64,000 nt of DNA. Origin: an uncultured Bdellovibrionales bacterium (lineage in GTDB: Bacteria; Patescibacteriota; Minisyncoccia; Moranbacterales; UBA1568). Below are positions 1 to 64,000 of the stretch, in pieces (positions within the stretch are counted from its first letter, which is position 1; each line of letters starts with the position of its first letter). A model generated the notes under the pieces. That model had not been told where the DNA came from and ran no database searches. It saw nothing but the letters and a program-made list of their open reading frames with translations. The stretch covers positions 4,158 to 68,157 of the forward strand of contig CAYTED010000008.1 of assembly GCA_964436855.1 (NCBI GenBank), in the 5' to 3' direction. A program made the translations under genes and the position numbers.

Positions 1-362
1 ATCGTGCTTCCCCGCTCTTCGGGAATGGTAGACACCGCGATATGGAACGATCGTTCGGATTCCGACCGCGTCAGAACCGCCATTGCCGAAACATCCGAGT
101 TTTCCCGCTGTAACTGTTCGACACGACTCTGTACCAAGTCACTCCTCGAGAGCATGTCCTGCGTGAGTATTCCGAACACGCTCTCCGAAAGAAACGCTTT
201 CGACTGTAAGAGATTGTCCGTACTTTCTTCAAACTTTCCAAGAAAATAATAGGTATTTAAAAACAAAGCCCCTGTTACCGAAACAACGAGGAAGAAAGAA
301 TAAAAAACAACCGGATTTCGCCGAACAAAATTCCACCCCTGATTCATCGCGAAAAAGGCCAT
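1..362 (-). CDS. Partial CDS (N-terminal portion; gene continues beyond window start), hypothetical membrane protein
   Basis: Minus-strand reading frame opens at ATG (rc of 360-362) and stays open to position 1. Conceptual N-terminus MAFFAMNQGWNFVRRNPVVFYSFFLVVSVTGALFLNTYYF contains a TM-like hydrophobic stretch. It is absent from the ORF track because it runs off the edge. Confidence 0.35.
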   Translation of the reverse strand, partial: MAFFAMNQGWNFVRRNPVVFYSFFLVVSVTGALFLNTYYFLGKFEESTDNLLQSKAFLSESVFGILTQDMLSRSDLVQSRVEQLQRENSDVSAMAVLTRSESERSFHIAVSTIPEERGST

Positions 363-380
363 ACCATTTGATTCCGCGAA

Positions 381-1568
381 TTACACGTTCGACCTTTTCC
401 GGCTGATAATAATGAGCGCCACTCCAAAAAAGAAAATAACGGCAACAAAAGCAATAAAAAAATATTCAAGTCGCGAGCGTTCGAGCGGCGATTTATTCTC
501 CTGCGCTCCGGTCAGTGCCGCAGCCGGGCGTACCGAAACCGCTTGTGCCGTTTTCACAAAAGGAAGCCCTTCGCTCCGTGCGGTAATTTTTCCCGTATTG
601 TCCGTTACTGCCACATAAATTTCATGGTCCCCATCTTCAATATTCGCATCGAGATCGTATGACCAGTTTCCCTCGGCGTCGGTTTTCACGGTAATAACCG
701 TTGGCGTACTATACACATAAATCGTCAGGTATGTATTCGGAAGAGCTGTTCCGGAAAAACGGATTTTGTCTTTTTCTCCCGAAGCGGCAGCCGCGACAAA
801 CTCCACTGTCTCAACTTTGTACCGTTCGTCTGTTGTCCGTTTTTTCTCAAAGTTCTTTTTTTCTTCTTCAACAACCACTCGAGGGTCTTCGAATGTTATC
901 TTATCCCGATCATCACCGGGGGAAAACTTAGTCGGATCATACCCAGTTTTTATTTCATCGCCATCCGAAAAACCGTCACGATCGGTATCAACAAGATAGG
1001 GATCGGTTCCACGTACTTTTTCTTCCAAGTTTGTCAGACCATCTTTATCAAAGTCTTCTTGCTCAAAGCTCGGATTGATCGCAAGCATTTCCCGCTCCTT
1101 CAGATTATTCGTACGCGACGACGCATCTACCTTTCCATCTCGGATCGCTTCGTCATAAGACTCATTCACCAGTTTTTCTTTCACTGTTTCTTCAAGAGAG
1201 GGCGTTACTACTTGATTGTTCACATTAATAGGAATCCCTCGGTTTCCATCGATACGAAATCCATCAGTTGTTTGCCTCGCCGTCCAGGTTATCGTCTGAT
1301 CCGGAGACGAAATCGGAGACACCGACGACGTTTTTTTCGATGTTTCATTCGTACTTTTGATATCCTCATCATTTTCTGTCGACGTGTACTGCTGCCCTAC
1401 GATATACTGCGGAGAAAGAATTGATGACTCATCCGTTTCCGCAAGCACCAGCCCCTCGTACTTTCCTGCTCCGACCAAAAGAATAAGGCCGAGTCCAAAA
1501 AACGAAACATACAAAAAAACGAGCGCGCGCATTCCCCGATAGAGAGGTTTTCCTTGAAAAAATTTCAT
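381..1568 (-). CDS. Secreted/cell-surface protein with thrombospondin type-3-like Ca-binding Asp repeats, an Ig-like (Big-like) domain and a C-terminal TM anchor
   Basis: Likely start MKFFQGKPLYRGMRALVFLY (signal peptide), not the upstream Met of the 434-aa ORF. Repeats DTDRDGFSDGDE / DKDGLTNLEEK / DPTKFSPGDDRD. C-terminus has an LTGAQ-like motif, then hydrophobic FIAFVAVIFFFGVALIII and a basic tail (sortase/LPXTG-like sorting signal flavour). Confidence 0.5.
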   Translation of the reverse strand: MKFFQGKPLYRGMRALVFLYVSFFGLGLILLVGAGKYEGLVLAETDESSILSPQYIVGQQYTSTENDEDIKSTNETSKKTSSVSPISSPDQTITWTARQTTDGFRIDGNRGIPINVNNQVVTPSLEETVKEKLVNESYDEAIRDGKVDASSRTNNLKEREMLAINPSFEQEDFDKDGLTNLEEKVRGTDPYLVDTDRDGFSDGDEIKTGYDPTKFSPGDDRDKITFEDPRVVVEEEKKNFEKKRTTDERYKVETVEFVAAAASGEKDKIRFSGTALPNTYLTIYVYSTPTVITVKTDAEGNWSYDLDANIEDGDHEIYVAVTDNTGKITARSEGLPFVKTAQAVSVRPAAALTGAQENKSPLERSRLEYFFIAFVAVIFFFGVALIIISRKRSNV

Positions 1569-2095
1569 ACACTTCCTTTTTTTTCTATTGTAGCGGTTAT
1601 AGCGTATCCCGCAACTGCTGCCGCAACCGATACATTGAGCGATTCTTTCTTTCCTCGCATCGGAATATTGATTGCCCGATCGCAAAGAGCAAGATCTTTT
1701 TCCGAAATTCCCTCCACCTCACGACCAAACACCAGTGCAATCTTCTTTTGTTGTGGAACAAAATCGATATATGAAACACTCTTTTCCGTTTGTTCGACCG
1801 CAACAATTTCATACCCCTCCCGTTTGAGATGTTTCACTACGGTTTCAAATCGAACCGCCTTCTTCCAGGGAATATTCTTTTCCGCACCAAGCGCCGTCTT
1901 TGCAATTTGTTTTTCAGCAGGAGAAAGGTAACAACTCCCCATTTTTGCCGGAATCGGCGTATACCCTACGCAGTATACCCTCTCCACCCCAATACCGTCC
2001 GCCGATCGAAATATCGATCCGACATTGTACGCGCTGCGAATATTGTTGAGAACAAATACCAGAGAAAATTCTTTCATGTTACTTTGATTCTTCAA
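1565..2095 (-). CDS. SpoU/TrmH-family RNA 2'-O-methyltransferase
   Basis: SPOUT fold motifs: NIRSAYNVGSIFRSADGIGV, LVFGREVEGIS, INIPMRGKKESLNVSVAAAV. True start is probably the internal MKEFSLVFVL (at 2074). Confidence 0.7.
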   Translation of the reverse strand: MKNQSNMKEFSLVFVLNNIRSAYNVGSIFRSADGIGVERVYCVGYTPIPAKMGSCYLSPAEKQIAKTALGAEKNIPWKKAVRFETVVKHLKREGYEIVAVEQTEKSVSYIDFVPQQKKIALVFGREVEGISEKDLALCDRAINIPMRGKKESLNVSVAAAVAGYAITATIEKKGSV

Positions 2096-3104
2096 AAAGT
2101 TTTTTCCCTACCTCCCACACCGCCGGATAATCTCTCTTTTCTTTCAGCCAATACCACCACTCCGGTCCCCAAAGGTATATCTCGGAAAACCCAACGCGTT
2201 TCGCATACGTAACAATCTCGCGAAGCTGTTTTTCATCCATGGTTCGAAATTGCTCCTCAAGCGAAACATTTGCAATCCACCCACTCGCCCATGGTTCCGC
2301 CTGGAGCTCGATCACGGTAAAATGCTGTTGATCTGTCAGCAGTCTCGTAATCTTTTCTTTGAATCGGAAAAAGTTCGGTCCGAGCGGATATTCAAAGTAC
2401 CCGCGTTTGGCACTCCAAATTTTCCGGTACATCGTCGTGCCGAATTCATCGCCGCGTTTTGCCGCACGAAACCAAAGCGAAAGCTCGCCACTATCTGTAA
2501 GCATAACCGGCCGCGTCGGATCGAGTCGCTTCACAAACGCCACCTCTTCCTCTAATTGATTGGGATCGAATGACGGACAAATACCGAAAAACACCAAAAA
2601 GGGCTCGTTTTCCACTTGCCATTTTACAATTTCCGGACGATTTTTATATCGTTCGACCGTTTTCCCGAGTAACTGAAAGAGTGCCGCTTTCCGCTTCCCG
2701 TCATCAGTATTCGCCCATTCGGGAATATGGCACTCGGGCCACCGTGGCACGCGCTGTCCGATGGAAAGAATCACTTCCGCATCGCGTTTTTGCGCCTCAT
2801 CAAGCTGCCAATCCACATCGGAAAAATTATATTCCCCGGGTCGCTTCTCCACATCATTCCAATACACCGGAATACGAAGTTTCCGAATCTTCATATCATC
2901 AAGCAGCGCGATATAGGTTTCTTTCCAGTCAAGCCCAAGCGCTTCGGCATACTGATTCGAAAATGTCGCACCAAGTTTCACATCCTCCCGCGGCGCCGGG
3001 CCCGGAAGATTGAAATATGCAAAAAGAAGAAGTACGGCCACCACTGCCGACCCGACAAAAAGAAGGATCATTCGGGCAATATGTTGTACGCTCTGCCATT
3101 TCAT
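2079..3104 (-). CDS. Membrane-anchored clan GH-A (GH5-like) TIM-barrel glycoside hydrolase
   Basis: N-terminal TM. RIPVYWNDVE...VILSIGQ...WQVENEP (catalytic NEP acid/base motif), later ELQAEPW (nucleophile-like). Confidence 0.5.
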   Translation of the reverse strand: MKWQSVQHIARMILLFVGSAVVAVLLLFAYFNLPGPAPREDVKLGATFSNQYAEALGLDWKETYIALLDDMKIRKLRIPVYWNDVEKRPGEYNFSDVDWQLDEAQKRDAEVILSIGQRVPRWPECHIPEWANTDDGKRKAALFQLLGKTVERYKNRPEIVKWQVENEPFLVFFGICPSFDPNQLEEEVAFVKRLDPTRPVMLTDSGELSLWFRAAKRGDEFGTTMYRKIWSAKRGYFEYPLGPNFFRFKEKITRLLTDQQHFTVIELQAEPWASGWIANVSLEEQFRTMDEKQLREIVTYAKRVGFSEIYLWGPEWWYWLKEKRDYPAVWEVGKKLFEESK

Positions 3105-3120
3105 ACCGATTTCTTTATCA

Positions 3121-4071
3121 TTAAAAAAATACCATTCCCGTCCCCGCGGTCACACTCGCAAGAAGCGAAATACCGATTCCTACGAGCAAAATAGCGAATG
3201 CTTTTTGCACCCAATCATTCGGAGCGAGTTTTTCGCCGTAGATCAAAGGAAGCTTGAAAGAAAGAAGGAACGAAAGTATGAAAACGAACACAAATTGCGC
3301 GCCGGAAAGCGCGTTAATCATCGTGAGTGGTCCAATCGAAATTGCATACACCAAAAGAAATGACGCCAGTCCCCCGCATGCCTTGTTCAAAACAAAGAGA
3401 AAGCCCGTCATCGCATGATGCGGATGCGGTTCGGAAAAACGTTCACTGTGTATCAAAATATCTCGTCGGAACGCCGGAATGAGAAGAAGCGTGAATCCTC
3501 CGATAAAAATTCCAAAACGGGACCAAAAAAATCCATTCACGAAATTCATCTCCTGATAGGCTCCTTTGAGATAGAGAAGCGAGATTGCAAATAACACACC
3601 CGCAAATATCACAGAAATCGGCATTGTGTCCGTCTTTTTGAGCGGAAGATCGAATGATACAAGTAGCGCTCCACCCACCAATAGAAAAAATGCGAGAAAA
3701 AACCGCGCTTCATTCAGAATCATTCCCGCCTGCGAAACATTTTTCAGGAAAAGAATAAAAAACGAAGTAAGCGCAAGAATTACCCCTACTGCCGGTGCAA
3801 CTCGCGATACCTCGATTTTCTTTACCGCATCGTAAAACGCAAGAAGTCCGTAAAGAAATACAATTCCCGACAAAATCGCGAGACCCGTATTTCCAAGTCC
3901 TTGCCATTCGACCCCAAACGGAATTGCAAGAAACGCAAATGAAGAAAAAAGCGCCATGAGAAACGCATACATCGCCGGTGAACCAATTCGACCGGAAAGA
4001 AGATACTTATCAAGTACCGCCGCAAATGCGGAGAGTAAATAACTCGCAAGAGTAATAAGGAGCCAGGTCAT
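3121..4071 (-). CDS. DMT-superfamily (EamA-like) 10-TM transporter
   Basis: About 10 predicted TM helices with two EamA-like halves. Confidence 0.45.
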   Translation of the reverse strand: MTWLLITLASYLLSAFAAVLDKYLLSGRIGSPAMYAFLMALFSSFAFLAIPFGVEWQGLGNTGLAILSGIVFLYGLLAFYDAVKKIEVSRVAPAVGVILALTSFFILFLKNVSQAGMILNEARFFLAFFLLVGGALLVSFDLPLKKTDTMPISVIFAGVLFAISLLYLKGAYQEMNFVNGFFWSRFGIFIGGFTLLLIPAFRRDILIHSERFSEPHPHHAMTGFLFVLNKACGGLASFLLVYAISIGPLTMINALSGAQFVFVFILSFLLSFKLPLIYGEKLAPNDWVQKAFAILLVGIGISLLASVTAGTGMVFF

Positions 4072-4211
4072 GAAATTTTGGTTTCGGTTTTACTTTTTCA
4101 GAATACCATTTTCAATACGGAAGCGATAGACAGCCCAAAAAAAAGACATCATCGATGTCTCTTTTTCAAAAGGTCCCCGCCTGTCCGCCTTTGCGGGACT
4201 CCTTTTCTCTA

Positions 4212-4826
4212 TCAAATACAGATACATAGATGATCCAGGCCTGTTGTGCTTACGAGGCCACACGAATACCCGGTATCTGCAACCTTAGTACAGGGGTCGC
4301 TATTACTAGGCGGAACGGTATCTTTACATCCGGACCCCCACTTTTGACGCGTACTCCCTCCGGCAGCATTAACCATGCATCCTCCTACGACCCCCCTACT
4401 TACTGCTGCAACCGCCGTTTCGATCACCCGCGTCGTACCGCTCGCCGTTATCGTTCCTTCGGCTTTAATTTTCGTCAGCCTACTTCTCCATGCGCTATCG
4501 TTACAGTCAATAAAATTACCGTTCTCATCAAGGAAGGTAACTTTTACCGTTCCACCAGAAACAGAGAAACTCACCACTCCCGATACACAACTCGCATCAA
4601 GAGTCGAAATCGTAGTATAACTCCCTTTATAAATTTTTCGCAAAACCTGCTCCACCCCGGAGTCCGCAACTTGAAAAGATTGTACCGACTCTGCTGTCGA
4701 CCCCGCACTCTTTCGATTGGAAAGAGTGACCGCCGTAATCGTCAGCGCGGCGGAGAGCATAATCGAGAGAATAATGAGCGAAAAAACCAACACAGAACCT
4801 CGTTTTACCTGAAAAAACTTTAGCAT
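4212..4826 (-). CDS. Membrane-anchored hypothetical protein (possible pilin/pseudopilin-like N-terminus)
   Basis: Short basic leader MLKFFQVKRG followed by a hydrophobic helix SVLVFSLIILSIMLSAALTI and a Ser/Thr-rich beta-rich domain. Lacks the Glu at +5 of canonical type IV pilins, so the pilin call is weak. Confidence 0.3.
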   Translation of the reverse strand: MLKFFQVKRGSVLVFSLIILSIMLSAALTITAVTLSNRKSAGSTAESVQSFQVADSGVEQVLRKIYKGSYTTISTLDASCVSGVVSFSVSGGTVKVTFLDENGNFIDCNDSAWRSRLTKIKAEGTITASGTTRVIETAVAAVSRGVVGGCMVNAAGGSTRQKWGSGCKDTVPPSNSDPCTKVADTGYSCGLVSTTGLDHLCICI

Positions 4827-4895
4827 AGATTTTTTTTAATTTTTGAGGATTACTCGATCGCTTACTATATTACTGATACCAATATACCCCCATAA

Positions 4896-5396
4896 TTATT
4901 CCACCACAAGCTTTCCAAGCATATCCGAGTGCCCTTCGCCGCAATAAAAAGAACATTTAAATGAGAACTCGCCTTTTTTGTCGGTCACAAATTCAACCAT
5001 AACCGATTCCCCTTCTTTTGCGACATCACTCTTCACCGAAAGTTCCGGGATTGAGAGCGCGTGTGTTCCGGACACGCTCTTCATCGTAATTTGCACTCTT
5101 TCCCCTTGTTTTACACGGATTTCTTTCGGATCAAAATACCAGTTGTGTGCGGAAAGAGAAATTTCTCGCACTGATTGATCCGACGATGCATCCTGTTTCG
5201 GCAAGCGATCCGAAATATCCGGATTGCCATTTGGAGGATTTTCCGTCGGATACTTGAAGTTTTCCGGCCCCGACTGCGTCTTTCCTGTCGAAACGGATTC
5301 CGCCGGCGCCATTACTTTTTGTTCGTCCTTTTTTACGAAAAACACGCCGATCGCGACCAATACAATCACGATGAGACCGCCAAAAATTTTTCCCAT
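4896..5396 (-). CDS. Membrane-anchored cupredoxin-fold copper protein
   Basis: N-terminal TM, then C-terminal FKCSFYCGEGHSDMLGKLVV, i.e. a Cys-x3-Cys-x3-His-x2-Met copper ligand pattern as in CuA/COX2-like cupredoxins. Confidence 0.5.
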   Translation of the reverse strand: MGKIFGGLIVIVLVAIGVFFVKKDEQKVMAPAESVSTGKTQSGPENFKYPTENPPNGNPDISDRLPKQDASSDQSVREISLSAHNWYFDPKEIRVKQGERVQITMKSVSGTHALSIPELSVKSDVAKEGESVMVEFVTDKKGEFSFKCSFYCGEGHSDMLGKLVVE

Positions 5397-5413
5397 ACGA
5401 CGTAGAATAATGA

Positions 5414-6484
5414 TTATCGAAGAACGCGTTCATTATACGCCTCTCGGTCACTTTTTTGAAATACCGAAAAAAATGGCTTTCCCGAGAGGATTTGCGCATT
5501 GACGAAAAGCGTGGGAATCATTCGAATCGCTTTTTTCCGAAATGGCGGACGAACGGAAACCTCGAGACGATAGTTCTTTCGAAACCAATCCTTGATTCCC
5601 GCTCGCGTATTGTATTCTTTCGGAATGACAAACGGTTCGTATCGTTTTTTCTCCGCCGAAAAATATTTCTTGTGATTCTCATGAAGAAACACAAACACCT
5701 GCGCGCTTCTCCAGTCTGTCTGTTTTTTATTTTTTGTTGACTGTTTTTTGTTGGCTGATTCTTGCGCTCCCTTCTCCCGAAAATACACACACCGCATATG
5801 AAGCGAACATGCTTCACATTTTGGTCGAGCAAGACAGATCGCTGATCCAAAATCCATCAGAGCGGCATTCGATGTTTTCGCCGGGAGAGAAAATTTTTCT
5901 TCAAACTCCCGCATTATCATCTCGGACTTGATCCGGGATCTTACACCCTCCCCTTTCTTTGATTTCAGATTCCGGGTCGGGTCCGGAATGGCAGAAAGAA
6001 AATGTTTCGTTCCAAAGAAAAATCGTCCGATCACGCGTCGGAGATTCGTATCCCATGCCATCGTATTTTCCCCATACGCGAAACTCGCGATCGCGGCGGC
6101 AGTATATGGGCCAATACCGGGAAGCTTTTGCAACACTTCGACCTCTCGAGGAAATATTCCGTTATACTTCTCGACAATTTCCTGTGCCGCGCGAAGCATA
6201 TTGCGCCCGCGGGCATAATATCCAAGCCCCTTGTAATATGGAAGAAATGCGTTCCAGTTTGATCTTGCAAGCGACTCGACCGTCGGATATTTTTTCAAAA
6301 ACCGCGCATAATAGTCGATTACGCGCAACACCTGCGTTTGCTGCAGCATAATCTCGCTTACCCAGACCTCATAGGCAGTTATGTTTTTCTTTCGCCACGG
6401 CAAATGTTCCCGACCAACTTTTTGAAAAAAATCCGAGAGAGATTGTTCAAAAAAAACTATTTTTTCTTTTTGAATTTTTTTCAT
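5414..6484 (-). CDS. mutY: A/G-specific adenine DNA glycosylase (MutY/Nth HhH-GPD family)
   Basis: HhH-GPD motif LQKLPGIGPYTAAAI...GENTMAWDTNLRRV, 4Fe-4S cysteine cluster CLARPKCEACSLHMRC, plus a C-terminal extension. Confidence 0.7.
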   Translation of the reverse strand: MKKIQKEKIVFFEQSLSDFFQKVGREHLPWRKKNITAYEVWVSEIMLQQTQVLRVIDYYARFLKKYPTVESLARSNWNAFLPYYKGLGYYARGRNMLRAAQEIVEKYNGIFPREVEVLQKLPGIGPYTAAAIASFAYGENTMAWDTNLRRVIGRFFFGTKHFLSAIPDPTRNLKSKKGEGVRSRIKSEMIMREFEEKFSLPAKTSNAALMDFGSAICLARPKCEACSLHMRCVYFREKGAQESANKKQSTKNKKQTDWRSAQVFVFLHENHKKYFSAEKKRYEPFVIPKEYNTRAGIKDWFRKNYRLEVSVRPPFRKKAIRMIPTLFVNAQILSGKPFFSVFQKSDREAYNERVLR

Positions 6485-6499
6485 TTTTTGATCTTCTCT

Positions 6500-7771
6500 T
6501 TATATGATCACTCCTCCACCCAGACAGTATTCTCCGTCATAAAACACGGCGAACTGCCCCGCGGCGATTCCTTTGTCCATTTCATCAGTGAGTGTTACGC
6601 TCGCATTTCCATCCTGTACAAAAGAGACCGCGCACGAATATTCCTTTTCTCCATGACGGAGCTTCACTGAAAGATTTTTTTTCTGTGGCACAGTACCTGA
6701 AATCCAATTCAATCCACCGACTTCGAACGTATCGCGAAACATTTCTTCGCTCCGATAATGATTGGACACAAAAATCGTATTCGTCTCGATATTTTTCTCG
6801 ACCACGTACCACGGTCCGCCCGAGAGACGGATATTGCGCCGCTGCCCAATCGTATAAAACCAAAATCCGTGATGCGTCCCGAGTTTCTTTCCGGTTTTCC
6901 AATCAACAATATCCCCTTCTTTTTTCCCCAAGTGGTACTCAAGAAATTTATCAAAGGCGATTTTCCCCAAAAAACAAATTCCTTGGCTGTCTTTTCGCTT
7001 CGCATTCGGCAATTCGTATTTCTCCGCCAATATGCGCACCTCTTTTTTTGTCAGATGACCGATCGGAAAACACGCTTGAGCGATTTGTTCCTGCGAAAGC
7101 TGCGACAAGAAATACGTCTGATCCTTAATCGGATCGGGAGATTTTTTCAACAATACCTTTTTTTGAGATTGTATCGGATGTGTTTTTTCTGCTGCCTGTG
7201 ACCTGTCCGAAGAAATGCTTTCGGTTCGAAAAAATTTCTGTGGTTGCCGTTGAGTGAGGAAATTTTTTCGGTCATCGAAAGCATTGATGAGTCGAGAAGG
7301 CGAAGAAAAAATACCATCCGACACAATCTTCTCTTCCGCCTCGCCGGAGCGAATACGTGTGCGAGAAGAATGTATCGAAGAACATTCCTCCACTTGTGCA
7401 TAGTGACCCGTTGCAATCTTGTCGAAACCTTTTCCTGCGGCATCATAAAACGCACCGAATTTTATCCGCGTATTGCAGAGCACATCCGGATTTGGCGTTC
7501 GTCCCGATTTCACTTCATCAATCACATACGAGACAATTCGATCCCAGTATTCCTTCTGAAACGGCACCACTTCAAGCGGTACGCCCGCTTGTTCACAGAC
7601 TGCTCGCGCGTATTTCAAATCATCCTCCCATGGGCACTCGCCGAGAAACGCCATTTCGTCCTCAAGCCAGATTTTGAGATAAAACGCATGCACTTCATGC
7701 CCGGCATCAAGCAAACGCCTGAGCGCGACCGAACTATCTACTCCGCCAGAAATAAGCATTGCTATTTTCAT
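6500..7771 (-). CDS. mnmA: tRNA-specific 2-thiouridylase MnmA
   Basis: PP-loop SGGVDSS, DVLCNTRIKFGAFYD, IATGHYAQ, DQTYFLSQL, GICFLGK. Contains an internal low-complexity insertion of about 70 aa. Start taken at MKIAMLISGGVDSS. Confidence 0.8.
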   Translation of the reverse strand: MKIAMLISGGVDSSVALRRLLDAGHEVHAFYLKIWLEDEMAFLGECPWEDDLKYARAVCEQAGVPLEVVPFQKEYWDRIVSYVIDEVKSGRTPNPDVLCNTRIKFGAFYDAAGKGFDKIATGHYAQVEECSSIHSSRTRIRSGEAEEKIVSDGIFSSPSRLINAFDDRKNFLTQRQPQKFFRTESISSDRSQAAEKTHPIQSQKKVLLKKSPDPIKDQTYFLSQLSQEQIAQACFPIGHLTKKEVRILAEKYELPNAKRKDSQGICFLGKIAFDKFLEYHLGKKEGDIVDWKTGKKLGTHHGFWFYTIGQRRNIRLSGGPWYVVEKNIETNTIFVSNHYRSEEMFRDTFEVGGLNWISGTVPQKKNLSVKLRHGEKEYSCAVSFVQDGNASVTLTDEMDKGIAAGQFAVFYDGEYCLGGGVII

Positions 7772-8398
7772 AGATATTCTTGTCGAGTGGATTAGTATAT
7801 GCTTTTTTACCAAAAAAAGAAAGGCTTACTGCGTATACCCTTCACAGCGCACCTCATTTCTCTTCTTGATATGTTGCCGATCTCAATCGTACGGTCAATC
7901 GATCCTGAAAACGTTTCAGGAAAATTTTCAACTCATATTCGTATCGACACTTCGACTCGCCCGATATTTTTTCAGAAGATAGGAAAGGTATCGGCCCATA
8001 ATCTTGCGGACAAGAAAATTTCTCTCGCAAAAAACATTTCGTCGCGTGCGCGGCAGCTGAAGTGACCACGCGCGCATAAAAATACTTCTGCGATCGCGCG
8101 ACGACCAAATACGCCTCGCCACCGCGTCTACACTCCGACGACTCTCCACGGAAACAAACAGCTTTTGTTCACCGCAAGAATCTTCTCAAGAACGAGAAAC
8201 CCTCCTCACATGAAACAGAAGGGTTACATAGTCGTTTCTGCGCACTCGGCGTCATAGTAACCCCTCCCTGTAAAATGAATCAGGAAACAATAGCCTGCCA
8301 TTACCATTTTCCAATGTCAAAATTCCCGTTGTTTTTATCTCGATCATTTTCCGGAGTATTTCTTTTTTTCTTTTCATGCTCCATGATACACTTTACAT

Positions 8399-9013
8399 AT
8401 GGATCAATCCGAGATACTCGCATCGACGCTCGCGCACTTCCTTGAACGCTGGGGGGTGCTTTCTGTGTGGTTGATTGTATTTCTTTCGGGAGAAAACGGT
8501 ATCCTTGCGTCTTTTGCGGTAGCCGCACAGGGATTTATCGCACCGATTCCGACATTCCTTCTCGCTTTCCTCGGATCGTTAAGTGCCGATATCTTCTGGT
8601 TTCTCGTCGGGAGATACTCACACTCATACCGGGCGCGACATCTCGCCGATGAAGAAAAAACATCCGACACCCTTCCGCTCCTTCGACTTCTCCGAACGCA
8701 CACGTTTCTTTTTATGACTTTTATGAAATTTCTCGTCGGAATGAGACTTTTCCTGACGCTCTATGTCGCGCGAAAACTCCCCATCTCTTTCAAGCGCTAC
8801 CTCGTACTCAACACGATCGGAACCGGCGTTTTCGTTGTCGCTCTTTTCCCTGTGGGTTGGTGGCTTGGTAAGGGTGTTTCGAATGCGCTCGATATCGAAC
8901 ACCGCATCACCTCGGTGTTCACGGTTATTGTTCTTGTTCTTCTCATCGGTCAGCTTCTGCCCCTTCTTGTGCGATTCGCCATTCACCGTTTTTCCCGAAA
9001 AAACGCCGCATAA
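8399..9013 (+). CDS. DedA/TVP38 family membrane protein
   Basis: VWLIVFLSGENGILASFAVAAQGFIAPIPTFLLAFLGSLSADIFWFLVGRY matches the DedA signature; multiple TM helices. Confidence 0.5.
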   Translation: MDQSEILASTLAHFLERWGVLSVWLIVFLSGENGILASFAVAAQGFIAPIPTFLLAFLGSLSADIFWFLVGRYSHSYRARHLADEEKTSDTLPLLRLLRTHTFLFMTFMKFLVGMRLFLTLYVARKLPISFKRYLVLNTIGTGVFVVALFPVGWWLGKGVSNALDIEHRITSVFTVIVLVLLIGQLLPLLVRFAIHRFSRKNAA

Positions 9014-9034
9014 ACGCAAAGAAATGCACGCCGT

Positions 9035-9991
9035 CTATAAACAAGAACGGCTCAAGAATTTTTCCACCATCTCGGCGACTTCTTCTCTAGTACGACAATC
9101 CATAAGCTTTACACGGAGTTCTTTTGCTTCCGGAAAACCGTGTGCGTAGGCCTTATAGTGCTTTTTCATCACCTCGAAACTTTTTCTCTTTGCAAAAAGT
9201 TCTTCGTACAGCCTTGTGTGCTCCACCATGACACGGAGTTTTTCTTCCAGAGAAACTTCGCGCTCGGAAAAAAGCCACGGATTGCCAAAAATTCCCCGAC
9301 CGATCATCACACCGTCAACACCCGTTTCTGAAACCTTCGCTCGCGCCTCGGTGAGACTTTTTACATCGCCGTTTCCGATAACAAGCACATCGGATCCGCG
9401 CGCAATCTCGACCGCTCTCGCAATCCGATCCCAATTCGCCGGAACAAGCGACATCTCTTTTTTGGTCCGCGCGTGCACCGTAATCGCCGCCGGTTTCGTT
9501 TCAAGAAGTTTCGGAAGCCACTTTTCCAATTCATCTCTGTTGTACCCGATTCGCGTTTTCACGGAGATGGGGATTCTCCCTTTCACTCCTTCTTGTGCGG
9601 CAAGAATTAATTCCTGTGCGAGGGTCGGATTCTGCATCAACTTTGCACCCGCGCCTTGTTTCATTACATTTTTGTCCGGACAGCCCATATTGATATCAAC
9701 CCCGTCAAATCCAAGCTCGGCGATAATTCGCGCCGCCTCGCGCATTTTTTCCGGATGCGCCGTAAACACCTGCGCGACAATCGGTCGCTCATTTTCGGTG
9801 TATTGCAAATCAATCATCATCGCCGCTCGTCCCTCGGGATGACACAACCCGTCCGCCGAAACGAATTCCGTCCATAACACATCCGGTTTTCCGTATTTCG
9901 CAATAATTCGCCGAAAAGCCGCATCCGTGACATTCGCCATCGGCGCCAAGACAAAAAACGGTTTCTCGAGTTGTGTCCAAAAGTTTTTCAT
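9035..9991 (-). CDS. dus: tRNA-dihydrouridine synthase
   Basis: FVLAPMANVTDAAFRRI, DINMGCPDKNVMKQGAGAKLM, HARTKKEMSLVPANWD. Start taken at MKNFWTQ. Confidence 0.8.
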   Translation of the reverse strand: MKNFWTQLEKPFFVLAPMANVTDAAFRRIIAKYGKPDVLWTEFVSADGLCHPEGRAAMMIDLQYTENERPIVAQVFTAHPEKMREAARIIAELGFDGVDINMGCPDKNVMKQGAGAKLMQNPTLAQELILAAQEGVKGRIPISVKTRIGYNRDELEKWLPKLLETKPAAITVHARTKKEMSLVPANWDRIARAVEIARGSDVLVIGNGDVKSLTEARAKVSETGVDGVMIGRGIFGNPWLFSEREVSLEEKLRVMVEHTRLYEELFAKRKSFEVMKKHYKAYAHGFPEAKELRVKLMDCRTREEVAEMVEKFLSRSCL

Positions 9992-10079
9992 AACAAGAAA
10001 GAAGTGTAGCGTTATTCCAAAAATCAAGCAAGAAAAAAGGAAGACTTTGGTCTCCCTGAAATACAAGTACTTCCAATGA

Positions 10080-10463
10080 TCATCGGTTTCGCATGTAATT
10101 CTCGATGTATCCGATCAGTGTGTCATTGCTTTCTGACACCGCTTCCCAGCGGAAAACAACGTCGACCAATCTCGGCGCGCGATTAATGATACGCCCCCAA
10201 AACACAGGAGAATCGAAATTAAGAAACAACAATGAGCCCGACCACCCCTCGCCCGTCTTCCATTCCCCGCAAACAATGAGGCCTCGGTTCTCCTCCACCG
10301 GCAATTCAAGAATGGACCGGAGTAGTGGCTGAAGACTCTTACGCCGCTCAAGGGATGGCACGGCGATACCACTAAGATTATGCAAACCGAACTCAACTGT
10401 ATGACGTCCGGTCATAAATATTCTCATGGCATCCTCCTTTTGTGGCGAACAAGTACTGTACAA
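10080..10463 (-). CDS. Hypothetical protein
   Basis: ORF only; no recognisable motifs. Confidence 0.25.
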   Translation of the reverse strand: MYSTCSPQKEDAMRIFMTGRHTVEFGLHNLSGIAVPSLERRKSLQPLLRSILELPVEENRGLIVCGEWKTGEGWSGSLLFLNFDSPVFWGRIINRAPRLVDVVFRWEAVSESNDTLIGYIENYMRNR

Positions 10464-10516
10464 CCCTTATTCTTGGCGCATATCTAAAGAACAGTCAAGT
10501 ACCAGCCTACCCCTCC

Positions 10517-10545
10517 TTGACTTTCTCTTGCTTTTTTTCTATAAT
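10517..10545 (+). promoter_or_regulatory. Sigma70-type promoter of the Rrf2-suf operon
   Basis: TTGACT (10517-10522), a 17-nt spacer, then TATAAT (10540-10545), about 50 nt upstream of the Rrf2 start. Confidence 0.6.
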
Positions 10546-10547
10546 TT

Positions 10548-10562
10548 GGACTAAAGAAGTCC
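10548..10562 (+). promoter_or_regulatory. Putative Rrf2/IscR-type operator palindrome (GGACT-N5-AGTCC)
   Basis: Perfect 5-bp inverted repeat GGACTaaagaAGTCC immediately downstream of the -10. Resembles the GACT-N5-AGTC core of IscR type-1 sites and is positioned for autorepression. Confidence 0.4.
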
Positions 10563-10594
10563 TATTTTAAGAATTGCTTAAAAAAGGGAAAATT

Positions 10595-11008
10595 ATGAGA
10601 ATTTCGAAAAAAACGTACTATGGATTGCGAGCGATCGCGCTTCTTGCGGAGTATGGCGGCGAGCTTTCGGTTCGAGAAATATCGAAGTCAGAGGAAATGC
10701 CGGAGGATTTCCTCCACAAAATTCTGCAAAACTTGAAAAAGGCCGGACTCGTTACCGCCGAAAAAGGTGTCGATGGCGGCTATACGCTCGCACGCAAATC
10801 GCGCTGCATTACCGTCTGGGACATTGTCTCCACGCTTGATGGCGATCTTCGCTCCTTTGAACCGCCGAAACTCACCCAAGCTTCCCCCTACCCCAAACTC
10901 ACACACTGCCAAACAAACCTCGCGTGGAGAAAACTCAATGAAACCATAAAAAAAACTTTTTCAAAAATAAGCATTGCCGACCTCATTACCCCATCTCTTA
11001 AAAAATAA
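10595..11008 (+). CDS. Rrf2-family (IscR/NsrR-like) transcriptional regulator
   Basis: MRISKKTYYGLRAIALLAEY...SVREISKSEEMPEDFLHKILQNLKKAGLV...GGYTLAR; wHTH of Rrf2 family; heads the suf operon. Confidence 0.75.
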   Translation: MRISKKTYYGLRAIALLAEYGGELSVREISKSEEMPEDFLHKILQNLKKAGLVTAEKGVDGGYTLARKSRCITVWDIVSTLDGDLRSFEPPKLTQASPYPKLTHCQTNLAWRKLNETIKKTFSKISIADLITPSLKK

Positions 11009-11031
11009 GACGCTCTCATCTCTCATTCAAA

Positions 11032-11754
11032 ATGCTCTCCCCTATGATTACACTTGAACACCTTACCGTTACCGCTGACAAAAAAACCATCCTGAAGGAT
11101 GTGTCGTTTTCATTTGAAGCTGGAAAAACCTACGCCCTGTTCGGGCCGAACGGTGCCGGAAAATCCACCCTCGCCTCGGTTATCGCCGGGCACCCGCACT
11201 ATGTATTGAAACGCGGCTCCCGCATTCTCTTCAACGAAAAACGCATCGATCGTCTCGCGCCCGAAGAACGCTCTCGTCTCGGGATATTTCTTTCGTTCCA
11301 AAACCCGCTTCCACTTCCGGGCGTATCCGCATCCAATCTCTTCCGCATTGCCTTCGAGCAGGAAGCTGCGCCGCTCCTCGTGCACCAACGCGCACTCGAT
11401 TATGCATTCGAACTCGGACTCACCGGACAACACCTCTCCCGATCGATGAATGATGGATTTTCCGGTGGTGAAAAAAAGAAACTCGAAGCGCTTCAAATCG
11501 CGATGTTCAAACCGAAATTTCTCATTCTCGACGAAATCGACAGTGGTGCCGACGTGGATGCCGTGAAAAAAATCGGCAAACTGATCGCACGATCCAAATC
11601 ATCCGAAACAACCACTATCATTATTACTCACTCTGAAAAACTCCTCTCGATTCTCAAGCCGGACCAAGTACTCGTTATGAAGGATGGCTCGATCGAAAAA
11701 GTAGGCGGTCCGGAAATGGTAAAAGAAGTGTTCCGTGAAGGATTTGAAGGATAA
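11032..11754 (+). CDS. sufC: Fe-S cluster assembly ATPase SufC
   Basis: Walker A GPNGAGKST, ABC signature SGGEKKK, LILDEIDSGADVD. Confidence 0.85.
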   Translation: MLSPMITLEHLTVTADKKTILKDVSFSFEAGKTYALFGPNGAGKSTLASVIAGHPHYVLKRGSRILFNEKRIDRLAPEERSRLGIFLSFQNPLPLPGVSASNLFRIAFEQEAAPLLVHQRALDYAFELGLTGQHLSRSMNDGFSGGEKKKLEALQIAMFKPKFLILDEIDSGADVDAVKKIGKLIARSKSSETTTIIITHSEKLLSILKPDQVLVMKDGSIEKVGGPEMVKEVFREGFEG

Positions 11755-11941
11755 AATGATTTATGATTGATGATTTTTGATTTTAGAATAAACCTCATTT
11801 GATTCAGCCCGTGACAACCCATCAACATGAGGAATCACAATCATCCACTACAAATTCAAATCCCCTCCATATAAGTCCGATTCATAAATCATAAATCTAA
11901 AATCATACATCAATTACTCAGAAAATGCTCTCACTAAAATC

Positions 11942-13348
11942 ATGAAACAATCCCCTCTAAAAAAATCGCTTGATTTCGACTATCGCTACGGCTTTGCTAT
12001 GCCGGAACGATCGGTCAAGAAGACAAAACGCGGCCTCACAAAAAAAACGGTCACGGATATTTCCCTTGCAAAAAATGAGTCTCAATGGATGCGTGATTTT
12101 CGATTACGTTCTTTTGAAGTCTTCAAGAAGAAGTCCCTCCCTGCGTGGGGTCCTGATCTCTCCGTGATTGATTTTGATACGATTACGTACTATCTGAAGG
12201 CTACTGAAAAACAAATGACGTCCTGGGAAGATCTCCCCGAAGAAATCAAGGAGACCTATGATCGAATCGGCGTTCCGCAAGCAGAGCGAGACTTTCTCGC
12301 GGGCGTATCGGCGCAATACGAAAGCGAAGTCGTTTACGAAAGCGTACGGAAAGATCTCGAGAAAAAAGGAGTCATTTTCTGCGATATGGACACCGCTCTC
12401 CGAAAATATCCGGAACTCGTCCGTGAATATTTCGGCACGCTCATCCCGCCCCAAGACAATGCTTTCGCCGCACTCAATTCCGCCGTCTGGTCGGGAGGCT
12501 CATTTATCTATGTTCCAAAAAACGTGAAGATCGATCTCCCGCTGCAAGCATACTTCCGTATCAATGCCGAACGCTTCGGACAATTCGAACGAACGCTCAT
12601 CATCGCCGACGAAGGAAGTTTTGTTCACTACACAGAAGGCTGCACCGCGCCGATCTACACCACCGCATCGCTCCATGCGGCTGTTGTAGAAATCTTCGTC
12701 AAGAAAAACGCACGCGTCCGATATACAACCGTCCAGAATTGGAGTAAAAATATCTACAACCTCGTGACCAAGCGTGCACGTGCTGAAGAAGGTGCTCTCA
12801 TGGAATGGGTTGATTGCAATATCGGCTCCGGTATCACTATGAAATATCCAGCGGTCTATCTCGCAGGCAAGGGCGCTCGCGGAGAAGTACTCTCTATCGC
12901 TCTCGCCGGGGACAAGCAAGTGCAGGATACGGGCGCTAAAATGATGCACCTCGCAAGCGATACCTCTTCTCGTGTCATTTCAAAATCAATTTCCAAAGGA
13001 GGCGGACAAAGCTCCTATCGCGGAATCGTCCACGTCGCTTCCGGGGCGAAAAATGTCCGATCGTCTGTCGTCTGTGATGCACTCCTTCTCGATAACAGCT
13101 CACGATCCGATACCTACCCCACTATGCGCGTTCAGGAAAAAAGCGCGGTCGTCGAACATGAGGCATCGGTCGAACGAATCGATACCGACAAGATGTTCTA
13201 CCTCCGATCTCGCGGACTCTCTGAAAATGATGCGAAGTCGCTCATCGTAAACGGCTTCATCGAACCGGTCACGAAAGAAATTCCCTTTGAATACACGATT
13301 GAATTGAACAGACTGATCAATATGGAAATGGAAGGAAGTGTGGGGTAA
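11942..13348 (+). CDS. sufB: Fe-S cluster assembly scaffold SufB
   Basis: 468 aa with characteristic SufB beta-helix region ([43 protein letters not shown]). Confidence 0.9.
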
Positions 13349-13458
13349 GGTTAATTTCAAATTTTAAATTATAAATTTCAAAATAAATTACAATGTTTTA
13401 AATTTTTAAAATTCGATATTATTTTAGAATTTGAAATTTATATTTTGAAATTATATCT

Positions 13459-14010
13459 ATGATTTTTACAGACATCACAACCGACAAAAAGACTCGCTAC
13501 ATTCTCAAGACTCACGAGAAGAGAATTTTCTTTTTTCTAAACCGATCAGGAGAGATTACATTCAACCTCACTGCACCAGGCGCCGAAGCTCACATCTACG
13601 CCCTCTATACCGGACAAAACAATGATTCGCACCAACTCACCATCAAGCAACACCACATCGCACCGGATACAAAATCAAGTGCGCTCGTAAAATCCGTACT
13701 TGACGATGACTCCTCCTTCTCTTATCACGGAACCATTCGTATCGAAGAAAAAGCCGCGCGATCGGAAGCGACACAAGAAAACCGAAATCTTCTCCTCTCA
13801 AAAACCGCCGCCGCTATCACGCTGCCGGTCCTCGAAATCCTCAATCCAGAAGTTGTCTGCCGTCATGCCGCAACCGTCAGCGCCCCAAAAGAAGATCAGA
13901 TATTCACTCTTGGGAGCCGAGGCATCGCAAGGGAAGCCGCTATTCATCTCCTTGCCGAAGGATTCAAACAAGAAGTCCTCGATCATAATCCGCATCATCA
14001 AACGATATGA
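13459..14010 (+). CDS. sufD: Minimal SufD-like protein (beta-helix C-terminal half only)
   Basis: RSEATQENRNLLLSKTAAAITLPVLEI...VCRHAATVSAP...FTLGSRGI matches the SufB/SufD conserved C-terminal region. Only 183 aa versus about 400 for canonical SufD. Confidence 0.5.
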   Translation: MIFTDITTDKKTRYILKTHEKRIFFFLNRSGEITFNLTAPGAEAHIYALYTGQNNDSHQLTIKQHHIAPDTKSSALVKSVLDDDSSFSYHGTIRIEEKAARSEATQENRNLLLSKTAAAITLPVLEILNPEVVCRHAATVSAPKEDQIFTLGSRGIAREAAIHLLAEGFKQEVLDHNPHHQTI

Positions 14011-15263
14011 AATCATCGTTCCCTATTTTCAAACATGAGACAAATCTTGTGTACCTCGATTCGGCAGCGACAAGTCTCAAGCCGGAAACGGTGATCGCAA
14101 CCGAACGAGCATACGAGGAATCATACAGTGCCAATATCGCGCGCGGACTCTACCCTCTCGCCGACCGTGCCACGAGCGCTTTTGAGGATGCTCGCACGAA
14201 AGTCGCTCGATTTATCGGAGCTACTCCAGAGGAGATTATCTTCACATCCGGAACGACAGATGGGATCAATCTCGCGGCACAGATACTCTCCAGCGTCATC
14301 CCGAGCAAGGTCGAGGGATCTAAGATTCCTCCACTCGAAGACTCGGTCGGAATGACAAAAGCCAATATCGTCATCACCGAGCTTGAGCACCATTCGAACT
14401 TTCTTCCCTGGAAGGAACTCGCGCGATTAAAAAATATCGAACTTCGTATTGCACCGTTTACCACTGAAGGGCTTATCGATATTTATGCTCTTAGTTCACT
14501 CGTCGATGAACAAACGGTTGTCATTGCTTTCTCTGTTGTTTCCAATGTCTTTGGAGGCATCAATCCTGCCCACGATATTATCCGTCTTGCGAAAGAAAAA
14601 AATCCAAATGTCATCACGCTCGTCGACGCCGCGCAAGCGGTCGGCCATATCAACGTCAATGTACAAGAATGGGGCGCTGATTTCATGGCGTTTTCCGGAC
14701 ACAAAATGTATGGACCGACCGGTATCGGTGTGCTGTATGGAAAAAAAGAAATGCTCGAAACGCTCGCGCCAGTTACATTCGGTGGTGGCATGGTAACAGA
14801 TTCCTGTGCGCCAATCCCCGAGTATCGAGAAATCCCCTATCGCTTCGAAGCAGGCACACCGAATATCTCCGGTGCCATCGGGCTCGGTGCGGCGATCGAC
14901 TTCATCGAAAAAATCGGGATCGAACATATCCGTACTCACGATACAACAATCGCCAAATACGCCACCGAAAAACTCCTAGAAGCATTCACAGATACCATTC
15001 GCATTATTGGGCCGAATGATCCGGAGCGCCGATCCGCACTTCTTTCTTTTACGCTCAAGGGAATACACCCACATGATCTCGCAGCACTCCTCGGAGAGCG
15101 AAATATCTGTATTCGCGCTGGAGAACACTGTGCCGCCCCGCTCCACCGAGCCCTCGATCTTCCGGCTACCGCACGAATCAGTTTCGGGATATACACAACA
15201 AAAGAGGATATCGATAGACTGATTACCGAAATGAGTTCTGCAATAAAAATTTTAAATTTTTAA
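14007..15263 (+). CDS. sufS: Cysteine desulfurase SufS (class V aminotransferase)
   Basis: PLP-lysine motif SGHKMYGPTGIGVLYGK, active-site RAGEHCAAPL. Start overlaps the sufD stop by 4 nt. Confidence 0.9.
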   Translation: MKSSFPIFKHETNLVYLDSAATSLKPETVIATERAYEESYSANIARGLYPLADRATSAFEDARTKVARFIGATPEEIIFTSGTTDGINLAAQILSSVIPSKVEGSKIPPLEDSVGMTKANIVITELEHHSNFLPWKELARLKNIELRIAPFTTEGLIDIYALSSLVDEQTVVIAFSVVSNVFGGINPAHDIIRLAKEKNPNVITLVDAAQAVGHINVNVQEWGADFMAFSGHKMYGPTGIGVLYGKKEMLETLAPVTFGGGMVTDSCAPIPEYREIPYRFEAGTPNISGAIGLGAAIDFIEKIGIEHIRTHDTTIAKYATEKLLEAFTDTIRIIGPNDPERRSALLSFTLKGIHPHDLAALLGERNICIRAGEHCAAPLHRALDLPATARISFGIYTTKEDIDRLITEMSSAIKILNF

Positions 15264-15382
15264 TTCTGAATCTCCCTGCCTGTCGGCAGACAGGGGCTCA
15301 AATCCGAATTCTTCAATTTTCGAAATTTTAAACATTCGTTTTTCAAAATTCATTCGAAATTCGTAATTCGGAATTCAAAATT

Positions 15383-15751
15383 ATGACGAGCATCTACCAA
15401 GAAATTATCCTCAACCACTATCGAAACCCCCGCAATCAGGGCTCTTTAGAGACGCCAACCCATACCGCCTCCGCGAACAATCCGGCCTGCGGAGACAAAC
15501 TCTCCATGCAACTTTCCATAAAAAATGGTATAATCGACGATGTGAAGTTTCAGGGATCAGGTTGCGCTATTTCACAGGCCTCGGCGTCAATTCTTACGGA
15601 CTTTCTCAAGGGAAAATCCGAAAACGAAGCGAAACAGCTGAAACAGGAAGATCTTCTTTCCCTCCTCGGAATAGAACTCTCCATGACTCGCCTCAAATGC
15701 GCACTTCTCTCGCTTGAAACCTTCAAAAAATCATTAACCAGTAAATTGTAA
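15383..15751 (+). CDS. sufU: SufU/IscU-like sulfur acceptor/scaffold
   Basis: NifU N-terminal-like; conserved Cys ligands ACGDK, GSGCAIS, LKCALL. Confidence 0.75.
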   Translation: MTSIYQEIILNHYRNPRNQGSLETPTHTASANNPACGDKLSMQLSIKNGIIDDVKFQGSGCAISQASASILTDFLKGKSENEAKQLKQEDLLSLLGIELSMTRLKCALLSLETFKKSLTSKL

Positions 15752-15754
15752 GTT

Positions 15755-16024
15755 ATGGCTCTCAAAGATGATGCAAAGCCGGCAGGACCAATCACGCTGA
15801 AAAACGGCTGGACGGTAGAAGTGGATCAGAATGTGTGTATTGGAGCGGCTCCTTGTACCGCAGTTGCTATGAAAACATTCGCCTTGGATGCAAACGGAAA
15901 GGCGGAGATTCTTTCCACGGTCGATGAAGAAGATCCGGAAACAATCTTAAATGCCGCGAAAGCATGTCCTGTTGCCGCCATTATCATTAAGAATGCAAAG
16001 GGCGAAAAAGTATTTCCGGAATAA
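15755..16024 (+). CDS. Small ferredoxin
   Basis: CIGAAPC...CP cysteine pattern of mono-cluster 3Fe/4Fe ferredoxins. 89 aa, embedded in the suf operon. Confidence 0.5.
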   Translation: MALKDDAKPAGPITLKNGWTVEVDQNVCIGAAPCTAVAMKTFALDANGKAEILSTVDEEDPETILNAAKACPVAAIIIKNAKGEKVFPE

Positions 16025-16064
16025 CCCTGGAATCTGGAATAAGGAATCAAGAATCTGGAAAAAC

Positions 16065-16097
16065 AAAAAACCTCACTTTTCCGAAAGAGGTTTTTTG
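16065..16097 (+). terminator. Probable intrinsic terminator/attenuator between fdx and sufT
   Basis: AACCTC...GAGGTT stem followed by TTTTTTG. Confidence 0.45.
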
Positions 16098-16150
16098 TTT
16101 ACAATAAAAATCTAGATTCCAAATTCTAAATTCAAGATTCTTGACATAAT

Positions 16151-16474
16151 ATGTCACAGAAATCATCCGAAAATCTTCTAGGATCGATCAAGGACGCACT
16201 CAAAGGAGTGATGGATCCCGAGCTTGGCGTTTCTATCGTTGACCTTGGTCTCGTATATGACATGGTCGTTTCGAAAGATGGTATCTGCCTGATTACCATG
16301 ACACTTACTACCATGGGCTGCCCGCTTTTCCCTGTGATTGAAAAAGATATCGAGAATCGTCTTATGGAAATTCCGGAGGTGAATGAAGTAAAGATAGAGC
16401 TCGTTTTCGATCCGCCGTGGACACCGGAAAAAATGTCCGAAGAGGCAAAGGCTCAACTCGGCTGGAATGAGTAA
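16151..16474 (+). CDS. sufT: DUF59/MIP18-family Fe-S assembly protein (SufT-like)
   Basis: VMDPELGVSIVDLGLVYD...MTLTTMGCP is the DUF59 signature. Confidence 0.7.
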   Translation: MSQKSSENLLGSIKDALKGVMDPELGVSIVDLGLVYDMVVSKDGICLITMTLTTMGCPLFPVIEKDIENRLMEIPEVNEVKIELVFDPPWTPEKMSEEAKAQLGWNE

Positions 16475-16510
16475 AAAAATCTCCCTTTCGGGAGATTTCT
16501 CATAATGTAC

Positions 16511-17371
16511 TTATGCAAATGTTTTTAACAGTTCAGTAAATGTTTCTTCTTCGAATGTATCTTGGTGGAGCGGTCTATCATTCGATCGAACAACGGTTTC
16601 GTACGGCTCTTTATCAGGATTTTTATAGATCACGCCAAGGGGCATTTTATCCGTTTCAAAAGCTTTTTCCATCGCCGCCATTCGATCGGTCGGGTCATAG
16701 GTTTCATCGAGCAGATAGGTATGTTCGGTAAACCATTGATACGTATTTACTTTATTGAAGACAACGCATGGCTGAAAAACATCGAGCAGCACGTATCCTT
16801 TATCCCAGAGAAGCGCCTGTTTGAAAATCTCTTTTGCCTGCTGAATATTTCCTGCATTTGCCCGAGCGACAAATGATGCGTCGAGCGATACCGCGACCGC
16901 AATTGGATTAAACGGGTCCAGAAGAACACCATTGACCTGTACCGGCGTCTGCAAGCCTTTTTCGGATGTCGGTGATGCTTGGCCTTTCGTCAGACCATAA
17001 ATCATATTGTTGTGCACGATATTTACAATACCGGAATTTCGACGAATGGTATGGACGAAATGGTTACCTCCTTCGCCATAAACACAACCGTCTCCGGATT
17101 CCGCAATCACTTTTAACTTTGGATTGGCAAGTTTGATTGCCGTTGCCGCCGGAAGTGACCTCCCATGCAAACCGTTAAACACATTCATACGAACATAGTG
17201 CGGCGTTTTGGCCGCTTGCCCGATACCCGATGTCATAACTATTTCTTCCGGCGAATACCCAAGTTCGGAAAGCGCCATCTTGAGAATAGAGAGAATGGGA
17301 AAATTTCCACACCCCGGACACCATGCAATATCAGTGTCATGCGGCATGTTAAATTTTTGTTGATCGGCCAT
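16511..17371 (-). CDS. korB: 2-oxoacid:ferredoxin oxidoreductase beta subunit (TPP-binding)
   Basis: [41 protein letters not shown] (TPP-binding motif). Confidence 0.85.
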
Positions 17372-17378
17372 ACGTCAT

Positions 17379-17401
17379 GATTTAAGATTTTTGATTTATG
17401 A
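17379..17401. repeat. Left arm of 23-bp inverted repeat bracketing the four-helix-bundle gene
   Basis: GATTTAAGATTTTTGATTTATGA, 22/23 identical to the reverse complement of 17785-17807; overlaps the stop codon of the enclosed ORF. Confidence 0.7.
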
Positions 17402-17788
17402 TTTTAGAATGTCCTTCGATTTTTTGATCAGACCACTCAAAAGCTTATGTGCGGTATTCGCCTGTTCTGCAATCTCATGAAACACTTCTTTTTGTAGATA
17501 TTCTATGTCTTTCGCAAGCAACAACTGATTCTTTAATTCCGTAAGCGATCCCTGTGCTATATAATAAAAATGAACTTTTTCTTTATATGTCTGCCGACCA
17601 AAACCTTCAGCAATATTGGAAGTTATTGAAATAGCAGCACGCCTCATTTGATCAACCAAAGAATATACCGCTTCCTTTGGAAACTTCTTCGTTATTTTAT
17701 ATATCATGATAACAAGCTTGTGTGACTCACTCCAAGCATTGAGATCAGTAAATGAGCGTATCTTTACGATTTCAGATTTCCCATTCAT
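17396..17788 (-). CDS. Four-helix-bundle protein (TIGR02436; 23S rRNA intervening-sequence protein / Avd family)
   Basis: Signature KFPKEAVYSLVDQMRRAAISITSNIAEGFGRQTYKEKVHFYYIAQGSLTELKNQLLLA. Inserted between korB and korA. Confidence 0.8.
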   Translation of the reverse strand: MNGKSEIVKIRSFTDLNAWSESHKLVIMIYKITKKFPKEAVYSLVDQMRRAAISITSNIAEGFGRQTYKEKVHFYYIAQGSLTELKNQLLLAKDIEYLQKEVFHEIAEQANTAHKLLSGLIKKSKDILKS

Positions 17789-17807
17789 AAATCAAAAATC
17801 CTAAATC
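17785..17807. repeat. Right arm of 23-bp inverted repeat bracketing the four-helix-bundle gene
   Basis: TCATAAATCAAAAATCCTAAATC, the reverse complement of the left arm with one mismatch; overlaps the ATG of the ORF. Confidence 0.7.
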
Positions 17808-17816
17808 TTCAATCAA

Positions 17817-19508
17817 TCATAGCTCCGCTATGATTTCTTCCGCTGAAAACGGTTCCCCGATATATTTCAAAATTCTCTGATCAGTCTTTACTTTTAATTC
17901 CTTCTCCAAGAGATCAGCAAACTGTCCCGTTGCATTGTTCTCAACCGTTACCACTCGTCTCCCGCGCTTGAAGTATTTTTTTGCATCGGGAGCAATTGGA
18001 TATACTTGAGAAAAATGGAGTACTGAACAGTCTTCCCCAAGAAGCTCTTTTGCTTCGAGCAGCACTCCTTTGGTCGAACCAAATGATACGAGAAGTGTTT
18101 TGCAGGATTTTTCATTTCCAAAAAAACTCGGCGGGAGCGCATCTTCCTTCAGTCCTGAGAGTTTCCCGAGTCGCTTGTCCGTCATTTTTTTGCGAAGATC
18201 GAAACTCTCGGTAATATGACCCTCCTCATCATGCTCGTCACTGTCAACCGAAACAATTCCTTCGCCGTACCCGGGAATACCCCGAGGAGAAACACCATTT
18301 TTGTCGGTATGGAGGTCATAACGTTTGTAGTCTTTTTTTGTCTTCACGGTATATGAGTGAATCGGGAGCTGCTTGAGGTCCTTGGGGTCGACAATCGCTA
18401 CCGAGTCGAGCAGGTACTGATCGGTCAGAATGAATACCGGAGACTGATATTTGTCTGCCATTTCAAATGCCTGCTGGGCACACACAAACATCTCCTCCTG
18501 ATCCCCCGGTGTAAAGATTGCCCGAGGAAATTCACCGTGTCCCGCATAGAGCACAAGATTCAAGTCTCCCTGTTCCATTCGTGTCGGAAGTCCCGTCGCC
18601 GGACCCGGACGCATACCGATATGGATCACCGCTGGAGTCTCGAGCATTCCGGAGAGACTCACCCCTTCGCACATGAGCGCAAACCCGCCGCCGGATGTTG
18701 TGACGATCGCGCGCGCGCCGGCATACCATGCTGCGACACACATATTGATCGCCGCGATTTCGTCTTCCGCCTGATCGACGACCATCCCAAACGGACCGCC
18801 ATTTTGTGCGAGAAAGGTGAGTAGTCCCGTCCCCGGAGACATCGGATACGAGGCGATAAAATTACATCCCGCCGCAAGCACACCGAGTCCGAGCGCCTGA
18901 TCGCCGGAGAGCAGGAGCTTTTCGTGCATATCGGTCGCCTTTGGAAGAGAAAGGTGGATACTCTCAGCGTAGGCGAGGTGTCCGCCGAGCGTGTATCCTT
19001 TTTCGGCAGCTTCGATGTTTTTCTCGACGACTTCTTCTCCCTTCCGAAGAAAACGATTTTTCAAAAATGTATGGAATTCCTCTTTTGGTGCCTTGAGAAA
19101 CCCAAGAATCACTCCGACCGCCACCGTTCCGGCGTATAGCGGACTTCCGATTTCATTGGCGATACTACTTATAGGAACATCGATAACATGATGCTTTGAC
19201 TGCACCACCTTGGTATCACCTAAAATAAGGGTCTTTGCACCAATGCGATCCTCCAAGTGAGGAATAACGTCCTTGTCGAGCGCAAATAAAATATCGATCC
19301 GACGCGTGTAAGAACGAGTCCCTCGAGAAGAAAGGCGGATCTCCGTTGAGTTTGAGCCGCCGCGAATCCGCGACATATATTCTTTCGACGCAAACACGCG
19401 ATATCCGTCTTTTTTCAAAACCGAAAGGAGCATTGCCTCCACCGTTTGAATTCCCTGCCCCGCCGCTCCGCCGATCACGATGGAAATATCTTTTGCAAAA
19501 TGCTTCAT
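17817..19508 (-). CDS. korA: 2-oxoacid:ferredoxin oxidoreductase alpha subunit with fused N-terminal gamma-like domain
   Basis: N-terminal IVIGGAAGQGIQTVEAML (gamma-type) followed by the alpha core (GDQALGLGVLAAGCNF, YPMSPGTGLL, AGARAIVTTSGGGFALM). Confidence 0.85.
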   Translation of the reverse strand: MKHFAKDISIVIGGAAGQGIQTVEAMLLSVLKKDGYRVFASKEYMSRIRGGSNSTEIRLSSRGTRSYTRRIDILFALDKDVIPHLEDRIGAKTLILGDTKVVQSKHHVIDVPISSIANEIGSPLYAGTVAVGVILGFLKAPKEEFHTFLKNRFLRKGEEVVEKNIEAAEKGYTLGGHLAYAESIHLSLPKATDMHEKLLLSGDQALGLGVLAAGCNFIASYPMSPGTGLLTFLAQNGGPFGMVVDQAEDEIAAINMCVAAWYAGARAIVTTSGGGFALMCEGVSLSGMLETPAVIHIGMRPGPATGLPTRMEQGDLNLVLYAGHGEFPRAIFTPGDQEEMFVCAQQAFEMADKYQSPVFILTDQYLLDSVAIVDPKDLKQLPIHSYTVKTKKDYKRYDLHTDKNGVSPRGIPGYGEGIVSVDSDEHDEEGHITESFDLRKKMTDKRLGKLSGLKEDALPPSFFGNEKSCKTLLVSFGSTKGVLLEAKELLGEDCSVLHFSQVYPIAPDAKKYFKRGRRVVTVENNATGQFADLLEKELKVKTDQRILKYIGEPFSAEEIIAEL

Positions 19509-19630
19509 GATTTCTCTTTATTTTCGTTTTACATTGAAATTATACCACGAAAATAAGTAGTCTACCGTCTCTCTAAAGGGCAGACTCTCAAATTATGAAT
19601 CTTGAATCCAGATTCTACATTCCAGATTCT

Positions 19631-19831
19631 TTATTCCGCAGACAATTCCTTCTTCACCACTTCGAATTCATTCTCGACTTCCTTGAGGCGAGATTTACTT
19701 TCTTTAATAAGAGCAACGCCTTCTTTTACCTTTTCAAGCGCCTGTTCAACATCGATTTCTTCCTGATGTTCAAACCATTCAGTAATCAACTCTAATTTCT
19801 TCAATGATTCCGACAATGATGCGTTTTTCAT
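19631..19831 (-). CDS. xseB: Exodeoxyribonuclease VII small subunit
   Basis: 66-aa helical protein. LKKLELITEWFEHQEEIDVEQALEKVKEGVALIKESKSRLKEVE fits the XseB pattern. Lies 5 nt downstream of the RT gene. Confidence 0.6.
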   Translation of the reverse strand: MKNASLSESLKKLELITEWFEHQEEIDVEQALEKVKEGVALIKESKSRLKEVENEFEVVKKELSAE

Positions 19832-19836
19832 ATGAT

Positions 19837-20835
19837 TTATCCATTTTTCGATTTATAGCCTGACAATTCCTGTTTCAGGGTATATGCATTTCCGTGAGAA
19901 AGCAACCCGATATATGAGGCAAATACCTTTTCATCGACATTCTTCCGAATATTCTGAAACATCTTCTTTTTGGTGATCGTGCGAAGTGTTCGACAATGAG
20001 GAAAGTGCACCCAACCGAGAAAATCCACTCCTGATGCCCATGTCTTTATGAAAATCTTCTTGTCATGGAGCGAAAGCTTCAGTTTTTCCGATAAAAAATG
20101 ATCCAGGTCAACAACAATATCCCGCAAATACTCTCCCTTCTCCGAAAAAATCACGAAATCATCGGCATATCGAATGTAGTGTCGGATTTTCAATTTCCGC
20201 TTCACAAACTGATCAAATTCATTCAGATAAATATTAGAGAAAAGCTGACTTGTCAGGTTCCCGAGAGGAAGTCCAACGCCCTTCATTCCTCTCGTTTCGA
20301 AGCTTCGAATGATCTTTTCCAAAAGAATGAGGATATCCTGATCTTCAATATGTCGCTTGAGAATTTCCAGTAATACGCTGTGCTCTATCGATGCGAAAAA
20401 TTTCCTAATATCACATTTCAATACAAAACATTGCCGAGTATTGTTTTTTGACACTCTTCGCGCGAATACCCGAAAACGATTGATTGCCCTCAGTGCTCCT
20501 TTTTCCTCCCTACAGGAATACGAATCAAATATGAATCGATCATCGAAATATGTTTTCAGAGACCGGTAGATGATATGATGGACGATCCTGTCACGAACTG
20601 CAGCTTTGTGAATATCGCGAGGTTTCGGATCTGAAACCCTGAAAGCCCAATATGATCCATGAGTATATTTCCGACTTTTCAAATCAACCTGCAATACGAA
20701 GAGATTTTCCATAAGACGCATTTCGAACTCCGCAACATCACTCTGTTTACGCTTCCCAGCAACAAATTTCTGCCACGCCGAAAACACGACTTCCAGCGAT
20801 GTGATATCATCATATTTGAGATCCAATTTTTTCAT
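19837..20835 (-). CDS. Diversity-generating retroelement (DGR) reverse transcriptase
   Basis: RT motifs PRDIHKAAVRDRIVHH (1), KCDIRKFFASIEH (2), the DGR-specific LPLGNLTSQLFSNIYLNEFD (motif 4 with SQ in place of QG), YIRYADDFVIFS (YxDD), GVDFLGW. About 330 aa, the size typical of DGR RTs. Confidence 0.9.
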   Translation of the reverse strand: MKKLDLKYDDITSLEVVFSAWQKFVAGKRKQSDVAEFEMRLMENLFVLQVDLKSRKYTHGSYWAFRVSDPKPRDIHKAAVRDRIVHHIIYRSLKTYFDDRFIFDSYSCREEKGALRAINRFRVFARRVSKNNTRQCFVLKCDIRKFFASIEHSVLLEILKRHIEDQDILILLEKIIRSFETRGMKGVGLPLGNLTSQLFSNIYLNEFDQFVKRKLKIRHYIRYADDFVIFSEKGEYLRDIVVDLDHFLSEKLKLSLHDKKIFIKTWASGVDFLGWVHFPHCRTLRTITKKKMFQNIRKNVDEKVFASYIGLLSHGNAYTLKQELSGYKSKNG

Positions 20836-20887
20836 TTTTTATTCCTATGAATACCCCCCCCCTCGGCTTTCCAGTATCAGCGTCAAG

Positions 20888-21244
20888 ATGCTCGCTTTCT
20901 ATACCGAGTGGCATGACATCCTGACGAGACATATCCCGAAGATCGAGCGCTATTCGATCGGCATGCGCATCGACAATCTTTTTTCAGGCATTCTCGAAGA
21001 CATCGCTCTCGCGCAATTTTCCCTTCCTGAATACAAAATCCCTTATATCAAGCGCGCTATCGGAAAGAATGATACGCTCAAATTCATGCTCTATGCGCTT
21101 TTCAATTTGAAAGGCATTGACGAGAAAAAATTCATTTCCCTTTCCGAAAAAACGGAGGAGATCGGTCGCATGCTCTATGGATGGAAATGCAAAATGGAAC
21201 AAAAACCGCCAGAGCGACAGTATTCCGGCGGAAAAAATTTGTGA
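20888..21244 (+). CDS. avd: Avd-like accessory variability determinant (four-helix-bundle family), divergent from the RT
   Basis: IPKIERYSIGMRIDNLFSGILEDIALAQ and C-terminal EKTEEIGRMLYGWKCKMEQK parallel the TIGR02436/Avd family. Compare PKEERYgLtsQlrRaavSI...EKIEEvkkMLiGli, and Bordetella Avd ...AEVGRILGSWIAR. The stop lies 3 nt before the TR. Confidence 0.5.
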   Translation: MLAFYTEWHDILTRHIPKIERYSIGMRIDNLFSGILEDIALAQFSLPEYKIPYIKRAIGKNDTLKFMLYALFNLKGIDEKKFISLSEKTEEIGRMLYGWKCKMEQKPPERQYSGGKNL

Positions 21245-21247
21245 GTA

Positions 21248-21371
21248 TCGAGGAGCACAGCACGCTCGTTCGAGTCCCAGTCGTTGTCCAGCCAATTCGC
21301 ATTCCGGTTGAACTTCGAGCCATTCCAGTTCGAGCGAGGCACATTCCAGTGGCCGTCCTTGTCACGCAACA
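21248..21371 (-). repeat. DGR template repeat (TR)
   Basis: 124-nt direct repeat of 21699-21822 with no indels. 15 mismatches, every one at a T on the plus strand (an A on the minus strand) in this copy. Conceptual peptide GHWNVPRSNWNGSKFNRNANWLDNDWDSNERAVLL is rich in AAY (Asn) codons. Confidence 0.9.
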
Positions 21372-21642
21372 TCGCGGGAAATACCATCCTCTCTATCCAC
21401 TGTCCAGCTCAATCGCGCACAGACTGTATTTCATTCCGTATCTTCAAATACGCGAGCATTTCCCACAGACTCACTTTTCTTTTTTTTCGAAAACGTTTTT
21501 CACTTTCCGTAGGAGATTCCGTTGGAAATTCCGAAAACGCCGTCTCGACACAAGAGGATGCTCCGGCGTACCCGAGCACCCATTCTCTTCTGCCTCTCTA
21601 TACTATCATGCGATCCTCAAAAAATTCAAAGGGCAAAGGGCA

Positions 21643-21659
21643 ATTCGCCTTTGGCGAAT
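21643..21659 (-). other. GC-rich hairpin about 38 nt downstream of VR (candidate DGR homing stem-loop)
   Basis: ATTCGCC-TTT-GGCGAAT, a 7-bp stem with a 3-nt loop, lying between VR/IMH and TR. Confidence 0.4.
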
Positions 21660-21691
21660 CAAAGAGCAGATTCAAAATTCAAAAGCAAAGG

Positions 21692-23935
21692 TCATTTCTC
21701 GAGGAGCACAGCACGCTCGTGCGAGCCCCAGTCGCTGTCCAGCCAATGCGCATGCCGGCCGAACCCCGAGCCATCCCAGTACGAGCGAGGCACATACCAG
21801 TGGCCGCCCTCGCCACGCAACACAGAACCAGGGCAGAAGAACCAATTCCCATCCTTGAGTTCCTGTGGTGTTCGATCAGGATTTTCAATCATCCATTTCC
21901 AATATTCGATACCGGGAATATGATGTGTGGCTCCGTAAGTACCAATGATATGCTTCATCACCTCGTACCGCTTCTTTCCGACAAATGCCGAGAGGTCCGG
22001 GATAAATACTTTCGCTCGCTCAAAATCAAGTCCTTGCGTTTCGGGATTGAGAGTGTATTCTCCGATTTTGTTTGCATCGATATCCTGTGAGAGCTGTTCA
22101 TAATCAAGCGCACTCGGGTTTTGAAATGCTGCTTCCTGTTTCGCATTGTTCACGATTTTTTTGCTCCACCACATCTTGAATGTCTCAAAGAGAAAGGGTT
22201 TATTTCCTTCCTTCAGTATCTCGATATCCAGATCCGCTGCTACATCCACTCCTTCCTTATCCACTTCACCACCCAAAAGATCTGCTACTGCACCTTTCAA
22301 ATCAGGAGAGAATTCTTTCATTTCTGCCAATTCTTTCAGTGTTATTATTCTTTCTTTTTTCGATCGTTCGATCGTAGCTTTGATAGCCACATCATCCCTC
22401 CCTTGCTTGAGCGCACTCACATCGAATATATTCTGTGGTAAACCAAGCTCTGCCGGCGTCACCGTTCGGAGAAATCCTTTCAGAGCGAAAATTTTTGCCG
22501 CCAATACGCGATCGCTTTCCGGATATTCCTTGAAGGTGATTCCAGTCTTGATCGCCTGATCAAGAAATTCTACGAATGAATTCCCCGGATTCAATCGCCG
22601 CTCCGTTCCCCATCGCTCCAAGATCGCCTCAACTGTTCCCTGTGTGCCCACAAACTTCTTCAGTCCCGGCTTCTTACCTGAAGCATCCTTCACGCCAATG
22701 AGCTGCGCTGTCGCATTGCGCACCGATGGTTCATAGTATGCAGCCTGAATTTCTTCCATAGCCTCGCAGAATTTCGGCAGCGTCGTTTCGAGATCATAGT
22801 CCGATAGCATGATACTTCCATCGCGATCCATCAATCTTGCCTTCATGATATCAAATGCCTCATCCTTCGGCGTGTAGAGGATTTCGAGATTATTCTGCTC
22901 GAATTCTCGGGCGATTTCCGGCGGGAGATCCTGCCGTTCTGGATTTTTTTCAGACTTCAGATTGGCTGTAAAAATCATCTGGAATCCCGGTTCGATACGA
23001 ACGTCTCCATTTCCTGGGATGTTGATTATATCACCTACCTTCGCATTTGCCACGCCTTTCATAAACACCATAATATCCTTCGGGAGCGCCGTGAATTCAT
23101 CGAATATTACCGTTTTTCCCTCTTTGATCGCTCGCGCCAAAGGACCGTAGATATCCACGGTCTCTATCGCGCCATGCTCGCCCCTGGCACGAATCCTGGT
23201 CTTTCCCCAAATATGTGATTCCCGCGTCTGCGGCGTACAATACACCATCTCAGCGCGCTTGCCAGTAAAGTGTTCAGCAGCATATCGTGCAAGCGAAGTT
23301 TTTCCGGTTCCCGTCGGTCCATGGAGAAACATCGGTTTGCCATGAATTATGCGCTTTCCGATCTCGCTCAGGTACTTCTCTACGGATGGTGTATGAACGA
23401 TATGCCCTTCTTGGAAGAGGTCGCCACGGAAATCCATCAATTCAAACATCCTCCATTCCGTCGGATGATCCTTTTTTACCTCTTTCAGTCGAGCGAGAAG
23501 TTCTGGCTTTGCTTGTCTAATCTTCTCAAGCGACCGATCAAGAGCCATGATCGGCCTTGCAGCCTGCTCACGCAGGCAATATATCTCGAAATTCGTCACA
23601 CCGCGAAAGTCTTTTTCCAAGGAAGCAAACGCCTCATATACTGATCCGATCTGTTTTCTGATCGATTCCTTGTCTATGCGCGCTGAAAGCTTGTCACCTT
23701 CCGATTCCAGTCTCTGTCTCTGCAAAAATTCCTTCGCCTTGGAAAAAGCCAACTTCTCACCTTCGCCTTTTGGAATATGAAATTCTTTCGCCTGCTCATT
23801 GAGATCTGCTTTTGATTCTTGGAGATCGGACCGCAATACATCTGGAACACCCTGATTTCTCGCTTCGCGCAATGCATGACGGACCGTTTTCCGCTCTTCG
23901 GAAATCCGGTGAAAATTTTGTATTGGTTTTTCCAT
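21692..23935 (-). CDS. DGR target protein: cytoplasmic MoxR/CbbQ-like AAA+ (AAA_5) ATPase with C-terminal C-type-lectin/FGE-fold variable domain
   Basis: No signal peptide. Walker A FLHGPTGTGKTSLARYAA, Walker B VIFDEF. C-terminal GNWFFCPGSVLRGEGGHWYVPRSYWDGSGF... is encoded by the VR. Confidence 0.85.
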   Translation of the reverse strand: MEKPIQNFHRISEERKTVRHALREARNQGVPDVLRSDLQESKADLNEQAKEFHIPKGEGEKLAFSKAKEFLQRQRLESEGDKLSARIDKESIRKQIGSVYEAFASLEKDFRGVTNFEIYCLREQAARPIMALDRSLEKIRQAKPELLARLKEVKKDHPTEWRMFELMDFRGDLFQEGHIVHTPSVEKYLSEIGKRIIHGKPMFLHGPTGTGKTSLARYAAEHFTGKRAEMVYCTPQTRESHIWGKTRIRARGEHGAIETVDIYGPLARAIKEGKTVIFDEFTALPKDIMVFMKGVANAKVGDIINIPGNGDVRIEPGFQMIFTANLKSEKNPERQDLPPEIAREFEQNNLEILYTPKDEAFDIMKARLMDRDGSIMLSDYDLETTLPKFCEAMEEIQAAYYEPSVRNATAQLIGVKDASGKKPGLKKFVGTQGTVEAILERWGTERRLNPGNSFVEFLDQAIKTGITFKEYPESDRVLAAKIFALKGFLRTVTPAELGLPQNIFDVSALKQGRDDVAIKATIERSKKERIITLKELAEMKEFSPDLKGAVADLLGGEVDKEGVDVAADLDIEILKEGNKPFLFETFKMWWSKKIVNNAKQEAAFQNPSALDYEQLSQDIDANKIGEYTLNPETQGLDFERAKVFIPDLSAFVGKKRYEVMKHIIGTYGATHHIPGIEYWKWMIENPDRTPQELKDGNWFFCPGSVLRGEGGHWYVPRSYWDGSGFGRHAHWLDSDWGSHERAVLLEK
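21699..21822 (-). repeat. DGR variable repeat (VR) at the 3' end of the target gene
   Basis: Counterpart of the TR. Encodes GHWYVPRSYWDGSGFGRHAHWLDSDWGSHERAVLL, so every difference from the TR peptide falls at a TR-adenine codon (N to Y/D/G/H/S, K to G, D to G). The last 20 nt (GC-rich, 21699-21720) are identical to the TR (IMH-like). Confidence 0.9.
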
Positions 23936-23946
23936 AATGTTTGTTT

Positions 23947-24567
23947 TTATTCCTCACTCACACTTATTTTCTTGAGCACGGACTGAATTGTTTCAATATC
24001 CGCTTCGAACCCCGGACGAAATATCACGGATTCCGTATAATCGATATCCTCAAAATATGCGAGTGCCGATCGGAATATCTTTTCATTAAATTCACCTCCG
24101 AATATCTGCTTCGACTTTTCTATTACCTGCTTCAAAGAATACTGTTTTGAAAGAATAAAAAAGAGGTCGACATAATCCTTCCATTTCGATCTCCTTCCAA
24201 GCGCATATGCCTTCATAGCCGAGAGCGTCAACACATCCGCAATATGTATCGTGCCATCAAGAGCGATATCCGCTTTGAAAGGGAATGGGTATGACAAAAA
24301 AGTCATCTTCACTCCTTTTACGACCACCGTATATTCACTATTATTTTTTACCAGCACTATGAAGTTCCGGTCTACTTCGGAAATCTTTTTCCGAAGATCA
24401 GCAACATCCAGCTCCCCATTGGTAAACAGATCAAAATCGATCGATTCGCGATGACCAAGCTGCAATGCGATAGCCGTTCCGCCACACAACGTAAAATCCT
24501 TCTCCATCTTTCTTAGAAGTGGCAACAGTGCTTGCTGCGAAGGGGAGAGTATTTCTTTATGCAGCAT
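23947..24567 (-). CDS. AbiEii/AbiGii-family nucleotidyltransferase toxin (DUF1814)
   Basis: FTLCGGTAIALQLGHRESIDFDLF matches the AbiEii N-terminal NTase motif (GGTAL...R.S.D.D). 206 aa. Confidence 0.7.
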   Translation of the reverse strand: MLHKEILSPSQQALLPLLRKMEKDFTLCGGTAIALQLGHRESIDFDLFTNGELDVADLRKKISEVDRNFIVLVKNNSEYTVVVKGVKMTFLSYPFPFKADIALDGTIHIADVLTLSAMKAYALGRRSKWKDYVDLFFILSKQYSLKQVIEKSKQIFGGEFNEKIFRSALAYFEDIDYTESVIFRPGFEADIETIQSVLKKISVSEE

Positions 24568-24826
24568 AGCGATTGAAATAGAGCTGAAAAAAATTCTTTA
24601 TTTCCGGTCGATAATTCGTCCTCTGCATATCTGAACGCTTTCTGAAATCTTCTGCAACCTTTTCTTTTCCCAAAATAGAGATCAATCCCTGCACATCCTC
24701 CCATGTTCCATAATTGAGAACGTGTTCTACAATAGACTCTTCCGACAATCGCGCTACATCTGCAACATACCAGACAAGGTATGATCTCTTTTCAATAAAA
24801 TCTCGGAGTTTTTCCTGTTGATTCAT
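24557..24826 (-). CDS. Small protein overlapping the AbiEii toxin start by 11 nt (putative cognate antitoxin/partner)
   Basis: 89 aa with translational coupling to the toxin gene; no confident family assignment. Confidence 0.35.
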   Translation of the reverse strand: MNQQEKLRDFIEKRSYLVWYVADVARLSEESIVEHVLNYGTWEDVQGLISILGKEKVAEDFRKRSDMQRTNYRPEIKNFFQLYFNRYAA

Positions 24827-24888
24827 AATGAATAAGTATCAGAGTACCCTTATTTTAACACAAAAATACCCTTTCTACAAGCCGAAAA

Positions 24889-26808
24889 CTATACATCAGC
24901 AAGATGTTCTTGCAATACATCTGCAAGAATGTTTGGGAGTTTTTCTGCTGTTTCCGCAAGCTTGGCCTCTGGAGCATAGGTTGTCAGGGCTGGCTTGCCA
25001 TCTCTCGTAATGCCGATACCGATAACGATCACCCTTTGCTTTCTCAAGGTTTTCAATACTCTCTCAACGCGCGATGGATCATCACTCTCTCCATCCGTAA
25101 AGATAATGACGATCTTTTTCAGTTCTCCTTCCGTTATTAAATATTCCCTATCCTGATCAATGCTGCGTGCGATGGTTTCAAGCGGCACAAAATCAGTCGT
25201 TGATCCGGAACACGTTCCGATTTTCGCTGCTGTTTCGATTCGTTCTTTTTCCGAAAGATCATTCGAGAGACTCTTCAAAGGAATACTATCTTCCGAAGAT
25301 GACTGAAAGGAAAATATTTCCGAACATATCTCCAGCGGCTTTTCCAGGTCATATGATGATTCCTTGGCAAGATCGGAAAATTCCTTGAGTGCTTCCATAA
25401 ACAAAATAACCGCCTTCTGCTGCTCGAGTTTCTTTTTCCCTTCCATAGATGTCGAGCGGTCGCATACGAGCGTGATTTCCACTCTCCCGAAGCGTTTTCC
25501 TTTTTGGATTCGGATATCATGCGTCTCCCATGCTTTCGGCTCGAAATCTCCCGCTTTCGCCCGCACTACAAGCTCGACCGGGTCCACCAAGTCCTCACCC
25601 TCCTCCACTGGATAGCGGGGCGCCGGAACTTCTTTTCTTCGCCTTGAAATAATCCGGGAAATCAGTTCCCGCAAGTCTTCAATAACACTCCGATTCGTCT
25701 CCGGATTGATGATTTTTCTCATTGCATCTGCGATAGATCGATACCGCTTCAGATCTTCTTTTTTCACTCCGAGTTTTTCTGCATATTCCTTGTCCGCCCG
25801 GTCGAGCGGATCACCCTGCGCTTCCTGCCACTTCTTGAATGCCTCCTGCTCTTTCTCTACTGGAACAGCATTTGGAACGCGCTTGTCGGCACGGTCATAT
25901 GCCTCTTTGAATGTCTCGTTCGGATTCTTTTTTTCTTTGCTGTTTTTCTCTTTTCCGAATTTTTCTTGCTTCTGTCCTGAAGGAGAAGACTGCGACGACT
26001 CGCCTTGCTCTCCTTCTTTTTTATCATCACTTGATTTTCCATCTTTTCCTTTCTCGTCTTGCCTTTCTTCTTCCTCCTCATCCTTCTTGAGCAATGCTTC
26101 CACCTTCGGCCAGACGTATCTGTCCTGTAATTTCAAACGAACAGACATCGGAGTGCCAGGATCCGCCATAATCTGAAAGAGTGATCTACCATCCTTTGCG
26201 CGTATATTTTTCAATTCATCGATCGCTTCGCGCACTTCTGGAGCAACCACACATGTCTCATCCAGCACTCTTGCCTCACGAAGAATCGCTTGTGGAAGCT
26301 GCAAATGCTTCGGCTCTCCTGAGAGATCAACATTCGGAAAAAGATCCGTGCGATACATATCTTTTTCAATCGCCGCGTATCCTTCGTCTGTTCTTCGTAT
26401 CACCGTTGTATTTTCTCGGATATCCGCGATGCAGTTATCCATCACAGAATATGCTTTCGATGCTGTGATACGTGAAAGATAATTCTGGTACACCTTCTCG
26501 CCACCCTCTTCGGCAAGAAGTTGTTTTTTCTCAAGGAAATGCTCAATCTCATGCAAGGATGCATAGGTCGTTTTCTCATCGGACAATCCTTTTTCCTTGT
26601 AGAATCGCGCATTAAGATAGATATCGTCTGTCTCAAGATCGAACGCGAAAGTATTCAGATTCGCCGGAGCTGGCTTCACATTCACCCTTCCTCTCGCATA
26701 GTGTTCGAACACATCGCGATTCGCTTCGAAATGACGTAAGGCTTCTTCGTGTTCCGATTGATGAACCTCTTTCGGATTGTTCGGTATAGTGAAAATTTTC
26801 TCTCCCAT
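24889..26808 (-). CDS. vWA-domain protein with N-terminal HExxH metallopeptidase-like region (DUF2201-type MoxR partner)
   Basis: HEIEH motif near the N-terminus, acidic/Lys-rich low-complexity middle, C-terminal vWA with MIDAS DRSTSM...IIFTDGESDD...VIVIGIG. Confidence 0.65.
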   Translation of the reverse strand: MGEKIFTIPNNPKEVHQSEHEEALRHFEANRDVFEHYARGRVNVKPAPANLNTFAFDLETDDIYLNARFYKEKGLSDEKTTYASLHEIEHFLEKKQLLAEEGGEKVYQNYLSRITASKAYSVMDNCIADIRENTTVIRRTDEGYAAIEKDMYRTDLFPNVDLSGEPKHLQLPQAILREARVLDETCVVAPEVREAIDELKNIRAKDGRSLFQIMADPGTPMSVRLKLQDRYVWPKVEALLKKDEEEEERQDEKGKDGKSSDDKKEGEQGESSQSSPSGQKQEKFGKEKNSKEKKNPNETFKEAYDRADKRVPNAVPVEKEQEAFKKWQEAQGDPLDRADKEYAEKLGVKKEDLKRYRSIADAMRKIINPETNRSVIEDLRELISRIISRRRKEVPAPRYPVEEGEDLVDPVELVVRAKAGDFEPKAWETHDIRIQKGKRFGRVEITLVCDRSTSMEGKKKLEQQKAVILFMEALKEFSDLAKESSYDLEKPLEICSEIFSFQSSSEDSIPLKSLSNDLSEKERIETAAKIGTCSGSTTDFVPLETIARSIDQDREYLITEGELKKIVIIFTDGESDDPSRVERVLKTLRKQRVIVIGIGITRDGKPALTTYAPEAKLAETAEKLPNILADVLQEHLADV

Positions 26809-26817
26809 ACTTTCTTT

Positions 26818-28449
26818 TTATATTATCTCTCGAATCTCTGCTCCGATCGTTCCGTCCGATACCTGAATTTCTATTGTATCACCTTTCTTTGCTTGTTTGA
26901 CGCTTCGGATAAGCTTTCCGCCACTTCGCACCAGGCTGTATCCAAGTGACAGTGCGCGGTTCGGATCGTATTCACGGAGTTTTTCTTCCATACGAAGAAT
27001 CGATTCATAGTATTTTTCTCGCGCGGTTTCGAAACATGAAACCATATTTTTCTCGAATTCCCCAATTCGTTCGGCAGAAGATTTGAGGGAAAATCGGATA
27101 TGTTCGAAGGATCGAAGAAGACTTTCTTCCGCCCGAACAAAACGCTCCTTGAGTTTTGGGAATGCGAGAGACAGTATTTCTTGGGATCGGGAGAACGTAT
27201 GCCTCACATTTAAAAGCTCCCGCTCAAATCGCTCGGCCAGTATTATTTCCGCGTGTCGCACCTCTTGCCTCGCGCGTTCGAACGGTTCGCGAATCGTCCG
27301 AGCGGTCGCGGTCGGGGTCGATACCATAGAGTCCGCCACAAGCGCCGCGAGCGTGATATCTTTTTCGTGTCCGATACCAAGAAGCGTCGGGATTTTGGAA
27401 TTCGCCACCTCGCGCACGAGCGTTTCATTATTGAATGCCTGCAAGCTCTCAAGACTTCCTCCGCCACGAGTTATCACGAGGAGATCATATTTCTCCGGTG
27501 TTTGGCTGAAGAACTTGAGTGCTTCGAGAATTTCAAACACGGCTTTTTTCCCCTCGACACTCGTCGGATAAAAATCAACCGAAAGACCAAGCATCCCGAG
27601 ATTCATCGTAAAGTCTCCAATGGCCGCCCCCTCGCGAGACGTAATAAGCGCGATCCGCTCGGGAAATTCTGAAAGTTTCCGCTTTCGTTCCGGCGCGAGC
27701 AACCCTTCGGTTTCCAATTTTCGCAAGAGCTCATCGTACGCTTTCTTGAGCGCGCCTTCGCCCGCATATTCGATCACCCCGACCTTCAAAGAGAGTCTCC
27801 CATTCGGCTTGTACATTTCCGGAACACCCTCAACAATAATTTCATCCCCCACCGAAAGACGTATCCCTGACACCTGATACTGATAACGGAACATAAGACA
27901 ATTCAGTGTACTTCCATCCTCCCCGTCTTTGATCGTAAAATAGACGACGCGATCACGCTCATCGACGCTCGATACTTCGCCACGCACCCGTGCCGCCATA
28001 CCAGAGAGCTCCATATTGAGCGCATCGAGAAATTGGGAAACGGACAAGGTATCAGGTATTGGATATGGGGTATTGGAAATTTCCTCCTCCCCTCCTTTCA
28101 AGGGAGGGGATTGAGGGGAGGTTTTCATTTCAGACTCAAGCCCCTCCCTACCCTCCCCTTGGAAAATGGAAGAAGAAGAGGTATGTTCGTTTATAATCTT
28201 CAAAATCATCTTCCCATACTTTCCAAATTTCGCTTCCTTAATTCCCTTCACGCCCAAAAGCTCTTCTTTTGTTTTCGGAAGGACGCGCGCGATTTCTTCG
28301 AGTGTCGCATTCGGAAGCACGCGGTACTGTTCGACTCCCTCAAGTCGAGCCTGCTCTCCGCGCCACTGTCGCAGTGTCTGAATCAAGTTCTTCATCATAA
28401 GACATAGTATACCAAAAAGCCCCACGACTCGCGCGGGGCTTTTTCCCAA
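26818..28449 (-). CDS. xseA: Exodeoxyribonuclease VII large subunit with N-terminal HRDC-like extension
   Basis: OB-fold plus catalytic core (VRGEVSSVDERDRVVYFTIKD, ITSREGAAIGDF, ITRGGGSLESLQAFNNE, IGHEKDITLA). N-terminal roughly 140 aa (LRQWRGEQARLEGVEQYRVLPNATLEEIARVLPKTKEELLGVKGIKEAKFGKYGKMIL) resembles an HRDC domain. Confidence 0.8.
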   Translation of the reverse strand: MGKSPARVVGLFGILCLMMKNLIQTLRQWRGEQARLEGVEQYRVLPNATLEEIARVLPKTKEELLGVKGIKEAKFGKYGKMILKIINEHTSSSSIFQGEGREGLESEMKTSPQSPPLKGGEEEISNTPYPIPDTLSVSQFLDALNMELSGMAARVRGEVSSVDERDRVVYFTIKDGEDGSTLNCLMFRYQYQVSGIRLSVGDEIIVEGVPEMYKPNGRLSLKVGVIEYAGEGALKKAYDELLRKLETEGLLAPERKRKLSEFPERIALITSREGAAIGDFTMNLGMLGLSVDFYPTSVEGKKAVFEILEALKFFSQTPEKYDLLVITRGGGSLESLQAFNNETLVREVANSKIPTLLGIGHEKDITLAALVADSMVSTPTATARTIREPFERARQEVRHAEIILAERFERELLNVRHTFSRSQEILSLAFPKLKERFVRAEESLLRSFEHIRFSLKSSAERIGEFEKNMVSCFETAREKYYESILRMEEKLREYDPNRALSLGYSLVRSGGKLIRSVKQAKKGDTIEIQVSDGTIGAEIREII

Positions 28450-28454
28450 TGGTA

Positions 28455-29306
28455 TTACTTGAGATATTTGTCGACTGCCGGTTGCATTTCTTTGAAGCTA
28501 TACGCTCCGGCGAATCGATCCGTATTCACGAAAAACCCGGGCGTTCCCGATACACCGAAGGATTGTGCCGTCGCGGTGTCTTCCGCGAGTTTCGCATCGT
28601 ATTTCCCACTCTCAAGACACGTCTTCATTTCATTTGCGGGCACGGCTGACTTCAAGAACTCCGCGAGCGTTCCGATTTTCGTCTTGTCGTTTTTTACGTC
28701 GTTATTGAGCACATTGAACCCTGCTTCACTCATCAGGAGATCATGCGCTTCCCAGAATTTTTTCTTCTCATTCGCGCAGTACAGAGCTTTTGTTCCAAGC
28801 TCTCCGTTGCCGTGTCCGTTCTGATACACCCAGACAAACGCCGCCTTTCCCTCGTCCACCATTTTCTTCATTTCCGGAACTGGCGCAACGTAGGCTCCAC
28901 CATCGGACTCAAGCGTAAAACGCGCTCCGGCTTCTTTGTTCAGTGCCGGATTTTTTCCTCCCGCTATATGGCAAAATGGGCAACTTGGATCGCTGAATTC
29001 CACAAACACAACCTTGCTGTCTTTTTTTCCAAATGTGAGATTTTTTCCATTGAAAAGCCCTCGGACTTGATCCATGGAAACTTTTACTTCCCCTTGTCCG
29101 TTTTCCGCACCTTGTTGCGCTTGCGTATTTGCCTCCGATTTTTTGCCAAAATTTCCACCCATCACAACCGCGAGCGCGACAATAATACTCCCCAAAAGAA
29201 TCGCCCCCGATACAAGCCACGCATCCTTCCCGGCCATCGAGAGAAACCCCTCTCCCCCCTCTTTCCGCATTTCTTCCATATACATAATATTACTGATTAT
29301 CTTCAT
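28455..29306 (-). CDS. Membrane-anchored DsbA-like thiol:disulfide oxidoreductase
   Basis: TM anchor, then a thioredoxin fold with CPFC active site and DsbA-like helical insert. Confidence 0.6.
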   Translation of the reverse strand: MKIISNIMYMEEMRKEGGEGFLSMAGKDAWLVSGAILLGSIIVALAVVMGGNFGKKSEANTQAQQGAENGQGEVKVSMDQVRGLFNGKNLTFGKKDSKVVFVEFSDPSCPFCHIAGGKNPALNKEAGARFTLESDGGAYVAPVPEMKKMVDEGKAAFVWVYQNGHGNGELGTKALYCANEKKKFWEAHDLLMSEAGFNVLNNDVKNDKTKIGTLAEFLKSAVPANEMKTCLESGKYDAKLAEDTATAQSFGVSGTPGFFVNTDRFAGAYSFKEMQPAVDKYLK

Positions 29307-29360
29307 TCTCTCCTGTGTAGTATACCATATCGTATTTCTTCCTTGTTTGCAGCCGTTTCT

Positions 29361-30578
29361 CTAGAGAAGTCGCAGCGCTTGCGGGAAGAAAATAAGCAAA
29401 AACCCGAGAAAGAGCATCAGAAGCCCCCCGATCAGATTCGCCCACTTCGAATACGTCGCCGTCAAATGAAGCTTTTCAAATCCCCACAGTGCCAATCCAA
29501 AAACAAGCAAATCGTCAATCATATAAAAGAAAATATAAATCGCCATCAATCCTTGTGTTGGGAAAAATCCGAGATGATTCAGTTCGAGAATTTTCGTGAA
29601 AGCCTGCGGAATACCGATCGAGCAGGCGAATTCGATCACATTTACCGAAAAAGCGAGCGCAATCACTCCGAAGGCGGAGATCCACGTCAGCGGCTCGCTT
29701 GCGAGTTTTTTGATTTGCGCGGAAATTTTTGCCCGACCCTTGGTATCCATGACCTTGCACGTCCCATCGGATATTTTCCATTCGTACAAGAAAAAAATTC
29801 CGCCGCCAATCGCAAGTATCCCAACAATCGGAGTAATCACCCGATCAAGGCCGATAAAATCAAATGTCGTGAACCAAACATTTAAAATCAGGTAGTACAT
29901 AATCGCCTCGGCAACGATAAATAATCCGGCGATGGACCACATCCGCGACCGATTCCCCATCTGCAAGAGCACGAGAAGAAATGTGACAAGCACCCACATC
30001 GCGCACGGATTAAATCCATCGATAAACCCAAGAATACCCGCCATGACTGGCAACGAAAATACGGTGAGATCAATCGTCTGTCCGGTAAAAGGAATCGTGA
30101 TTTCGAGTGGTTCCGGTTCGGGTTTACGACAAAGACCATCACTCTCACAACCCAACCCGGATTGCTCAACCCCCGTCCCACCCCCGCGTGCGAGATACAC
30201 TTCGAATCCAATTTGTTCCTTTCCTTTTGAAGCATGAACAAGCTCGAGGAAGCGTTTCCCAGTTGTTTCTCCGGTATCAAAACCCTGAATGATTTTTCCT
30301 CCGGCAATCGTCGTCGGTGTTACCTTTGGAAGATTTTCGAATTCAGCTACACGAATAAACAAATCCCGATTTTTTTCTTCGGAAATATCCAGAAATCGAA
30401 TTTCGATATTTTCTTTTTCGGCAACCGAAAGAAGAAAACTTTTTTCTTCCTGACAGTGTGCGCAATCATTTCGCTCAAGCACCTCAACGAGCGGTTTTGC
30501 TTCGGCCCGAGCAATATGCGAAGATCCCGCTGCCACCCACGCCAGTGCAATGGTAAACAGTATTGCCGTTTGTTTCAT
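29361..30578 (-). CDS. Thioredoxin-like domain fused to CcdA/DsbD-family transmembrane disulfide transporter
   Basis: Signal peptide MKQTAILFTIALAWVAA, CAHC motif, then a DsbD/CcdA TM core (FIDGFNPCAMWVLV). Start moved to M34 to avoid a 100-nt overlap. Confidence 0.6.
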   Translation of the reverse strand: MKQTAILFTIALAWVAAGSSHIARAEAKPLVEVLERNDCAHCQEEKSFLLSVAEKENIEIRFLDISEEKNRDLFIRVAEFENLPKVTPTTIAGGKIIQGFDTGETTGKRFLELVHASKGKEQIGFEVYLARGGGTGVEQSGLGCESDGLCRKPEPEPLEITIPFTGQTIDLTVFSLPVMAGILGFIDGFNPCAMWVLVTFLLVLLQMGNRSRMWSIAGLFIVAEAIMYYLILNVWFTTFDFIGLDRVITPIVGILAIGGGIFFLYEWKISDGTCKVMDTKGRAKISAQIKKLASEPLTWISAFGVIALAFSVNVIEFACSIGIPQAFTKILELNHLGFFPTQGLMAIYIFFYMIDDLLVFGLALWGFEKLHLTATYSKWANLIGGLLMLFLGFLLIFFPQALRLL

Positions 30579-31303
30579 ATTATTTTGGTATAATGATTTT
30601 TTTCCGCCTGAAATATTCGGTATTGATCGGCAACAAACGAAAAAAGTTTGCTTAATAACGGGAAAAACGGTTTCCATGCGAATATTTTGAGACCGATATA
30701 CGATCCAAGAAGAACTATCGCCTCAAGTGCGCGGAGTGTCAGCTCGCGATCCGCTCCTGCGATAAATCGATGCACGACAATAAACAAGAACGCCGGATAT
30801 ACGAGAAAGTGCACTCGCTTCCAATACTTCCCCAGCCATCTTATCGAAAAAACATTTGATGTGATAAGAAGCGGTAGTAAAAGAAAAAGCCCCAAAGATC
30901 CAGAAAAGAGAAACATATCGATCAGTGTCGGTTGCGCCGGCAGTATCGGAAGTACGATTGTCCCCGCGGCAATCATATATCCCAATCCGTGTACGAGCGC
31001 GGTGTACCCCATAAGAATCCCCAGTTCACGACGAAATCCCATCAGCTGGAGTAGGAACCGCATTCGCGTCATTTTTGAAAGCGGACTGATAAAAAGAATA
31101 ATAATAAGGAGATTTCCGGAAAAGTTTCCATACTCCCGCTGCCACTCTGGGACAAAAATCCCGAGCAAACTAATATGTGCAACCACCAAAAGAGAGCGTT
31201 TTATCGAGACCAAATACTTTGCTAAAACATCAGAGGCGAGATCATGCGCCCAAAACAAACTCCGGAACATCGACCACAGCTTTCTCGTAACACGCTGATT
31301 CAT
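30575..31303 (-). CDS. Integral membrane protein (possible ferric-reductase/YedZ-like heme-binding TM domain)
   Basis: Six predicted TM helices with conserved His residues (TALVHGLGY, VVHRFIAG); weak family call. Confidence 0.3.
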   Translation of the reverse strand: MNQRVTRKLWSMFRSLFWAHDLASDVLAKYLVSIKRSLLVVAHISLLGIFVPEWQREYGNFSGNLLIIILFISPLSKMTRMRFLLQLMGFRRELGILMGYTALVHGLGYMIAAGTIVLPILPAQPTLIDMFLFSGSLGLFLLLPLLITSNVFSIRWLGKYWKRVHFLVYPAFLFIVVHRFIAGADRELTLRALEAIVLLGSYIGLKIFAWKPFFPLLSKLFSFVADQYRIFQAEKNHYTKII

Positions 31304-31513
31304 AATTTATTTGTTTTCCACGGAAGAGCGACCTCCTTTTTCCGGAATCACTTCCGAATGCTTTCGGTCTCCGTATTCTGCAAACAAGAGAAGAAAGAGA
31401 GTCAACAAAAAAATCTGAACAATGCCCAACAAAAAGAATATCCCTCGACGTTCAAACCATTTCTCTTCCATTTGACCATCATATCCGAATTCATCCTTGT
31501 TGTCGAAAAGAAA

Positions 31514-32374
31514 TTATCGACTCGCGATTATTTGGTAATACTGATCAACATCGGAAATCCATTTTTGCACGCTTTTGGGAGAATGTGTCGCGCAGGATGA
31601 TCCGCATTTCCAGACGGTCATCCGCGCGGGATCGCTCGTCTCCCGAAGCGCCACAAGCTCGGCGAGTCGGTTCCCTACTTTTTCCACCGCCTCTTCGGGG
31701 GTACCGAAACAACCGTGTCCCATCGCCACCCCGCGTTCTCCGGCACCCTTAAATCCCCAATAATTAAAACAATCCGCACCATCAGTTGCTCGCGGAACCC
31801 GACGTCCCCAATTCGATTCTTTTTTGGCGATTCCCACAAGGAGCGCCGCGATTTCCCGATCGAATTTCGAGATTGCCGGCGCCATTGTTTCAATAGGATA
31901 CCCCGTCGTAAGCGAAACAATCTCTTCTTCGAGTTCCCGATTTTGAGAATCATCCGTCAACTCATCCTTCTTTGGCTTGCTCGCGAGAACGAACAAATCC
32001 CTCTCAATCGAGCACTCCCTGCTTTCCGGCGCGGCATTGTCCGGAAGTCCGAAAAAATGAAGTTCTCTTTCCAAATCACAGAGCGAAAAATCCTTTGATT
32101 GCGCTACCGGGAAATCAAATGCTTTCGCGTTCCGAACCGGAATCACGGTTTCTCCGATCAAAAAAACGCCCAAAAACAGGATAGTAAACGACAGGAAGGC
32201 TATTTTCGTTTTCCGCAAAAAATACACTCGAAACATCTCGAGTACGAGAAAGCAGCCCCCAAAGAAACCTCGTTTTTCACCCCGATTCATTTGACGCATA
32301 GATTTTTCAAACAGACTCCCATCATACCAAAAAAACGACAAAACGGCAATTGACAAAACTCCGTAAAATTCCAT
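31514..32374 (-). CDS. Membrane-anchored Cys-rich GH73-like (glucosaminidase-like) peptidoglycan hydrolase, paralog A
   Basis: KKESNWGRRVP...DCFNYWGFKG echoes the GH73 ESGWG...NNxFGIK catalytic region. Conserved Cys pattern HGCF / WKCGSSCATHSP. N-terminal TM. Confidence 0.4.
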   Translation of the reverse strand: MEFYGVLSIAVLSFFWYDGSLFEKSMRQMNRGEKRGFFGGCFLVLEMFRVYFLRKTKIAFLSFTILFLGVFLIGETVIPVRNAKAFDFPVAQSKDFSLCDLERELHFFGLPDNAAPESRECSIERDLFVLASKPKKDELTDDSQNRELEEEIVSLTTGYPIETMAPAISKFDREIAALLVGIAKKESNWGRRVPRATDGADCFNYWGFKGAGERGVAMGHGCFGTPEEAVEKVGNRLAELVALRETSDPARMTVWKCGSSCATHSPKSVQKWISDVDQYYQIIASR

Positions 32375-32443
32375 ACCTGTGGCTTATTTTAAGCAAAAAA
32401 CAGCGGTTGAACCGCTGTTTTGATATTCCTCTCTCTTGGGGCG

Positions 32444-33475
32444 TTATTCCTCTCCGATTTCATTCAGCTTCTTATAATACCCCTCCACGTCGGCAATCCA
32501 TTTCCGAACGCTTTCCGGACTGTGCCCTGTGCAAGAATATCCGCATTTCCAGATGATCATTTCCTTTGGCGTGTCGCGCTCGTATTCGAAAATCAACTTC
32601 TCGATCCTATGCGCCACCGAATCAACCGCGTCTTTTCGGCTATTAAAACACGTATGCCCACCCGTCCCCATCAAACGTCGTTTCTCACGAAATCCCCAAT
32701 AATTGTAGCAATCCTGCCCATCAAGCACCGGAACCCGACGCCCCCAATTCGATTCTTTTTTTCCGATACCGATAAGAAACGTCGCCGTAATCCGGTCCTT
32801 TTCAAAAATATACGGAAGCATTTCTTCAATCGGGTATCCCTTTACCAGCCGCCTGACCTCTTCTTCGAATTTCTCTTGCTTGTCCTCCTCGATAAAATCG
32901 GAAAGTATCGAGAGTTCGAACGGTTTTTCATTGGAAAAATTTTCTTCTTTTGCCGCTTTTTCGAGAAGCATAGCCACATCGTCGGGCGACAATTCATGAC
33001 TCTCCGTATCGGCACCGGCAACGACCGGGTCGCGATCGGCGGATGCGTTCTTATTAATCACTCCTTCAATCAGATGCGTTCCGGTCATCCCGATAATCAA
33101 AGCAAGAAGTATCGACACTCGCACCGGCTTTAAAGCGGTATGCGCAAACGATCCGGGAGCCAAGAGACGGTGTTTAGAAGAAAACCGATGCCATGCGACG
33201 CGGATACGATATTCGAAAACGGTCGAACGGTTCCGCCACATCCCCACTCGCTCGGACCATTGAGAGCGCAGAAAGGTTCTCCGGAGGCGGAATATGAAGG
33301 CGGAAACCATTTTTTTTCCTCTCGCGCAAAGAGATATTTTTGAATTTTTTTCCGGGTTCGTTTGTTCTTCCGTAGCGAAACGACGCGCGGAAATTGTCGG
33401 GGCATGAAAAGACGGAGTATGTGCCCCCCGCGTTTGAATATTTTTCGTCCTTTGGATATCGATACTTCTTCCCAT
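32444..33475 (-). CDS. Membrane-anchored Cys-rich GH73-like protein, paralog B (tandem duplicate of 31514-32374)
   Basis: Same motifs (GKKESNWGRRVP, DCYNYWGF, HTCF, WKCGYSCTGHSP); longer N-terminal region. Confidence 0.4.
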   Translation of the reverse strand: MGRSIDIQRTKNIQTRGAHTPSFHAPTISARRFATEEQTNPEKNSKISLCARGKKMVSAFIFRLRRTFLRSQWSERVGMWRNRSTVFEYRIRVAWHRFSSKHRLLAPGSFAHTALKPVRVSILLALIIGMTGTHLIEGVINKNASADRDPVVAGADTESHELSPDDVAMLLEKAAKEENFSNEKPFELSILSDFIEEDKQEKFEEEVRRLVKGYPIEEMLPYIFEKDRITATFLIGIGKKESNWGRRVPVLDGQDCYNYWGFREKRRLMGTGGHTCFNSRKDAVDSVAHRIEKLIFEYERDTPKEMIIWKCGYSCTGHSPESVRKWIADVEGYYKKLNEIGEE

Positions 33476-33511
33476 CGTTTTTGTTTTTATCCTTCTTTCT
33501 CCGAAATACTG

Positions 33512-33907
33512 TTATTGACTCTCCTCTCCTCCGGCCGATTTTTTGAAAAATCCGATAACGCTCGGCGTTCCCACAAAACACTCCCCGTTCGCGTACACAA
33601 ACGGAACCCCCATTCCATCCGGTTGTATATTGCAACTCTCCGCGCGAAGTTTCATTTCTTTGGCGTTCTTTTTGTCATGCCACACTTCTTTTTTTACAAA
33701 ATTCACTTTTTCAGCAATGTTGTTTTCCTCCAAAAAATTCGAAACGTCCTTGCAGTGCGGGCATTCCGCTCCGTAGAAATATGTCGCCACAGAGGAATCT
33801 TCTCCCAGCACAGCTTCTTCCGTATCCGGTTTCTCCGACAATCCCCAATACGCCACCCCTCCAATCAAAAAAGCGAGAAACAACGCGAGTGTAATCATTT
33901 TCCCCAT
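33512..33907 (-). CDS. Membrane-anchored thioredoxin/glutaredoxin-like protein (CPHC)
   Basis: TM anchor MGKMITLALFLAFLIGGV, then YFYGAECPHCKDV redox motif. Start moved to an internal Met to remove the overlap with lgt. Confidence 0.55.
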   Translation of the reverse strand: MGKMITLALFLAFLIGGVAYWGLSEKPDTEEAVLGEDSSVATYFYGAECPHCKDVSNFLEENNIAEKVNFVKKEVWHDKKNAKEMKLRAESCNIQPDGMGVPFVYANGECFVGTPSVIGFFKKSAGGEESQ

Positions 33908-33914
33908 AATAAAG

Positions 33915-34760
33915 TCATCGAGAATCAAGTACGGATATTGTACCGTTTTTTCGAGAAAAAAGGAAGATTCCGCCACAAATAACCGTCAATACGGCATACA
34001 CTTGCCCGAGAGTAAGCGATTGGAATATCGCCACCTCTCCACTGCCCGGTTCCCGGACGTACTCCAAAAAAAACCGGAACAGTCCATACCAAACAAGAAA
34101 ATACCCCGCAAGTGTTCCCGATGGCCGATTTCCTTTCTTTTTCCAGAGAAAAAACAATATCCAAAACAATATCCCTCCCTCAAAAAAAGCTTCGTACAAT
34201 TGGCTCGGGTGACGAAGAAGACTCTCATTCCCTCGAAAATACATCCCGAGAAAAAAGTCAGTCGGACGACCATAGAGCTCCCCGTTTAAAAAATTCCCCA
34301 GTCGACCGAAAAAAATCGCCACCGGAGCCGAAAGAGCGAGGAAATCCACCGCTTGAAACAACTCCCGTTGTCGCCCTCGAAAAAGAATATGAAGCGCAAG
34401 TATCACTCCGATCAACCCGCCAAAAAAACTCATTCCGGAAAGACCGACGAAGTTTCCTCCCGAATCAAAGGGAAAAAAAAGCCGAAGCGGATGCTCGAGA
34501 AAATACTCCGGCATATACAACACCGCGAATCCGATTCGCCCGCCCAAAAGCGCCCCAAAAAAAAGACCGACGCTCTCATCAAATCCAAGTTTCCCGCGAT
34601 CCTGTTTATTTTCAAAAGACTTCCCCTGCACAAAACGAAGCACGAAATATGCCACAAAAAATCCGATCATCCAGCCGATCGAATACCATCGAAATGAAAA
34701 CGATCCGATCGAGAAGGCGACCGGATCGATCGAAAGCGGAAGATATGCCCACCCATTCAT
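33915..34760 (-). CDS. lgt: Prolipoprotein diacylglyceryl transferase
   Basis: Lgt signature FGRLGNFLNGELYGRPTD; 7 TM. Confidence 0.85.
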   Translation of the reverse strand: MNGWAYLPLSIDPVAFSIGSFSFRWYSIGWMIGFFVAYFVLRFVQGKSFENKQDRGKLGFDESVGLFFGALLGGRIGFAVLYMPEYFLEHPLRLFFPFDSGGNFVGLSGMSFFGGLIGVILALHILFRGRQRELFQAVDFLALSAPVAIFFGRLGNFLNGELYGRPTDFFLGMYFRGNESLLRHPSQLYEAFFEGGILFWILFFLWKKKGNRPSGTLAGYFLVWYGLFRFFLEYVREPGSGEVAIFQSLTLGQVYAVLTVICGGIFLFSRKNGTISVLDSR

Positions 34761-34768
34761 ATATTCTT

Positions 34769-35857
34769 TTAGAGCTCTTTTGCCTCACCGGGAAAATGAC
34801 TCGGGTCATTGTATGAGTCAAGTTGTTTTTTAAACTCCATTCCATAGATTTCCCACAGCGCCATAAAAAGCGAAACGACGATCGGCCCAAGAATAAACCC
34901 CGGTATCCCAAACAAAGAAATCCCCCCAAGGGTTGCAAAAAAAACAAGAAGCGGATGCATTTGCGTATCTTTTCCAACCAATTTCGGTCGAAGGATATTG
35001 TCGATAAGCGAAATGACTCCAAAACCAATCCCGAGAACAAGCGCCCCTTGCCACACTTGCCCGGAAAGAAACAGGATGATCGCCGCCGGAAACCACACCG
35101 CTCCCGTTCCAACCATCGGAATGATCGAAAAAAGAAACATCAACACTCCCCAAATAACCGATGAAGGAATTCCCACTACCCAAAACAAGAGCCACCCAAT
35201 TGCCCCTTGTATAACACCAATCACAAGCGTTCCCTTCATAGTCGCCCGACTCATCGAAACAAATTTTTCCACCAATAACTTTTCATGTCGGTCTCGGAGC
35301 GGCGAAAGACGCATCACATATGAAATCGCCTTTTTTCCATCAATAAGAAAATAGTAGAGCGTAAAGAAAAGAATAAACACGAAAAAAACAAATTGACTGA
35401 TACTTGTGTAAGCTGCCTGTAAAATTCCGACAAAATTTTCCCCCAATCCTCGAATACTTCCTAGTATTTCCTTTTCATCCAATGATTTTCCAAAGAACGT
35501 ATCCGTTCCGGGGAGAGATCGAAGATTCTCTACCAATCCCCCGATAAAAATCTCAGCTGTTTTTCCTTCTCCGAAGGAATGATAAAAATCATTCGCCTCC
35601 CCAGCGACAGCTGAAAGTGTCGCCACAACCGGAGTTACCAAAACAAACACAATAAAAAGGCAAGTAAAAAACGAGGCAATGCGAATATGACTCCGAAAGA
35701 GCTTGAGAAAAAATTGATGCGGTCGCTGAAAAAGCGCCGCGAAAACCGCCGCAACGATAATCGCTGACAGAAACGGTTGAAACAGAAAAAACACCGTGGC
35801 CCCCACAAATAAAATCAGCCCGAAAAAGAAATACACATTGAGATGATGCAGATACAT
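34769..35857 (-). CDS. AI-2E family transporter (UPF0118/PerM-like)
   Basis: 8-TM topology; conserved C-terminal region GLVLGPIVVSLFMALWEIY. Confidence 0.65.
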   Translation of the reverse strand: MYLHHLNVYFFFGLILFVGATVFFLFQPFLSAIIVAAVFAALFQRPHQFFLKLFRSHIRIASFFTCLFIVFVLVTPVVATLSAVAGEANDFYHSFGEGKTAEIFIGGLVENLRSLPGTDTFFGKSLDEKEILGSIRGLGENFVGILQAAYTSISQFVFFVFILFFTLYYFLIDGKKAISYVMRLSPLRDRHEKLLVEKFVSMSRATMKGTLVIGVIQGAIGWLLFWVVGIPSSVIWGVLMFLFSIIPMVGTGAVWFPAAIILFLSGQVWQGALVLGIGFGVISLIDNILRPKLVGKDTQMHPLLVFFATLGGISLFGIPGFILGPIVVSLFMALWEIYGMEFKKQLDSYNDPSHFPGEAKEL

Positions 35858-35985
35858 ACGAGAGCGATACTATGGATAATAAATACCGGATGAAAAAACG
35901 ACTTCCAATCACCCCTCCTAGTATAGCAAAACGAGACGCTCGAAAAAAGCGTCTCGTTCTCAAATACGGTATCGATCGAGAAAGA

Positions 35986-36663
35986 TTACTTTTTCTCCTT
36001 CTCCTCTTCCCCGGCTTCGGAAGGAGCCTCTGTCTTCACAACTCCCTCAACCTTTGTAACATCCATCTCCACTTTTTCCGACAACGATGCGATTTCCGCT
36101 TCGGTTCGCGGCGCCATCACCGATGCGATAACCGTTCCCGGATCGGCATCGATCGTAACCCCTTTCGGCACTTTTATATCGGACACCTTGATATGATCAT
36201 CAAATGTCGCAAGAATCGAAAGGTCGACATCAAGCGTATGCGGGAGATCTTTCGGTAACGCTTTCACCGGAAGTTCTTCGATAGATTTTACGAGAATACC
36301 TCCTTGTTCGCGAACCGCCGGAGCCTCCCCCGAAAACGTGATCGGCACATTCGTCTCAATCTCCTCATCCATTCGCACCTCAAAAAAATCGGCGTGCAAG
36401 AATCGGTTCGACATCGGATCAATCTGCACATCGTGAATAAGCACATTCGCGGTTTTCCCTTCTCCAATGGAAAGCGAGAGCAGGGTGTTTTCACCGGCCG
36501 CTTTGTACGCCTTGGAAAATTCGAGGTATCCGAGAGAAATATTTTTCGGTTCAATTTTATGCCCATATAAAACCGCCGGAAGTATTCCGTTCTTTCGAAG
36601 ATTCACCAATTTCTTTCCTGTCTCTTCGCGGAGATTCGCCGCGAGCTTGATTGTTTCACTCAT
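35986..36663 (-). CDS. rplY: Ribosomal protein L25 / general stress protein Ctc
   Basis: LRKNGILPAVLYG...HLDF fold plus a Ctc-type C-terminal domain ending in an acidic tail. Confidence 0.8.
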   Translation of the reverse strand: MSETIKLAANLREETGKKLVNLRKNGILPAVLYGHKIEPKNISLGYLEFSKAYKAAGENTLLSLSIGEGKTANVLIHDVQIDPMSNRFLHADFFEVRMDEEIETNVPITFSGEAPAVREQGGILVKSIEELPVKALPKDLPHTLDVDLSILATFDDHIKVSDIKVPKGVTIDADPGTVIASVMAPRTEAEIASLSEKVEMDVTKVEGVVKTEAPSEAGEEEKEKK

Positions 36664-36678
36664 AAAAAAATTATTCGG

Positions 36679-37005
36679 TTATAAATACTTCAACAATGAT
36701 ATCGGCCGCTTTCGGGAAAGCAGCAAGGCGTGCGCCTCGATCACATCATCCGACGAAACCGCTTCCCGTCCATATACCGTTTTTGCCTCGGAACGATCGA
36801 CATCGGTCAGTATTCCGAAACTCGCGACTCCCATTTGCCCGGCCGTTACAAACACAAAGGTCGAAACGGAACACTCGGGGCAAGTCAGATGAAACGTGGT
36901 TCGATCATCCGTTTCCTCAAGAAATACGGTTTCGGTCGAATCGTATTTCTTCTCGCAGAGCGGACAATGAACGAGCGGTTTGAGATTTTCAAAAGAAGCT
37001 TTCAT
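36679..37005 (-). CDS. Small zinc-ribbon protein (CPLC...CPEC)
   Basis: Two CxxC pairs in 108 aa. Confidence 0.35.
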   Translation of the reverse strand: MKASFENLKPLVHCPLCEKKYDSTETVFLEETDDRTTFHLTCPECSVSTFVFVTAGQMGVASFGILTDVDRSEAKTVYGREAVSSDDVIEAHALLLSRKRPISLLKYL

Positions 37006-37111
37006 ACATTATTTGCCATACGAGAGCCCTGAAAAGAGCAAAACTATGGTATCACGAATCCACCCCTCCGTCAATCTTGAACCAGGCACTCCTATCGCCT
37101 CGCCTCTCCAT

Positions 37112-39154
37112 TTAGATATCCAAATTCTTCACGGTTTTCGCGTGCGTCTGGATAAATCGACGGCGCGGTTCAACTTCGTTCCCCATCAGAATCTCAAACA
37201 TACTGTCCGCCTCTTCGGCATCTTCGAGCGTTACCTGCAGGAGAAGCCGATGTTCCGGATTCATTGTCGTTTCCCAAAGTTGTTCCGGATTCATTTCACC
37301 GAGACCTTTGTATCGTTGAATGGAAATGCCACCGATCGTTTCACTCTCTCCACCTTCGCTCGGAACTTCTTCTTTGTTTTCATCCACGGGTTTCTTTGCC
37401 ACTTTTCCTGATTTCGCGGATTTCTCGAGCGCCGCGGAACGCATCGCCTCGACCGAACGCAGCTTCTCTTCCTCCGTGTACGCATACCGAATATCCTTTC
37501 CTTTCTTCAACTGATAGAGCGGCGGCTGCGCGATGTAGATATGCCCATTCCGAACAAGCTCTTCATAGTACCGGTAGAAAAACGTCAGGAGAAGCGTCCG
37601 AATATGCGAACCGTCCACATCCGCGTCCGCCATAATAATGATTTTCCCATAACGAAGTCGCGAGATATCGAATGTTTCGCCGATTCCCGTTCCGAGCGCG
37701 ATAATGATCGGCTTCAGCGTATCGGATTTCACCACCTTATCAAGCGATGTTTTTTCCACGTTCACAAGCTTTCCACGAAGCGGGAGAATCGCTTGAAATT
37801 CCCGGTTTCTTCCCTGCTTTGCCGAACCGCCCGCAGAGTCTCCCTCGACAATGTAGAGTTCGGATCGTGTCGTGTCCTTCGTACTGCAGTCGGCAAGCTT
37901 TCCCGGAAGTGTCATCCCTTCAAGGGCGCCCTTTCGGATCACCGCGTCTTTTGCCGCGCGTGCGGCAATACGCGCCCGAACCGTCAAAAGACACTTTTCG
38001 AGAATCGCTCGCGCGTCCTGCGGATGCGTTTCAAGATATTCCTGCAATCCTTCGGACACCACGCCAGAAACGATACCACGCACTTCGGCATTTCCGAGTT
38101 TCGCCTTCGTTTGCCCTTCGAATTGCGGATTTGGAAGCTTGACCGAAATAACCGCCGTCAAACCCTCGCGCAAATCATCCGATGTAAACGCACCCTCTTT
38201 TTCTTTGATAAGATTATTTTTCTTCGCATAGTCATTCAAGGCTCGCGTGAGCGCCATCTTGAACCCGGTTACATGCATACCGCCTTCCGGATTGAAAATA
38301 TTGTTCGCAAACGCAAAGAGATGCTCTTTAAAGCTTTCGGTGTACTGGAATGATATTTCCACATAGACACCGTCGACGGTTTTTTCAATATAAACCGGCG
38401 CCTCATTTTTTACCTCCTTTTTTCGATTCAGAAATTTCACGAACGAAATAATGCCGGAGTCGAAATACAATCCGTGTCGACGAATCTTATACGATTCTTT
38501 TTCCGAATCGGCGACCTCTCGATGATCCTCAAGCGTAACCCGAACCCCCTTGGTAAGATATGCTTGGTATCGAAGATACTCGAGAATTTTCGCCCAACTG
38601 TAATTGATCTCGGGAAAAATTTCGTGATCCGCCTTGAAGGTAACCGTCGTTCCGGTCCGATCGGACTTTCCGATTGGCTTAACCGCCGCCTTCGGTGCGC
38701 CACGCTTATACTCCTGCATCCACATTTTCCCCTGCCGATGCACCGTAACACGAGTCCATTCCGAAAGCGCGTTTACCACCGAAACACCAACCCCGTGCAA
38801 GCCACCGGAAATCTTGTACCCGTCACCGCCGAATTTTCCACCGGCATGAAGAACCGTGAGTACGGTTTCCAGTGCGGATTTTTTGGTCTGCGGGTGAATA
38901 TCCACCGGAATACCGCGTCCGTCATCTTCCACCTCTACCACGTTGTCCGGAAAAAGCCGCACGACAATATTCCGGCAATGCCCCGCCATCGCTTCATCGA
39001 TCGAGTTATTGACCACTTCCCAAATCAAATGATGCAATCCCTCAAGCGATGTCCCGCCGATATACATGCCCGGTCGCTTTCGTACCGGATCAAGTCCCTC
39101 GAGTACCTGAATGGATTTTGCGCCATACTGTTCCGTATTCTGCGTTTTTGCCAT
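37112..39154 (-). CDS. gyrB: DNA gyrase subunit B
   Basis: GHKL ATPase (LHHLIWEVVNNSIDEA, GLHGVGVSVVNALS), QTK loop, TOPRIM (LYIVEGDSAGGSAKQGR), C-terminal PLxGKxLN (GKLVNVEK). Confidence 0.85.
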   Translation of the reverse strand: MAKTQNTEQYGAKSIQVLEGLDPVRKRPGMYIGGTSLEGLHHLIWEVVNNSIDEAMAGHCRNIVVRLFPDNVVEVEDDGRGIPVDIHPQTKKSALETVLTVLHAGGKFGGDGYKISGGLHGVGVSVVNALSEWTRVTVHRQGKMWMQEYKRGAPKAAVKPIGKSDRTGTTVTFKADHEIFPEINYSWAKILEYLRYQAYLTKGVRVTLEDHREVADSEKESYKIRRHGLYFDSGIISFVKFLNRKKEVKNEAPVYIEKTVDGVYVEISFQYTESFKEHLFAFANNIFNPEGGMHVTGFKMALTRALNDYAKKNNLIKEKEGAFTSDDLREGLTAVISVKLPNPQFEGQTKAKLGNAEVRGIVSGVVSEGLQEYLETHPQDARAILEKCLLTVRARIAARAAKDAVIRKGALEGMTLPGKLADCSTKDTTRSELYIVEGDSAGGSAKQGRNREFQAILPLRGKLVNVEKTSLDKVVKSDTLKPIIIALGTGIGETFDISRLRYGKIIIMADADVDGSHIRTLLLTFFYRYYEELVRNGHIYIAQPPLYQLKKGKDIRYAYTEEEKLRSVEAMRSAALEKSAKSGKVAKKPVDENKEEVPSEGGESETIGGISIQRYKGLGEMNPEQLWETTMNPEHRLLLQVTLEDAEEADSMFEILMGNEVEPRRRFIQTHAKTVKNLDI

Positions 39155-39171
39155 ACTTTGTTTGTTCCGGA

Positions 39172-39567
39172 TTAATCATTGTTATCGATCCACTCGCGGC
39201 ATGAAAGTTCTATCAGAAGAAATCCCGCGAGCAGAAGAAGATTGGTCCACCAAAAGAAAATATCTCCGTATCGGAAGAGAAGCAATCCCGTAAGATACCC
39301 CCCGATCAACGCACCCTGTCGGAGTATTCTTCCCGAGTGATGCGCCATGTCCGTCCGGGAAAATCTTCCGTACAGTTCGGAAAGAAGAATCGTCGCCGTT
39401 CCAAGAAGCGCAAAGAACGCGCTCCCGAAAAAAAGCACCCTCCCGAATATACCCGATTCGATCGGCGAAACAAAAAAAATCGTTCCGAGAAAGACGGCGA
39501 TTGCTCCAAACGAAAGAACTCCGATGCTCCACAAAAATACCCGAAATGTCATACAAAAAAGAGGCAT
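39172..39567 (-). CDS. Small integral membrane protein
   Basis: Four hydrophobic helices; no family call. Confidence 0.3.
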   Translation of the reverse strand: MPLFCMTFRVFLWSIGVLSFGAIAVFLGTIFFVSPIESGIFGRVLFFGSAFFALLGTATILLSELYGRFSRTDMAHHSGRILRQGALIGGYLTGLLLFRYGDIFFWWTNLLLLAGFLLIELSCREWIDNND

Positions 39568-39721
39568 TACCTCTCTTGTATTGTACTCCTTTCAGTGAAA
39601 AGGATCAACCCTCAAAATCACAAGGAAATGCCTTTCTCAAGCCCGTTCTTAAAGTCTCTTGTGTTGCGAATCCTTGCTATTCCGATCAAGCGGCCTGAAC
39701 GCCGAGGAAGGCTCTCGGGAT

Positions 39722-40279
39722 TTACGCGCGGGAAACGTACGTTCCCTTTTCGGTGTTCACGATAATTTTGTCTCCCGACTCCACAAAAAGCGGCGTGGTA
39801 ACCTGAAGACCGGTTTCAAGCGTTACCACCTTGTCCCCGCCTGATGCCGTGTCTCCCTTCACGTTCGGCGGCGCTTCGGTAACAGTAAGCGTTACCTTGA
39901 TTGGAATTTCAATATTGAGAGGCGCCTCGTTCCACGTCAGTGCCGTTACTTCGGTCCCTTCGAGAAGATATTTCGACGCACCGGAAAGCGCTTCTTCGGA
40001 GAAAGAAAACTGTTCATAACTTTCCATATCCATAAACACCAAGTTTTCTCCTTCGCGATAGAGATACTGCGCCTTCACCTTCCCCATTTCCGCTTCATCA
40101 ACTTTATCGGCACCTTGAAAGGTGTAGTCGATAATCGCTCCGGTTACGAGATTTTTTAATTTCGTCCGAAGTACCGCTCCCGCGCGGCCGGTTTTTGAAT
40201 GCTGATATTCCAAAACCAAATACGGTTCTTCGTTGAAAAGAATCTTTTTTCCGGCTTTGATTTCGGTCAAGGTAAGCAT
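39722..40279 (-). CDS. efp: Elongation factor P
   Basis: KAGKKILFNEEPYLVLEYQHSKTGRAGAVLRTKLKNLVTG with the conserved KTG(R/K)G loop. Confidence 0.9.
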   Translation of the reverse strand: MLTLTEIKAGKKILFNEEPYLVLEYQHSKTGRAGAVLRTKLKNLVTGAIIDYTFQGADKVDEAEMGKVKAQYLYREGENLVFMDMESYEQFSFSEEALSGASKYLLEGTEVTALTWNEAPLNIEIPIKVTLTVTEAPPNVKGDTASGGDKVVTLETGLQVTTPLFVESGDKIIVNTEKGTYVSRA

Positions 40280-40381
40280 ACGAAAATAAAAAGAGAAATC
40301 TTAAAAATGAAAATGACGGTGCAAAAATTCAAAACATTTCCCCCGTTTCGAATTTTGATCTGTCATTTCATTTTTATTTTT

Positions 40382-40597
40382 TTACTGGACGGTATACGGC
40401 ACAAGCGCCATAAAACGAGCGCGTTTGACAGCGGTCGTGAGGGCGCGCTGTTGCTTCGCGTTCAGACCGTATCGCTTCGGCGGATAAATCTTTCCCTGCG
40501 AGTTCAAGAAGCGCCTCAAAAAGTAGGCGTCCTTGTAATCAATCGTTTCTAATTTCTGTGCGAGTTCTTTGTCCATAATATCTCGGTTAAAAATCAA
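40382..40597 (-). CDS. rpsR: Ribosomal protein S18
   Basis: IDYKDAYFLRRFLNSQGKIYPPKRYGLNAKQQRALTTAVKRARFMALVPY. Confidence 0.85.
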   Translation of the reverse strand: MIFNRDIMDKELAQKLETIDYKDAYFLRRFLNSQGKIYPPKRYGLNAKQQRALTTAVKRARFMALVPYTVQ

Positions 40598-40697
40598 AAA
40601 TCAAAATGAAAAATGTTGGTTTTGGCTCCGCCAGAGAATCCGATTCTTCCGCCAAAGACAAACGATAATTTTTCATTTTGATATTTACATTTTCCAT

Positions 40698-41186
40698 TTA
40701 AAAGGGTACGTCTTCAATCTTCACTTCTTCCGACTTTTCATCATCGAGATTAATGGTCGGGATTTCTTCTTCGATCGGCTTTGGTGTCGCCGCTTGAGTT
40801 GTCGCTTGAGTTGTTGGGCGACCTCCTCCTTGATATCCGCCTCCCTGCGATCCTCCTTGCGATCGTTGACCAAGCTGCATCGTTTCTCCGACGATTTCCG
40901 TCACTTTCCGCTCCTGTCCTTGCTTGTCGGTGTAGGATCGCGTCTGAAGTCGGCCTTCGATATACGCTTCCTGTCCTTTGGTGAGGTATTGCCCGGCAAT
41001 CTCCGCCACTCTCCCCCAAAGAACAACCGTGTGGAACTCCGTCCTCTCCTGACGTTGACCGCCCTTGTCGGTCCAGTAGTTATTCGTCGCCATTCCAAGC
41101 GTCGCAACCGTCTGTCCCGACGGCGTCGTCCGAATATCCGGATCACGCGTCAGTCGTCCGACCAAAATCACTTTGTTTACGTTCAT
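40698..41186 (-). CDS. ssb: Single-stranded DNA-binding protein
   Basis: OB fold MNVNKVILVGRLTRDPDIRTTPSGQTVATL...FHTVVLWGRVAE, Gly/Gln-rich linker and acidic tail DVPF. Confidence 0.85.
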   Translation of the reverse strand: MNVNKVILVGRLTRDPDIRTTPSGQTVATLGMATNNYWTDKGGQRQERTEFHTVVLWGRVAEIAGQYLTKGQEAYIEGRLQTRSYTDKQGQERKVTEIVGETMQLGQRSQGGSQGGGYQGGGRPTTQATTQAATPKPIEEEIPTINLDDEKSEEVKIEDVPF

Positions 41187-41275
41187 ATTTTTACATTACG
41201 ATTCATGGATAGTTCTATTATACCTCTTTTTTCTTCGTTCCCATCCACATTTCCCGTATCTCTCTTAGCACCTTT

Positions 41276-41803
41276 TTAAATATCCAACACTTCTTTCAGT
41301 TGCCGATCCATTTCTTCTTGGCTGACCGGTTTTTCTTCCGGCTTCGGAGCTTCTTTTACCGAAACACCTGATTCTGTTTTACCTCCGCGCGAAAACGATT
41401 TTCGATCTCCGGTGTCGCTCCCTCGCGTCGGCTTTGCTTTTTCCGTTCGATCAATCTTCATCAACGCCGGAAGCTCGTCGGCCTTCAGAATGAGAAATCG
41501 GAGAATATCTTTTGAGAGGTGCAACTTTTTCGACACTCTCGCCACAAAATCGAGCACTTCCTCTCTTGCCTCAAGCTCCTCCGCGGTCGCTTCCTCTTCG
41601 ATCGGAACAGTAAATCGCCGCGCGATATACGTTCCACGCACTTCTTTCTTCACCGGATACGCAAGCTTTCGCTTATCCATTGTTTCATCCGGAAGCAATG
41701 TTGCGCTCTCACCGAGAAGAAGTTTTTCAACTTCTTCCTTGATTCGTGGAATCTCCGCCTCCTTCGACTCTCCGATGAGATAAAAAATCTCGTATTCTTT
41801 CAT
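41276..41803 (-). CDS. rpsF: Ribosomal protein S6 (with C-terminal extension)
   Basis: MKEYEIFYLI...EVRGTYIARRFTV; forms an rpsF-ssb-rpsR operon. Confidence 0.8.
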   Translation of the reverse strand: MKEYEIFYLIGESKEAEIPRIKEEVEKLLLGESATLLPDETMDKRKLAYPVKKEVRGTYIARRFTVPIEEEATAEELEAREEVLDFVARVSKKLHLSKDILRFLILKADELPALMKIDRTEKAKPTRGSDTGDRKSFSRGGKTESGVSVKEAPKPEEKPVSQEEMDRQLKEVLDI

Positions 41804-42214
41804 AGCCTTTACTGCTTTCAATAAATTATAATTTCTGACGTTCCCTCAAAAAATACTTATAGCAATCGTTTGACGCGCATTGAAGTTTGAAAGCACGGTT
41901 TTTTTACAAAAAAAGTTTCAAGCTTCACTTCAGTAATTTCTCGCCGGAGAAATTATGGCAGCACATGATTGTTACGATATATTTTTCAAACAAAAACCCG
42001 CCAACAGAGAAAGCCCCATCCTTGGCGGATATGTTTTCCTCCTAATCCTTCCGGCAAGTAACTGTTCAATAAGCCATTTTTTGGCGATGAAATATTGGAC
42101 AGCTGCTAAGACCGGCGGGCGGGAGAAACATCGGACTTTCTTCGTTGTTGAACCCATCATATCCCAAAACCCTCTTTTTGGCAAGCCCGCAAAAACTCCC
42201 CCGTCCCCGGCACA

Positions 42215-43510
42215 TCATTTAAGGAGCCGCTCGTAATTGTCCGCCCAGTAGAGGACTTTGTCGCCATACCAGTTGTATGCGCTTGAGGTTGTTCCGGAAA
42301 GATAGATCTTTGCCGCGTTTTTTTCCGACGCCTTCTTATGATCCGTTACTCCCGGCACTACCGAAAGCTTGATCGCCATTGCCATAACGCCATCGGTCAG
42401 ATTCCACGGATCCGGCGGGTTGTGCCCGGTCGCATTGGCAATACGCGATTTGTACCCCATCCACGTATCCGGCATAAACTGCGGCACACCCATCGCCCCG
42501 CCCGTTCCGGTGTATCCCGACGGATTGCACGATACCTTCAACTTTTTGTAATCCTTATCCAAATCCTTTGCAATCTGTTTGAAAATATCTCGTCGGCGCT
42601 GAAATGTCGCCCATGCGGTTTTGGAAAGTTTTTTCGCTTTATATCTCGCCTCCGCGCCACTTTCCACCTGCGCATAGGTACAACCGCCGGTATACCGTCC
42701 GAGATTCGATTCAACGACAAGCATTCCCATCAGAAAATCTTTCCTCACGCCGGTTTTTTTTGCCGCAAAAGCCGCCGCATCTTCGATATCTTTTGCGTTG
42801 TATGATTTTCCAAGCAATTTGGAGAGATCCCCCTTCAATTTGTCGAGTTTCGATTCGAGTTCAGCGATCGTCGCCTGTTGCTCTTTGATATCGGATTGCG
42901 TTTCATTTTTATCTTCTACGAGATTCGCTTTTTGTTCGGCCTTCAACTGAAGGAGCTTTTCATGCTCTTCCTTCTCATCTTCCAGCGTATTTTTCTGTCC
43001 CTCGGCCTCCATTCGTTCAGACTCGATTTCCCGAATCACGCCGTCGAGCTTCTCTCCAAGCGAGAGCATATCCTCGCCGTATGCAAACTCATCCCCGAAT
43101 GTTTTCCCGTCGGAGAGAAAATACGGAAGCGAAAGATTTTCCGGAGACGCATAGAGATTCCGGAGCATCTCGGAGAGGTATTCTTCTCGTTCAAGAATCC
43201 GTTCTTCGAGAAGTTTGATCTCAAGCGCCTTTCGCTCGAGGTTGTCTTGCGTAACCTCGATCGCAGATTCGGTTGCAAGAATCGCTCGTTCGGTTGCGGA
43301 AAGATTCCTTGTAATGGTCGAGAGTTTTGATTCGAGAATCACCTTTTCTTTTTTCTCGCGCTCGAGTTTTTTCTCCGTCGAGCTGATATCATTTTGCAGT
43401 TCCTTTTCATCATCCGCGGCAAGAGCCGATGGAAATACAAAGATACTCGGCGAGAACACCACAGAAAAAATCAATCCGAATATGAATATCGTTTTTTGAC
43501 TGTTTTTCAT
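42215..43510 (-). CDS. Secreted coiled-coil protein with C-terminal lytic-transglycosylase (SLT-like) domain
   Basis: Signal peptide, about 250 aa of coiled coil, then VVESNLG...GAMGVPQFMPDTW (catalytic Glu plus the SLT motif). Confidence 0.6.
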   Translation of the reverse strand: MKNSQKTIFIFGLIFSVVFSPSIFVFPSALAADDEKELQNDISSTEKKLEREKKEKVILESKLSTITRNLSATERAILATESAIEVTQDNLERKALEIKLLEERILEREEYLSEMLRNLYASPENLSLPYFLSDGKTFGDEFAYGEDMLSLGEKLDGVIREIESERMEAEGQKNTLEDEKEEHEKLLQLKAEQKANLVEDKNETQSDIKEQQATIAELESKLDKLKGDLSKLLGKSYNAKDIEDAAAFAAKKTGVRKDFLMGMLVVESNLGRYTGGCTYAQVESGAEARYKAKKLSKTAWATFQRRRDIFKQIAKDLDKDYKKLKVSCNPSGYTGTGGAMGVPQFMPDTWMGYKSRIANATGHNPPDPWNLTDGVMAMAIKLSVVPGVTDHKKASEKNAAKIYLSGTTSSAYNWYGDKVLYWADNYERLLK

Positions 43511-43678
43511 CTGAATGTATTATAGCATTTCTTGACACTTCTTTTCGAATACGAGATACTCGCCTTTGTTGGTAATGTTACCCAATCGGACACTTGGTAA
43601 ACAAATCCAAGGGAAGATTCCGTGGCATTATCACTTTTTTATTGCGTAGTTGCCTTTACAAATTTTCCAGGAGAAAAC

Positions 43679-44185
43679 ATGCAACAAGAACGGCATGCCA
43701 TTTTGACGTGTTACGATGATCGTCTCAACCCCACAATCGAAGCGTTCATCAAGAAAATCGAAAGTGAAGGCGGCATCGTCCTTAGCCCCGTCCGGCCGAT
43801 CGGCGGCGTACACGCTATGACGCAAGGCCACTGCCGCAGCTTCTTCTATGGCCAACTCGACGGCTTCATCGAGATCGGAGGAGCGCGTCATATCCACATT
43901 TTCCCGCACACGACCTGCCAATTCAATGTACTCAAACAGTGGGAAAAGATCGGAGAAACACCCGGGGGCGATATCCAGTTTCAAGTAAGCACCTTAAGGA
44001 AGGTGCTCGAGAACAGCGAAAGCCACGTCGCTTCGAAGTATTCCGACCGCAAAATCGCGCTCGACGTGCGGATCATCCACACGCTCGAGCAGCGTATCAT
44101 CACGCTCGAGGAAGCACTCGATCTTCTTCTTCGTCACCAAGCGCACGACAGCGGCTGCGATCGAACGCCTCTCGAGCTTCGCTAA
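43679..44185 (+). CDS. Hypothetical protein (weak beta-carbonic-anhydrase-like Cys/His pattern)
   Basis: ILTCYDDR...IHIFPHTTCQ loosely resembles the CxDxR / HxxC zinc ligands of beta-CA; low confidence. RBS GGAGAAAAC sits upstream of the ATG at 43679. Confidence 0.3.
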   Translation: MQQERHAILTCYDDRLNPTIEAFIKKIESEGGIVLSPVRPIGGVHAMTQGHCRSFFYGQLDGFIEIGGARHIHIFPHTTCQFNVLKQWEKIGETPGGDIQFQVSTLRKVLENSESHVASKYSDRKIALDVRIIHTLEQRIITLEEALDLLLRHQAHDSGCDRTPLELR

Positions 44186-44210
44186 TCACCAGAACCTTGG
44201 TGAAGAGCGA

Positions 44211-44247
44211 AAAAGCGACCCCTCCCACTCGAGGAGTCGCTTTTTTC
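44211..44247 (+). terminator. Rho-independent terminator (A-tract / GC hairpin / T7), potentially bidirectional
   Basis: AAAAGCGACCCCTCC-CACTC-GAGGAGTCGC-TTTTTTC, 26 nt after the stop of the 43679-44185 gene. Confidence 0.6.
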
Positions 44248-44251
44248 TTGT

Positions 44252-44476
44252 TCACTTCATTTTTCCTTCAAGGGATTCTTCCGGGGAATTTGCATTTTCA
44301 TCATCCCTTCTTTCAGGTTGCTTTTGAAAAGTTTTCAGCGCGAATTTGAATCCAAAAGCATGGTCTTTTTGTGAAGCAAAAAGTTTCGGACTTCATCCCT
44401 CACTTCGATTTTTTCTTTCAAGGGATTCTTTCGGCGAATTTGCATTTACAAGCATGGTCTCTTTGCAGGGCAAAGA
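44252..44476. repeat. Two imperfect direct-repeat units of about 80 bp, each ending in a hairpin, in the convergent intergenic region upstream of the recA 3' end
   Basis: Unit 1 is TTTTCCTTCAAGGGATTCTTCCGGGGAATTTGCATTTTCA...AAAAGCATGGTCTTTTTGTGAAGCAAAAAG. Unit 2 is TTTTCTTTCAAGGGATTCTTTCGGCGAATTTGCATTTACA...AGCATGGTCTCTTTGCAGGGCAAAGAG. Both carry a terminal palindrome (CTTTTTG-TGAAG-CAAAAAG / CTCTTTGC-AGG-GCAAAGAG). Confidence 0.55.
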
Positions 44477-44546
44477 GTTGTAAATGCAACTTCAGTGAGC
44501 CATCGCTGGATGGCGAGCGACCGGAAGAATCCGCTTGAAGAAAAAA

Positions 44547-45563
44547 TCACTCTCCCTTCGCTTTCTTCCAAATCTCCTTCTCGACTTCCTTTGCCACTTT
44601 CGGATTTTCTTTCAAGAAGTCTTTCGCGCTCTCGCGACCCGCGCCGAGTTTCATCTCCCCAAAATAAATCGCGTTTCCGGATTTCTTGAGTGCCTCTTTT
44701 TTAACGCCGGTATCGATCAGATCACCGGAAAACGAAATTCCCTCATTGTACATAATATCGAATTCGGTATTGCGGAACGGCGGCGCCACCTTGTTTTTCA
44801 CGACCTTCACGTTTACGCGATTCCCGACCGTTTCTTCGTTTTTCTTGATCTGCGCGGCACGGCGCACTTCGATACGAACCGAAGAATAGAACTTGAGCGC
44901 GTTCCCGCCGGTTGTCGTCTCGGGGTTTCCAAACATCACCCCGATCTTCATTCGAATTTGATTGATAAAAATCACCGTCGCATTGGAGCGCGCAATAATT
45001 GCCGTCAATTTTCGCAAAGCCTGCGACATCAGCCGCGCTTGACGCCCGACGTGCTGATCCCCCATTTCTCCCTCGATTTCCGCTCTCGGAACAAGCGCCG
45101 CAACCGAATCGACTACGATAACATCAACCGCATTCGACCGGACGAGCGTCTCTACGATATCAAGCGCCTGCTCCCCGGAATCCGGCTGCGAGATGAGAAG
45201 CTCGTTCACGTTCACGCCGAGTTTTTTCGCATATTCCGGGTCCATCGCGTGTTCCGCATCGACAAACGCCGCCGTCCCACCCATTTTCTGCGCATTGGCG
45301 ATAATATGAAGCGTGAGCGTTGTTTTCCCCGATGATTCCGGCCCGTAAATCTCGACAATACGTCCGCGCGGTACACCACCGATTCCAAGCGCGAGATCGA
45401 GCGATACCGATCCCGTCGGAATCGCCTCGACATCCACTTTCTTCACGTCGCCAAGCTTCATAATCATCCCCTCGCCAAATTTTTCTTGAATGGCTGCAAC
45501 CACCGCACTGACATTTTTCTTCCCGCCATCCTTTGTATCCTTTGTATCCTTTTCCTTTGCCAT
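44547..45563 (-). CDS. recA: Recombinase RecA
   Basis: [20 protein letters not shown] (Walker A), [23 protein letters not shown]2 loop [28 protein letters not shown]. Confidence 0.9.
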
Positions 45564-45694
45564 AGATTTCGGTTTTAGAGTAACTCTCTTGTATCTCACT
45601 AATCCTGTTTCGTCTTGATTATGAGATACTGACGGTTACCAATTCTAATTATGCCGTTCATTATAACAGAGCTCTCCCAAAAAGTCCGCGCGGT

Positions 45695-46747
45695 CTACTT
45701 TTTCGGGGCAAAGTACTCTCGTTCTGCCGTCCCAATATCCTCGGATACCGGCTCGAACGGACCCCCATTAAAACGGATGAGAGTGGCATTTCCATTATCC
45801 GTCCGAATATGGGCTTTTTTCTGAAATTGAAACACCTTTCCGCTTCCCGAATCAAGCGCCCCGCTATACACCAAAAGGTCGTCCGATTCGACCAATACAT
45901 TCACTCGGTCTCGAGTTGATACTTCAAAGGAAACCATTCCCGTGGTATTTTCTTCCGATTGAGTCACTTCGAGCAATTTTTCAAAGGCAGGAACCTCCAT
46001 CGATCGATCCGATCGAACTGATATCAGAACCTCTTTTCTCTTTCCAAAACGATTGACCGCTTCGACTCGAATCGTATTCGTTCCCGGCCGAAGCACCAAA
46101 GGAATTTCAAACGCTCCATCCGGCTCGATCATTGCCTCTTTTTCATTGACAAACACCTTCGTTCGAATATCCGTTTTCCCTTTCAAGAAAATTGTTTCAA
46201 GCGTAGCGGTCGACCCATTTTCCGGACTTTCAATAACAAGATACGGCTCCGCGGCGTATGCCTGAAACTCCCGATACAAATACCCCGCGATCGCAACGAT
46301 GAGAATTCCGACAACAACAAAAACGAACCCGCGCGACGTAAAAATAAACCTTGTCTCCTGAACTGGTCTTCTTGGTTCTACACCCCTCACCTCTCGTTCA
46401 CGCCCCATATTTTTTCGAATGCGTTGCTCTTTTTCATACAACTTTAACAACCCAGCCTCATCTACACCGAAGTGTCGCGCATACGCACGCAAGAATCCTT
46501 TGACATACACGTCTGCCGGAAGCTTTTCATACTGTCCCAATTCGAGCGCCTCAAGATATTTGATCGGGATTTTTGTAGTACGGGAAATTTCGGTAAGGCT
46601 CGTCCGGAATTCACTGCGAATTTTTTGGAGTCGCTCCCCAAGTGTCAATGATTCCACTTTTTTTCTCTTGAATCCGCTTTCGCCGATATCGTTCATATTT
46701 GTCATACATTCAAAAACAAAAGACTTGTTGATCTTCCTTACGCTCAA
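45695..46747 (-). CDS. rodZ: RodZ-like protein (XRE-type HTH, TM segment, DUF4115-like C-terminal domain)
   Basis: LTLGERLQKIRSEFRTSLTEISRTTKIPIKYLEALE HTH, a single TM (FVFVVVGILIVAIAGY), beta-rich C-terminus. Confidence 0.55.
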   Translation of the reverse strand: MSVRKINKSFVFECMTNMNDIGESGFKRKKVESLTLGERLQKIRSEFRTSLTEISRTTKIPIKYLEALELGQYEKLPADVYVKGFLRAYARHFGVDEAGLLKLYEKEQRIRKNMGREREVRGVEPRRPVQETRFIFTSRGFVFVVVGILIVAIAGYLYREFQAYAAEPYLVIESPENGSTATLETIFLKGKTDIRTKVFVNEKEAMIEPDGAFEIPLVLRPGTNTIRVEAVNRFGKRKEVLISVRSDRSMEVPAFEKLLEVTQSEENTTGMVSFEVSTRDRVNVLVESDDLLVYSGALDSGSGKVFQFQKKAHIRTDNGNATLIRFNGGPFEPVSEDIGTAEREYFAPKK

Positions 46748-46800
46748 ATGTCTGTTTGTTTTTTTGAATTCTGTTCAGAAAATCTCCCCGAAAAGAGATT

Positions 46801-49263
46801 TTACAGTTGTCGGTTTTCGCGCTCAATATGATCCGCGATCGGATCGTCACCATACTGCGGCGCGGTTCGATTTCCCTCCTTGTCCACGAGAATGTCCCGC
46901 GGTTTCGCGCCATAGCCCGGTCCGACAATACCATTTTGCTCGAGCAGTTCCATAAGTCGCGCGCCCCGGGAATATCCTACCCCAAGCCGGGTCTGAAGGA
47001 AAGTCGTCGACGCACGGCGCGTTTCAATCACGAGCGCTTTCGCCTGTTCATACATCGGATCAATATTTTCAAGCAAGCTTCCCTCGTTGCCGCCGGAGGA
47101 AAAAATATCGCCGCCGCCGGAAGACGAAAACGCATCTTCAATATCATCCTCACCGTTTTCACGATGCCATTTTTTGAGATACTCCACCACACGCGAAACT
47201 TCCGTGTCGGTTACATACACCCCTTGCAATCGACGGATCTGCTGATGACCCGGCATAAGAAAAAGCATATCGCCGTTTCCGAGGAGTTTGTCGGCACCGC
47301 CCGCATCAAGAATAGTCCGTGAATCAATCTGACTCTGCACAGAAAACGCAATACGCGCCGGAATGTTCGCCTTGATAAGGCCGGTGATCACATTCACATC
47401 CGGGCGCTGTGTCGCAAGGATTAAATGAATTCCAACCGCTCGAGACTTTTGCGCGATACGGACAATGAGTCGTTCCACTTCTTTCCCGTGAGAGACCATA
47501 AGATCCGCCATTTCGTCGATCACGATCACGACATTCGGGAGGTGCGGCATCTCTTCCGCATCATACCCGCCGCGATCTTCATTTGGCACCATAAGCGGCT
47601 CTCCACGGAGCTCCTTGTCTCGATATCCTTCAATATCCCGAACTTTTGCTTGTTCAAGCACTTCATAGCGTCGATCCATTTCATCCGCAGCCCACTTGAG
47701 CGCCCCGACGACTTTTGCATTGTCGGTAATAACATCCGCCTTCAGGTGCGGAATACCCCGATAAAACGAGAGTTCCACACGTTTCGGATCAACCAGAATA
47801 AGTTTCAAATCGTTCGGAGAATTCTGATACAGAAGCGAGAGAAGAATCGTATTGATACAAACACTTTTTCCAGAATTGGTTGCGCCGGCCACCAAAAGAT
47901 GCGGCATTTTCGCGAGATTGGCAACAACATATTTTCCAAATACGTCTTTCCCGATAATGATTGTGAGTGGTGATTTTCGTTCGGAAAATTCCGACGAAAG
48001 AATCGCGTCCCGCATACGAACAAAAGCCGGACCGGTGTTCGGTACCTCGATACCGACAAGCGATTTCCCTGGGATCGGCGCTTCGATACGAATGGGGTGG
48101 CGCGCAACGGCAAGCGCGATGTCGTTGTTCAGCGCGGTTATTTTTGACAACTTCACTCCGACCGCCGGACGAAACGTGTACTGCGTTACGGTCGGGCCTA
48201 CAAATGCCTCGCTCGGCTCGACATCGATCTGCAGATGTTTGAGTGCGTCCTTAATAATTCGTTTCATCTCTTCCACATCACCCGCCTGACCGGATCCCTT
48301 TTCGGATTCAAAATATTCAAGTTTCGGCGGTTCCCACGCGGAAGACTGATTCTTTTTCTTCCGATATTTTCGGTTTATCTCGCCCGACTCCGACAAGTCT
48401 TCATCCTCGCCGGCAAATGAAATCTCGGCAATATTCTCACCCTCAATTCCGTTCGCCTCTTTTTTCTGACGATTTTCTTCTCCGGCGATTTCAAATCCGC
48501 GAATATTGTTTTCCGCAAGCGAGTCAGTCAACGCGGCTCCTTGCATAACACCACGTTCTCCTTGTTCCTCGGAAGAAAAATCCTTCGAGAGTGAAAGTGT
48601 CTGTTCCGATTCGGAAGAAACGCTCTGTTGCAATGGTTCATTCCCCTCTTCCGACATCTTCGCAGTCTCCGGAATATCCGATTTCTTTCCCAAAAATCTT
48701 TCCCGTATCGATCCGAAGAGATGGTAAAGCGAGACATTGAACGCCGCAATCAGACCGATCAGAAAAAACGAGACGAGAATCACCGTTCCGGCAACCATTC
48801 CGGTAAACGAAAGAAATACGGCCGAAAGCCCAAATCCGATCACGCCGCCGCCACGACCTTTTTCCACCGCCTTCCAGAGCGCTTCCGTATCGTCGCCGAG
48901 ATAGAGATGAAAAAATCCGAGAACCGAAAAGAAAAGAACAACATATCCACCGATTTTCACGGCATCGGAAAGCGTGATTTCCCGATGACGAAAAAGAAAC
49001 ACTCCAAGCAAAAAGAGTAAAATCGGCGCAAACCATTTTCCCCATCCGAAAAGAAAGCTAATGCTCAAATCAAGCCCCCCGCCAAGCTTGCCTGCAGCTC
49101 CAAAAAATCCAAGAACAAAAAGAATCGCGAGCGCCACAAAAAAAACAGCAGCAATGCTTCTTTTTGCGTCGCTTGCCAGTCCCGAGTGTCTCCCTGTTGG
49201 CATTTTCTCATCCCCTTCTTCTTCTCTATTTTCTTTTTTTCTCCGTCCCATATCAGCCTTCAC
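46801..49263 (-). CDS. ftsK: DNA translocase FtsK/SpoIIIE
   Basis: N-terminal TM helices, long linker, motor domain with Walker A GATNSGKS, and a C-terminal gamma/wHTH-like domain. Confidence 0.85.
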   Translation of the reverse strand: MKADMGRRKKENREEEGDEKMPTGRHSGLASDAKRSIAAVFFVALAILFVLGFFGAAGKLGGGLDLSISFLFGWGKWFAPILLFLLGVFLFRHREITLSDAVKIGGYVVLFFSVLGFFHLYLGDDTEALWKAVEKGRGGGVIGFGLSAVFLSFTGMVAGTVILVSFFLIGLIAAFNVSLYHLFGSIRERFLGKKSDIPETAKMSEEGNEPLQQSVSSESEQTLSLSKDFSSEEQGERGVMQGAALTDSLAENNIRGFEIAGEENRQKKEANGIEGENIAEISFAGEDEDLSESGEINRKYRKKKNQSSAWEPPKLEYFESEKGSGQAGDVEEMKRIIKDALKHLQIDVEPSEAFVGPTVTQYTFRPAVGVKLSKITALNNDIALAVARHPIRIEAPIPGKSLVGIEVPNTGPAFVRMRDAILSSEFSERKSPLTIIIGKDVFGKYVVANLAKMPHLLVAGATNSGKSVCINTILLSLLYQNSPNDLKLILVDPKRVELSFYRGIPHLKADVITDNAKVVGALKWAADEMDRRYEVLEQAKVRDIEGYRDKELRGEPLMVPNEDRGGYDAEEMPHLPNVVIVIDEMADLMVSHGKEVERLIVRIAQKSRAVGIHLILATQRPDVNVITGLIKANIPARIAFSVQSQIDSRTILDAGGADKLLGNGDMLFLMPGHQQIRRLQGVYVTDTEVSRVVEYLKKWHRENGEDDIEDAFSSSGGGDIFSSGGNEGSLLENIDPMYEQAKALVIETRRASTTFLQTRLGVGYSRGARLMELLEQNGIVGPGYGAKPRDILVDKEGNRTAPQYGDDPIADHIERENRQL

Positions 49264-49334
49264 TCTACAGATCTGCTTTTTTCAAAAGAATTCGAATTCT
49301 TTTTGAAGTATTTCTGCAAATCCTTTCTATTTAT

Positions 49335-49979
49335 TTATACGGTATCTATCATGCTTTCAGAATTCCCTTCCAAAGCATTTATTTTTCCTGCCAATGTCCC
49401 TCTTTGATTCTTCCCGTCATCCTTCTGAGGAATAGTGGAGAGCTCTCGTACTCTTGTTCGCAGCCCGGCCGCAGCAGTGATCCTTTCATATCTTCCGTCT
49501 TGAGAAAATCGCTCAAACATCTGTCGAAGATCCGATACCGAATACCACCTTCCCTCTTTGTTTCGTATCGGGCCGAGAGTCGGGAGTAGTTCTTGAAGCA
49601 CTTTGAATGTCGGGGTATTCTTGACTCTTTCACGTTGTTCTCGATCGAGCACTCGAAAAATTGCTTCATCAAATCCGTAATTTTTCGGTAAAAAAGGAAG
49701 CGTTTTCCGTCTTGTTTCCGGATCAAAAAACCGATCTACCAGCACCAACATCTCCTCTGCCGAAACCTTTTCAATCTCAGGTTCAAAAGAAGGTTTTCCG
49801 GTTTCTCGAGAAAAAAGCCCGATCTTCCTGATGGCACTCTTCAAGCCATTGCGATCATTTACCCCCTCAAGGAGAGCTTCTGGATCATTGATGGCTTCGG
49901 ATAAAACTTGCCCCAAAGCGGCTCTGGAGTTCTTTTCCCTCTCTTGAAAAGCGTCCCTTTTTTCTAGAAATAGTCCCAT
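49335..49979 (-). CDS. Hypothetical protein
   Basis: ORF only. Confidence 0.3.
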   Translation of the reverse strand: MGLFLEKRDAFQEREKNSRAALGQVLSEAINDPEALLEGVNDRNGLKSAIRKIGLFSRETGKPSFEPEIEKVSAEEMLVLVDRFFDPETRRKTLPFLPKNYGFDEAIFRVLDREQRERVKNTPTFKVLQELLPTLGPIRNKEGRWYSVSDLRQMFERFSQDGRYERITAAAGLRTRVRELSTIPQKDDGKNQRGTLAGKINALEGNSESMIDTV

Positions 49980-50104
49980 AAGAATACTTTCTTTTCCTCC
50001 CTATTGTACCTCTATTTAGAAAAGGAGACAAAAAAACAGCCCTTTCGGGCTGTTTTTTTTGGCGGAAAAATATTTGCGGATATTTCTCTCGTACTTTCCG
50101 AACA

Positions 50105-53713
<3,609 letters not shown>

Positions 53714-53743
53714 AAGAATGTCTTCACGAGTTCGTTTGAGAAA

Positions 53744-56700
53744 TTAGGCTTCTTCGCTTCCGAAGTCATCTTTCCCAGAGGATGATTCGACCGTTCCTTC
53801 CTCTTCTTCCGCTTCCGATTTCACCCCCTTGAGTTCAACATCGAGACAAAGACCTTTCAGTTCATTGACGAGCACATGGAATGATGCCGGGATATTCGGA
53901 CTCTTGATCGGCTCGCCCTTAATGATCGACTCATACGCTTTCGAACGACCGAGCACATCGTCGGATTTGATCGTCAGCATTTCCTGAAGCGTGTACGCCG
54001 CGCCGTACCCTTCAAGCGCCCACACTTCCATTTCTCCAAACCGCTGTCCGCCAAACTGCGCCTTTCCGCCAAGCGGCTGCTGGGTGATAAGCGAATACGG
54101 TCCGATCGATCGCATGTGCAGCTTGTCTTCAATCAAGTGATTGAGCTTCATGACATACATCACTCCGACGGTCGATTCGTTGTCGAAAAATTCTCCCGAC
54201 TTTCCATCGCGAAGGCGAATCTTTCCGTTTTCTGGAAGCTCCGCTTTTTTCAATTCTTCTTTGATATCGTCTTCCGATACACCATCAAGTGACGGACTCG
54301 CCACATTATATCCAAGTTTGAGTCCCGCCCACCCGAGGTGTGTCTCCAAAATCTGACCGATATTCATACGAGACGCGACACCAAGCGGATTCAAAATCAC
54401 ATCAACCGGCGTTCCATCCGGAAGACATGGCATATCTTCTACCGGAGCAATATGTGAAATAACACCTTTGTTTCCGTGACGTCCGGCAAGCTTATCTCCC
54501 ACCGAAATCTTTCGCATTTGCGCAACCGAAATCTGAATTTGCTCAAACACGCCCATGGGAAGTTTGTCGCCTTTGTCGCGTGAGAAAATTTTAATGTCAA
54601 CCACCTTTCCGTGCTCACCATGCGGAAGGTACAACGACGAATCCTTCACATCGCGAGACTTTTCGCCAAAAATCACACGCAGGAGTCGCTCTTCCGCCGT
54701 CAAATCTCCTTCTCCCTTTGGAGTGATTTTTCCCACGAGAATGTCTCCGGACGATACCTCCGCACCGATACGGATAATGCCCCCCTCATCAAGATTCTTT
54801 AATCGGTCTTCGCCAATATTCGGAATATCGCGCGTTACCACTTCCGGTCCGAGTTTGGTATCACGCACATCGATCGAGAAATCTTCGATATGTATCGAAC
54901 TGTAACGATCTTCTTCGAGAACACGTTCGGAAAGAATAATCGCATCTTCGTAATTGAACCCTTCCCACGGAATAAACGCGACGAGCATATTTTGCCCGAG
55001 TGCAAGCTCGCCATTGTCGGTTGAGGCACCATCCGCTAAGAGATCCCCCTTCTCCACGACATTTCCTTTCTTCACACGGGGAATCTGGTTCATCGACGTG
55101 AAAGAGTTCGACTTCGCAAATGAAAGAAGTTTATATTCACGATCAAACACGTCTTTCTTCGCGCCGGCGGGAGTTTTTTCGCGTACGATAATATGATTGG
55201 CGTCCACTTCGATTACTTCACCCGATCCGAGCGCGATGACCACCTGACCGGAGTCGGCCGCCGCTTTGTCTTCAATGCCCGTTCCCACAATCGGCGATTG
55301 CGGACGAACGCACGACACCGCCTGACGCTGCATGTTCGAACCCATAAGAGCACGGTTCGCGTCATCGTGTTCGAGAAATGGAATGAGCGCCGTCGCCACC
55401 GAAATACACTGCTTCACCGAAACATCAGCATAATCAAGATTCGTCGCCTCCACCATTTCCGGGTGTCCCTTCACGCGAGCTTCCACAAACGATTCCTCGA
55501 TATTCCGATATTCATCGAGCTTGATACCGGCATGCGCGATTGATTTTCGATCTTCGACGATCGCATTCAAATATTCAATTTCAAGCGTCACAAACGGTTT
55601 TACTGAAACCATTTTTCCTTTTTTCTTCGCGGCGATTTTCTTCGCGATGGCGGCATCGATCATCTCTCCTGCTTTCGCGACTCCTTCAATCGATTCATTC
55701 AATATGCGGTGTTCGAGCGCCTTTTCGTTTGCATCAACTTCTTTCTGTACTTTCAGATATGGTGTCTCGAGAAATCCATATTCGTTCACACGCGCATAGG
55801 TTGCGAGGTGTCCCACAAGACCGATATTCGGACCTTCCGGAGTTTCCACCGGACAAATGCGACCATAGTGCGACGGGTGCACATCACGCACTTCGAAACC
55901 GGCACGTTCCCGCGTCAGTCCGCCGGGACCCATTGCCGAGAGACGTCGCTTGTGTTCGAGCTCCGCAAGAGGGTTCACCTGATCCATAAACTGCGAGAGC
56001 TGGGAACTCGAGAAAAATTCTTTGACCGCCGCCGCGACCGGGCGCGGGTTAATCAGTTGTCCGGGGATAACCAAGTCCGGATCGCAGGTACTCATCCGAT
56101 CTTTCACGTTGCGAACCATCCGGTACACACCGACGCGAAGTTTGTTCTGAATCAGCTCGCCTACCGCACGCACGCGACGATTGCCCAAGTGATCAATATC
56201 ATCCGCCTTTGCCATCGGATCGTTATTCAGGCGAATAATCTCTCGGATAATCAAAATGAGATCATCGATATTCAAAATACGATTTTCTTCCTTGTCGGCA
56301 CGTTCTACTTCGAGCCGTTGATTCAAACGATACCGTCCCACCGATCCGAAATCGTAACGCTCAAAATTGAAAAACATTCCATCGATCATCGACTTCGCAT
56401 TCTCCTCCGTCGCAAGATCGCCCGGACGAAGCCGTTTGTAAACCTCGCGATACGCCTCGCCACGAGAAGTCGCCGAATCTTTCGCGAGTGTTTCTTCGAT
56501 ATATTTCGTATCACCGGTATCGATATCCGCAAATTCTTGTCGGATTTTCTTCTCCTCCATTCCAAATGCCTTGAGAAGTGCCGTGATCGGGAGTTTTCGC
56601 TTGCGGTCGATTTTCACAGACAACGCTCCGTCAAAATCCGTCTCGACTTCAAGCCATGCACCGCGATTCGGGATAATTTTTGCACCAAAAAGTTTCTTTC

Positions 56701-57184
56701 CTTTTTGGTACTCCATGGTAAAGAAAACGCCGGGAGAACGGATAAGCTGCGAAACCACGACACGCTCGACACCATTAATAATGAAGGTGCCGCGTTCGGT
56801 CATCACCGGAAAATCACCAAGGTAAATTTCCTGTTCTTTGACTTCCCCGGTCTTTTTGATTAAAAGTTCCGCCTTCACGCGAAGCGGCGCTTCGAAAGAA
56901 ATATTTTTCGCCTTGGCAACCTCCGGGATGCACTTCGGTTCATCGAGATAATAGTCCGAAAACGACAACTCCAAATCCTTTCCCGTGAAATCGGTGATCG
57001 GATTCACTTCAAGAAAGAGCTCTTTCAAGCCTTTCTCCCAAAACCACTCATACGAATCCTGCTGAACCTCGATCAGGTTCGGGAGGGATACCATAATACG
57101 GTTTCGGAAGAACTTTCGCTTGGAAAGCGACGACCCCGAACCGAACGTATCCTTCACCTTGAGTACCTTCTGTCCTTTAGACAT
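53744..57184 (-). CDS. rpoB: DNA-directed RNA polymerase beta subunit
   Basis: Rif-region and catalytic regions (GRHGNKGVIS, QRFGEMEVWALE); 1146 aa. The RBS is 30 nt upstream of rpoC. Confidence 0.95.
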   Translation of the reverse strand: MSKGQKVLKVKDTFGSGSSLSKRKFFRNRIMVSLPNLIEVQQDSYEWFWEKGLKELFLEVNPITDFTGKDLELSFSDYYLDEPKCIPEVAKAKNISFEAPLRVKAELLIKKTGEVKEQEIYLGDFPVMTERGTFIINGVERVVVSQLIRSPGVFFTMEYQKGKKLFGAKIIPNRGAWLEVETDFDGALSVKIDRKRKLPITALLKAFGMEEKKIRQEFADIDTGDTKYIEETLAKDSATSRGEAYREVYKRLRPGDLATEENAKSMIDGMFFNFERYDFGSVGRYRLNQRLEVERADKEENRILNIDDLILIIREIIRLNNDPMAKADDIDHLGNRRVRAVGELIQNKLRVGVYRMVRNVKDRMSTCDPDLVIPGQLINPRPVAAAVKEFFSSSQLSQFMDQVNPLAELEHKRRLSAMGPGGLTRERAGFEVRDVHPSHYGRICPVETPEGPNIGLVGHLATYARVNEYGFLETPYLKVQKEVDANEKALEHRILNESIEGVAKAGEMIDAAIAKKIAAKKKGKMVSVKPFVTLEIEYLNAIVEDRKSIAHAGIKLDEYRNIEESFVEARVKGHPEMVEATNLDYADVSVKQCISVATALIPFLEHDDANRALMGSNMQRQAVSCVRPQSPIVGTGIEDKAAADSGQVVIALGSGEVIEVDANHIIVREKTPAGAKKDVFDREYKLLSFAKSNSFTSMNQIPRVKKGNVVEKGDLLADGASTDNGELALGQNMLVAFIPWEGFNYEDAIILSERVLEEDRYSSIHIEDFSIDVRDTKLGPEVVTRDIPNIGEDRLKNLDEGGIIRIGAEVSSGDILVGKITPKGEGDLTAEERLLRVIFGEKSRDVKDSSLYLPHGEHGKVVDIKIFSRDKGDKLPMGVFEQIQISVAQMRKISVGDKLAGRHGNKGVISHIAPVEDMPCLPDGTPVDVILNPLGVASRMNIGQILETHLGWAGLKLGYNVASPSLDGVSEDDIKEELKKAELPENGKIRLRDGKSGEFFDNESTVGVMYVMKLNHLIEDKLHMRSIGPYSLITQQPLGGKAQFGGQRFGEMEVWALEGYGAAYTLQEMLTIKSDDVLGRSKAYESIIKGEPIKSPNIPASFHVLVNELKGLCLDVELKGVKSEAEEEEGTVESSSGKDDFGSEEA

Positions 57185-57496
57185 AAAAAGACGCCCATCG
57201 CACCCTCCTTCCCAAAAGGAAGTAGGACAGACGGGAATTACCCGGGAAACTATTTATTTGTCCGAAAATGCGCACCCGTTCGCATTCCGCTTGTCTTTCT
57301 CATTATCTTCCACGCCCAGTAGCGTGAAAGTGACTCAACTCTCCAAAAACAATACGCCTCAGAATACCAAAACCGTTTTTTTCTGTCAAATGAAAACCAA
57401 AAATGGGCTTCAATAAGCCTTGACAAAAAATTAAACCGCAGTTCCCGAATTCCGAGATTTCAAAAACCAGGAACTACGGTCGGGTGTTGTTGTGTT

Positions 57497-57775
57497 TTAA
57501 TGGGGTACGCTTCTGATCGCAAATCCGTAGGTCTTTGCTACCGTTTCCGCGATCCTGCCTGAAGTATACGTCTCCGGAATACGAACGTCAACGGAGAAGT
57601 TATCCACTTCATCCGCTTCAATTCCTCTTTCTTGCAACAGATCGTTTATAGCCTGAAAAAGCCGCGCACCCATATCGCGTGATTCTTCCCACTCGCAAAC
57701 CAACCTCTCTGTATTATCTTCGAGAAGTGAGAGTTTGGATTTGTCTTTTTCAACTGTCAGTATGAATGCGTACAT
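57497..57775 (-). CDS. Hypothetical small protein
   Basis: ORF only. Confidence 0.25.
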   Translation of the reverse strand: MYAFILTVEKDKSKLSLLEDNTERLVCEWEESRDMGARLFQAINDLLQERGIEADEVDNFSVDVRIPETYTSGRIAETVAKTYGFAIRSVPH

Positions 57776-57861
57776 GAGCGCTTGCTGATTTAAGATTTAA
57801 GATTTTTGATTTATGAATTCAAGACTTTATGGATTTCCATTCTTAAATCCTCCATCATAAA

Positions 57862-58617
57862 TCATGAATCAATTTTTCTCCAATCAAAATTCCACGGATC
57901 ATCTTTCCGTCCCGGGGCGATATCGCTGTGCCCCACAACATTTTTAATCGGATATTTCCCCTTTAAATACGCAAGAATATTGTTTATCGACGTATACTGC
58001 GCGTCCGTCATTTTACTTTCTTTCGTATTGAGAATTTCGATACCGATTGAAAAATTATTCACATCAGTGCGACCGTCCGGCATTTTCGATACGCCGGCAT
58101 GATACGCGATATTCGCGTCATCCACCAATCGATACACATTCCCCTTTCTATCGATCATATAGTGCGGCACAACGCCATAGCTTTCCCAAATCTTCATCAC
58201 CGCCGAAACGGAATACGGGTCCTTCCCCTCCGGATCGTAAGACGAGTGAAGAACAACAGTGTCAATCGTTCGTTTCGACGAGGGAATTTCAAATCCGAAA
58301 TTCACTTTTTTGTCGATGATATGTACTGCTTGTTCTCCGTTTTGTTCCTTTGATACAGTCTCCGCGGGGGGAGATTCTTCGCTCATCGTTTCCGTCGCCC
58401 GATTTTCCACCATACTTTTCACGTCGAGCGCTTTTTCCCTCACCGCTTCATAACGAGAAACTCCGCTACTCCCCGAAAGAATATCGGAGATTGATTGTTC
58501 GGTCGTCGGCGTTGTATCATTTTTCACCGTTACCGAGGCGGATTCCGATCCAAAGAGAAAATACCCCGCCCCGAGGATCATTAAAAGTATCGCAATAAGA
58601 AGTCCGAGGAAACCCAT
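57862..58617 (-). CDS. Membrane-anchored N-acetylmuramoyl-L-alanine amidase (Amidase_2/PGRP fold)
   Basis: VVLHSS...NIAYHAGVS...NNFSIGIEI...VVGHSDIAPGRKDDP: Zn-binding His/His/Asp pattern of AmpD/PGRP amidases. Confidence 0.7.
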   Translation of the reverse strand: MGFLGLLIAILLMILGAGYFLFGSESASVTVKNDTTPTTEQSISDILSGSSGVSRYEAVREKALDVKSMVENRATETMSEESPPAETVSKEQNGEQAVHIIDKKVNFGFEIPSSKRTIDTVVLHSSYDPEGKDPYSVSAVMKIWESYGVVPHYMIDRKGNVYRLVDDANIAYHAGVSKMPDGRTDVNNFSIGIEILNTKESKMTDAQYTSINNILAYLKGKYPIKNVVGHSDIAPGRKDDPWNFDWRKIDS

Positions 58618-58838
58618 ACAATTGATTCTATTATAGCAAAATATTATTCATATCATCTTCTTCATTCATCCTTTCTTTTCACCGGAAAAGAAAGGATGAA
58701 TCAGAATATTTATGAAGGAGAAAAGAAGAATATATTACAAACAAAAACCCCGGCTCGAGCCAGGGTTTTTTCCTTCCTTTTCAAAAACATGGGTCCCTCC
58801 CGCCTTGGCGGGACAGGGATGATTTCGCATAGGCGAAA

Positions 58839-59072
58839 TCATTTTTTCCTCGATGTGAGAATTTTCGTAACCGCTGCGCCGAGCGCCGCGCCGACACCCG
58901 CTGCGATAAGCGCCGCTTTTTCCGGATTCTTTTTTACAAATGCCTCCGTTTTCTTAAGCGATGACTCGACTGTCTGTCGCAATTTCTTGAGCTCCTTTTC
59001 CGCAATCACTTGCGCTTTCGCAATATTTTTCTCAACTTCCTTTTTCATATCTTTCAGAGCACCCTTTTTCAT
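58839..59072 (-). CDS. DUF883/YqjD-like C-terminally anchored small protein
   Basis: Coiled-coil N-terminus plus C-terminal hydrophobic tail AALIAAGVGAALGAAV. Confidence 0.45.
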   Translation of the reverse strand: MKKGALKDMKKEVEKNIAKAQVIAEKELKKLRQTVESSLKKTEAFVKKNPEKAALIAAGVGAALGAAVTKILTSRKK

Positions 59073-59111
59073 ATCATTGCTTCTTTAATTATGTAATTTA
59101 TTTTCCCCTCC

Positions 59112-59543
59112 TTATCCTTTCTTTTCGCTTCCGACCACAACAAAAAGAACGATTGAAAGTGAAAGAATAGTCGCCCCAACAAGCACTTCCGCGGCACCCG
59201 GTGTCGCAAAAAGGCCTTCGAGAAATCGCGACAACCCAACAAAGAAAAATATCAATCCGACAAATCCGAACAGCGCGAGCAGAAACCGAAATGTCATCAA
59301 TCGGAAAAATCCCCGGATTCGCTCTCGCCAGAATTCTATTCGCTCACGAAGCATTCCTCTCATTCCCTGCATTGCCGCGGCACGAATCGCTGCCGCAATC
59401 GGAGATTTTTTTCTTGAAGAAGCATTTCGAACGCTTTTTGTTCTCACGGTGCGAGTTTTTTTTGTTGTTTGTATCGACATACGGAAAGTATATCGCACCG
59501 TAAGAAAAAAGAAAACGTTTTCAAGAAAAAACCTCCCGAGCAT
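59112..59543 (-). CDS. YqjE/DUF1469-like (holin-X-like) small membrane protein
   Basis: Two TM helices; the position next to a DUF883 gene mirrors E. coli yqjD-yqjE. Confidence 0.35.
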   Translation of the reverse strand: MLGRFFLENVFFFLTVRYTFRMSIQTTKKTRTVRTKSVRNASSRKKSPIAAAIRAAAMQGMRGMLRERIEFWRERIRGFFRLMTFRFLLALFGFVGLIFFFVGLSRFLEGLFATPGAAEVLVGATILSLSIVLFVVVGSEKKG

Positions 59544-59573
59544 TCGGTTTTTGTGATATCCTGAAAGAGATTT

Positions 59574-60917
59574 ATGGATGCACTCCTCGCCACAAAACCA
59601 AACATCGTCGTCGACAAACTACGCGTGATTTACAATCAAGGGAAATCAAACGAAACGCGTGCGCTTGAAGAAACCAATCTTGCTATTTATCCGACCGAGT
59701 ATGTGATTATTTTCGGTCCTTCGGGTTGCGGCAAATCGACTCTTCTTTATTCGATTGCCGGACTTCAATCTCCAACATACGGCGATGTCGTTATCAATGG
59801 AAAGGGTATTTTTTCCATGACGCAACAAGATATGCTCGAGCTCCATCAAACGGGCATCGGGATGGTGTTTCAGGCATTCTATCTCATTTCCTCACTCACG
59901 GTGATCGACAATGTCTGTCTTCCTCGCGCTTTTCGGGGAGAAGGTGTCAAAACCCGACGCGTAGAGGGGATGAAACTTCTCCGTCGTTTCGGTATTGCCG
60001 AACACGCCGACAAATACCCAAGCCAACTCTCCGGCGGGCAGAAACAACGCGTCGCGATCGCCCGCGCGCTCGTCAACAATCCAAATATCATCCTCGCCGA
60101 CGAACCGGTCGGTAACCTCGACTCCGAATCCGCGGAAAACGTGCTCGCTATTCTGAAAGAATTGAACGACAACGACAAGAAAACGATTATCATGGTTACG
60201 CACAACCCGGAACATCTGATCTATGCCGACCGCGTGATCCGAATGAAAGACGGTCGCGTTATCAGCGAAGAGGTATTCAAGGAAAAACGATCGCTCCCCG
60301 AAAAGAAAAAAGAAGAGGAACTCCTGAAAGCGATCCCGAAAGAAGAGCTCCCGCAGGAAACCGAGGAACTGAAAATGCTGATGGCTTCGTTCAAAAACCT
60401 TCTCCCGCAGCAAGTCGACGTACTCCTTATCCCATTCAAGGCAAAGCAGCTCCTCGCGCACGTTCTCTCCGATCTCTCCGAAGAGCAACTCTCGATGGCC
60501 GAAGGATTCTTGAAAGAGCTCCTTTTCAAAAATATCAATCGCGAAGGATTTTCCCATTCTCTCGACAAACCGCTTGACGATGGCGGCGCCGGGTGGAACA
60601 AGATTCGAGCGGAAACGTTTTCGAATCGTATCGCCGCAATCGTCGAACAAGCCGAGATTGCGAAAGTCGGTCCAAATCAAAGTCCGATCGCGATCGCGGA
60701 ACACTTAAAAAAGCTCTACAAACTCACTCTCTCTCCCAGTCAGGAACTCCGCCTCCAGTCCGCCATCAAGCTCCGAACCGAGAGCAAGTGCGGCTCGAAA
60801 GAATTGTTCCGCCGACTCGATGCTCCCGAAAATATCGGCGGCGTCGGTCTGAACCGCATTACCGCCGAAAAAATGGTACGCGAAATCGAAATCATCATGC
60901 TTGTCAAATATTCCTAA
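59574..60917 (+). CDS. ABC transporter ATP-binding protein (FtsE/LolD/MacB-type) with about 220-aa C-terminal extension
   Basis: Walker [10 protein letters not shown], signature [15 protein letters not shown], Walker [13 protein letters not shown]-loop THN. The extension after about residue 225 has no known domain. Confidence 0.8.
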
Positions 60918-60923
60918 ATCCCT

Positions 60924-62114
60924 ATGCTCTTCTCCGACATTCTCAAACTTTCCCTTCGAATGTTTAAGGCGCGAACTATGCGAACCATCCTTACCGTACT
61001 CGGTATGAGTGTCGGTATCGCGGCGATTCTGTTTCTCGTGTCATTCGGTTACGGACTCCAGCGAACTCTCTTGAAAAAAATCACCACAAGCGATGCTCTC
61101 GTTACCCTCGATATCACCGTTGGAGAAGAAAACGGAGAAACAAAACTCAACCCGAAAACCGTTGAAACCTTGAAAGGAATCGACGGAGTCAACAGCGTGA
61201 TCCCCGCCCTCGAGCTTCGCGGACAATCGCATTTCGAAGGAACCGCCTACGAGGTAAGCGTCGTTTCAACCGAAGATCAGTTCATCAATCTCGACGGACT
61301 CGTCTTCTCGTATGGAAAAAATTTCTCAAACAGCGCTTGGGAAATCGCCATTTCCTCCGGTGTCGCGCAAATCTTTACCGATAAACCCGAAAGCCTCCTT
61401 GGCAAGCCGCTCGATATGACGATTTTTCTCAAAAAATCCGCCGGTTCGACGCAAGAAGAAGAGGTACACCCCGAAAAACCGTATATTATCACCGGTATCG
61501 TCCAGAGCGAAGATAATCTCGTGTATCTTCCGATTTCCACTCTGTCCGCTTTTTCTCTCCCCGACTTCACCAAACTGAAGGTCAAGTGCGTTTCCACCGA
61601 CCGTGTTGAGCCCGTCCGTTCCGCCATACAAGAACGGGGTTTCGTCGCCTCCTCCATTTCCGAAATCGTCGATCAGGCGAACAAAGTATTTAGCGTCATT
61701 CAAATCGTCCTGATGATTTTCGGTTTGATCGCGCTCATTGTTTCCGCGATCGGTATGTTTAACACGATGACCATCGCCCTTCTCGAACGAACGGAAGAAA
61801 TCGGTATTATGAAAGCGATCGGCGCGTCGAATCGCGCGATCTGGATGATGTTTATCGCCGAAGCGTCAATTATGGGATTTCTCGGCGGTCTTGGTGGTGT
61901 TCTCCTCGGATGGCTTGAGGGAGAATGTTTGAATCTTCTCGTCAATCTTATCGCCTCGCGATTCGGCGGCGAATCGGTCGATCTTTTCTATAGCCCGCTC
62001 TGGTTTGTAACCACCATCATCATTTTCGGCGCCTTTGTTGGATTGTTGACCGGTGTTTTCCCGGCACGCAAAGCCGGAAAAATCGACACGCTCGATGCGC
62101 TGCGGTACAAGTAA
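60924..62114 (+). CDS. ABC transporter permease, FtsX/MacB family
   Basis: N-terminal TM, periplasmic domain, then three C-terminal TM helices (the FtsX core, ...LLERTEEIGIMKAIGAS...). Confidence 0.75.
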   Translation: MLFSDILKLSLRMFKARTMRTILTVLGMSVGIAAILFLVSFGYGLQRTLLKKITTSDALVTLDITVGEENGETKLNPKTVETLKGIDGVNSVIPALELRGQSHFEGTAYEVSVVSTEDQFINLDGLVFSYGKNFSNSAWEIAISSGVAQIFTDKPESLLGKPLDMTIFLKKSAGSTQEEEVHPEKPYIITGIVQSEDNLVYLPISTLSAFSLPDFTKLKVKCVSTDRVEPVRSAIQERGFVASSISEIVDQANKVFSVIQIVLMIFGLIALIVSAIGMFNTMTIALLERTEEIGIMKAIGASNRAIWMMFIAEASIMGFLGGLGGVLLGWLEGECLNLLVNLIASRFGGESVDLFYSPLWFVTTIIIFGAFVGLLTGVFPARKAGKIDTLDALRYK

Positions 62115-62191
62115 CATCAAACGGATAATAGGTACGAGACACTTGATAAAAAAGAGAGAAACAAAATCCGAGGCGGATGGCCTCGGGTTTT

Positions 62192-62914
62192 TTACGTTCT
62201 CGGATCTTGTTCGCGCCACTCGATAATTTCCCCGGCCTTTCGTTCAATCGGGTGCGCGAGACGAATATATCGCCTGTTTTCTTTTGGAACAAGCGGGTAG
62301 TGCTGCGCCGAATCGAGCGCATCGGCAATTTCCCAGAGATCTTCCTCGCTTGTAATCCACCCGGTTCCGAATCGCGATACATCGACCGGCCGAGAGTAGC
62401 TCGTCAGCGTCTTCTTACCCGTATCATTCGAAAAGTATTCGTGAAAATATGAGAGCGCGAGTTCGCGAAGTGTCCGGTAAATCGGATCGCGAAACCGAAG
62501 TACGGCATGATTCGTTTTACTCACCGCACCCCAATAGCCGTTTTTTCGGTAGAGTGCCACGACATGATCGAAGTCAGAGGGATCGGACTTGAGATCAAGA
62601 AGAAGCGGCTTTTCTCCTCTTATCCAGAGCGCGGTCGCGGCAAGGAGTGCCCCCTCGATACAGTGCGCCTTCTTTTCCCGCAACACTCGCCTCGGTGAGA
62701 AGTATGTGTCTCCTTTTTTCTCGTGATTGATCGGAAGCGTATCAAGAAAATCCTGAATTTTCGCCGGAGACGAAAGCCTCTTCAGTACCCGATATTCATT
62801 TTGCGTAAGACCAAACATGATTTCCTGTAACAGTGTTTTCTTGCAGCTTTCGCACGAATCGTTGTATGTGAGGATCAAAGAGGTTTCTTTTCTTGTCGAG
62901 AATTTCTTGACCAC
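62192..62914 (-). CDS. Transglutaminase-like (papain-fold Cys/His/Asp) superfamily protein
   Basis: AHCIEGALLAATALW...DFDHVVALY resembles the Cys-His-Asp core of transglutaminase-like enzymes; low confidence. Confidence 0.35.
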   Translation of the reverse strand: MVKKFSTRKETSLILTYNDSCESCKKTLLQEIMFGLTQNEYRVLKRLSSPAKIQDFLDTLPINHEKKGDTYFSPRRVLREKKAHCIEGALLAATALWIRGEKPLLLDLKSDPSDFDHVVALYRKNGYWGAVSKTNHAVLRFRDPIYRTLRELALSYFHEYFSNDTGKKTLTSYSRPVDVSRFGTGWITSEEDLWEIADALDSAQHYPLVPKENRRYIRLAHPIERKAGEIIEWREQDPRT

Positions 62915-63207
62915 TTTCGATCCACTTCAGAGCGCTCTCCTTACGATCTCTCTCAAGATAATCGCAAGGCACAATATTTTCTACAAGCTTTCGGAGAGCA
63001 TCTCTCATACACCCAAGTATACCAGGTTCTCACTCCGACTCCAGATAACAAAAAAGAGGCTTTTAACCTCTTTTTCCATTTGCTCCGAGCGATGGAAAAA
63101 ACTCGGACCCGTTTTCAGTAGAAGTATAAAAAACCCACATCAAGTTTTAGAGATCAATGGTACCCCCCCAACAAATTACGTAACTGGTTACGTAATATAT
63201 TCTTTTA

Positions 63208-64000
63208 TTACCACTCGAAAATATCAACGATATTGTCGATCGCAGTCTTAATGCGATTTACAATGCCATGATATTCCAAGATCTTCGGTGCTCTTGGAAG
63301 CATATCAGCAATCTCTTGATTGCCAGGCAACTTCTGAGTATAGATATATTCCCCGATTAAATTCTCCAATTTCTCAACCGGAATATGCTCAGCTTCAGCA
63401 ATACCTCGCAATCCAGAAGACCGCTCACTTTCCCAGAACTCACCAAAAGCCCTTTCCACATCTTCCGACCTCGCAATTTTCGGCAGATTTTCTTCAATAA
63501 ATTTCCGAATAAGATCCTTCTTCTTGCGGAGCTTCACATCACGATCAAATACCCGCAAAATTTCTTCTGTTTTCTTTTCACGCAGAGCAGCAGAACGAAT
63601 ATTCTTGAGCCCAGCAATCAGCATGATGATATAGTCATAATCAATCACGTCTCGCACGGTAAGCTCCAGCTCGAAATCAATCTGATCCAAAATCGACTCC
63701 ATATCTCCCTCTCCGTTTTTCCGTCCTTCATAAATATCGAGGTACTTACTCTGATAGTCATAGAATTCCTGCTCTGAAATTCCCAACTGATCAAAAGAAA
63801 AATCAGCAAAGGTTTCAAGTGACGACTTCATGCGAAGCAAATCTCGGAATGTTTTCACAAACTGAGCCTTTTCTTCTTCGCTCCGCAAATCATTCACCGC
63901 CACAACATCCGGCACTTGTGCGCGCAACTCTCCAAGTTTTACTTCAAACTCTTTCTTCTGCTCTTCGTAGGGCTTTTTGAATACCACTTCCTTCGCATTC
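63208..64000 (-). CDS. hsdR: Partial CDS: C-terminal region of a probable type I restriction enzyme R subunit (N-terminus beyond window end)
   Basis: Reading frame open to position 64000. Helical C-terminal region with EFYDYQSKYLDIY...DYDYIIMLIAG...LIRKFIEENLPKI resembles HsdR C-terminal domains; not verifiable without a database. Confidence 0.4.
   Translation of the reverse strand, partial: NAKEVVFKKPYEEQKKEFEVKLGELRAQVPDVVAVNDLRSEEEKAQFVKTFRDLLRMKSSLETFADFSFDQLGISEQEFYDYQSKYLDIYEGRKNGEGDMESILDQIDFELELTVRDVIDYDYIIMLIAGLKNIRSAALREKKTEEILRVFDRDVKLRKKKDLIRKFIEENLPKIARSEDVERAFGEFWESERSSGLRGIAEAEHIPVEKLENLIGEYIYTQKLPGNQEIADMLPRAPKILEYHGIVNRIKTAIDNIVDIFEW

Follow-up and report, generated by a model that had tools for sequence, protein, structure and literature searches.

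Here we report that the junction between the alpha- and beta-subunit genes of a 2-oxoacid oxidoreductase (kor) operon, in a 64-kb window (the whole stretch of DNA analysed) from a member of the CPR/Patescibacteria, is occupied from 17378 to 17815 by what is probably an intervening-sequence (IVS)-type palindromic cassette, a PF05635 gene held within inverted heptamer arrays and riding in an mRNA operon. The kor cassette belongs to a very large CPR family of operon-junction elements, found with and without the gene. This population was apparently undescribed before: searches of the available literature turned up neither a description of such cassettes in protein-coding operons nor any connection of heptanucleotide repeats to PF05635 proteins. 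While rRNA IVSs were known, the occurrence of an IVS-type element in mRNA operons and the heptamer signature shared across the family appear to be new here.

The cassette is built around a 23-nt inverted repeat (GATTTAAGATTTTTGATTTATGA at 17379-17401 and its reverse complement at 17785-17807; 96%, one mismatch) that encloses a minus-strand ORF of 130 aa (17396-17788) so tightly that both the start codon (ATG, 17786-17788) and the stop (TAA, 17396-17398) fall within the arms, just as the original prediction had described. The arms thereby encode both ends of the protein, MN at the N-terminus and ...ILKS* at the C-terminus. With an 82% match the repeat can be followed out to 34-nt arms (17378-17411 and 17782-17815), and the sole mismatch in the 23-nt core corresponds to a G·U pair when read in the coding orientation, that of the minus strand. 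Both arms consist of tandem 7-nt units, GATTTAW: the 5' arm (17782-17815, core 17785-17807, minus strand) comprises about four heptamers, TGAAGAT TTAGGAT TTTTGAT TTATGAA, and holds the start codon, and the 3' arm (17378-17411, core 17379-17401, minus strand) is the inverted array and holds the stop. The gene had been placed between korB and korA, and its neighbours are indeed the two subunits: upstream a korA-like gene for a fused gamma-alpha 2-oxoacid:acceptor oxidoreductase alpha subunit (17817-19508, minus strand; TIGR03710), and downstream a korB-like gene for a 2-oxoacid:ferredoxin oxidoreductase beta subunit (16511-17371, minus strand; TIGR02177). Arms and ORF occupy 438 (17378-17815) of the 445 nt between alpha and beta, with one end of the stem base lying 1 nt past the alpha stop and the other 6 nt ahead of the beta ATG.

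The encoded protein was correctly recognized as a four-helix-bundle (4HB) protein of the Avd/IVS type, scoring far above the cut-offs of PF05635 (23S_rRNA_IVP; 131.6 bits, 1.6e-38, cut-off 33.8) and TIGR02436 (four helix bundle protein; 124.8 bits, 1.6e-36, cut-off 24). Its nearest solved relative is a pentameric Xanthomonas protein (PDB 2gsc, 5.7e-19), and the defence-system models gave no match. The further suggestion that it is a paralog of the DGR accessory protein Avd was not borne out in the sense of a close paralog. The DGR in the window has its own Avd at 20801-21244, about 3 kb from the kor 4HB gene and with no heptamer flanks around it; the two proteins share 22% identity (E 0.36), and the kor protein falls under the cut-offs of the Avd models NF033474 (30.6 bits, cut-off 80) and PF22296 (28.3 bits, cut-off 40). 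A link between the cassette and the neighbouring DGR was therefore dropped, given that the proteins are barely alike, that no RT was found within ±6 kb of 96 other homologous loci, and that the cassette is present at the orthologous loci L001 and L005, where RT and DGR are absent. Judged by these sequence comparisons, the kor 4HB protein is no more than distantly related to the window's DGR Avd, and the element is unrelated to the nearby DGR.

Folding of the region, one of the checks proposed with the original prediction, recovers the terminal stem in the MFE structure of the 471-nt region and again in its centroid structure, and in a sense transcript of 601 nt the 23 core pairs form with a mean probability of 0.99. 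The arms are far from being a low-complexity AT-rich motif with no pairing potential: their duplex reaches -33.9 kcal/mol, compared with -15.2 ± 3.6 kcal/mol for shuffled arms (best of 300 shuffles -28.6), a difference of more than 5 sd. The fold of the 471-nt region as a whole is unexceptional (z = -1.5), with the terminal stem alone standing out, and this z-score is uninformative because the ORF interior dominates the fold. A search for further copies of the 23-mer, also proposed at the outset, returned six matches in the window at three or fewer mismatches versus 0.00 expected from shuffles, and inverted repeats of kor quality number nine in the window versus 0.7 expected from Markov-1 simulations. 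At the kor arms we found no intrinsic terminator (GC-rich stem plus T-run), the count of sigma-70-like promoter hexamers at the cassette equals that of shuffles, and no Rfam family matched the cassette.

Comparison with related operons shows that the kor cassette is an insertion into an alpha-beta spacer of a few nucleotides. At about 60 of 80 loci with relatives of the beta subunit, the distance from alpha stop to beta start is -28 to +20 nt, and in these empty junctions the Shine-Dalgarno sequence of beta often lies within the end of alpha. A long gap filled by a PF05635 gene is restricted to a single clade in the tree of beta subunits, with filled and empty junctions interleaved there. Most filled junctions in that clade carry the window type (L001-L007, L099, L102), and two (L098 and L112) carry at the same junction another PF05635 gene (50 bits), flanked by different arms, whose product shows no similarity to that of the window when the two are compared pairwise. 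As two dissimilar PF05635 cassettes are found at the alpha-beta junction, this site has been filled on at least two or three occasions.

Once in place, the kor copy appears to have stayed there. It is orthologous to those of L001-L007, with which it shares the order xseB-alpha-4HB-beta, and among these orthologous copies the 4HB gene has a dN/dS of 0.047-0.076 at a dS of 0.9-1.6. Its dN, 0.075, is about half that of korB (0.16-0.175). The non-coding bases of the arms (n=46) differ at only 9-13% between orthologues versus 61-67% at synonymous sites, and just beyond the 3' arm the orthologue sequences are unrelated. Low dN/dS together with conserved arms in a static copy indicates that both have been kept by selection; substitution patterns thus mark the kor copy as old and long unmoved, its protein and arms evidently under strong purifying selection. 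Classical compensatory changes were sought in three orthologous stems and no clean ones were seen, the variation falling at free heptamer positions.

The kor cassette is far from alone. Close homologues of the protein number more than 3,392, nearly all of them in CPR/Patescibacteria, and 21,743 representatives of 50%-identity clusters are matched at E <= 1e-3. We sampled the genomic context of 80 further genome loci over many CPR classes, in addition to the earlier loci and the window. Since RNAduplex on 90-100-nt flanks discriminates poorly (40% of control ORFs already have a duplex of <= -30 kcal/mol), an ungapped inverted-repeat score was used in its place, and a score of at least 12 between the flanks was found for 47 of 48 distinct genes versus 8 of 189 control ORFs. 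The best flank period, where one was detectable, was always 7 (67 of 96 flanks versus 21 of 378 control flanks). Neighbouring genes lie mostly on the same strand (upstream 42/45, downstream 40/47) and close by, at median gaps of 33 nt upstream and 22 nt downstream, with the outer stem base a median 2.5 nt past the upstream stop and 7.5 nt ahead of the downstream start. Selection in compact genomes could itself filter for sense orientation and abutment of this kind. The original prediction treated the protein-coding operon as an oddity for such an element; in the CPR clade it is instead the rule, and a blastn search with the E. coli rrn operon found rRNA within ±6 kb of none of 97 loci, window included.

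The sequence of the heptamer varies by lineage (GATTTAN, GAATTAT, GTATTNT, GAATTTA and others) and is identical in both arms of a cassette. Heptamer type follows the protein tree, a correlation with clade that is also expected from simple co-inheritance. Mismatches within the stems are phase-locked, affecting 3-4% of heptamer positions 1-2 and 33% and 40% of positions 5 and 7 (p = 4e-29), and the stems can therefore be regarded as helices with unpaired bases at regular spacing. A signature of RNA pairing on the sense strand was looked for and set aside: wobble-type mismatches number 29 on the sense versus 41 on the antisense strand, and duplex energies are equal on both. With no sense-strand preference in pairing, a DNA-level role for the arms is equally compatible with the data.

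Hairpins that lack the ORF and are built from the genome's own heptamer are also common at these loci, with 69 inverted array pairs in 822 kb, and the window itself holds at least five at other operon junctions. The kor repeat is not unique, as its heptamer recurs at other junctions of the window, which holds three GATTTAW-type elements in all. One ORF-less hairpin of this type (11756-11916) fills the sufC/sufB junction, beginning 1 nt past the sufC stop. Another (57787-57875) lies between the ORFs 57862-58617 and 57497-57775, both on the minus strand; its arm at 57794-57816 is identical at 23 of 23 positions to the kor arm 17379-17401, and its second arm holds the stop of the first ORF, the element ending 11 nt before the ATG of the second. 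These two hairpins were considered as deletion derivatives carrying remnants of the ORF, an idea that was rejected as the alignments stop at the arms, and a definable orientation was likewise dropped for them, both orientations scoring alike.

Other junctions of the window are filled by other heptamers. An AATTTCA/TGAAATT hairpin (13352-13453) fills the junction after sufB and has arms similar to those of the type-B cassettes in L098 and L112, and a GGAATCT/AGATTCC hairpin (16028-16145) separates the ferredoxin gene from the FeS-assembly-P gene and holds in its loop a small hairpin that resembles a terminator (16061-16100). The inverted repeat at 40589-40693, with AAAAATC-type period-7 arms, is probably another member. 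In the relatives L003 and L005 the suf junctions also carry hairpins, with other heptamers (AAAACAC, GTTAACG), and a further hairpin is present at nifU/fdx, where the window has a 3-nt spacer. Such differences at the suf junctions between the window and its relatives point to turnover.

Recent duplication of the cassette family in at least one genome is documented by a protein, P0101, that is encoded twice on one contig, 12 kb apart and with unrelated flanks (L191/L192). One of the two genes is flanked by pilC and a pilin gene, the other by genes for a large protein and for a TPR protein. Their DNA matches at 100% over a stretch that starts in the inner 5' heptamers, spans the ORF and ends sharply on the 3' side (...CTTAAATCGTTTG), the 5' arrays comprising about 4 and about 12 units, and in other assemblies the flanks are joined in mixed combinations. 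No target-site duplication was seen at L191/L192, and the TGA...TGA flank of the kor cassette in the window is not retained in L001 or L005. Terminal inverted repeats and several dispersed copies are present, as in MITEs; the only ORF in the cassette is that of the 4HB protein, and it encodes no known transposase. The proposal that this might be a miniature mobile element thus finds support for the family, on the strength of the empty junctions, the dissimilar cassettes of L098/L112, the ORF-less forms and the identical copies, and not for the kor copy, which has not been mobile recently.

The organization of the kor cassette is that of an ORF-bearing rRNA IVS, as originally proposed, a long terminal stem whose loop holds a PF05635 gene, and the likeness includes the heptamers. 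In the rRNA IVSs of Coxiella burnetii, Leptospira and Brucella, an ORF of the PF05635 family is likewise looped out by terminal inverted repeats and lies in sense orientation inside the host transcript. The 23S IVS of Coxiella has a 28-bp terminal stem that is cleaved by RNase III, and three or four tandem GACAGAT heptamers, their number varying between strains, precede the S23p ATG; tandem heptamers in the 5' arm shortly before the ATG are thus common to both elements. In a survey of rRNA insertions in CPR, some carried 23S_rRNA_IVP ORFs, and short, ORF-less versions of rRNA IVSs are known, these elements being viewed as selfish and possibly once mobile. The kor cassette differs in lying between protein-coding genes, and not in a 23S or 16S rRNA helix, and in an ORF under strong purifying selection, whereas that of the Coxiella IVS is decaying and apparently untranslated. 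RNase III excises rRNA IVSs from their precursor and the ends are not rejoined; for the kor cassette such excision is a prediction.

Based on this likeness, we can outline how such an element might be carried in an operon. With no recognisable promoter or terminator, the cassette would be transcribed as part of the kor mRNA, in which the arms would pair as a stem of about 23-34 bp, looping out the ORF and letting the korA stop meet the korB start. Ribosomes finishing alpha would melt the 5' arm and could initiate on the 4HB gene 28 nt further, while those finishing the 4HB gene would halt in the 3' arm, 24 nt short of where beta begins. Through this loop-out and ribosome hand-over, coupling and expression of the host genes would survive the insertion. 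By analogy with rRNA IVSs, RNase III could plausibly act on the AU-rich stem, and cleavage would free the 4HB mRNA and split the operon transcript; we see about an even chance that the kor stem is cut in this way. An RNase III gene (rnc motif) was not found in the 64-kb window, and its presence in the organism is assumed.

Avd offers a second analogy, for the protein. It shares with the kor 4HB protein a superfamily fold, the four-helix bundle, and a positively charged pentameric barrel, and the kor protein gives weak HMM matches to bAvd (PF22296/NF033474); the kor gene does not stand beside an RT, TR or VR. Cryo-EM has shown that all five Avd protomers contact an RNA stem-loop via flipped-out bases. 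We hypothesize that the pentameric, Avd-like kor protein may similarly bind the stem formed by its heptamer arrays, with unpaired bases every 7 nt. The dN/dS of about 0.05 in a static kor copy argues that the protein now serves the host, is required for the hairpin to be tolerated or is "addictive", and does not serve transposition alone.

Short intergenic hairpins of other kinds invite comparison with the ORF-less forms. Correia elements (Neisseria), ERIC and REP/BIME are short multicopy inverted repeats, intergenic and co-transcribed with their neighbours, and the Correia hairpin is cleaved by RNase III, which alters mRNA stability. On paper the ORF-less hairpins of the window are similar; however, the arms of the known elements are not heptamer arrays, none is known to have a member with a PF05635 gene, and Correia elements have TA duplications and REPs have RAYT transposases. 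In the early mRNA of phage T7, RNase III stem-loops between cistrons are cleaved to give separate mRNAs stabilized by 3' hairpins. These stem-loops share with the kor cassette a position exactly between cistrons, but they are short and irregular, enclose no gene and are not repeated elements.

It is next to impossible that the inverted repeat arose by chance from low-complexity, AT-rich sequence surrounding a small gene. The arms are AT-rich and repetitive, and the z-score of the whole region (-1.5) would suit such an origin, but shuffled sequence is expected to yield 0.00 matches, the duplex exceeds shuffled arms by more than 5 sd, orthologues whose synonymous sites are saturated still have conserved arms, and the same arrangement surrounds 47 of 48 homologues versus 8 of 189 controls. 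A more substantial objection is that the arms could act at the DNA level, as terminal inverted repeats of a MITE-like element that an enzyme encoded elsewhere mobilizes, with the 4HB gene as cargo or accessory and the RNA hairpin incidental. No transposase was found within ±6 kb at about 97 loci and no target-site duplication is clear, and arms made of short-unit arrays in variable copy number lack the defined terminal sequence expected of such an element; neither would a pure DNA transposon require sense co-orientation (42/45) or exact abutment to stop and start, and the static kor copy retains arms and protein under selection. While multiple copies and ORF-less derivatives sharing arms within a genome, the identical P0101 copies with their sharp 3' boundary at two loci, the existence of empty alpha-beta sites, the turnover of junction hairpins between related species and wobble pairs free of sense-strand bias are all consistent with a MITE-like element, we consider this explanation unlikely overall.

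We are a little more sceptical still of the view that the kor cassette is a domesticated host module, a housekeeping 4HB gene with a hairpin that stabilizes or punctuates the mRNA (compare REP and the T7 R sites), and that it is no longer selfish. Vertical inheritance at a dS of 0.9-1.6 with a dN/dS of 0.05-0.08, a protein more conserved than korB, conserved arms and heptamer hairpins at many suf-operon junctions are what would be expected of such a module. However, close relatives have an empty junction and others an unrelated PF05635 gene, the family has duplicated recently, and junction hairpins vary in presence and heptamer type between related species; domestication would moreover be compatible with a selfish origin and not opposed to it. 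The IVS-type cassette thus remains our preferred reading of 17378-17815. The nature of rRNA IVSs and the role of their conserved ORF have been a question since the early 1990s, and an IVS-type module in protein-coding operons, with thousands of copies, intact selected genes, and ORF-less forms and empty sites as natural controls, puts the binding, cleavage, coupling and mobility of these elements on a testable footing. For annotation, many CPR "four helix bundle protein" genes can now be understood as parts of repeat cassettes, and operon junctions in these tiny genomes as more than simple spacers.

The heptamer signature extends beyond CPR. Homologues on plasmids, identified by tblastn at 30-50% identity, come mainly from cyanobacteria and Riemerella, and in 10-11 of the 12 plasmid regions examined one flank or both carry heptamer arrays. 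In seven of the 12 the gene stands between two inverted arrays (such as GGGTGTA/TACACCC, GACAGGT/ACCTGTC and GGGAGTA/TACTCCC), one homologue (L201) has direct arrays, AAAAGCT x14 ... AAAAGCC x10, and two (L200, L208) have an array on the 3' side only. As arrays are direct or one-sided in some homologues, the stem is not universal, and the period-7 array nearly is.

In cyanobacteria, Mazel et al. reportedly described in 1990 intergenic heptanucleotide tandem repeats (STRRs) of no known function, and to our knowledge these have never been linked to any protein. The flanks of the cyanobacterial plasmid PF05635 genes, with their GGGTGTA, GACAGGT, GGGAGTA, GGGAAAA and AAAAGCT arrays, resemble STRRs; the CPR heptamers differ from them in being AT-rich and mostly in inverted pairs. 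Period-7 arrays therewith connect elements that were described separately, namely the Coxiella IVS heptamers, the cyanobacterial heptanucleotide repeats and the CPR junction hairpins. It is a bold and, in our view, rather improbable generalization that PF05635 proteins and cognate heptanucleotide arrays together form one class of self-maintaining, transposase-less elements of transcribed spacers, in which the pentameric protein would recognize stems or strands made of its own 7-nt repeat and the two would propagate as a pair. If true, a single system would explain bacterial rRNA IVSs, cyanobacterial STRR repeats and CPR junction hairpins, and the spacers that it would have colonized include rRNA helices, operon junctions and cas operons.

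Cassettes lodged between cas6 and cas4, where two of the plasmid homologues are located, may be what underlies the CRISPR association reported for the PF05635 domain. One plasmid homologue lies in antisense orientation between the two ribonucleotide reductase genes.

A complete diversity-generating retroelement (DGR) lies near the kor genes, at 19837-23935 of the window, and comprises RT (19837-20835, minus strand), Avd (20801-21244, plus strand), TR (21248-21371) and VR (21699-21822), the last situated at the C-terminal end of its target, a minus-strand gene for a 747-aa AAA_5 protein (21692-23935). Read on the minus strand, all 15 of the 15 differences between TR and VR fall on TR adenines. 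The element is absent from the corresponding place in L001 and L005, two of the relatives with orthologous kor loci, where xseA-xseB-korA is found. The target gene is adjoined by a gene with an AbiEii-type nucleotidyltransferase toxin domain (23947-24567), and a VWA-domain gene (24889-26808) is also located beside it.

The korA/korB junction of loci L098 and L112 carries a type-B PF05635 gene, which in L098 (530-1050) contains an in-frame stop (…RIEPL*KETLELV…) and appears to be decaying; its counterpart in L112 is intact. At locus L026 (5789-6579), multiple heptamer arrays of two types are crowded on both flanks of one four-helix-bundle gene. Upstream of the gene they form an entire hairpin that lacks an ORF, and downstream there are three further arrays, a pile-up that suggests nested or repeated insertion at a single spot. 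The cassette encoding protein P0101 occurs in two identical copies at unrelated loci of one contig (L191 and L192), and in contigs from other samples (L194 and L196) the upstream flank of one copy is joined to the other copy's downstream flank. Either the repeated cassette has served as a site of recombination, or its repetition has misled the assembly.

PF05635 genes with long heptamer arrays were also observed between cas6 and cas4 on plasmids of Pseudanabaena (L201, 1504-1863) and Anabaena (L203, 801-1169), and this placement may explain why a published clustering survey lists “23S rRNA IVP” as CRISPR-associated. On a Nostoc edaphicum plasmid (L204, 801-1169), such a gene is flanked by GGGAGTA/TACTCCC arrays and occupies, in antisense orientation, the space between the ribonucleotide reductase beta and alpha genes, a further case of a junction within a two-subunit enzyme.

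Hairpins are present in other spacers of the window. Between the ferredoxin and FeS-assembly genes, the GGAATCT-type heptamer hairpin (16028-16145) contains in its loop a second hairpin resembling an intrinsic terminator (16061-16100; AAACAAAAAACCTC ... GAGGTTTTTTGTTT). In the csd/nifU spacer (15264-15382), a GC-rich hairpin (CCCTGCCTGTCGGCAGACAGGGG) is followed by GAATTC-rich sequence of period 7, possibly another, degenerate heptamer element.

Follow-up and report, generated by a model that had tools for sequence, protein, structure and literature searches.

Ultra-small (CPR/Patescibacteria) bacteria are known to carry diversity-generating retroelements (DGRs) like the one described here frequently (PMC5758913, PMC10907252). 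The gene order TR-(avd)-RT is type B3 of Wu et al. 2018, which accounts for 90% of their CPR set (PMC5758913), and an AAA-ATPase target (AAA-CLec) is the commonest CPR target type according to Paul et al. 2017, as cited in PMC10907252. Most CPR reverse transcriptases (RTs) fall in their own clade, distinct from the one that serves VMAP systems (PMC10907252). In the DGR of Bordetella phage BPP-1 (mtd-VR, avd, TR, Sp, brt), the ribonucleoprotein (10.1101/2023.10.23.563531; PDB 8ub7 series) has two helices that bracket the template repeat (TR), one at its 3'-end sequence and one just 5' of it; on the partner strand, 2 nt lie between these duplexes.

The locus examined here, within a window of 64,000 nucleotides that constitutes the whole stretch of DNA analysed, is with high confidence an intact chromosomal DGR of the CPR type, with the layout target/VR - leader - TR - (avd, inverted) - RT. 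All of the defining DGR parts were found and are intact. The complete element proposed in the initial annotation (RT, Avd-like gene, TR and variable repeat, VR) is supported by the affinity of the RT to the Bordetella enzyme (bRT), by membership of the bAvd family and by TR/VR differences confined to adenines. The element is a further member of the standard, already surveyed CPR type, from which it differs in nothing essential: avd is reversed between TR and RT, the VR lies at the C-terminus of an AAA (Midasin/MoxR-like) protein of about 750 residues, and the host would be one of the Patescibacteria, going by the names of the homologs (Moraniibacteriota and Patescibacteria). Adenine-biased TR/VR pairs are present in 68 related loci, where 1411 of the 1508 pooled mismatches are at TR adenines. 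The less ordinary feature is the template RNA: it looks like a rearrangement of its Bordetella phage counterpart.

The TR (21248–21371, minus strand) contains 124 nt with 28 adenines, and the VR (21699–21822, minus strand) forms the last 41 codons of the 747-residue target gene (21692–23935), as first annotated. A repeat search and base-by-base comparison reproduced the ungapped direct repeat of 124 nt with 15 mismatches (88% identity), all 15 of which coincide with a plus-strand T, that is, a minus-strand A. Thus 15 of the 28 TR adenines and none of the 96 other positions are changed in the VR (hypergeometric p = 4.7e-12), the replacing bases on the coding strand being G (10), C (3) and T (2). 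The recoding noticed initially is borne out, but the codons that differ number 13 rather than 10; the peptide given then had left out three 5'-terminal changes, D>G, K>E and D>G. All TR adenines occupy codon position 1 or 2 and none the third, eight TR codons are of the AAY type, and the 17 variable codons allow approximately 1e16 possible proteins. Across the family, the entropy maxima coincide exactly with the TR adenine (AAY) codons. The homology ends abruptly on both sides, with GAAATGA in the VR and TACTCAC in the TR beyond the 3' end. The GC-rich 3' segment is, as described, identical in TR and VR with divergence starting right after it, but measures 22 nt (64% G+C) and not 20. Any discrimination between IMH and IMH* must lie in the flanks. 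This identity over 22 nt is a difference from BPP-1, and the same situation has been recorded for some DGRs (PMC5758913). No additional VR is present within the window.

The RT (19837–20835, minus strand, 332 residues; Pfam RVT_1, 3e-21) has Bordetella bRT as its best solved relative (PDB code 8ub7, E=1.6e-39), and the runner-up is a group II intron RT (3.9e-18). The motifs LGNLTSQ (residue 191) and YADD (residue 223) were found as previously stated, together with a KPR motif at residue 71. Alignment to bRT shows that the counterparts of R74, I76, G182 and Q187 are kept and that the residues contacting template and dNTP are conserved. The homologous RT with these contacts, an Avd partner and adenine-specific transfer from TR to VR are shared with the BPP-1 element.

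The avd gene (accessory variability determinant homolog, 118 residues, 20888–21244) had been assigned to the Avd family, and this assignment holds, with 31 of 31 family members matching Pfam bAvd (best 4.8e-16); the single sequence scores 8.8e-7 against Pfam bAvd and 5e-10 against NCBIfam DivGenRetAVD, both under the curated cut-offs, and the protein has no PDB match by sequence. What had been missed is its orientation: the gene runs on the plus strand, opposite to RT, TR and target, an inversion seen in 103 of 103 related loci. The divergent avd-RT intergenic region is 52 nt long (20836–20887) and includes a homopolymer at 20854–20862 (C9 on the plus strand, G9 on the RT strand); the G-tract is also found in relatives, in varying lengths. 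In the Bordetella type, the RNA runs from the avd 3' end through the TR to Sp (Rfam RT-10), a structured spacer ahead of the RT that provides the primer and the stop-duplex strand. In contrast to BPP-1, avd is inverted here and follows the TR, and it is this antisense gene, with no spacer, that lies between TR and RT; no Rfam match to Sp was obtained even at E up to 5.

Directly 5' of the TR is a structured leader of about 220 nt with strong covariation. Its 5' domain (21492–21581, minus strand) consists of conserved blocks with hairpins H1 (21556–21581) and H2 (21492–21541) and an invariant CGAGAC motif (21542–21547), and 22 of its 24 predicted pairs display compensatory changes in 36 loci. 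The 3' domain (21363–21469, minus strand), derived from RNAalifold and pair counts, contains P1 (21455–21466 paired with 21374–21385), whose 3' strand stops 2 nt short of the TR, P2 (21436–21453) and P3. Pairing in P1/P2/P3 reaches 92.9%, compared with 67% in shuffles (0 of 500 reach 92.9%) and about 40% when the strands are slid, with 181 double changes against 52 in shuffles; the sequences defining P1 were pre-selected for a helix, while P2, P3 and the independent model matches were not. The pairing result was repeated on 59 covariance-model matches. The model, R1, scores 65.3 bits on the window (E=2e-15) and matches 84 sites in related loci, all just 5' of a TR on the RT strand, with no match in the unrelated loci L069–L081 or elsewhere in the window.

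A further helix, P0, is predicted between GUGAGU (21469–21474, minus strand), 2 nt (CU) from P1, and ACUCAC (21241–21246, minus strand), which begins 2 nt after the TR and overlaps the avd stop codon. Partners from the own locus scored 15.7, compared with 12.45 +/- 0.37 for partners permuted among loci (0 of 2000 permutations), and an in-register covariation test gave 0 of 500. These values apply to a helix of only 6 bp here, in A/U-rich surroundings and with a register that varies among subgroups; sliding by +2 still gives a fairly good score. A terminator-like GC hairpin (21206–21231) with a U-run (21200–21205), found by a terminator scan 17 nt beyond the TR on the minus strand and within the final codons of avd, looks like an intrinsic terminator of the TR RNA; hairpin and U-run are present in nearly all related loci, with differing stem sequences. 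At the other end, an extended -10 promoter-like element, TGaTAGTAT (21600–21608, minus strand), is a candidate promoter near which the TR RNA would start. Of the six loci compared, five have the pattern TGnTAnnnT in aligned position, and L004 shows CG for TG. The terminator scan also returned one or more hairpins 40–65 nt past the VR (21632–21659, minus strand), which may be either the target-gene terminator or a DGR inverted repeat; a covarying form occurs in L003 and L004, and it is missing in L002, L008 and L017.

These elements suggest a possible mechanism. An RNA of about 390 nt would run from the extended -10 element to the hairpin and U-run, and its leader would fold as H1, H2 and the three-helix domain. 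P1 would then abut the 5' end of the TR, and P0 would join a leader segment located 2 nt 5' of P1 with the six bases that begin 2 nt past the TR. By analogy with Bordetella, P0 may serve as the template:primer duplex that places RT-Avd for the start of cDNA at the TR 3' end and P1 as the stop duplex, an arrangement in which the 'spacer' strand has moved 5' of the TR. Finally, a cDNA with randomised positions opposite adenines would take the place of the VR. It is proposed, tentatively and with slightly more doubt than conviction, that the RNA of the large Patescibacteria DGR clade may be a circular permutation of Bordetella's, with 'Sp' contained in the leader and the TR RNA forming a separate ncRNA of about 390 nt that a terminator within the convergent avd brings to an end. 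In contrast to BPP-1, the partner strand of the two TR flanks would lie upstream. If true, this permutation would account for the tolerated inversion of avd between TR and RT (type B3) and define a compact, portable template RNA. Downstream stop duplexes have been described for some CPR DGRs (Handa et al. preprint) and may conflict with a model that places them only upstream. In the accessible literature, a scope outside which Paul et al. 2017 falls, no description was found of this leader RNA, of P0/P1 or of the terminator, nor of a permuted DGR RNA.

The covariation of the leader might alternatively reflect a cis-regulatory or stabilising 5' UTR of the TR/RT transcript (an attenuator or protein-binding element), with Bordetella-like priming from sequences downstream of the TR and with P0 arising as a by-product of A-rich/U-rich flanks. 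P0 is indeed short and of low complexity, a naive helix search for it scarcely exceeds its null, and the hairpin just 3' of the TR is like the 'Avd-binding stem-loop' that many DGRs reportedly have on that side of the TR. This explanation is nevertheless somewhat unlikely: none of the 2000 partner permutations reached the score of P0, which also displays clear compensatory pairs (AAUGAAGC/GCUUCAUU, AAAUAAGC/GCUUAUUU and UAAAGAGU/ACUCUUUA); P1 and P0 flank the TR within a few nt; in the WIN-type loci they share one strand with 2 nt between them, like the Bordetella duplex pair; and the interval from TR to hairpin is only about 17 nt, after which antisense avd follows.

Regarding the element as a whole, an ordinary duplication or gene-conversion tract next to a group II intron or retron RT can draw on the top NCBIfam match of the RT, a group II intron RT/maturase model that reaches 136 bits where the cut-off is 300. 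This reading has practically no probability left and is refuted by the adenine-only mismatches (p ~5e-12), by an RT much nearer to bRT than to any intron RT, and by the Avd gene alongside, in a cassette whose arrangement recurs in more than 60 loci; moreover, the RT is merely 332 residues long, with no maturase or endonuclease extension, and no intron or retron RNA was matched in Rfam. A relic, in which the TR/VR pattern records past homing and diversification has ceased, is unlikely, though less remote. In its favour, the sole other copy of the locus (Logan SRR12229868) has an unchanged VR, the nearest metagenomic RT is 59% identical, and the RT is lost or fragmentary at some homologous AAA-target loci (L013, L016, L019 and others); no near-identical contigs of the locus were found. 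Against it, RT, avd, TR, leader RNA (65 bits) and target ORF are all intact, and the lack of any difference at the 96 non-adenine positions indicates no drift since the last homing. Active or recent retrohoming at the present locus is therefore plausible on these sequence grounds. Direct evidence of ongoing diversification comes only from one orthologous 90% cluster, where eight proteins match exactly over 703 residues and no two share the last 45, the variation falling on 20 sites there, so that orthologs at least are diversifying now.

The target (minus strand) comprises an N-terminal helical region of 176 residues, a MoxR/NorQ-like AAA+ module (~22826–23398), a disordered linker and a putative C-terminal CLec-like domain (21695–22231). 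The AAA module superposes on NorQ/CbbQ with TM 0.72–0.77 (E=7e-12), and its Walker A and Walker B motifs are intact. A structure model of the VR domain (pLDDT 97) gave weak yet consistently CLec-type matches; the fold of the corresponding VR class, 'UVR4', was left open by Wu et al. 2018 (PMC5758913). No hydrophobic segments were found in the target. These features predict a cytoplasmic MoxR ATPase of the NorQ/CbbQ-like kind whose C-type-lectin-like tip is very divergent, in a cellular host, in contrast to the phage tail fibre diversified in BPP-1. Homing would recode 17 codons on this tip (~1e16 variants), and the ATPase would work with the adjoining VWA protein; a likely, if speculative, role of the target is that of a diversified intracellular ligand sensor or remodeller.

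The VWA-domain protein (24889–26808, minus strand, 639 residues; Pfam VWA, 3e-11) has an intact MIDAS (DRSTS). An AAA module with Walker A/B and an adjoining VWA gene with MIDAS are, at the sequence level, features of NorQ-NorD and CbbQ-CbbO. In contrast to these pairs, the ATPase here carries the N-terminal helical region and the DGR-diversified C-terminal domain, the VWA protein differs in its unrelated N-terminal half and its charged linker, and no nitric-oxide reductase or Rubisco genes are nearby. With its putative lectin-like tip, the present gene set echoes the VMAP ternary conflict systems that multicellular bacteria carry (Kaur et al. 2020, PMC7159879; Dore et al. 2024, PMC10907252). 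Those systems combine a MoxR ATPase, a VWA protein and a DGR-diversified lectin-fold domain, the latter proposed as a sensor, and in them the variable domain is fused to the VWA protein rather than to the ATPase. None of the annotated genes between xseA and xseB (VWA, DUF6922, AbiEii, target, avd and RT) was recognised as one for a VMAP, peptidase or TIR effector. A VWA homolog adjoins the cassette in 21 of the 25 related loci of at least 12 kb. An AbiEii-like toxin (23947–24567) and DUF6922 (24557–24826), both on the minus strand and identified by Pfam and PADLOC, are inserted between the target and VWA genes here and are missing in the closest relatives, L002 and L003.

The window contains a single long direct repeat, comprising the template repeat (TR, 21248–21371) and the variable repeat (VR, 21699–21822) of a diversity-generating retroelement (DGR), which align without gaps over 124 nt at 88% identity. 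All 15 mismatches lie at a plus-strand T, corresponding to an adenine on the minus (coding) strand; the VR is altered at 15 of the 28 adenines in the TR, and the remaining 96 positions are all unchanged (chance probability 4.7e-12), which confirms the adenine-only substitution pattern reported in the initial annotation. The residue changes that it described between TR and VR are also real, but number 13 rather than 10. The homology stops abruptly on both sides, with the 3′-terminal 22 nt being identical before the flanks differ. The VR forms the final 41 codons of an ORF encoding 747 residues (21692–23935), and no further VR-like copies were found across the 64-kb window. Read in frame, all TR adenines occupy codon position 1 or 2, and the 17 variable TR codons, eight of which are AAY, allow ~1e16 possible proteins.

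The reverse transcriptase (RT, 19837–20835) is an RVT_1 protein containing the LGNLTSQ and YADD motifs, as previously claimed. Its best solved relative is bRT of the Bordetella phage BPP-1 DGR (PDB code 8ub7, E=1.6e-39); the top-scoring group II intron RT reaches 3.9e-18. Of the bRT residues in contact with template and dNTP, R74, I76, G182 and Q187 are conserved, and I181 is replaced by leucine. The ORF for an accessory variability determinant (Avd)-like protein (20888–21244) is on the plus strand, antisense to all other parts of the cassette. The window Avd alone scores under the curated cut-offs and had no meaningful match in sequence and profile searches against the PDB; in an alignment of 31 orthologs, all 31 match Pfam bAvd (best 4.8e-16), which supports its proposed family. 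The reading of the element as a DGR is thus supported by the TR/VR pattern, the RT, the Avd family and the relatives described below. PADLOC recognized solely a generic RT and AbiEii in the window. A nine-base homopolymer (20854–20862, G9 on the RT strand) lies within the 52-nt region between avd and RT; the tract is G10 in L003, G9 in L008, G7 plus G6 in L004 and interrupted in L002 (all related loci), and could be a slipped-strand switch for expression of RT or avd. Elsewhere, a 130-residue 23S-rRNA-intervening-sequence/four-helix-bundle protein (17396–17788, minus strand; PF05635, 1.6e-38) is encoded between the 2-oxoacid:ferredoxin oxidoreductase subunit genes (16511–17371 and 17817–19508); it shares a superfamily with Avd, but is not the accessory protein of the DGR.

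The 747-residue target protein, an exact copy of which is already deposited in NCBI, belongs to a family of at least 279 members in Patescibacteria, ~750 residues long and often labelled MoxR-like ATPase. In this family, near-invariant scaffold residues (W, G, VP, R, L) alternate with sites of the highest sequence entropy, which coincide exactly with the AAY codons of the TR. Eighty genome loci, obtained via the target alignment, and 80 metagenome loci, obtained via the RT, were compared. Mapping with tblastn revealed a recurring set of a von Willebrand factor A (VWA) gene, the AAA-target, TR, inverted avd and RT. The VWA gene lies upstream of the target in some loci and downstream of the RT in others. 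The avd gene is inverted in all 103 loci that have both RT and avd, and the 3′ end of the TR abuts the avd stop codon in related loci. Adenine-biased TR/VR pairs were found in 68 loci, where 1411 of 1508 pooled mismatches are at TR adenines. Among loci that were found via the target and are 12 kb or longer, 21 of 25 contain the VWA gene and 16 of 25 an RT; some retain RT fragments alone. In RT-anchored metagenome loci (RT identity 55–59%), the AAA and VWA genes are never present, and the VR-bearing ORFs mostly carry no Pfam domains; therefore, the module of RT, avd and RNA serves several target families.

[quoted passage not shown] 2018 (PMC5758913), where the VR class UVR4, on Midasin/AAA proteins, was described as having no assignable fold (PMC5758913). 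Since it matches the CPR types in Wu et al. 2018 and in Dore et al. 2024 (with reference to Paul et al.), the element belongs to a known class, of which it is an ordinary member and one further example of a well-surveyed type. The 7-kb cassette, from RT to VWA, splits xseB from xseA (flanks 19631–19831 and 26818–28449), the latter encoding an N-terminal HRDC domain. None of the other loci compared carries xse genes next to the cassette, whose position is thus not conserved; the cassette looks like an insertion. Genes for an AbiEii-like toxin and a DUF6922 protein (23947–24826, minus strand) are inserted between the VWA and AAA-target genes and are absent from the closest relatives, L002 and L003; AbiEii homologs occur near DGR cassettes in L015, L056, L063, L066 and L083/L089.

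Exact-protein look-up of the RT returned one other contig only, with an identical VR, and an RT scan of metagenomes gave 576 relatives, the best at 59% identity; neither search found a near-identical copy with a differing VR. Among orthologs in 90%-identity clusters, variation is concentrated in the VR. For example, in the P0030 cluster, eight proteins of 748 residues show no difference up to residue 703, whereas the final 45 residues vary at 20 sites and distinguish every one of them. For the window locus, the intact parts and the lack of any non-adenine difference argue for recent homing.

The part worth pursuing is the RNA architecture. Between the target stop codon and the TR lies a leader region of 327 non-coding nt, which contains conserved blocks even in loci with protein identities of just 50–70%. 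At the start of this region, an extended −10 element (TGnTAnnnT; 21600–21608 in the window) is aligned in five of the six loci compared. RNAalifold analysis of 29 of 40 leaders, excluding the divergent L033–L043, L065 and L066 that spoil a MAFFT/RNAalifold alignment of all 40, identified three helices, the long-range P1 (12 bp), P2 and P3, with compensatory changes in 20 of 23 pairs. In these helices, 92.9% of cells are paired, compared to 67% in shuffles and ~40% with partners slid, and double changes occur in 181 cells versus 52 in shuffles (0/500 equalling the real value). The sequences for these counts were pre-chosen by a P1-like helix; P2 and P3, which were unselected, covary equally. 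The 5′ half of the leader contributes two additional covarying hairpins, in which 22 of 24 pairs carry compensatory changes across 36 loci. The leader covariance model, R1, has hits at 25 genome loci and at 59 sites in metagenomes; every hit is on the RT strand, immediately 5′ of the TR, and the covariation is retained. The model matches neither the unrelated loci L069–L081 nor any other part of the window. Rfam searches, both at the gathering threshold and with E relaxed to 5, found no matching family, RT-10 (the Bordetella Sp motif) included. Proposed pairings of the leader motifs CAGUGG and GAGGA with TR-internal sequence were dropped, since they show no covariation in L002. A subgroup of AAA-target DGRs (L033, L036–L038, L040, L042, L043 and L059) has a different leader, unmatched by R1, and mostly no hairpin and U-run after the TR.

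The 3′ strand of P1 ends 1–12 nt ahead of the TR/VR homology (2 nt in the window). A further helix, P0, is formed by the leader segment just 5′ of P1 and 6–12 nt starting 2–5 nt after the TR; in the window, GUGAGU (21469–21474) pairs with ACUCAC (21241–21246), the latter overlapping the avd stop codon. Pairing is stronger with own-locus than with permuted partners (15.7 vs 12.45 ± 0.37; 0/2000), and in an in-register alignment of 11 close loci it reaches 78% vs 63%, with 16 vs 6.6 double changes (0/500). The significance comes from these position-restricted, weighted and permuted tests; an unconstrained search for the longest helix is barely over the null, owing to the A-rich and U-rich flanks. 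A GC hairpin followed by a U-run is found 10–17 nt past the TR in nearly all loci, which in the window (21200–21231) is inside the last avd codons.

In the Bordetella ribonucleoprotein, Sp takes part in two duplexes (preprint 10.1101/2023.10.23.563531): the template:primer duplex, by pairing with the 3′ end of the TR, and, two nucleotides further on, the 'cPRT Stop', by pairing with the sequence immediately 5′ of the TR. Similarly, P0 and P1 bracket the TR with a 2-nt spacer on the shared strand; in contrast to Bordetella, this strand is upstream of the TR. We infer that the DGR RNA is circularly permuted relative to that of Bordetella. Such a permutation would account for both the dispensable spacer between TR and RT and the location of the inverted avd gene there. 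No description of the leader RNA was found in the literature searched; the scan in that preprint covered no more than 40 nt on the upstream side of the TR and 100 nt on the downstream side (10.1101/2023.10.23.563531), a range that the partner of P1 would escape. The covariation-supported model provides a concrete, testable account of cDNA priming and stop in the commonest, biochemically unstudied CPR DGR type, and suggests that the Bordetella helix geometry can persist under different strand connectivity. It may also be useful for locating TR RNAs and engineering compact DGR mutagenesis tools.

In the AAA_5 domain of the target, both the Walker A and the Walker B motif are intact. The AlphaFold model of the protein (pLDDT 88) consists of a long helical N-terminus, an AAA module, a disordered linker (residues 543–567) and, at the C-terminus, a compact domain. 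For the AAA module, the best superpositions are with NorQ and CbbQ (TM 0.72–0.77), the best-matching NorQ structure being a complex with the NorD VWA domain. The neighboring 639-residue VWA protein (24889–26808) has the MIDAS motif DRSTS. Neither protein contains a hydrophobic segment; thus, both look cytoplasmic. By analogy with NorQ–NorD and CbbQ–CbbO, the target probably forms a hexamer working with the VWA protein, and through the DGR its ligand-binding tip would be hypervariable. For related MoxR/VWA/DGR systems, sensing or remodelling in the cytoplasm as part of a conflict system has been proposed (PMC7159879, PMC10907252); such a role is plausible for the target. No VMAP or effector gene is present here. 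The tight cassette of a NorQ/CbbQ-like ATPase with a hypervariable tip, VWA and DGR suggests an ATP-driven machine for diversified recognition in the cytoplasm of bacteria with tiny genomes.

Related loci vary in several respects. The RT is absent within 8 kb, or present as fragments alone, in L013, L016, L019, L021, L029, L032 and L045, which carry AAA-target and VWA genes; these loci have a decayed DGR, or else depend on an RT in trans. Many public contigs end in or shortly after the AAA-target gene (L027, L028, L030, L031, L034, L050, L057, L058 and L062), a pattern expected if assemblies break at a region that is hypervariable or present in several copies. Additional small genes encoding the C-terminal VR domain alone (query residues ~570–747) occur in L004, L009, L013, L014, L015, L017, L019 and L032; the VRs of several match the same TR, so that some relatives have two or three targets, compared to one in the window. 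Finally, certain family proteins (P0105, P0163–P0176; P0083, P0095, P0102 and similar) combine the same AAA N-terminal module with another, longer C-terminus ending in ...LGFRPLVVFSSTK, which is similar to the classical CLec 'GFR' VR and itself varies within its cluster. These alternative C-termini suggest VR-domain swapping.

Follow-up and report, generated by a model that had tools for sequence, protein, structure and literature searches.

The DGR cassette of an ultra-small Patescibacteria (CPR) bacterium raises the question of which protein its retroelement diversifies and what kind of machine that protein might serve. The cassette is chromosomal and lies within the window analyzed here, a 64,000-nt stretch of contig CAYTED010000008.1 (assembly GCA_964436855.1) from an uncultured Patescibacteriota bacterium (Moranbacterales; UBA1568). 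Two proteins singled out by an earlier note on this DNA, of 747 aa (23935-21692) and 639 aa (26808-24889), both on the minus strand, are present in the list of open reading frames and their translations as that note gave them.

The DGR reverse transcriptase (RT) gene (19837..20835, minus strand) matches Pfam RVT_1 (E 3e-21) and encodes the motifs LGNLTSQ (LGxxxSQ) and YADD. It is overlapped by the Avd accessory gene on the opposite, plus strand (20801..21244; NCBIfam DivGenRetAVD, E 5e-10), the true start of which is probably downstream of 20835; the position and orientation of Avd are the same in relatives. The template repeat (TR; 21248..21371, minus strand), rich in AAC/AAT codons, and the variable repeat (VR; 21699..21822, minus strand), which forms the last 41 codons of the target, are each 124 nt long and lie 451 nt apart. 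They differ by 15 mismatches over the 124 nt, every one of them at a TR adenine, and all 28 TR adenines (28/28) occupy codon positions 1 or 2. In the family alignment of the VR, high-entropy columns are interleaved with invariant scaffold columns. To judge from these sequence patterns, the retroelement is a mutagenic DGR that acts on the C-terminal tip of the 747-aa ATPase, where at least 13 codons have been rewritten.

The target protein (21692..23935, minus strand) consists of a helical N-terminal region, an AAA_5 ATPase, a further helical region and the variable C-terminal domain. The AAA+ module (residues 197-400; 22736..23347, minus strand) is covered by Pfam AAA_5 over residues 202-332 (E 7.6e-16) and contains the Walker A motif GPTGTGKTS (residues 206-214; 23294-23320), the Walker B motif VIFDEF (residues 276-281; 23093-23110) and sensor-1 N325. 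The profile match within 21692-23935 bears out the AAA_5 core with VIFDEF proposed earlier; Walker A lies about 205 aa from the N-terminus, not about 250 aa as had been stated. A fold search assigns the ATPase to the CbbQ/NorQ type. Across CPR lineages conservation of the core is very high, and Walker A, Walker B and sensor-1 show no variation in 29 homologues. A hydropathy scan revealed neither a transmembrane nor a signal-peptide-like segment (maximum 19-residue Kyte-Doolittle mean 1.14), in agreement with the previous reading. Since such segments are absent and an ATPase lies within the protein, the target is read as a cytoplasmic CbbQ/NorQ/MoxR-type AAA+ ATPase with the VR at its C-terminus, an assignment that the analysis supports. 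Characterised DGR targets are mostly surface or receptor-binding proteins (Roux et al. preprint) and CPR cells need to attach to their hosts, as would suit an exported or surface adhesin whose ATPase-like part serves as a degenerate scaffold. However, with export signals absent from both the target and its partner, and with invariant Walker and sensor-1 motifs in a CbbQ/NorQ fold, such an adhesin is very improbable.

The variable domain itself (residues 570-747; 21695..22228, minus strand) is presumed to be C-type-lectin-like (CLec). Its model is confident (pLDDT >90) and has the topology strand-helix-helix followed by four strands, and the domain also occurs in CPR as stand-alone proteins of 170-300 aa. 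It has no sequence match in Pfam or PDB, and the fold-search result lists for the target were taken up by AAA matches; of the CLec/FGE-like C-terminus proposed in the earlier note, the VR-encoded end stands, and the fold is not directly confirmed by these sources. Rewriting of this domain by the DGR would give each lineage a different binding surface.

The partner gene (24889..26808) encodes, in order, an N-terminal zincin (gluzincin-like) metallopeptidase domain (residues 12-256; 26041..26775) with the HEIEH zinc-binding/catalytic motif (residues 86-90; 26539..26553), a low-complexity linker rich in K/E/G/S (residues 257-295; 25924..26040), a conserved helical middle domain that matches no known family (residues 296-440; 25489..25923) and a vWA domain with a complete MIDAS (24901..25485; DRSTSM 450-455, TTD 537-539, TDG 571-573), all on the minus strand. 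Pfam VWA covers residues 445-615 (E 3.3e-11), and this domain resembles the vWA domains of midasin, NorD and BchD. In 25 homologues the zincin residues H86, E87 and H90 are invariant, as are the MIDAS residues D450-x-S452-x-S454, T537/T538 and D572; N125, D129 and N133 of the zincin domain are also invariant. The linker has a pLDDT of about 32 and differs in length and sequence among homologues. All 389 homologues of the partner share the zincin-linker-vWA architecture, and 221 clusters of the representative library match the protein at E<=1e-30.

The combination of an N-terminal HEIEH motif with a C-terminal vWA/MIDAS domain was thus read correctly from the start. Its ascription to the DUF2201/NorD/CbbO type holds in part: the HExxH precedes the vWA domain, which resembles that of NorD, but with a limit as loose as E<=5 the profile search of 24889-26808 gave no Pfam match to DUF2201_N or DUF2201, either in the partner or in 25 of its homologues. 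Proteins of the DUF2201/COG3864 type have an N-terminal HExxH, a C-terminal vWA-like domain and an AAA_5/MoxR ATPase neighbour, so that the order of parts is the same as in the window pair. The only solved relative of the N-terminal domain is the minigluzincin MJ1213; a profile built from 18 N-domains matches it at E 6e-4 over a region that takes in the strands and the HExxH helix. An AF2 model likewise places the HExxH helix after three strands (pLDDT about 90).

Does the partner belong with the ATPase? More than 90 Patescibacteria loci keep the vWA gene together with the ATPase and the DGR. The vWA gene was found in 19/20 informative species loci seeded by the ATPase, and ATPase and RT together in 12/13 informative metagenome loci seeded by the vWA protein; the suspicion that it might sit in an unrelated operon is thereby removed. 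The two genes are co-directional in every case. One circumstance would favour a chance neighbourhood in which the vWA gene is part of an upstream XseA operon, namely that only 9 nt lie between the end of XseA and the start of the vWA gene, both on one strand. This is hardly credible, and is refuted by the comparison of loci, in which an XseA homologue lies beside the cassette in 0/63 related species loci as against the vWA gene in 19/20 informative ones.

A separate possibility is that the zincin-vWA protein acts as an accessory of the DGR, comparable to Avd, HRDC or MSL proteins, and serves cDNA synthesis or retrohoming and not the target protein. In about two thirds of loci its gene is immediately 3' of the RT gene, and one contig (P0222/L081) has a single 974-aa RT-vWA fused ORF, although this lone fusion could be a frameshift error. 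Yet in one third of loci, including the window's lineage, the vWA gene is immediately 5' of the ATPase gene, with 26-96 nt from its stop to the ATPase start where the genes adjoin. The pair is also established without the retroelement: ATPase and vWA genes occur without nearby RT or Avd in four loci (L018, L020, L028, L031) and in a distant DGR-less pair (L162), and a CLec protein and vWA without RT in another (L145). Moreover, the type of partner tracks the type of ATPase, since in two sister cassettes (L064, L065) it is swapped for a transglutaminase-like protein with a thiol-peptidase fold. An accessory role is accordingly unlikely. A second, 26%-identical cassette (L007) once more encodes a zincin-vWA protein, there with the motif MHEIAHF, alongside a DGR and its AAA_5 target.

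In the window two genes of the same strand lie between the pair: one for an AbiEii-family nucleotidyltransferase toxin (23947..24567, minus strand; Pfam E 1.3e-11), also matched by the AbiEii models of PADLOC, and a small DUF6922-like gene for a putative antitoxin (24557..24826, minus strand), whose Pfam match (E 4.9e-5) is below the curated cut-off and which has a homologue in L064 (E 4e-15). The nearest relatives (L001, L002) have neither gene at this site, so that the two are an insertion rather than part of the core, which contradicts the view that an Abi toxin is embedded in the system.

Because the ATPase is nearly always encoded beside a metalloprotease-vWA partner, it can be linked to the MoxR-vWA sensing/conflict machines; a sensing or conflict function of the pair is suggested by architecture. 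We consider about evenly balanced the prospect that the window holds a chromosomal copy of a cassette widespread in Patescibacteria, the core of which is a two-protein MoxR-type machine with a conflict role. In this scheme the CbbQ/NorQ-like AAA+ protein carries a DGR-varied C-terminal domain that would bind ligands, and its partner a zincin peptidase joined by a flexible linker to a MIDAS-bearing vWA domain. If it works like CbbQ-CbbO, NorQ-NorD and midasin, the ATPase may form a ring displaying several variable domains, onto which the vWA partner would dock. The variable domain would bind a ligand in the cytoplasm, for which an invader protein, of phage or other origin, is the most plausible candidate, and ATP-driven remodelling could then deliver this captured protein to the zincin domain or activate that domain.

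Several points count against the conflict reading. MoxR-vWA pairs in other settings are mostly maturation chaperones rather than immune sensors, as the CbbQ and NorQ matches illustrate. The flanks of the cassette are the housekeeping genes XseA, PFOR and RpoBC, with no defence island. Neither a third, VMAP-like component nor a recognisable death effector turned up in the window cassette, and none recurs in related loci; neither protein matched PADLOC defence models beyond generic AAA matches. The chaperone role of such pairs, the housekeeping flanks, the lack of a dedicated toxic effector, the strong conservation of the ATPase core and the host-interaction roles suggested for CPR DGRs by Paul et al. 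2017, as summarised in PMC10907252, would agree with a non-immune cytoplasmic remodelling or proteolysis machine, in which the DGR widens the range of substrates, e.g. to host-derived or self proteins in episymbiosis, and no invader is sensed. Nevertheless, hypervariability of a binding surface is seen more typically in arms-race recognition, AbiEii genes recur within or beside related cassettes (9/10 matches, binomial p 0.024), the cassette location differs among genomes with no conserved XseA neighbour, and DGR-diversified vWA-MoxR conflict systems offer an analogy; a non-immune machine is possible but rather doubtful.

Among known systems, CbbQ-CbbO and NorQ-NorD, CGN-type MoxR AAA+ proteins with a vWA adaptor, act on fixed clients (Rubisco and NO reductase) and are without variable domain, DGR or zincin; the window proteins, at 747 and 639 aa, are much larger. 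In eukaryotes, midasin/Rea1 joins six AAA modules in a single giant chain whose task is the removal of ribosome assembly factors; it has neither variable domain nor peptidase. The vWA-MoxR ternary conflict systems (VMAP, iSTAND; Kaur et al. 2020 eLife, PMC7159879; Dore et al. 2024 PNAS) share a MoxR-type ATPase, a vWA protein, peptidase domains, many cytoplasmic targets and a DGR-diversified C-terminal lectin-type (FGS/CLec) domain, a precedent for the conflict role (PMC7159879, PMC10907252). In these systems, however, the variable domain is fused to the vWA component and the MoxR ATPase stands alone as a plain protein, with VMAP as the defining third component; in the window the variable domain belongs to the ATPase and the zincin peptidase to the vWA protein, and no conserved third component accompanies them. 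The ternary systems are reported from multicellular cyanobacteria, proteobacteria and actinobacteria, with clade-5 RTs.

The earlier note held that this is not a standard described DGR target class. That claim was overstated, since the ATPase kind of target is already known in CPR: AAA-CLec fusions are the commonest CPR DGR target according to Paul et al. 2017 as cited in PMC10907252, and Wu et al. 2018 (PMC5758913) described CPR targets with P-loop NTPase/Midasin AAA motifs, their category g1 or UVR4 'Midasin' targets of architecture B3, leaving the VR fold unassigned. DGR-diversified vWA-MoxR systems are on record too. A conserved zincin-vWA partner is not mentioned in PMC10907252, PMC5758913 or the Roux et al. 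preprint; Paul et al. 2017 may note one. With the CPR cassettes the window shares the lineage, an AAA_5/midasin-like ATPase with a C-terminal VR and the layout of target, TR, Avd and RT. It belongs to the CPR AAA-ATPase-CLec DGR class, of which its conserved zincin-vWA partner makes it a two-component variant.

The target ORF (23935-21692, minus strand) encodes a 747-aa protein, and its last 124 nt form the variable repeat (VR, 21699-21822, minus strand), which matches a 124-nt template repeat (TR, 21371-21248, minus strand) with 88% identity. Comparison of the two repeats demonstrated that all 15 mismatches coincide with TR adenines, and that all 28 adenines of the TR occupy codon positions 1 or 2. 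The TR translates to the Asn/Asp/Lys-rich peptide MLRDKDGHWNVPRSNWNGSKFNRNANWLDNDWDSNERAVLL, and its VR counterpart in the target gene to VLRGEGGHWYVPRSYWDGSGFGRHAHWLDSDWGSHERAVLL. The reverse transcriptase (RT, 20835-19837, minus strand) matches Pfam RVT_1 and has the motifs LGNLTSQ, an instance of the hallmark (I/L)GxxxSQ of diversity-generating retroelements (DGRs), and YADD. The Avd ORF (20801-21244, plus strand) matches the NCBIfam model DivGenRetAVD (E 5e-10, under the equivalog cut-off of 80 bits), and its place and orientation are kept across the related loci, about 30 of which contain adenine-specific TR/VR pairs. Thus, the DGR of the window is complete, and its sole target within the window is the 747-aa protein. 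Hypervariable columns across the homologues lend only indirect support to ongoing diversification in the population.

In contrast to the target, TR and RT, Avd is encoded on the plus strand, and 35 nt of its longest ORF overlap the start of the RT. Consequently, the TR sits between the target stop codon and the antisense of avd, a layout typical of CPR bacteria (Patescibacteriota), which makes the route of TR RNA transcription, and of its joining to the RT, a puzzle. Beyond the RT in minus-strand gene order are pyruvate:ferredoxin oxidoreductase (PFOR) genes. Between two PFOR subunit genes, 2 kb from the RT, lies a gene for a '23S rRNA intervening sequence protein' (17396-17788), a four-helix bundle of the Avd fold family with weak matches to DivGenRetAVD and bAvd. 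The minus strand encodes most long genes of the window, rpoB/rpoC, gyrB and ftsK among them, and each 2-kb window of the whole 64 kb has a negative GC skew (-0.06 to -0.21). Neither tRNA genes nor Rfam matches to known RNAs were found in these 64 kb.

A profile search of the target identified the AAA_5 domain anticipated by the earlier note at residues 202-332 (E 7.6e-16; cut-off 22 bits). In the alignment of 29 homologues (41-74% identity), the Walker A (GPTGTGKTS), Walker B (DEF) and sensor-1 (TANL) motifs are invariant, as are long stretches of the ATPase. Profile searches against PDB matched midasin (2e-8) and NorQ (1.5e-4); fold comparison gave the AAA modules of CbbQ, NorQ, dynein and midasin as the closest folds, and the viral structures resembling the target are MoxR-like (COG0714) and CobS ATPases. 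Some members of the family also match Pfam bpMoxR, and NCBIfam models applied to the target and the partner produced only a partial P-loop match of the GvpN/RFC type. No hydrophobic segment or signal-peptide-like N-terminus was found in the target. These matches, together with the lack of an export signal, bear out its initial description as a cytoplasmic MoxR/CbbQ-like AAA+ ATPase. Its nearest relatives are encoded in two loci, L002 from a Patescibacteria MAG (74% identity) and L001 from Moraniibacteriota (68%).

The C-terminal 178 residues of the target are modelled at pLDDT >90, with a topology of a strand, two helices and four strands, the last of which are encoded by the VR. This model is compatible with the C-type lectin (CLec) fold of other DGR variable proteins. 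In a Pfam search at E<=10 with five sub-domains, which was uninformative overall, the domain had no match; its 24-sequence family profile had no match in PDB, and the fold-search lists for the target were filled by AAA matches. Stand-alone copies of the domain occur as CPR proteins of 170-300 aa. Many relatives have one or two such small genes, often immediately downstream of the vWA gene, and each of these genes has a VR of its own that matches the shared TR (L016, 16447-16977; L035, ~16500-17105; L031, 12673-13095 and 15455-15877; L123, 10199-10729); the window lacks a second target of this kind. A different context is observed in L145 (5421-9818), where the same variable domain (hhalign E 5e-40) terminates an 801-aa protein, the N-terminal 600 aa of which are unrecognised and have no AAA match. 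This gene is directly upstream of a vWA family member, its flanks are housekeeping genes, and no RT is present within 8 kb. Many related contigs (L026, L027, L029, L030, L033, L049, L056, L057 and L061) end no more than a few hundred bases past the ATPase part, before or at the variable domain, a pattern consistent with assemblies broken by C-domain/VR sequence that is repeated or heterogeneous in the populations.

The partner gene (26808-24889, minus strand) encodes a 639-aa protein, for which the earlier note had expected a DUF2201_N/HExxH domain and a vWA domain; the HExxH and vWA parts of this expectation hold, and the DUF2201 assignment does not. In particular, residues 445-615 match Pfam VWA, and the MIDAS residues D450, S452, S454, T537/T538 and D572 are invariant in 25 homologues, as are H86, E87 and H90 of the HEIEH motif. 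No match to Pfam DUF2201_N or DUF2201 (COG3864) was detected at E<=5 in the window protein or in these 25 homologues. A profile of 18 N-terminal domains, including one 24%-identical paralogue, matched a sole family among solved structures, the minigluzincin MJ1213 (E 6e-4), with the alignment covering the HExxH helix and the strands preceding it. The AF2 topology of the domain, with the HExxH helix following a small beta-sheet, also fits a zincin. From the MJ1213 match and the invariant HExxH, the N-terminal domain is identified as a zincin (gluzincin-like) metallopeptidase domain with intact catalytic residues. Weak matches of the family include VWA_CoxE (12 of 25 homologues), CobT and a YgjP-like zincin. 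A disordered linker rich in K, E and G, together with a conserved helical domain of no known family, separates the zincin domain from the vWA domain.

In a library of 1.8 billion proteins, the partner family comprises 221 clusters (50% identity) at E<=1e-30, nearly all of them with lengths of 600-750 aa. In a phage collection, the partner had no homologue and the matches for the target were limited to distant AAA proteins, and thus a phage origin of the pair is unsupported. In one short Logan contig (L081, 781-3705), a 974-aa ORF (P0222) joins a DGR RT to the zincin-vWA protein, which is either a true fusion or the product of a frameshift or of misassembly.

To follow the two genes across genomes, we used the ATPase alignment to scan a single genome for each species, which yielded 63 Patescibacteria loci (among them Moranii-, Nomura-, Taylor-, Zambryski-, Kaiser-, Yanofsky- and Lloydbacteria), and the vWA alignment to scan metagenome contigs, which yielded 80 loci; all loci were then searched by tblastn with the proteins of the window. 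Of the 20 ATPase-seeded loci whose flanks sufficed on either side, 19 contain the vWA gene, the single exception having a fragmentary ATPase, and both the ATPase and the RT are present in 12 of 13 vWA-seeded loci with enough flank. The two genes are co-directional in every case, in one of two orders. The first, that of the window, is vWA-ATPase-TR-Avd(reverse)-RT, with 26-96 nt from the vWA stop to the ATPase start. The other order is ATPase-TR-Avd(reverse)-RT-vWA, and after the vWA gene there is often a second target, small and CLec-only, with its own VR. The proposed genomic pairing of the vWA protein with the ATPase and the co-occurrence of their homologues with DGR RTs are thus both upheld.

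The alternative that the vWA protein is an accessory of the RT is disfavoured because ATPase-vWA pairs also exist without an RT. In four species loci, the ATPase and vWA genes occur without RT or Avd. Similarly, in L162 (8001-12887) the gene for a distant zincin-vWA member (777 aa) has directly after it one for an 835-aa AAA_5 protein, and no RT or TR/VR is found within 8 kb; the pair thus occurs here without a DGR, and downstream of it lies an IS110 transposase. L007 contains a second, divergent cassette with its own TR/VR and RT, in which the 1090-aa AAA_5 target comes after a 738-aa zincin-vWA paralogue that retains MHEIAHF and the MIDAS (hhalign 99.8%). In more distant, sister DGR cassettes of Berkelbacteria and another member of Patescibacteria (L064, 6557-12229; L065, 126-4630), the AAA_5 target of 920-950 aa is preceded by a large transglutaminase-core protein of the thiol-peptidase fold, which replaces the zincin-vWA partner; a peptidase-fold partner is thus a recurring theme. 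Taken together, these loci tie the partner to the ATPase and not to the RT.

Directly upstream of the vWA gene in the window is XseA, the exonuclease VII large subunit (28449-26818, minus strand), which begins with an HRDC domain at its N-terminus. In some DGRs, HRDC proteins serve as accessories. XseA adjoins the cassette in no related locus; therefore, membership of the vWA gene in an XseA operon was rejected, the 9-nt XseA-vWA spacing is attributed to compact CPR gene packing, and the HRDC-bearing neighbour looks coincidental.

Between the vWA and ATPase genes of the window lie an AbiEii gene (24567-23947, minus strand; Pfam E 1.3e-11) and, upstream of and overlapping it, a DUF6922-like ORF (24826-24557, minus strand) in place of AbiEi; DUF6922 seems to substitute for the AbiEi antitoxin. 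The DUF6922-AbiEii pair is common to L014 and L064. AbiEii modules, as this pair or as AbiEii alone, are located inside or directly beside DGR cassettes at differing positions (window, 23947-24826; L014, 1912-2770; L062, 11435-11890; L064, 5549-6485; L114, 10254-12516; L131, 487-1008; L134, 2716-3207). The cassette zone contains nine of ten AbiEii matches (binomial p 0.024, with redundancy among some loci). The module is absent from this position in the closest relatives, L001 and L002, and is thus an insertion. The Abi toxin embedded between the two genes is therefore not a part of the core.

In the CbbQ-CbbO, NorQ-NorD and midasin systems, an AAA_5 ring acts with a MIDAS-vWA module, where the vWA engages the client and the ring supplies force. 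In structure searches, the partner vWA resembled the vWA domains of midasin, NorD and BchD, and the target the CbbQ and NorQ folds. By analogy, the simplest reading of the pair would be a two-component machine, in which the ring subunit itself bears the DGR-diversified binding domain and the vWA adaptor bears a zincin with intact catalytic residues on a flexible tether. The variable domains would select a cytoplasmic ligand, and ATP-driven remodelling via the MIDAS contact would deliver it to the protease or activate the protease.

Several points favour a putative conflict or sensing role for such a machine, namely the hypervaried binding surface, the precedent of DGR-diversified vWA-MoxR systems, the varying chromosomal position of the cassette and the recurrence of AbiEii with it. 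Remodelling or proteolysis outside immunity is a serious rival, and a PADLOC search for defence systems assigned neither the target nor the partner. A stronger version of the conflict role, which we regard as improbable, is that the pair forms a self-contained, DGR-programmable intracellular recognition-and-proteolysis machine, where invader proteins are bound by a ring of hypervariable lectin-type receptors, and remodelling driven by ATP either passes them to the tethered metalloprotease or switches it on. If true, this would amount to population-level anticipatory immunity in ultra-small bacteria, which mostly lack CRISPR, and the pair would represent, in minimal two-component form, an ancestor or analogue of the ternary vWA-MoxR systems that serve conflict in multicellular bacteria.

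CPR bacteria are unusually rich in DGRs, the commonest target of which there is a cytoplasmic AAA ATPase with a variable tip. The conserved MIDAS-vWA partner with an intact zincin turns this single odd protein into a defined two-component module, for which ring formation, MIDAS-dependent docking and ligand-gated proteolysis are biochemical predictions. As an immune sensor, the module would provide compact programmable recognition in organisms with ~1-Mb genomes.

The architecture of the target and its linkage to the partner thus stand from the initial reading, whereas the novelty claimed for the target class does not, since both this class and the general DGR-MoxR-vWA theme are already known. 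In Wu et al. 2018 (PMC5758913), P-loop NTPase and Midasin AAA motifs are listed for CPR targets, together with the CPR-typical B3 cassette architecture, and no vWA neighbour is mentioned. Roux et al. (preprint) reported CPR targets without TM or recognisable domains and asked if they are truly not membrane-bound, and Dore et al. (PMC10907252) offered signal transduction by the ATPase as speculation only. A conserved vWA partner of the CPR target was not found in the published literature searched, Paul et al. 2017 being outside that search. In the ternary vWA-MoxR systems of Kaur et al. 2020 (PMC7159879), it is the vWA component that bears the fused, DGR-diversified FGS domain, and the third part is a VMAP or iSTAND protein. 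No such third component is present among the window neighbours (XseA, DsbA-like, AbiEii, DUF6922 and PFOR), and no recurring third gene was seen beside the cassette in related loci by gene order and Pfam. The arrangement described here, which is restricted to CPR, differs from the ternary systems in that the ATPase has the variable domain, with the VR, as its C-terminus, whereas the vWA protein carries the zincin and ends with the vWA domain, free of any variable FGS/CLec fusion, and no third component is seen. The module connects the DGRs of CPR bacteria to the MoxR-vWA conflict systems of multicellular bacteria.
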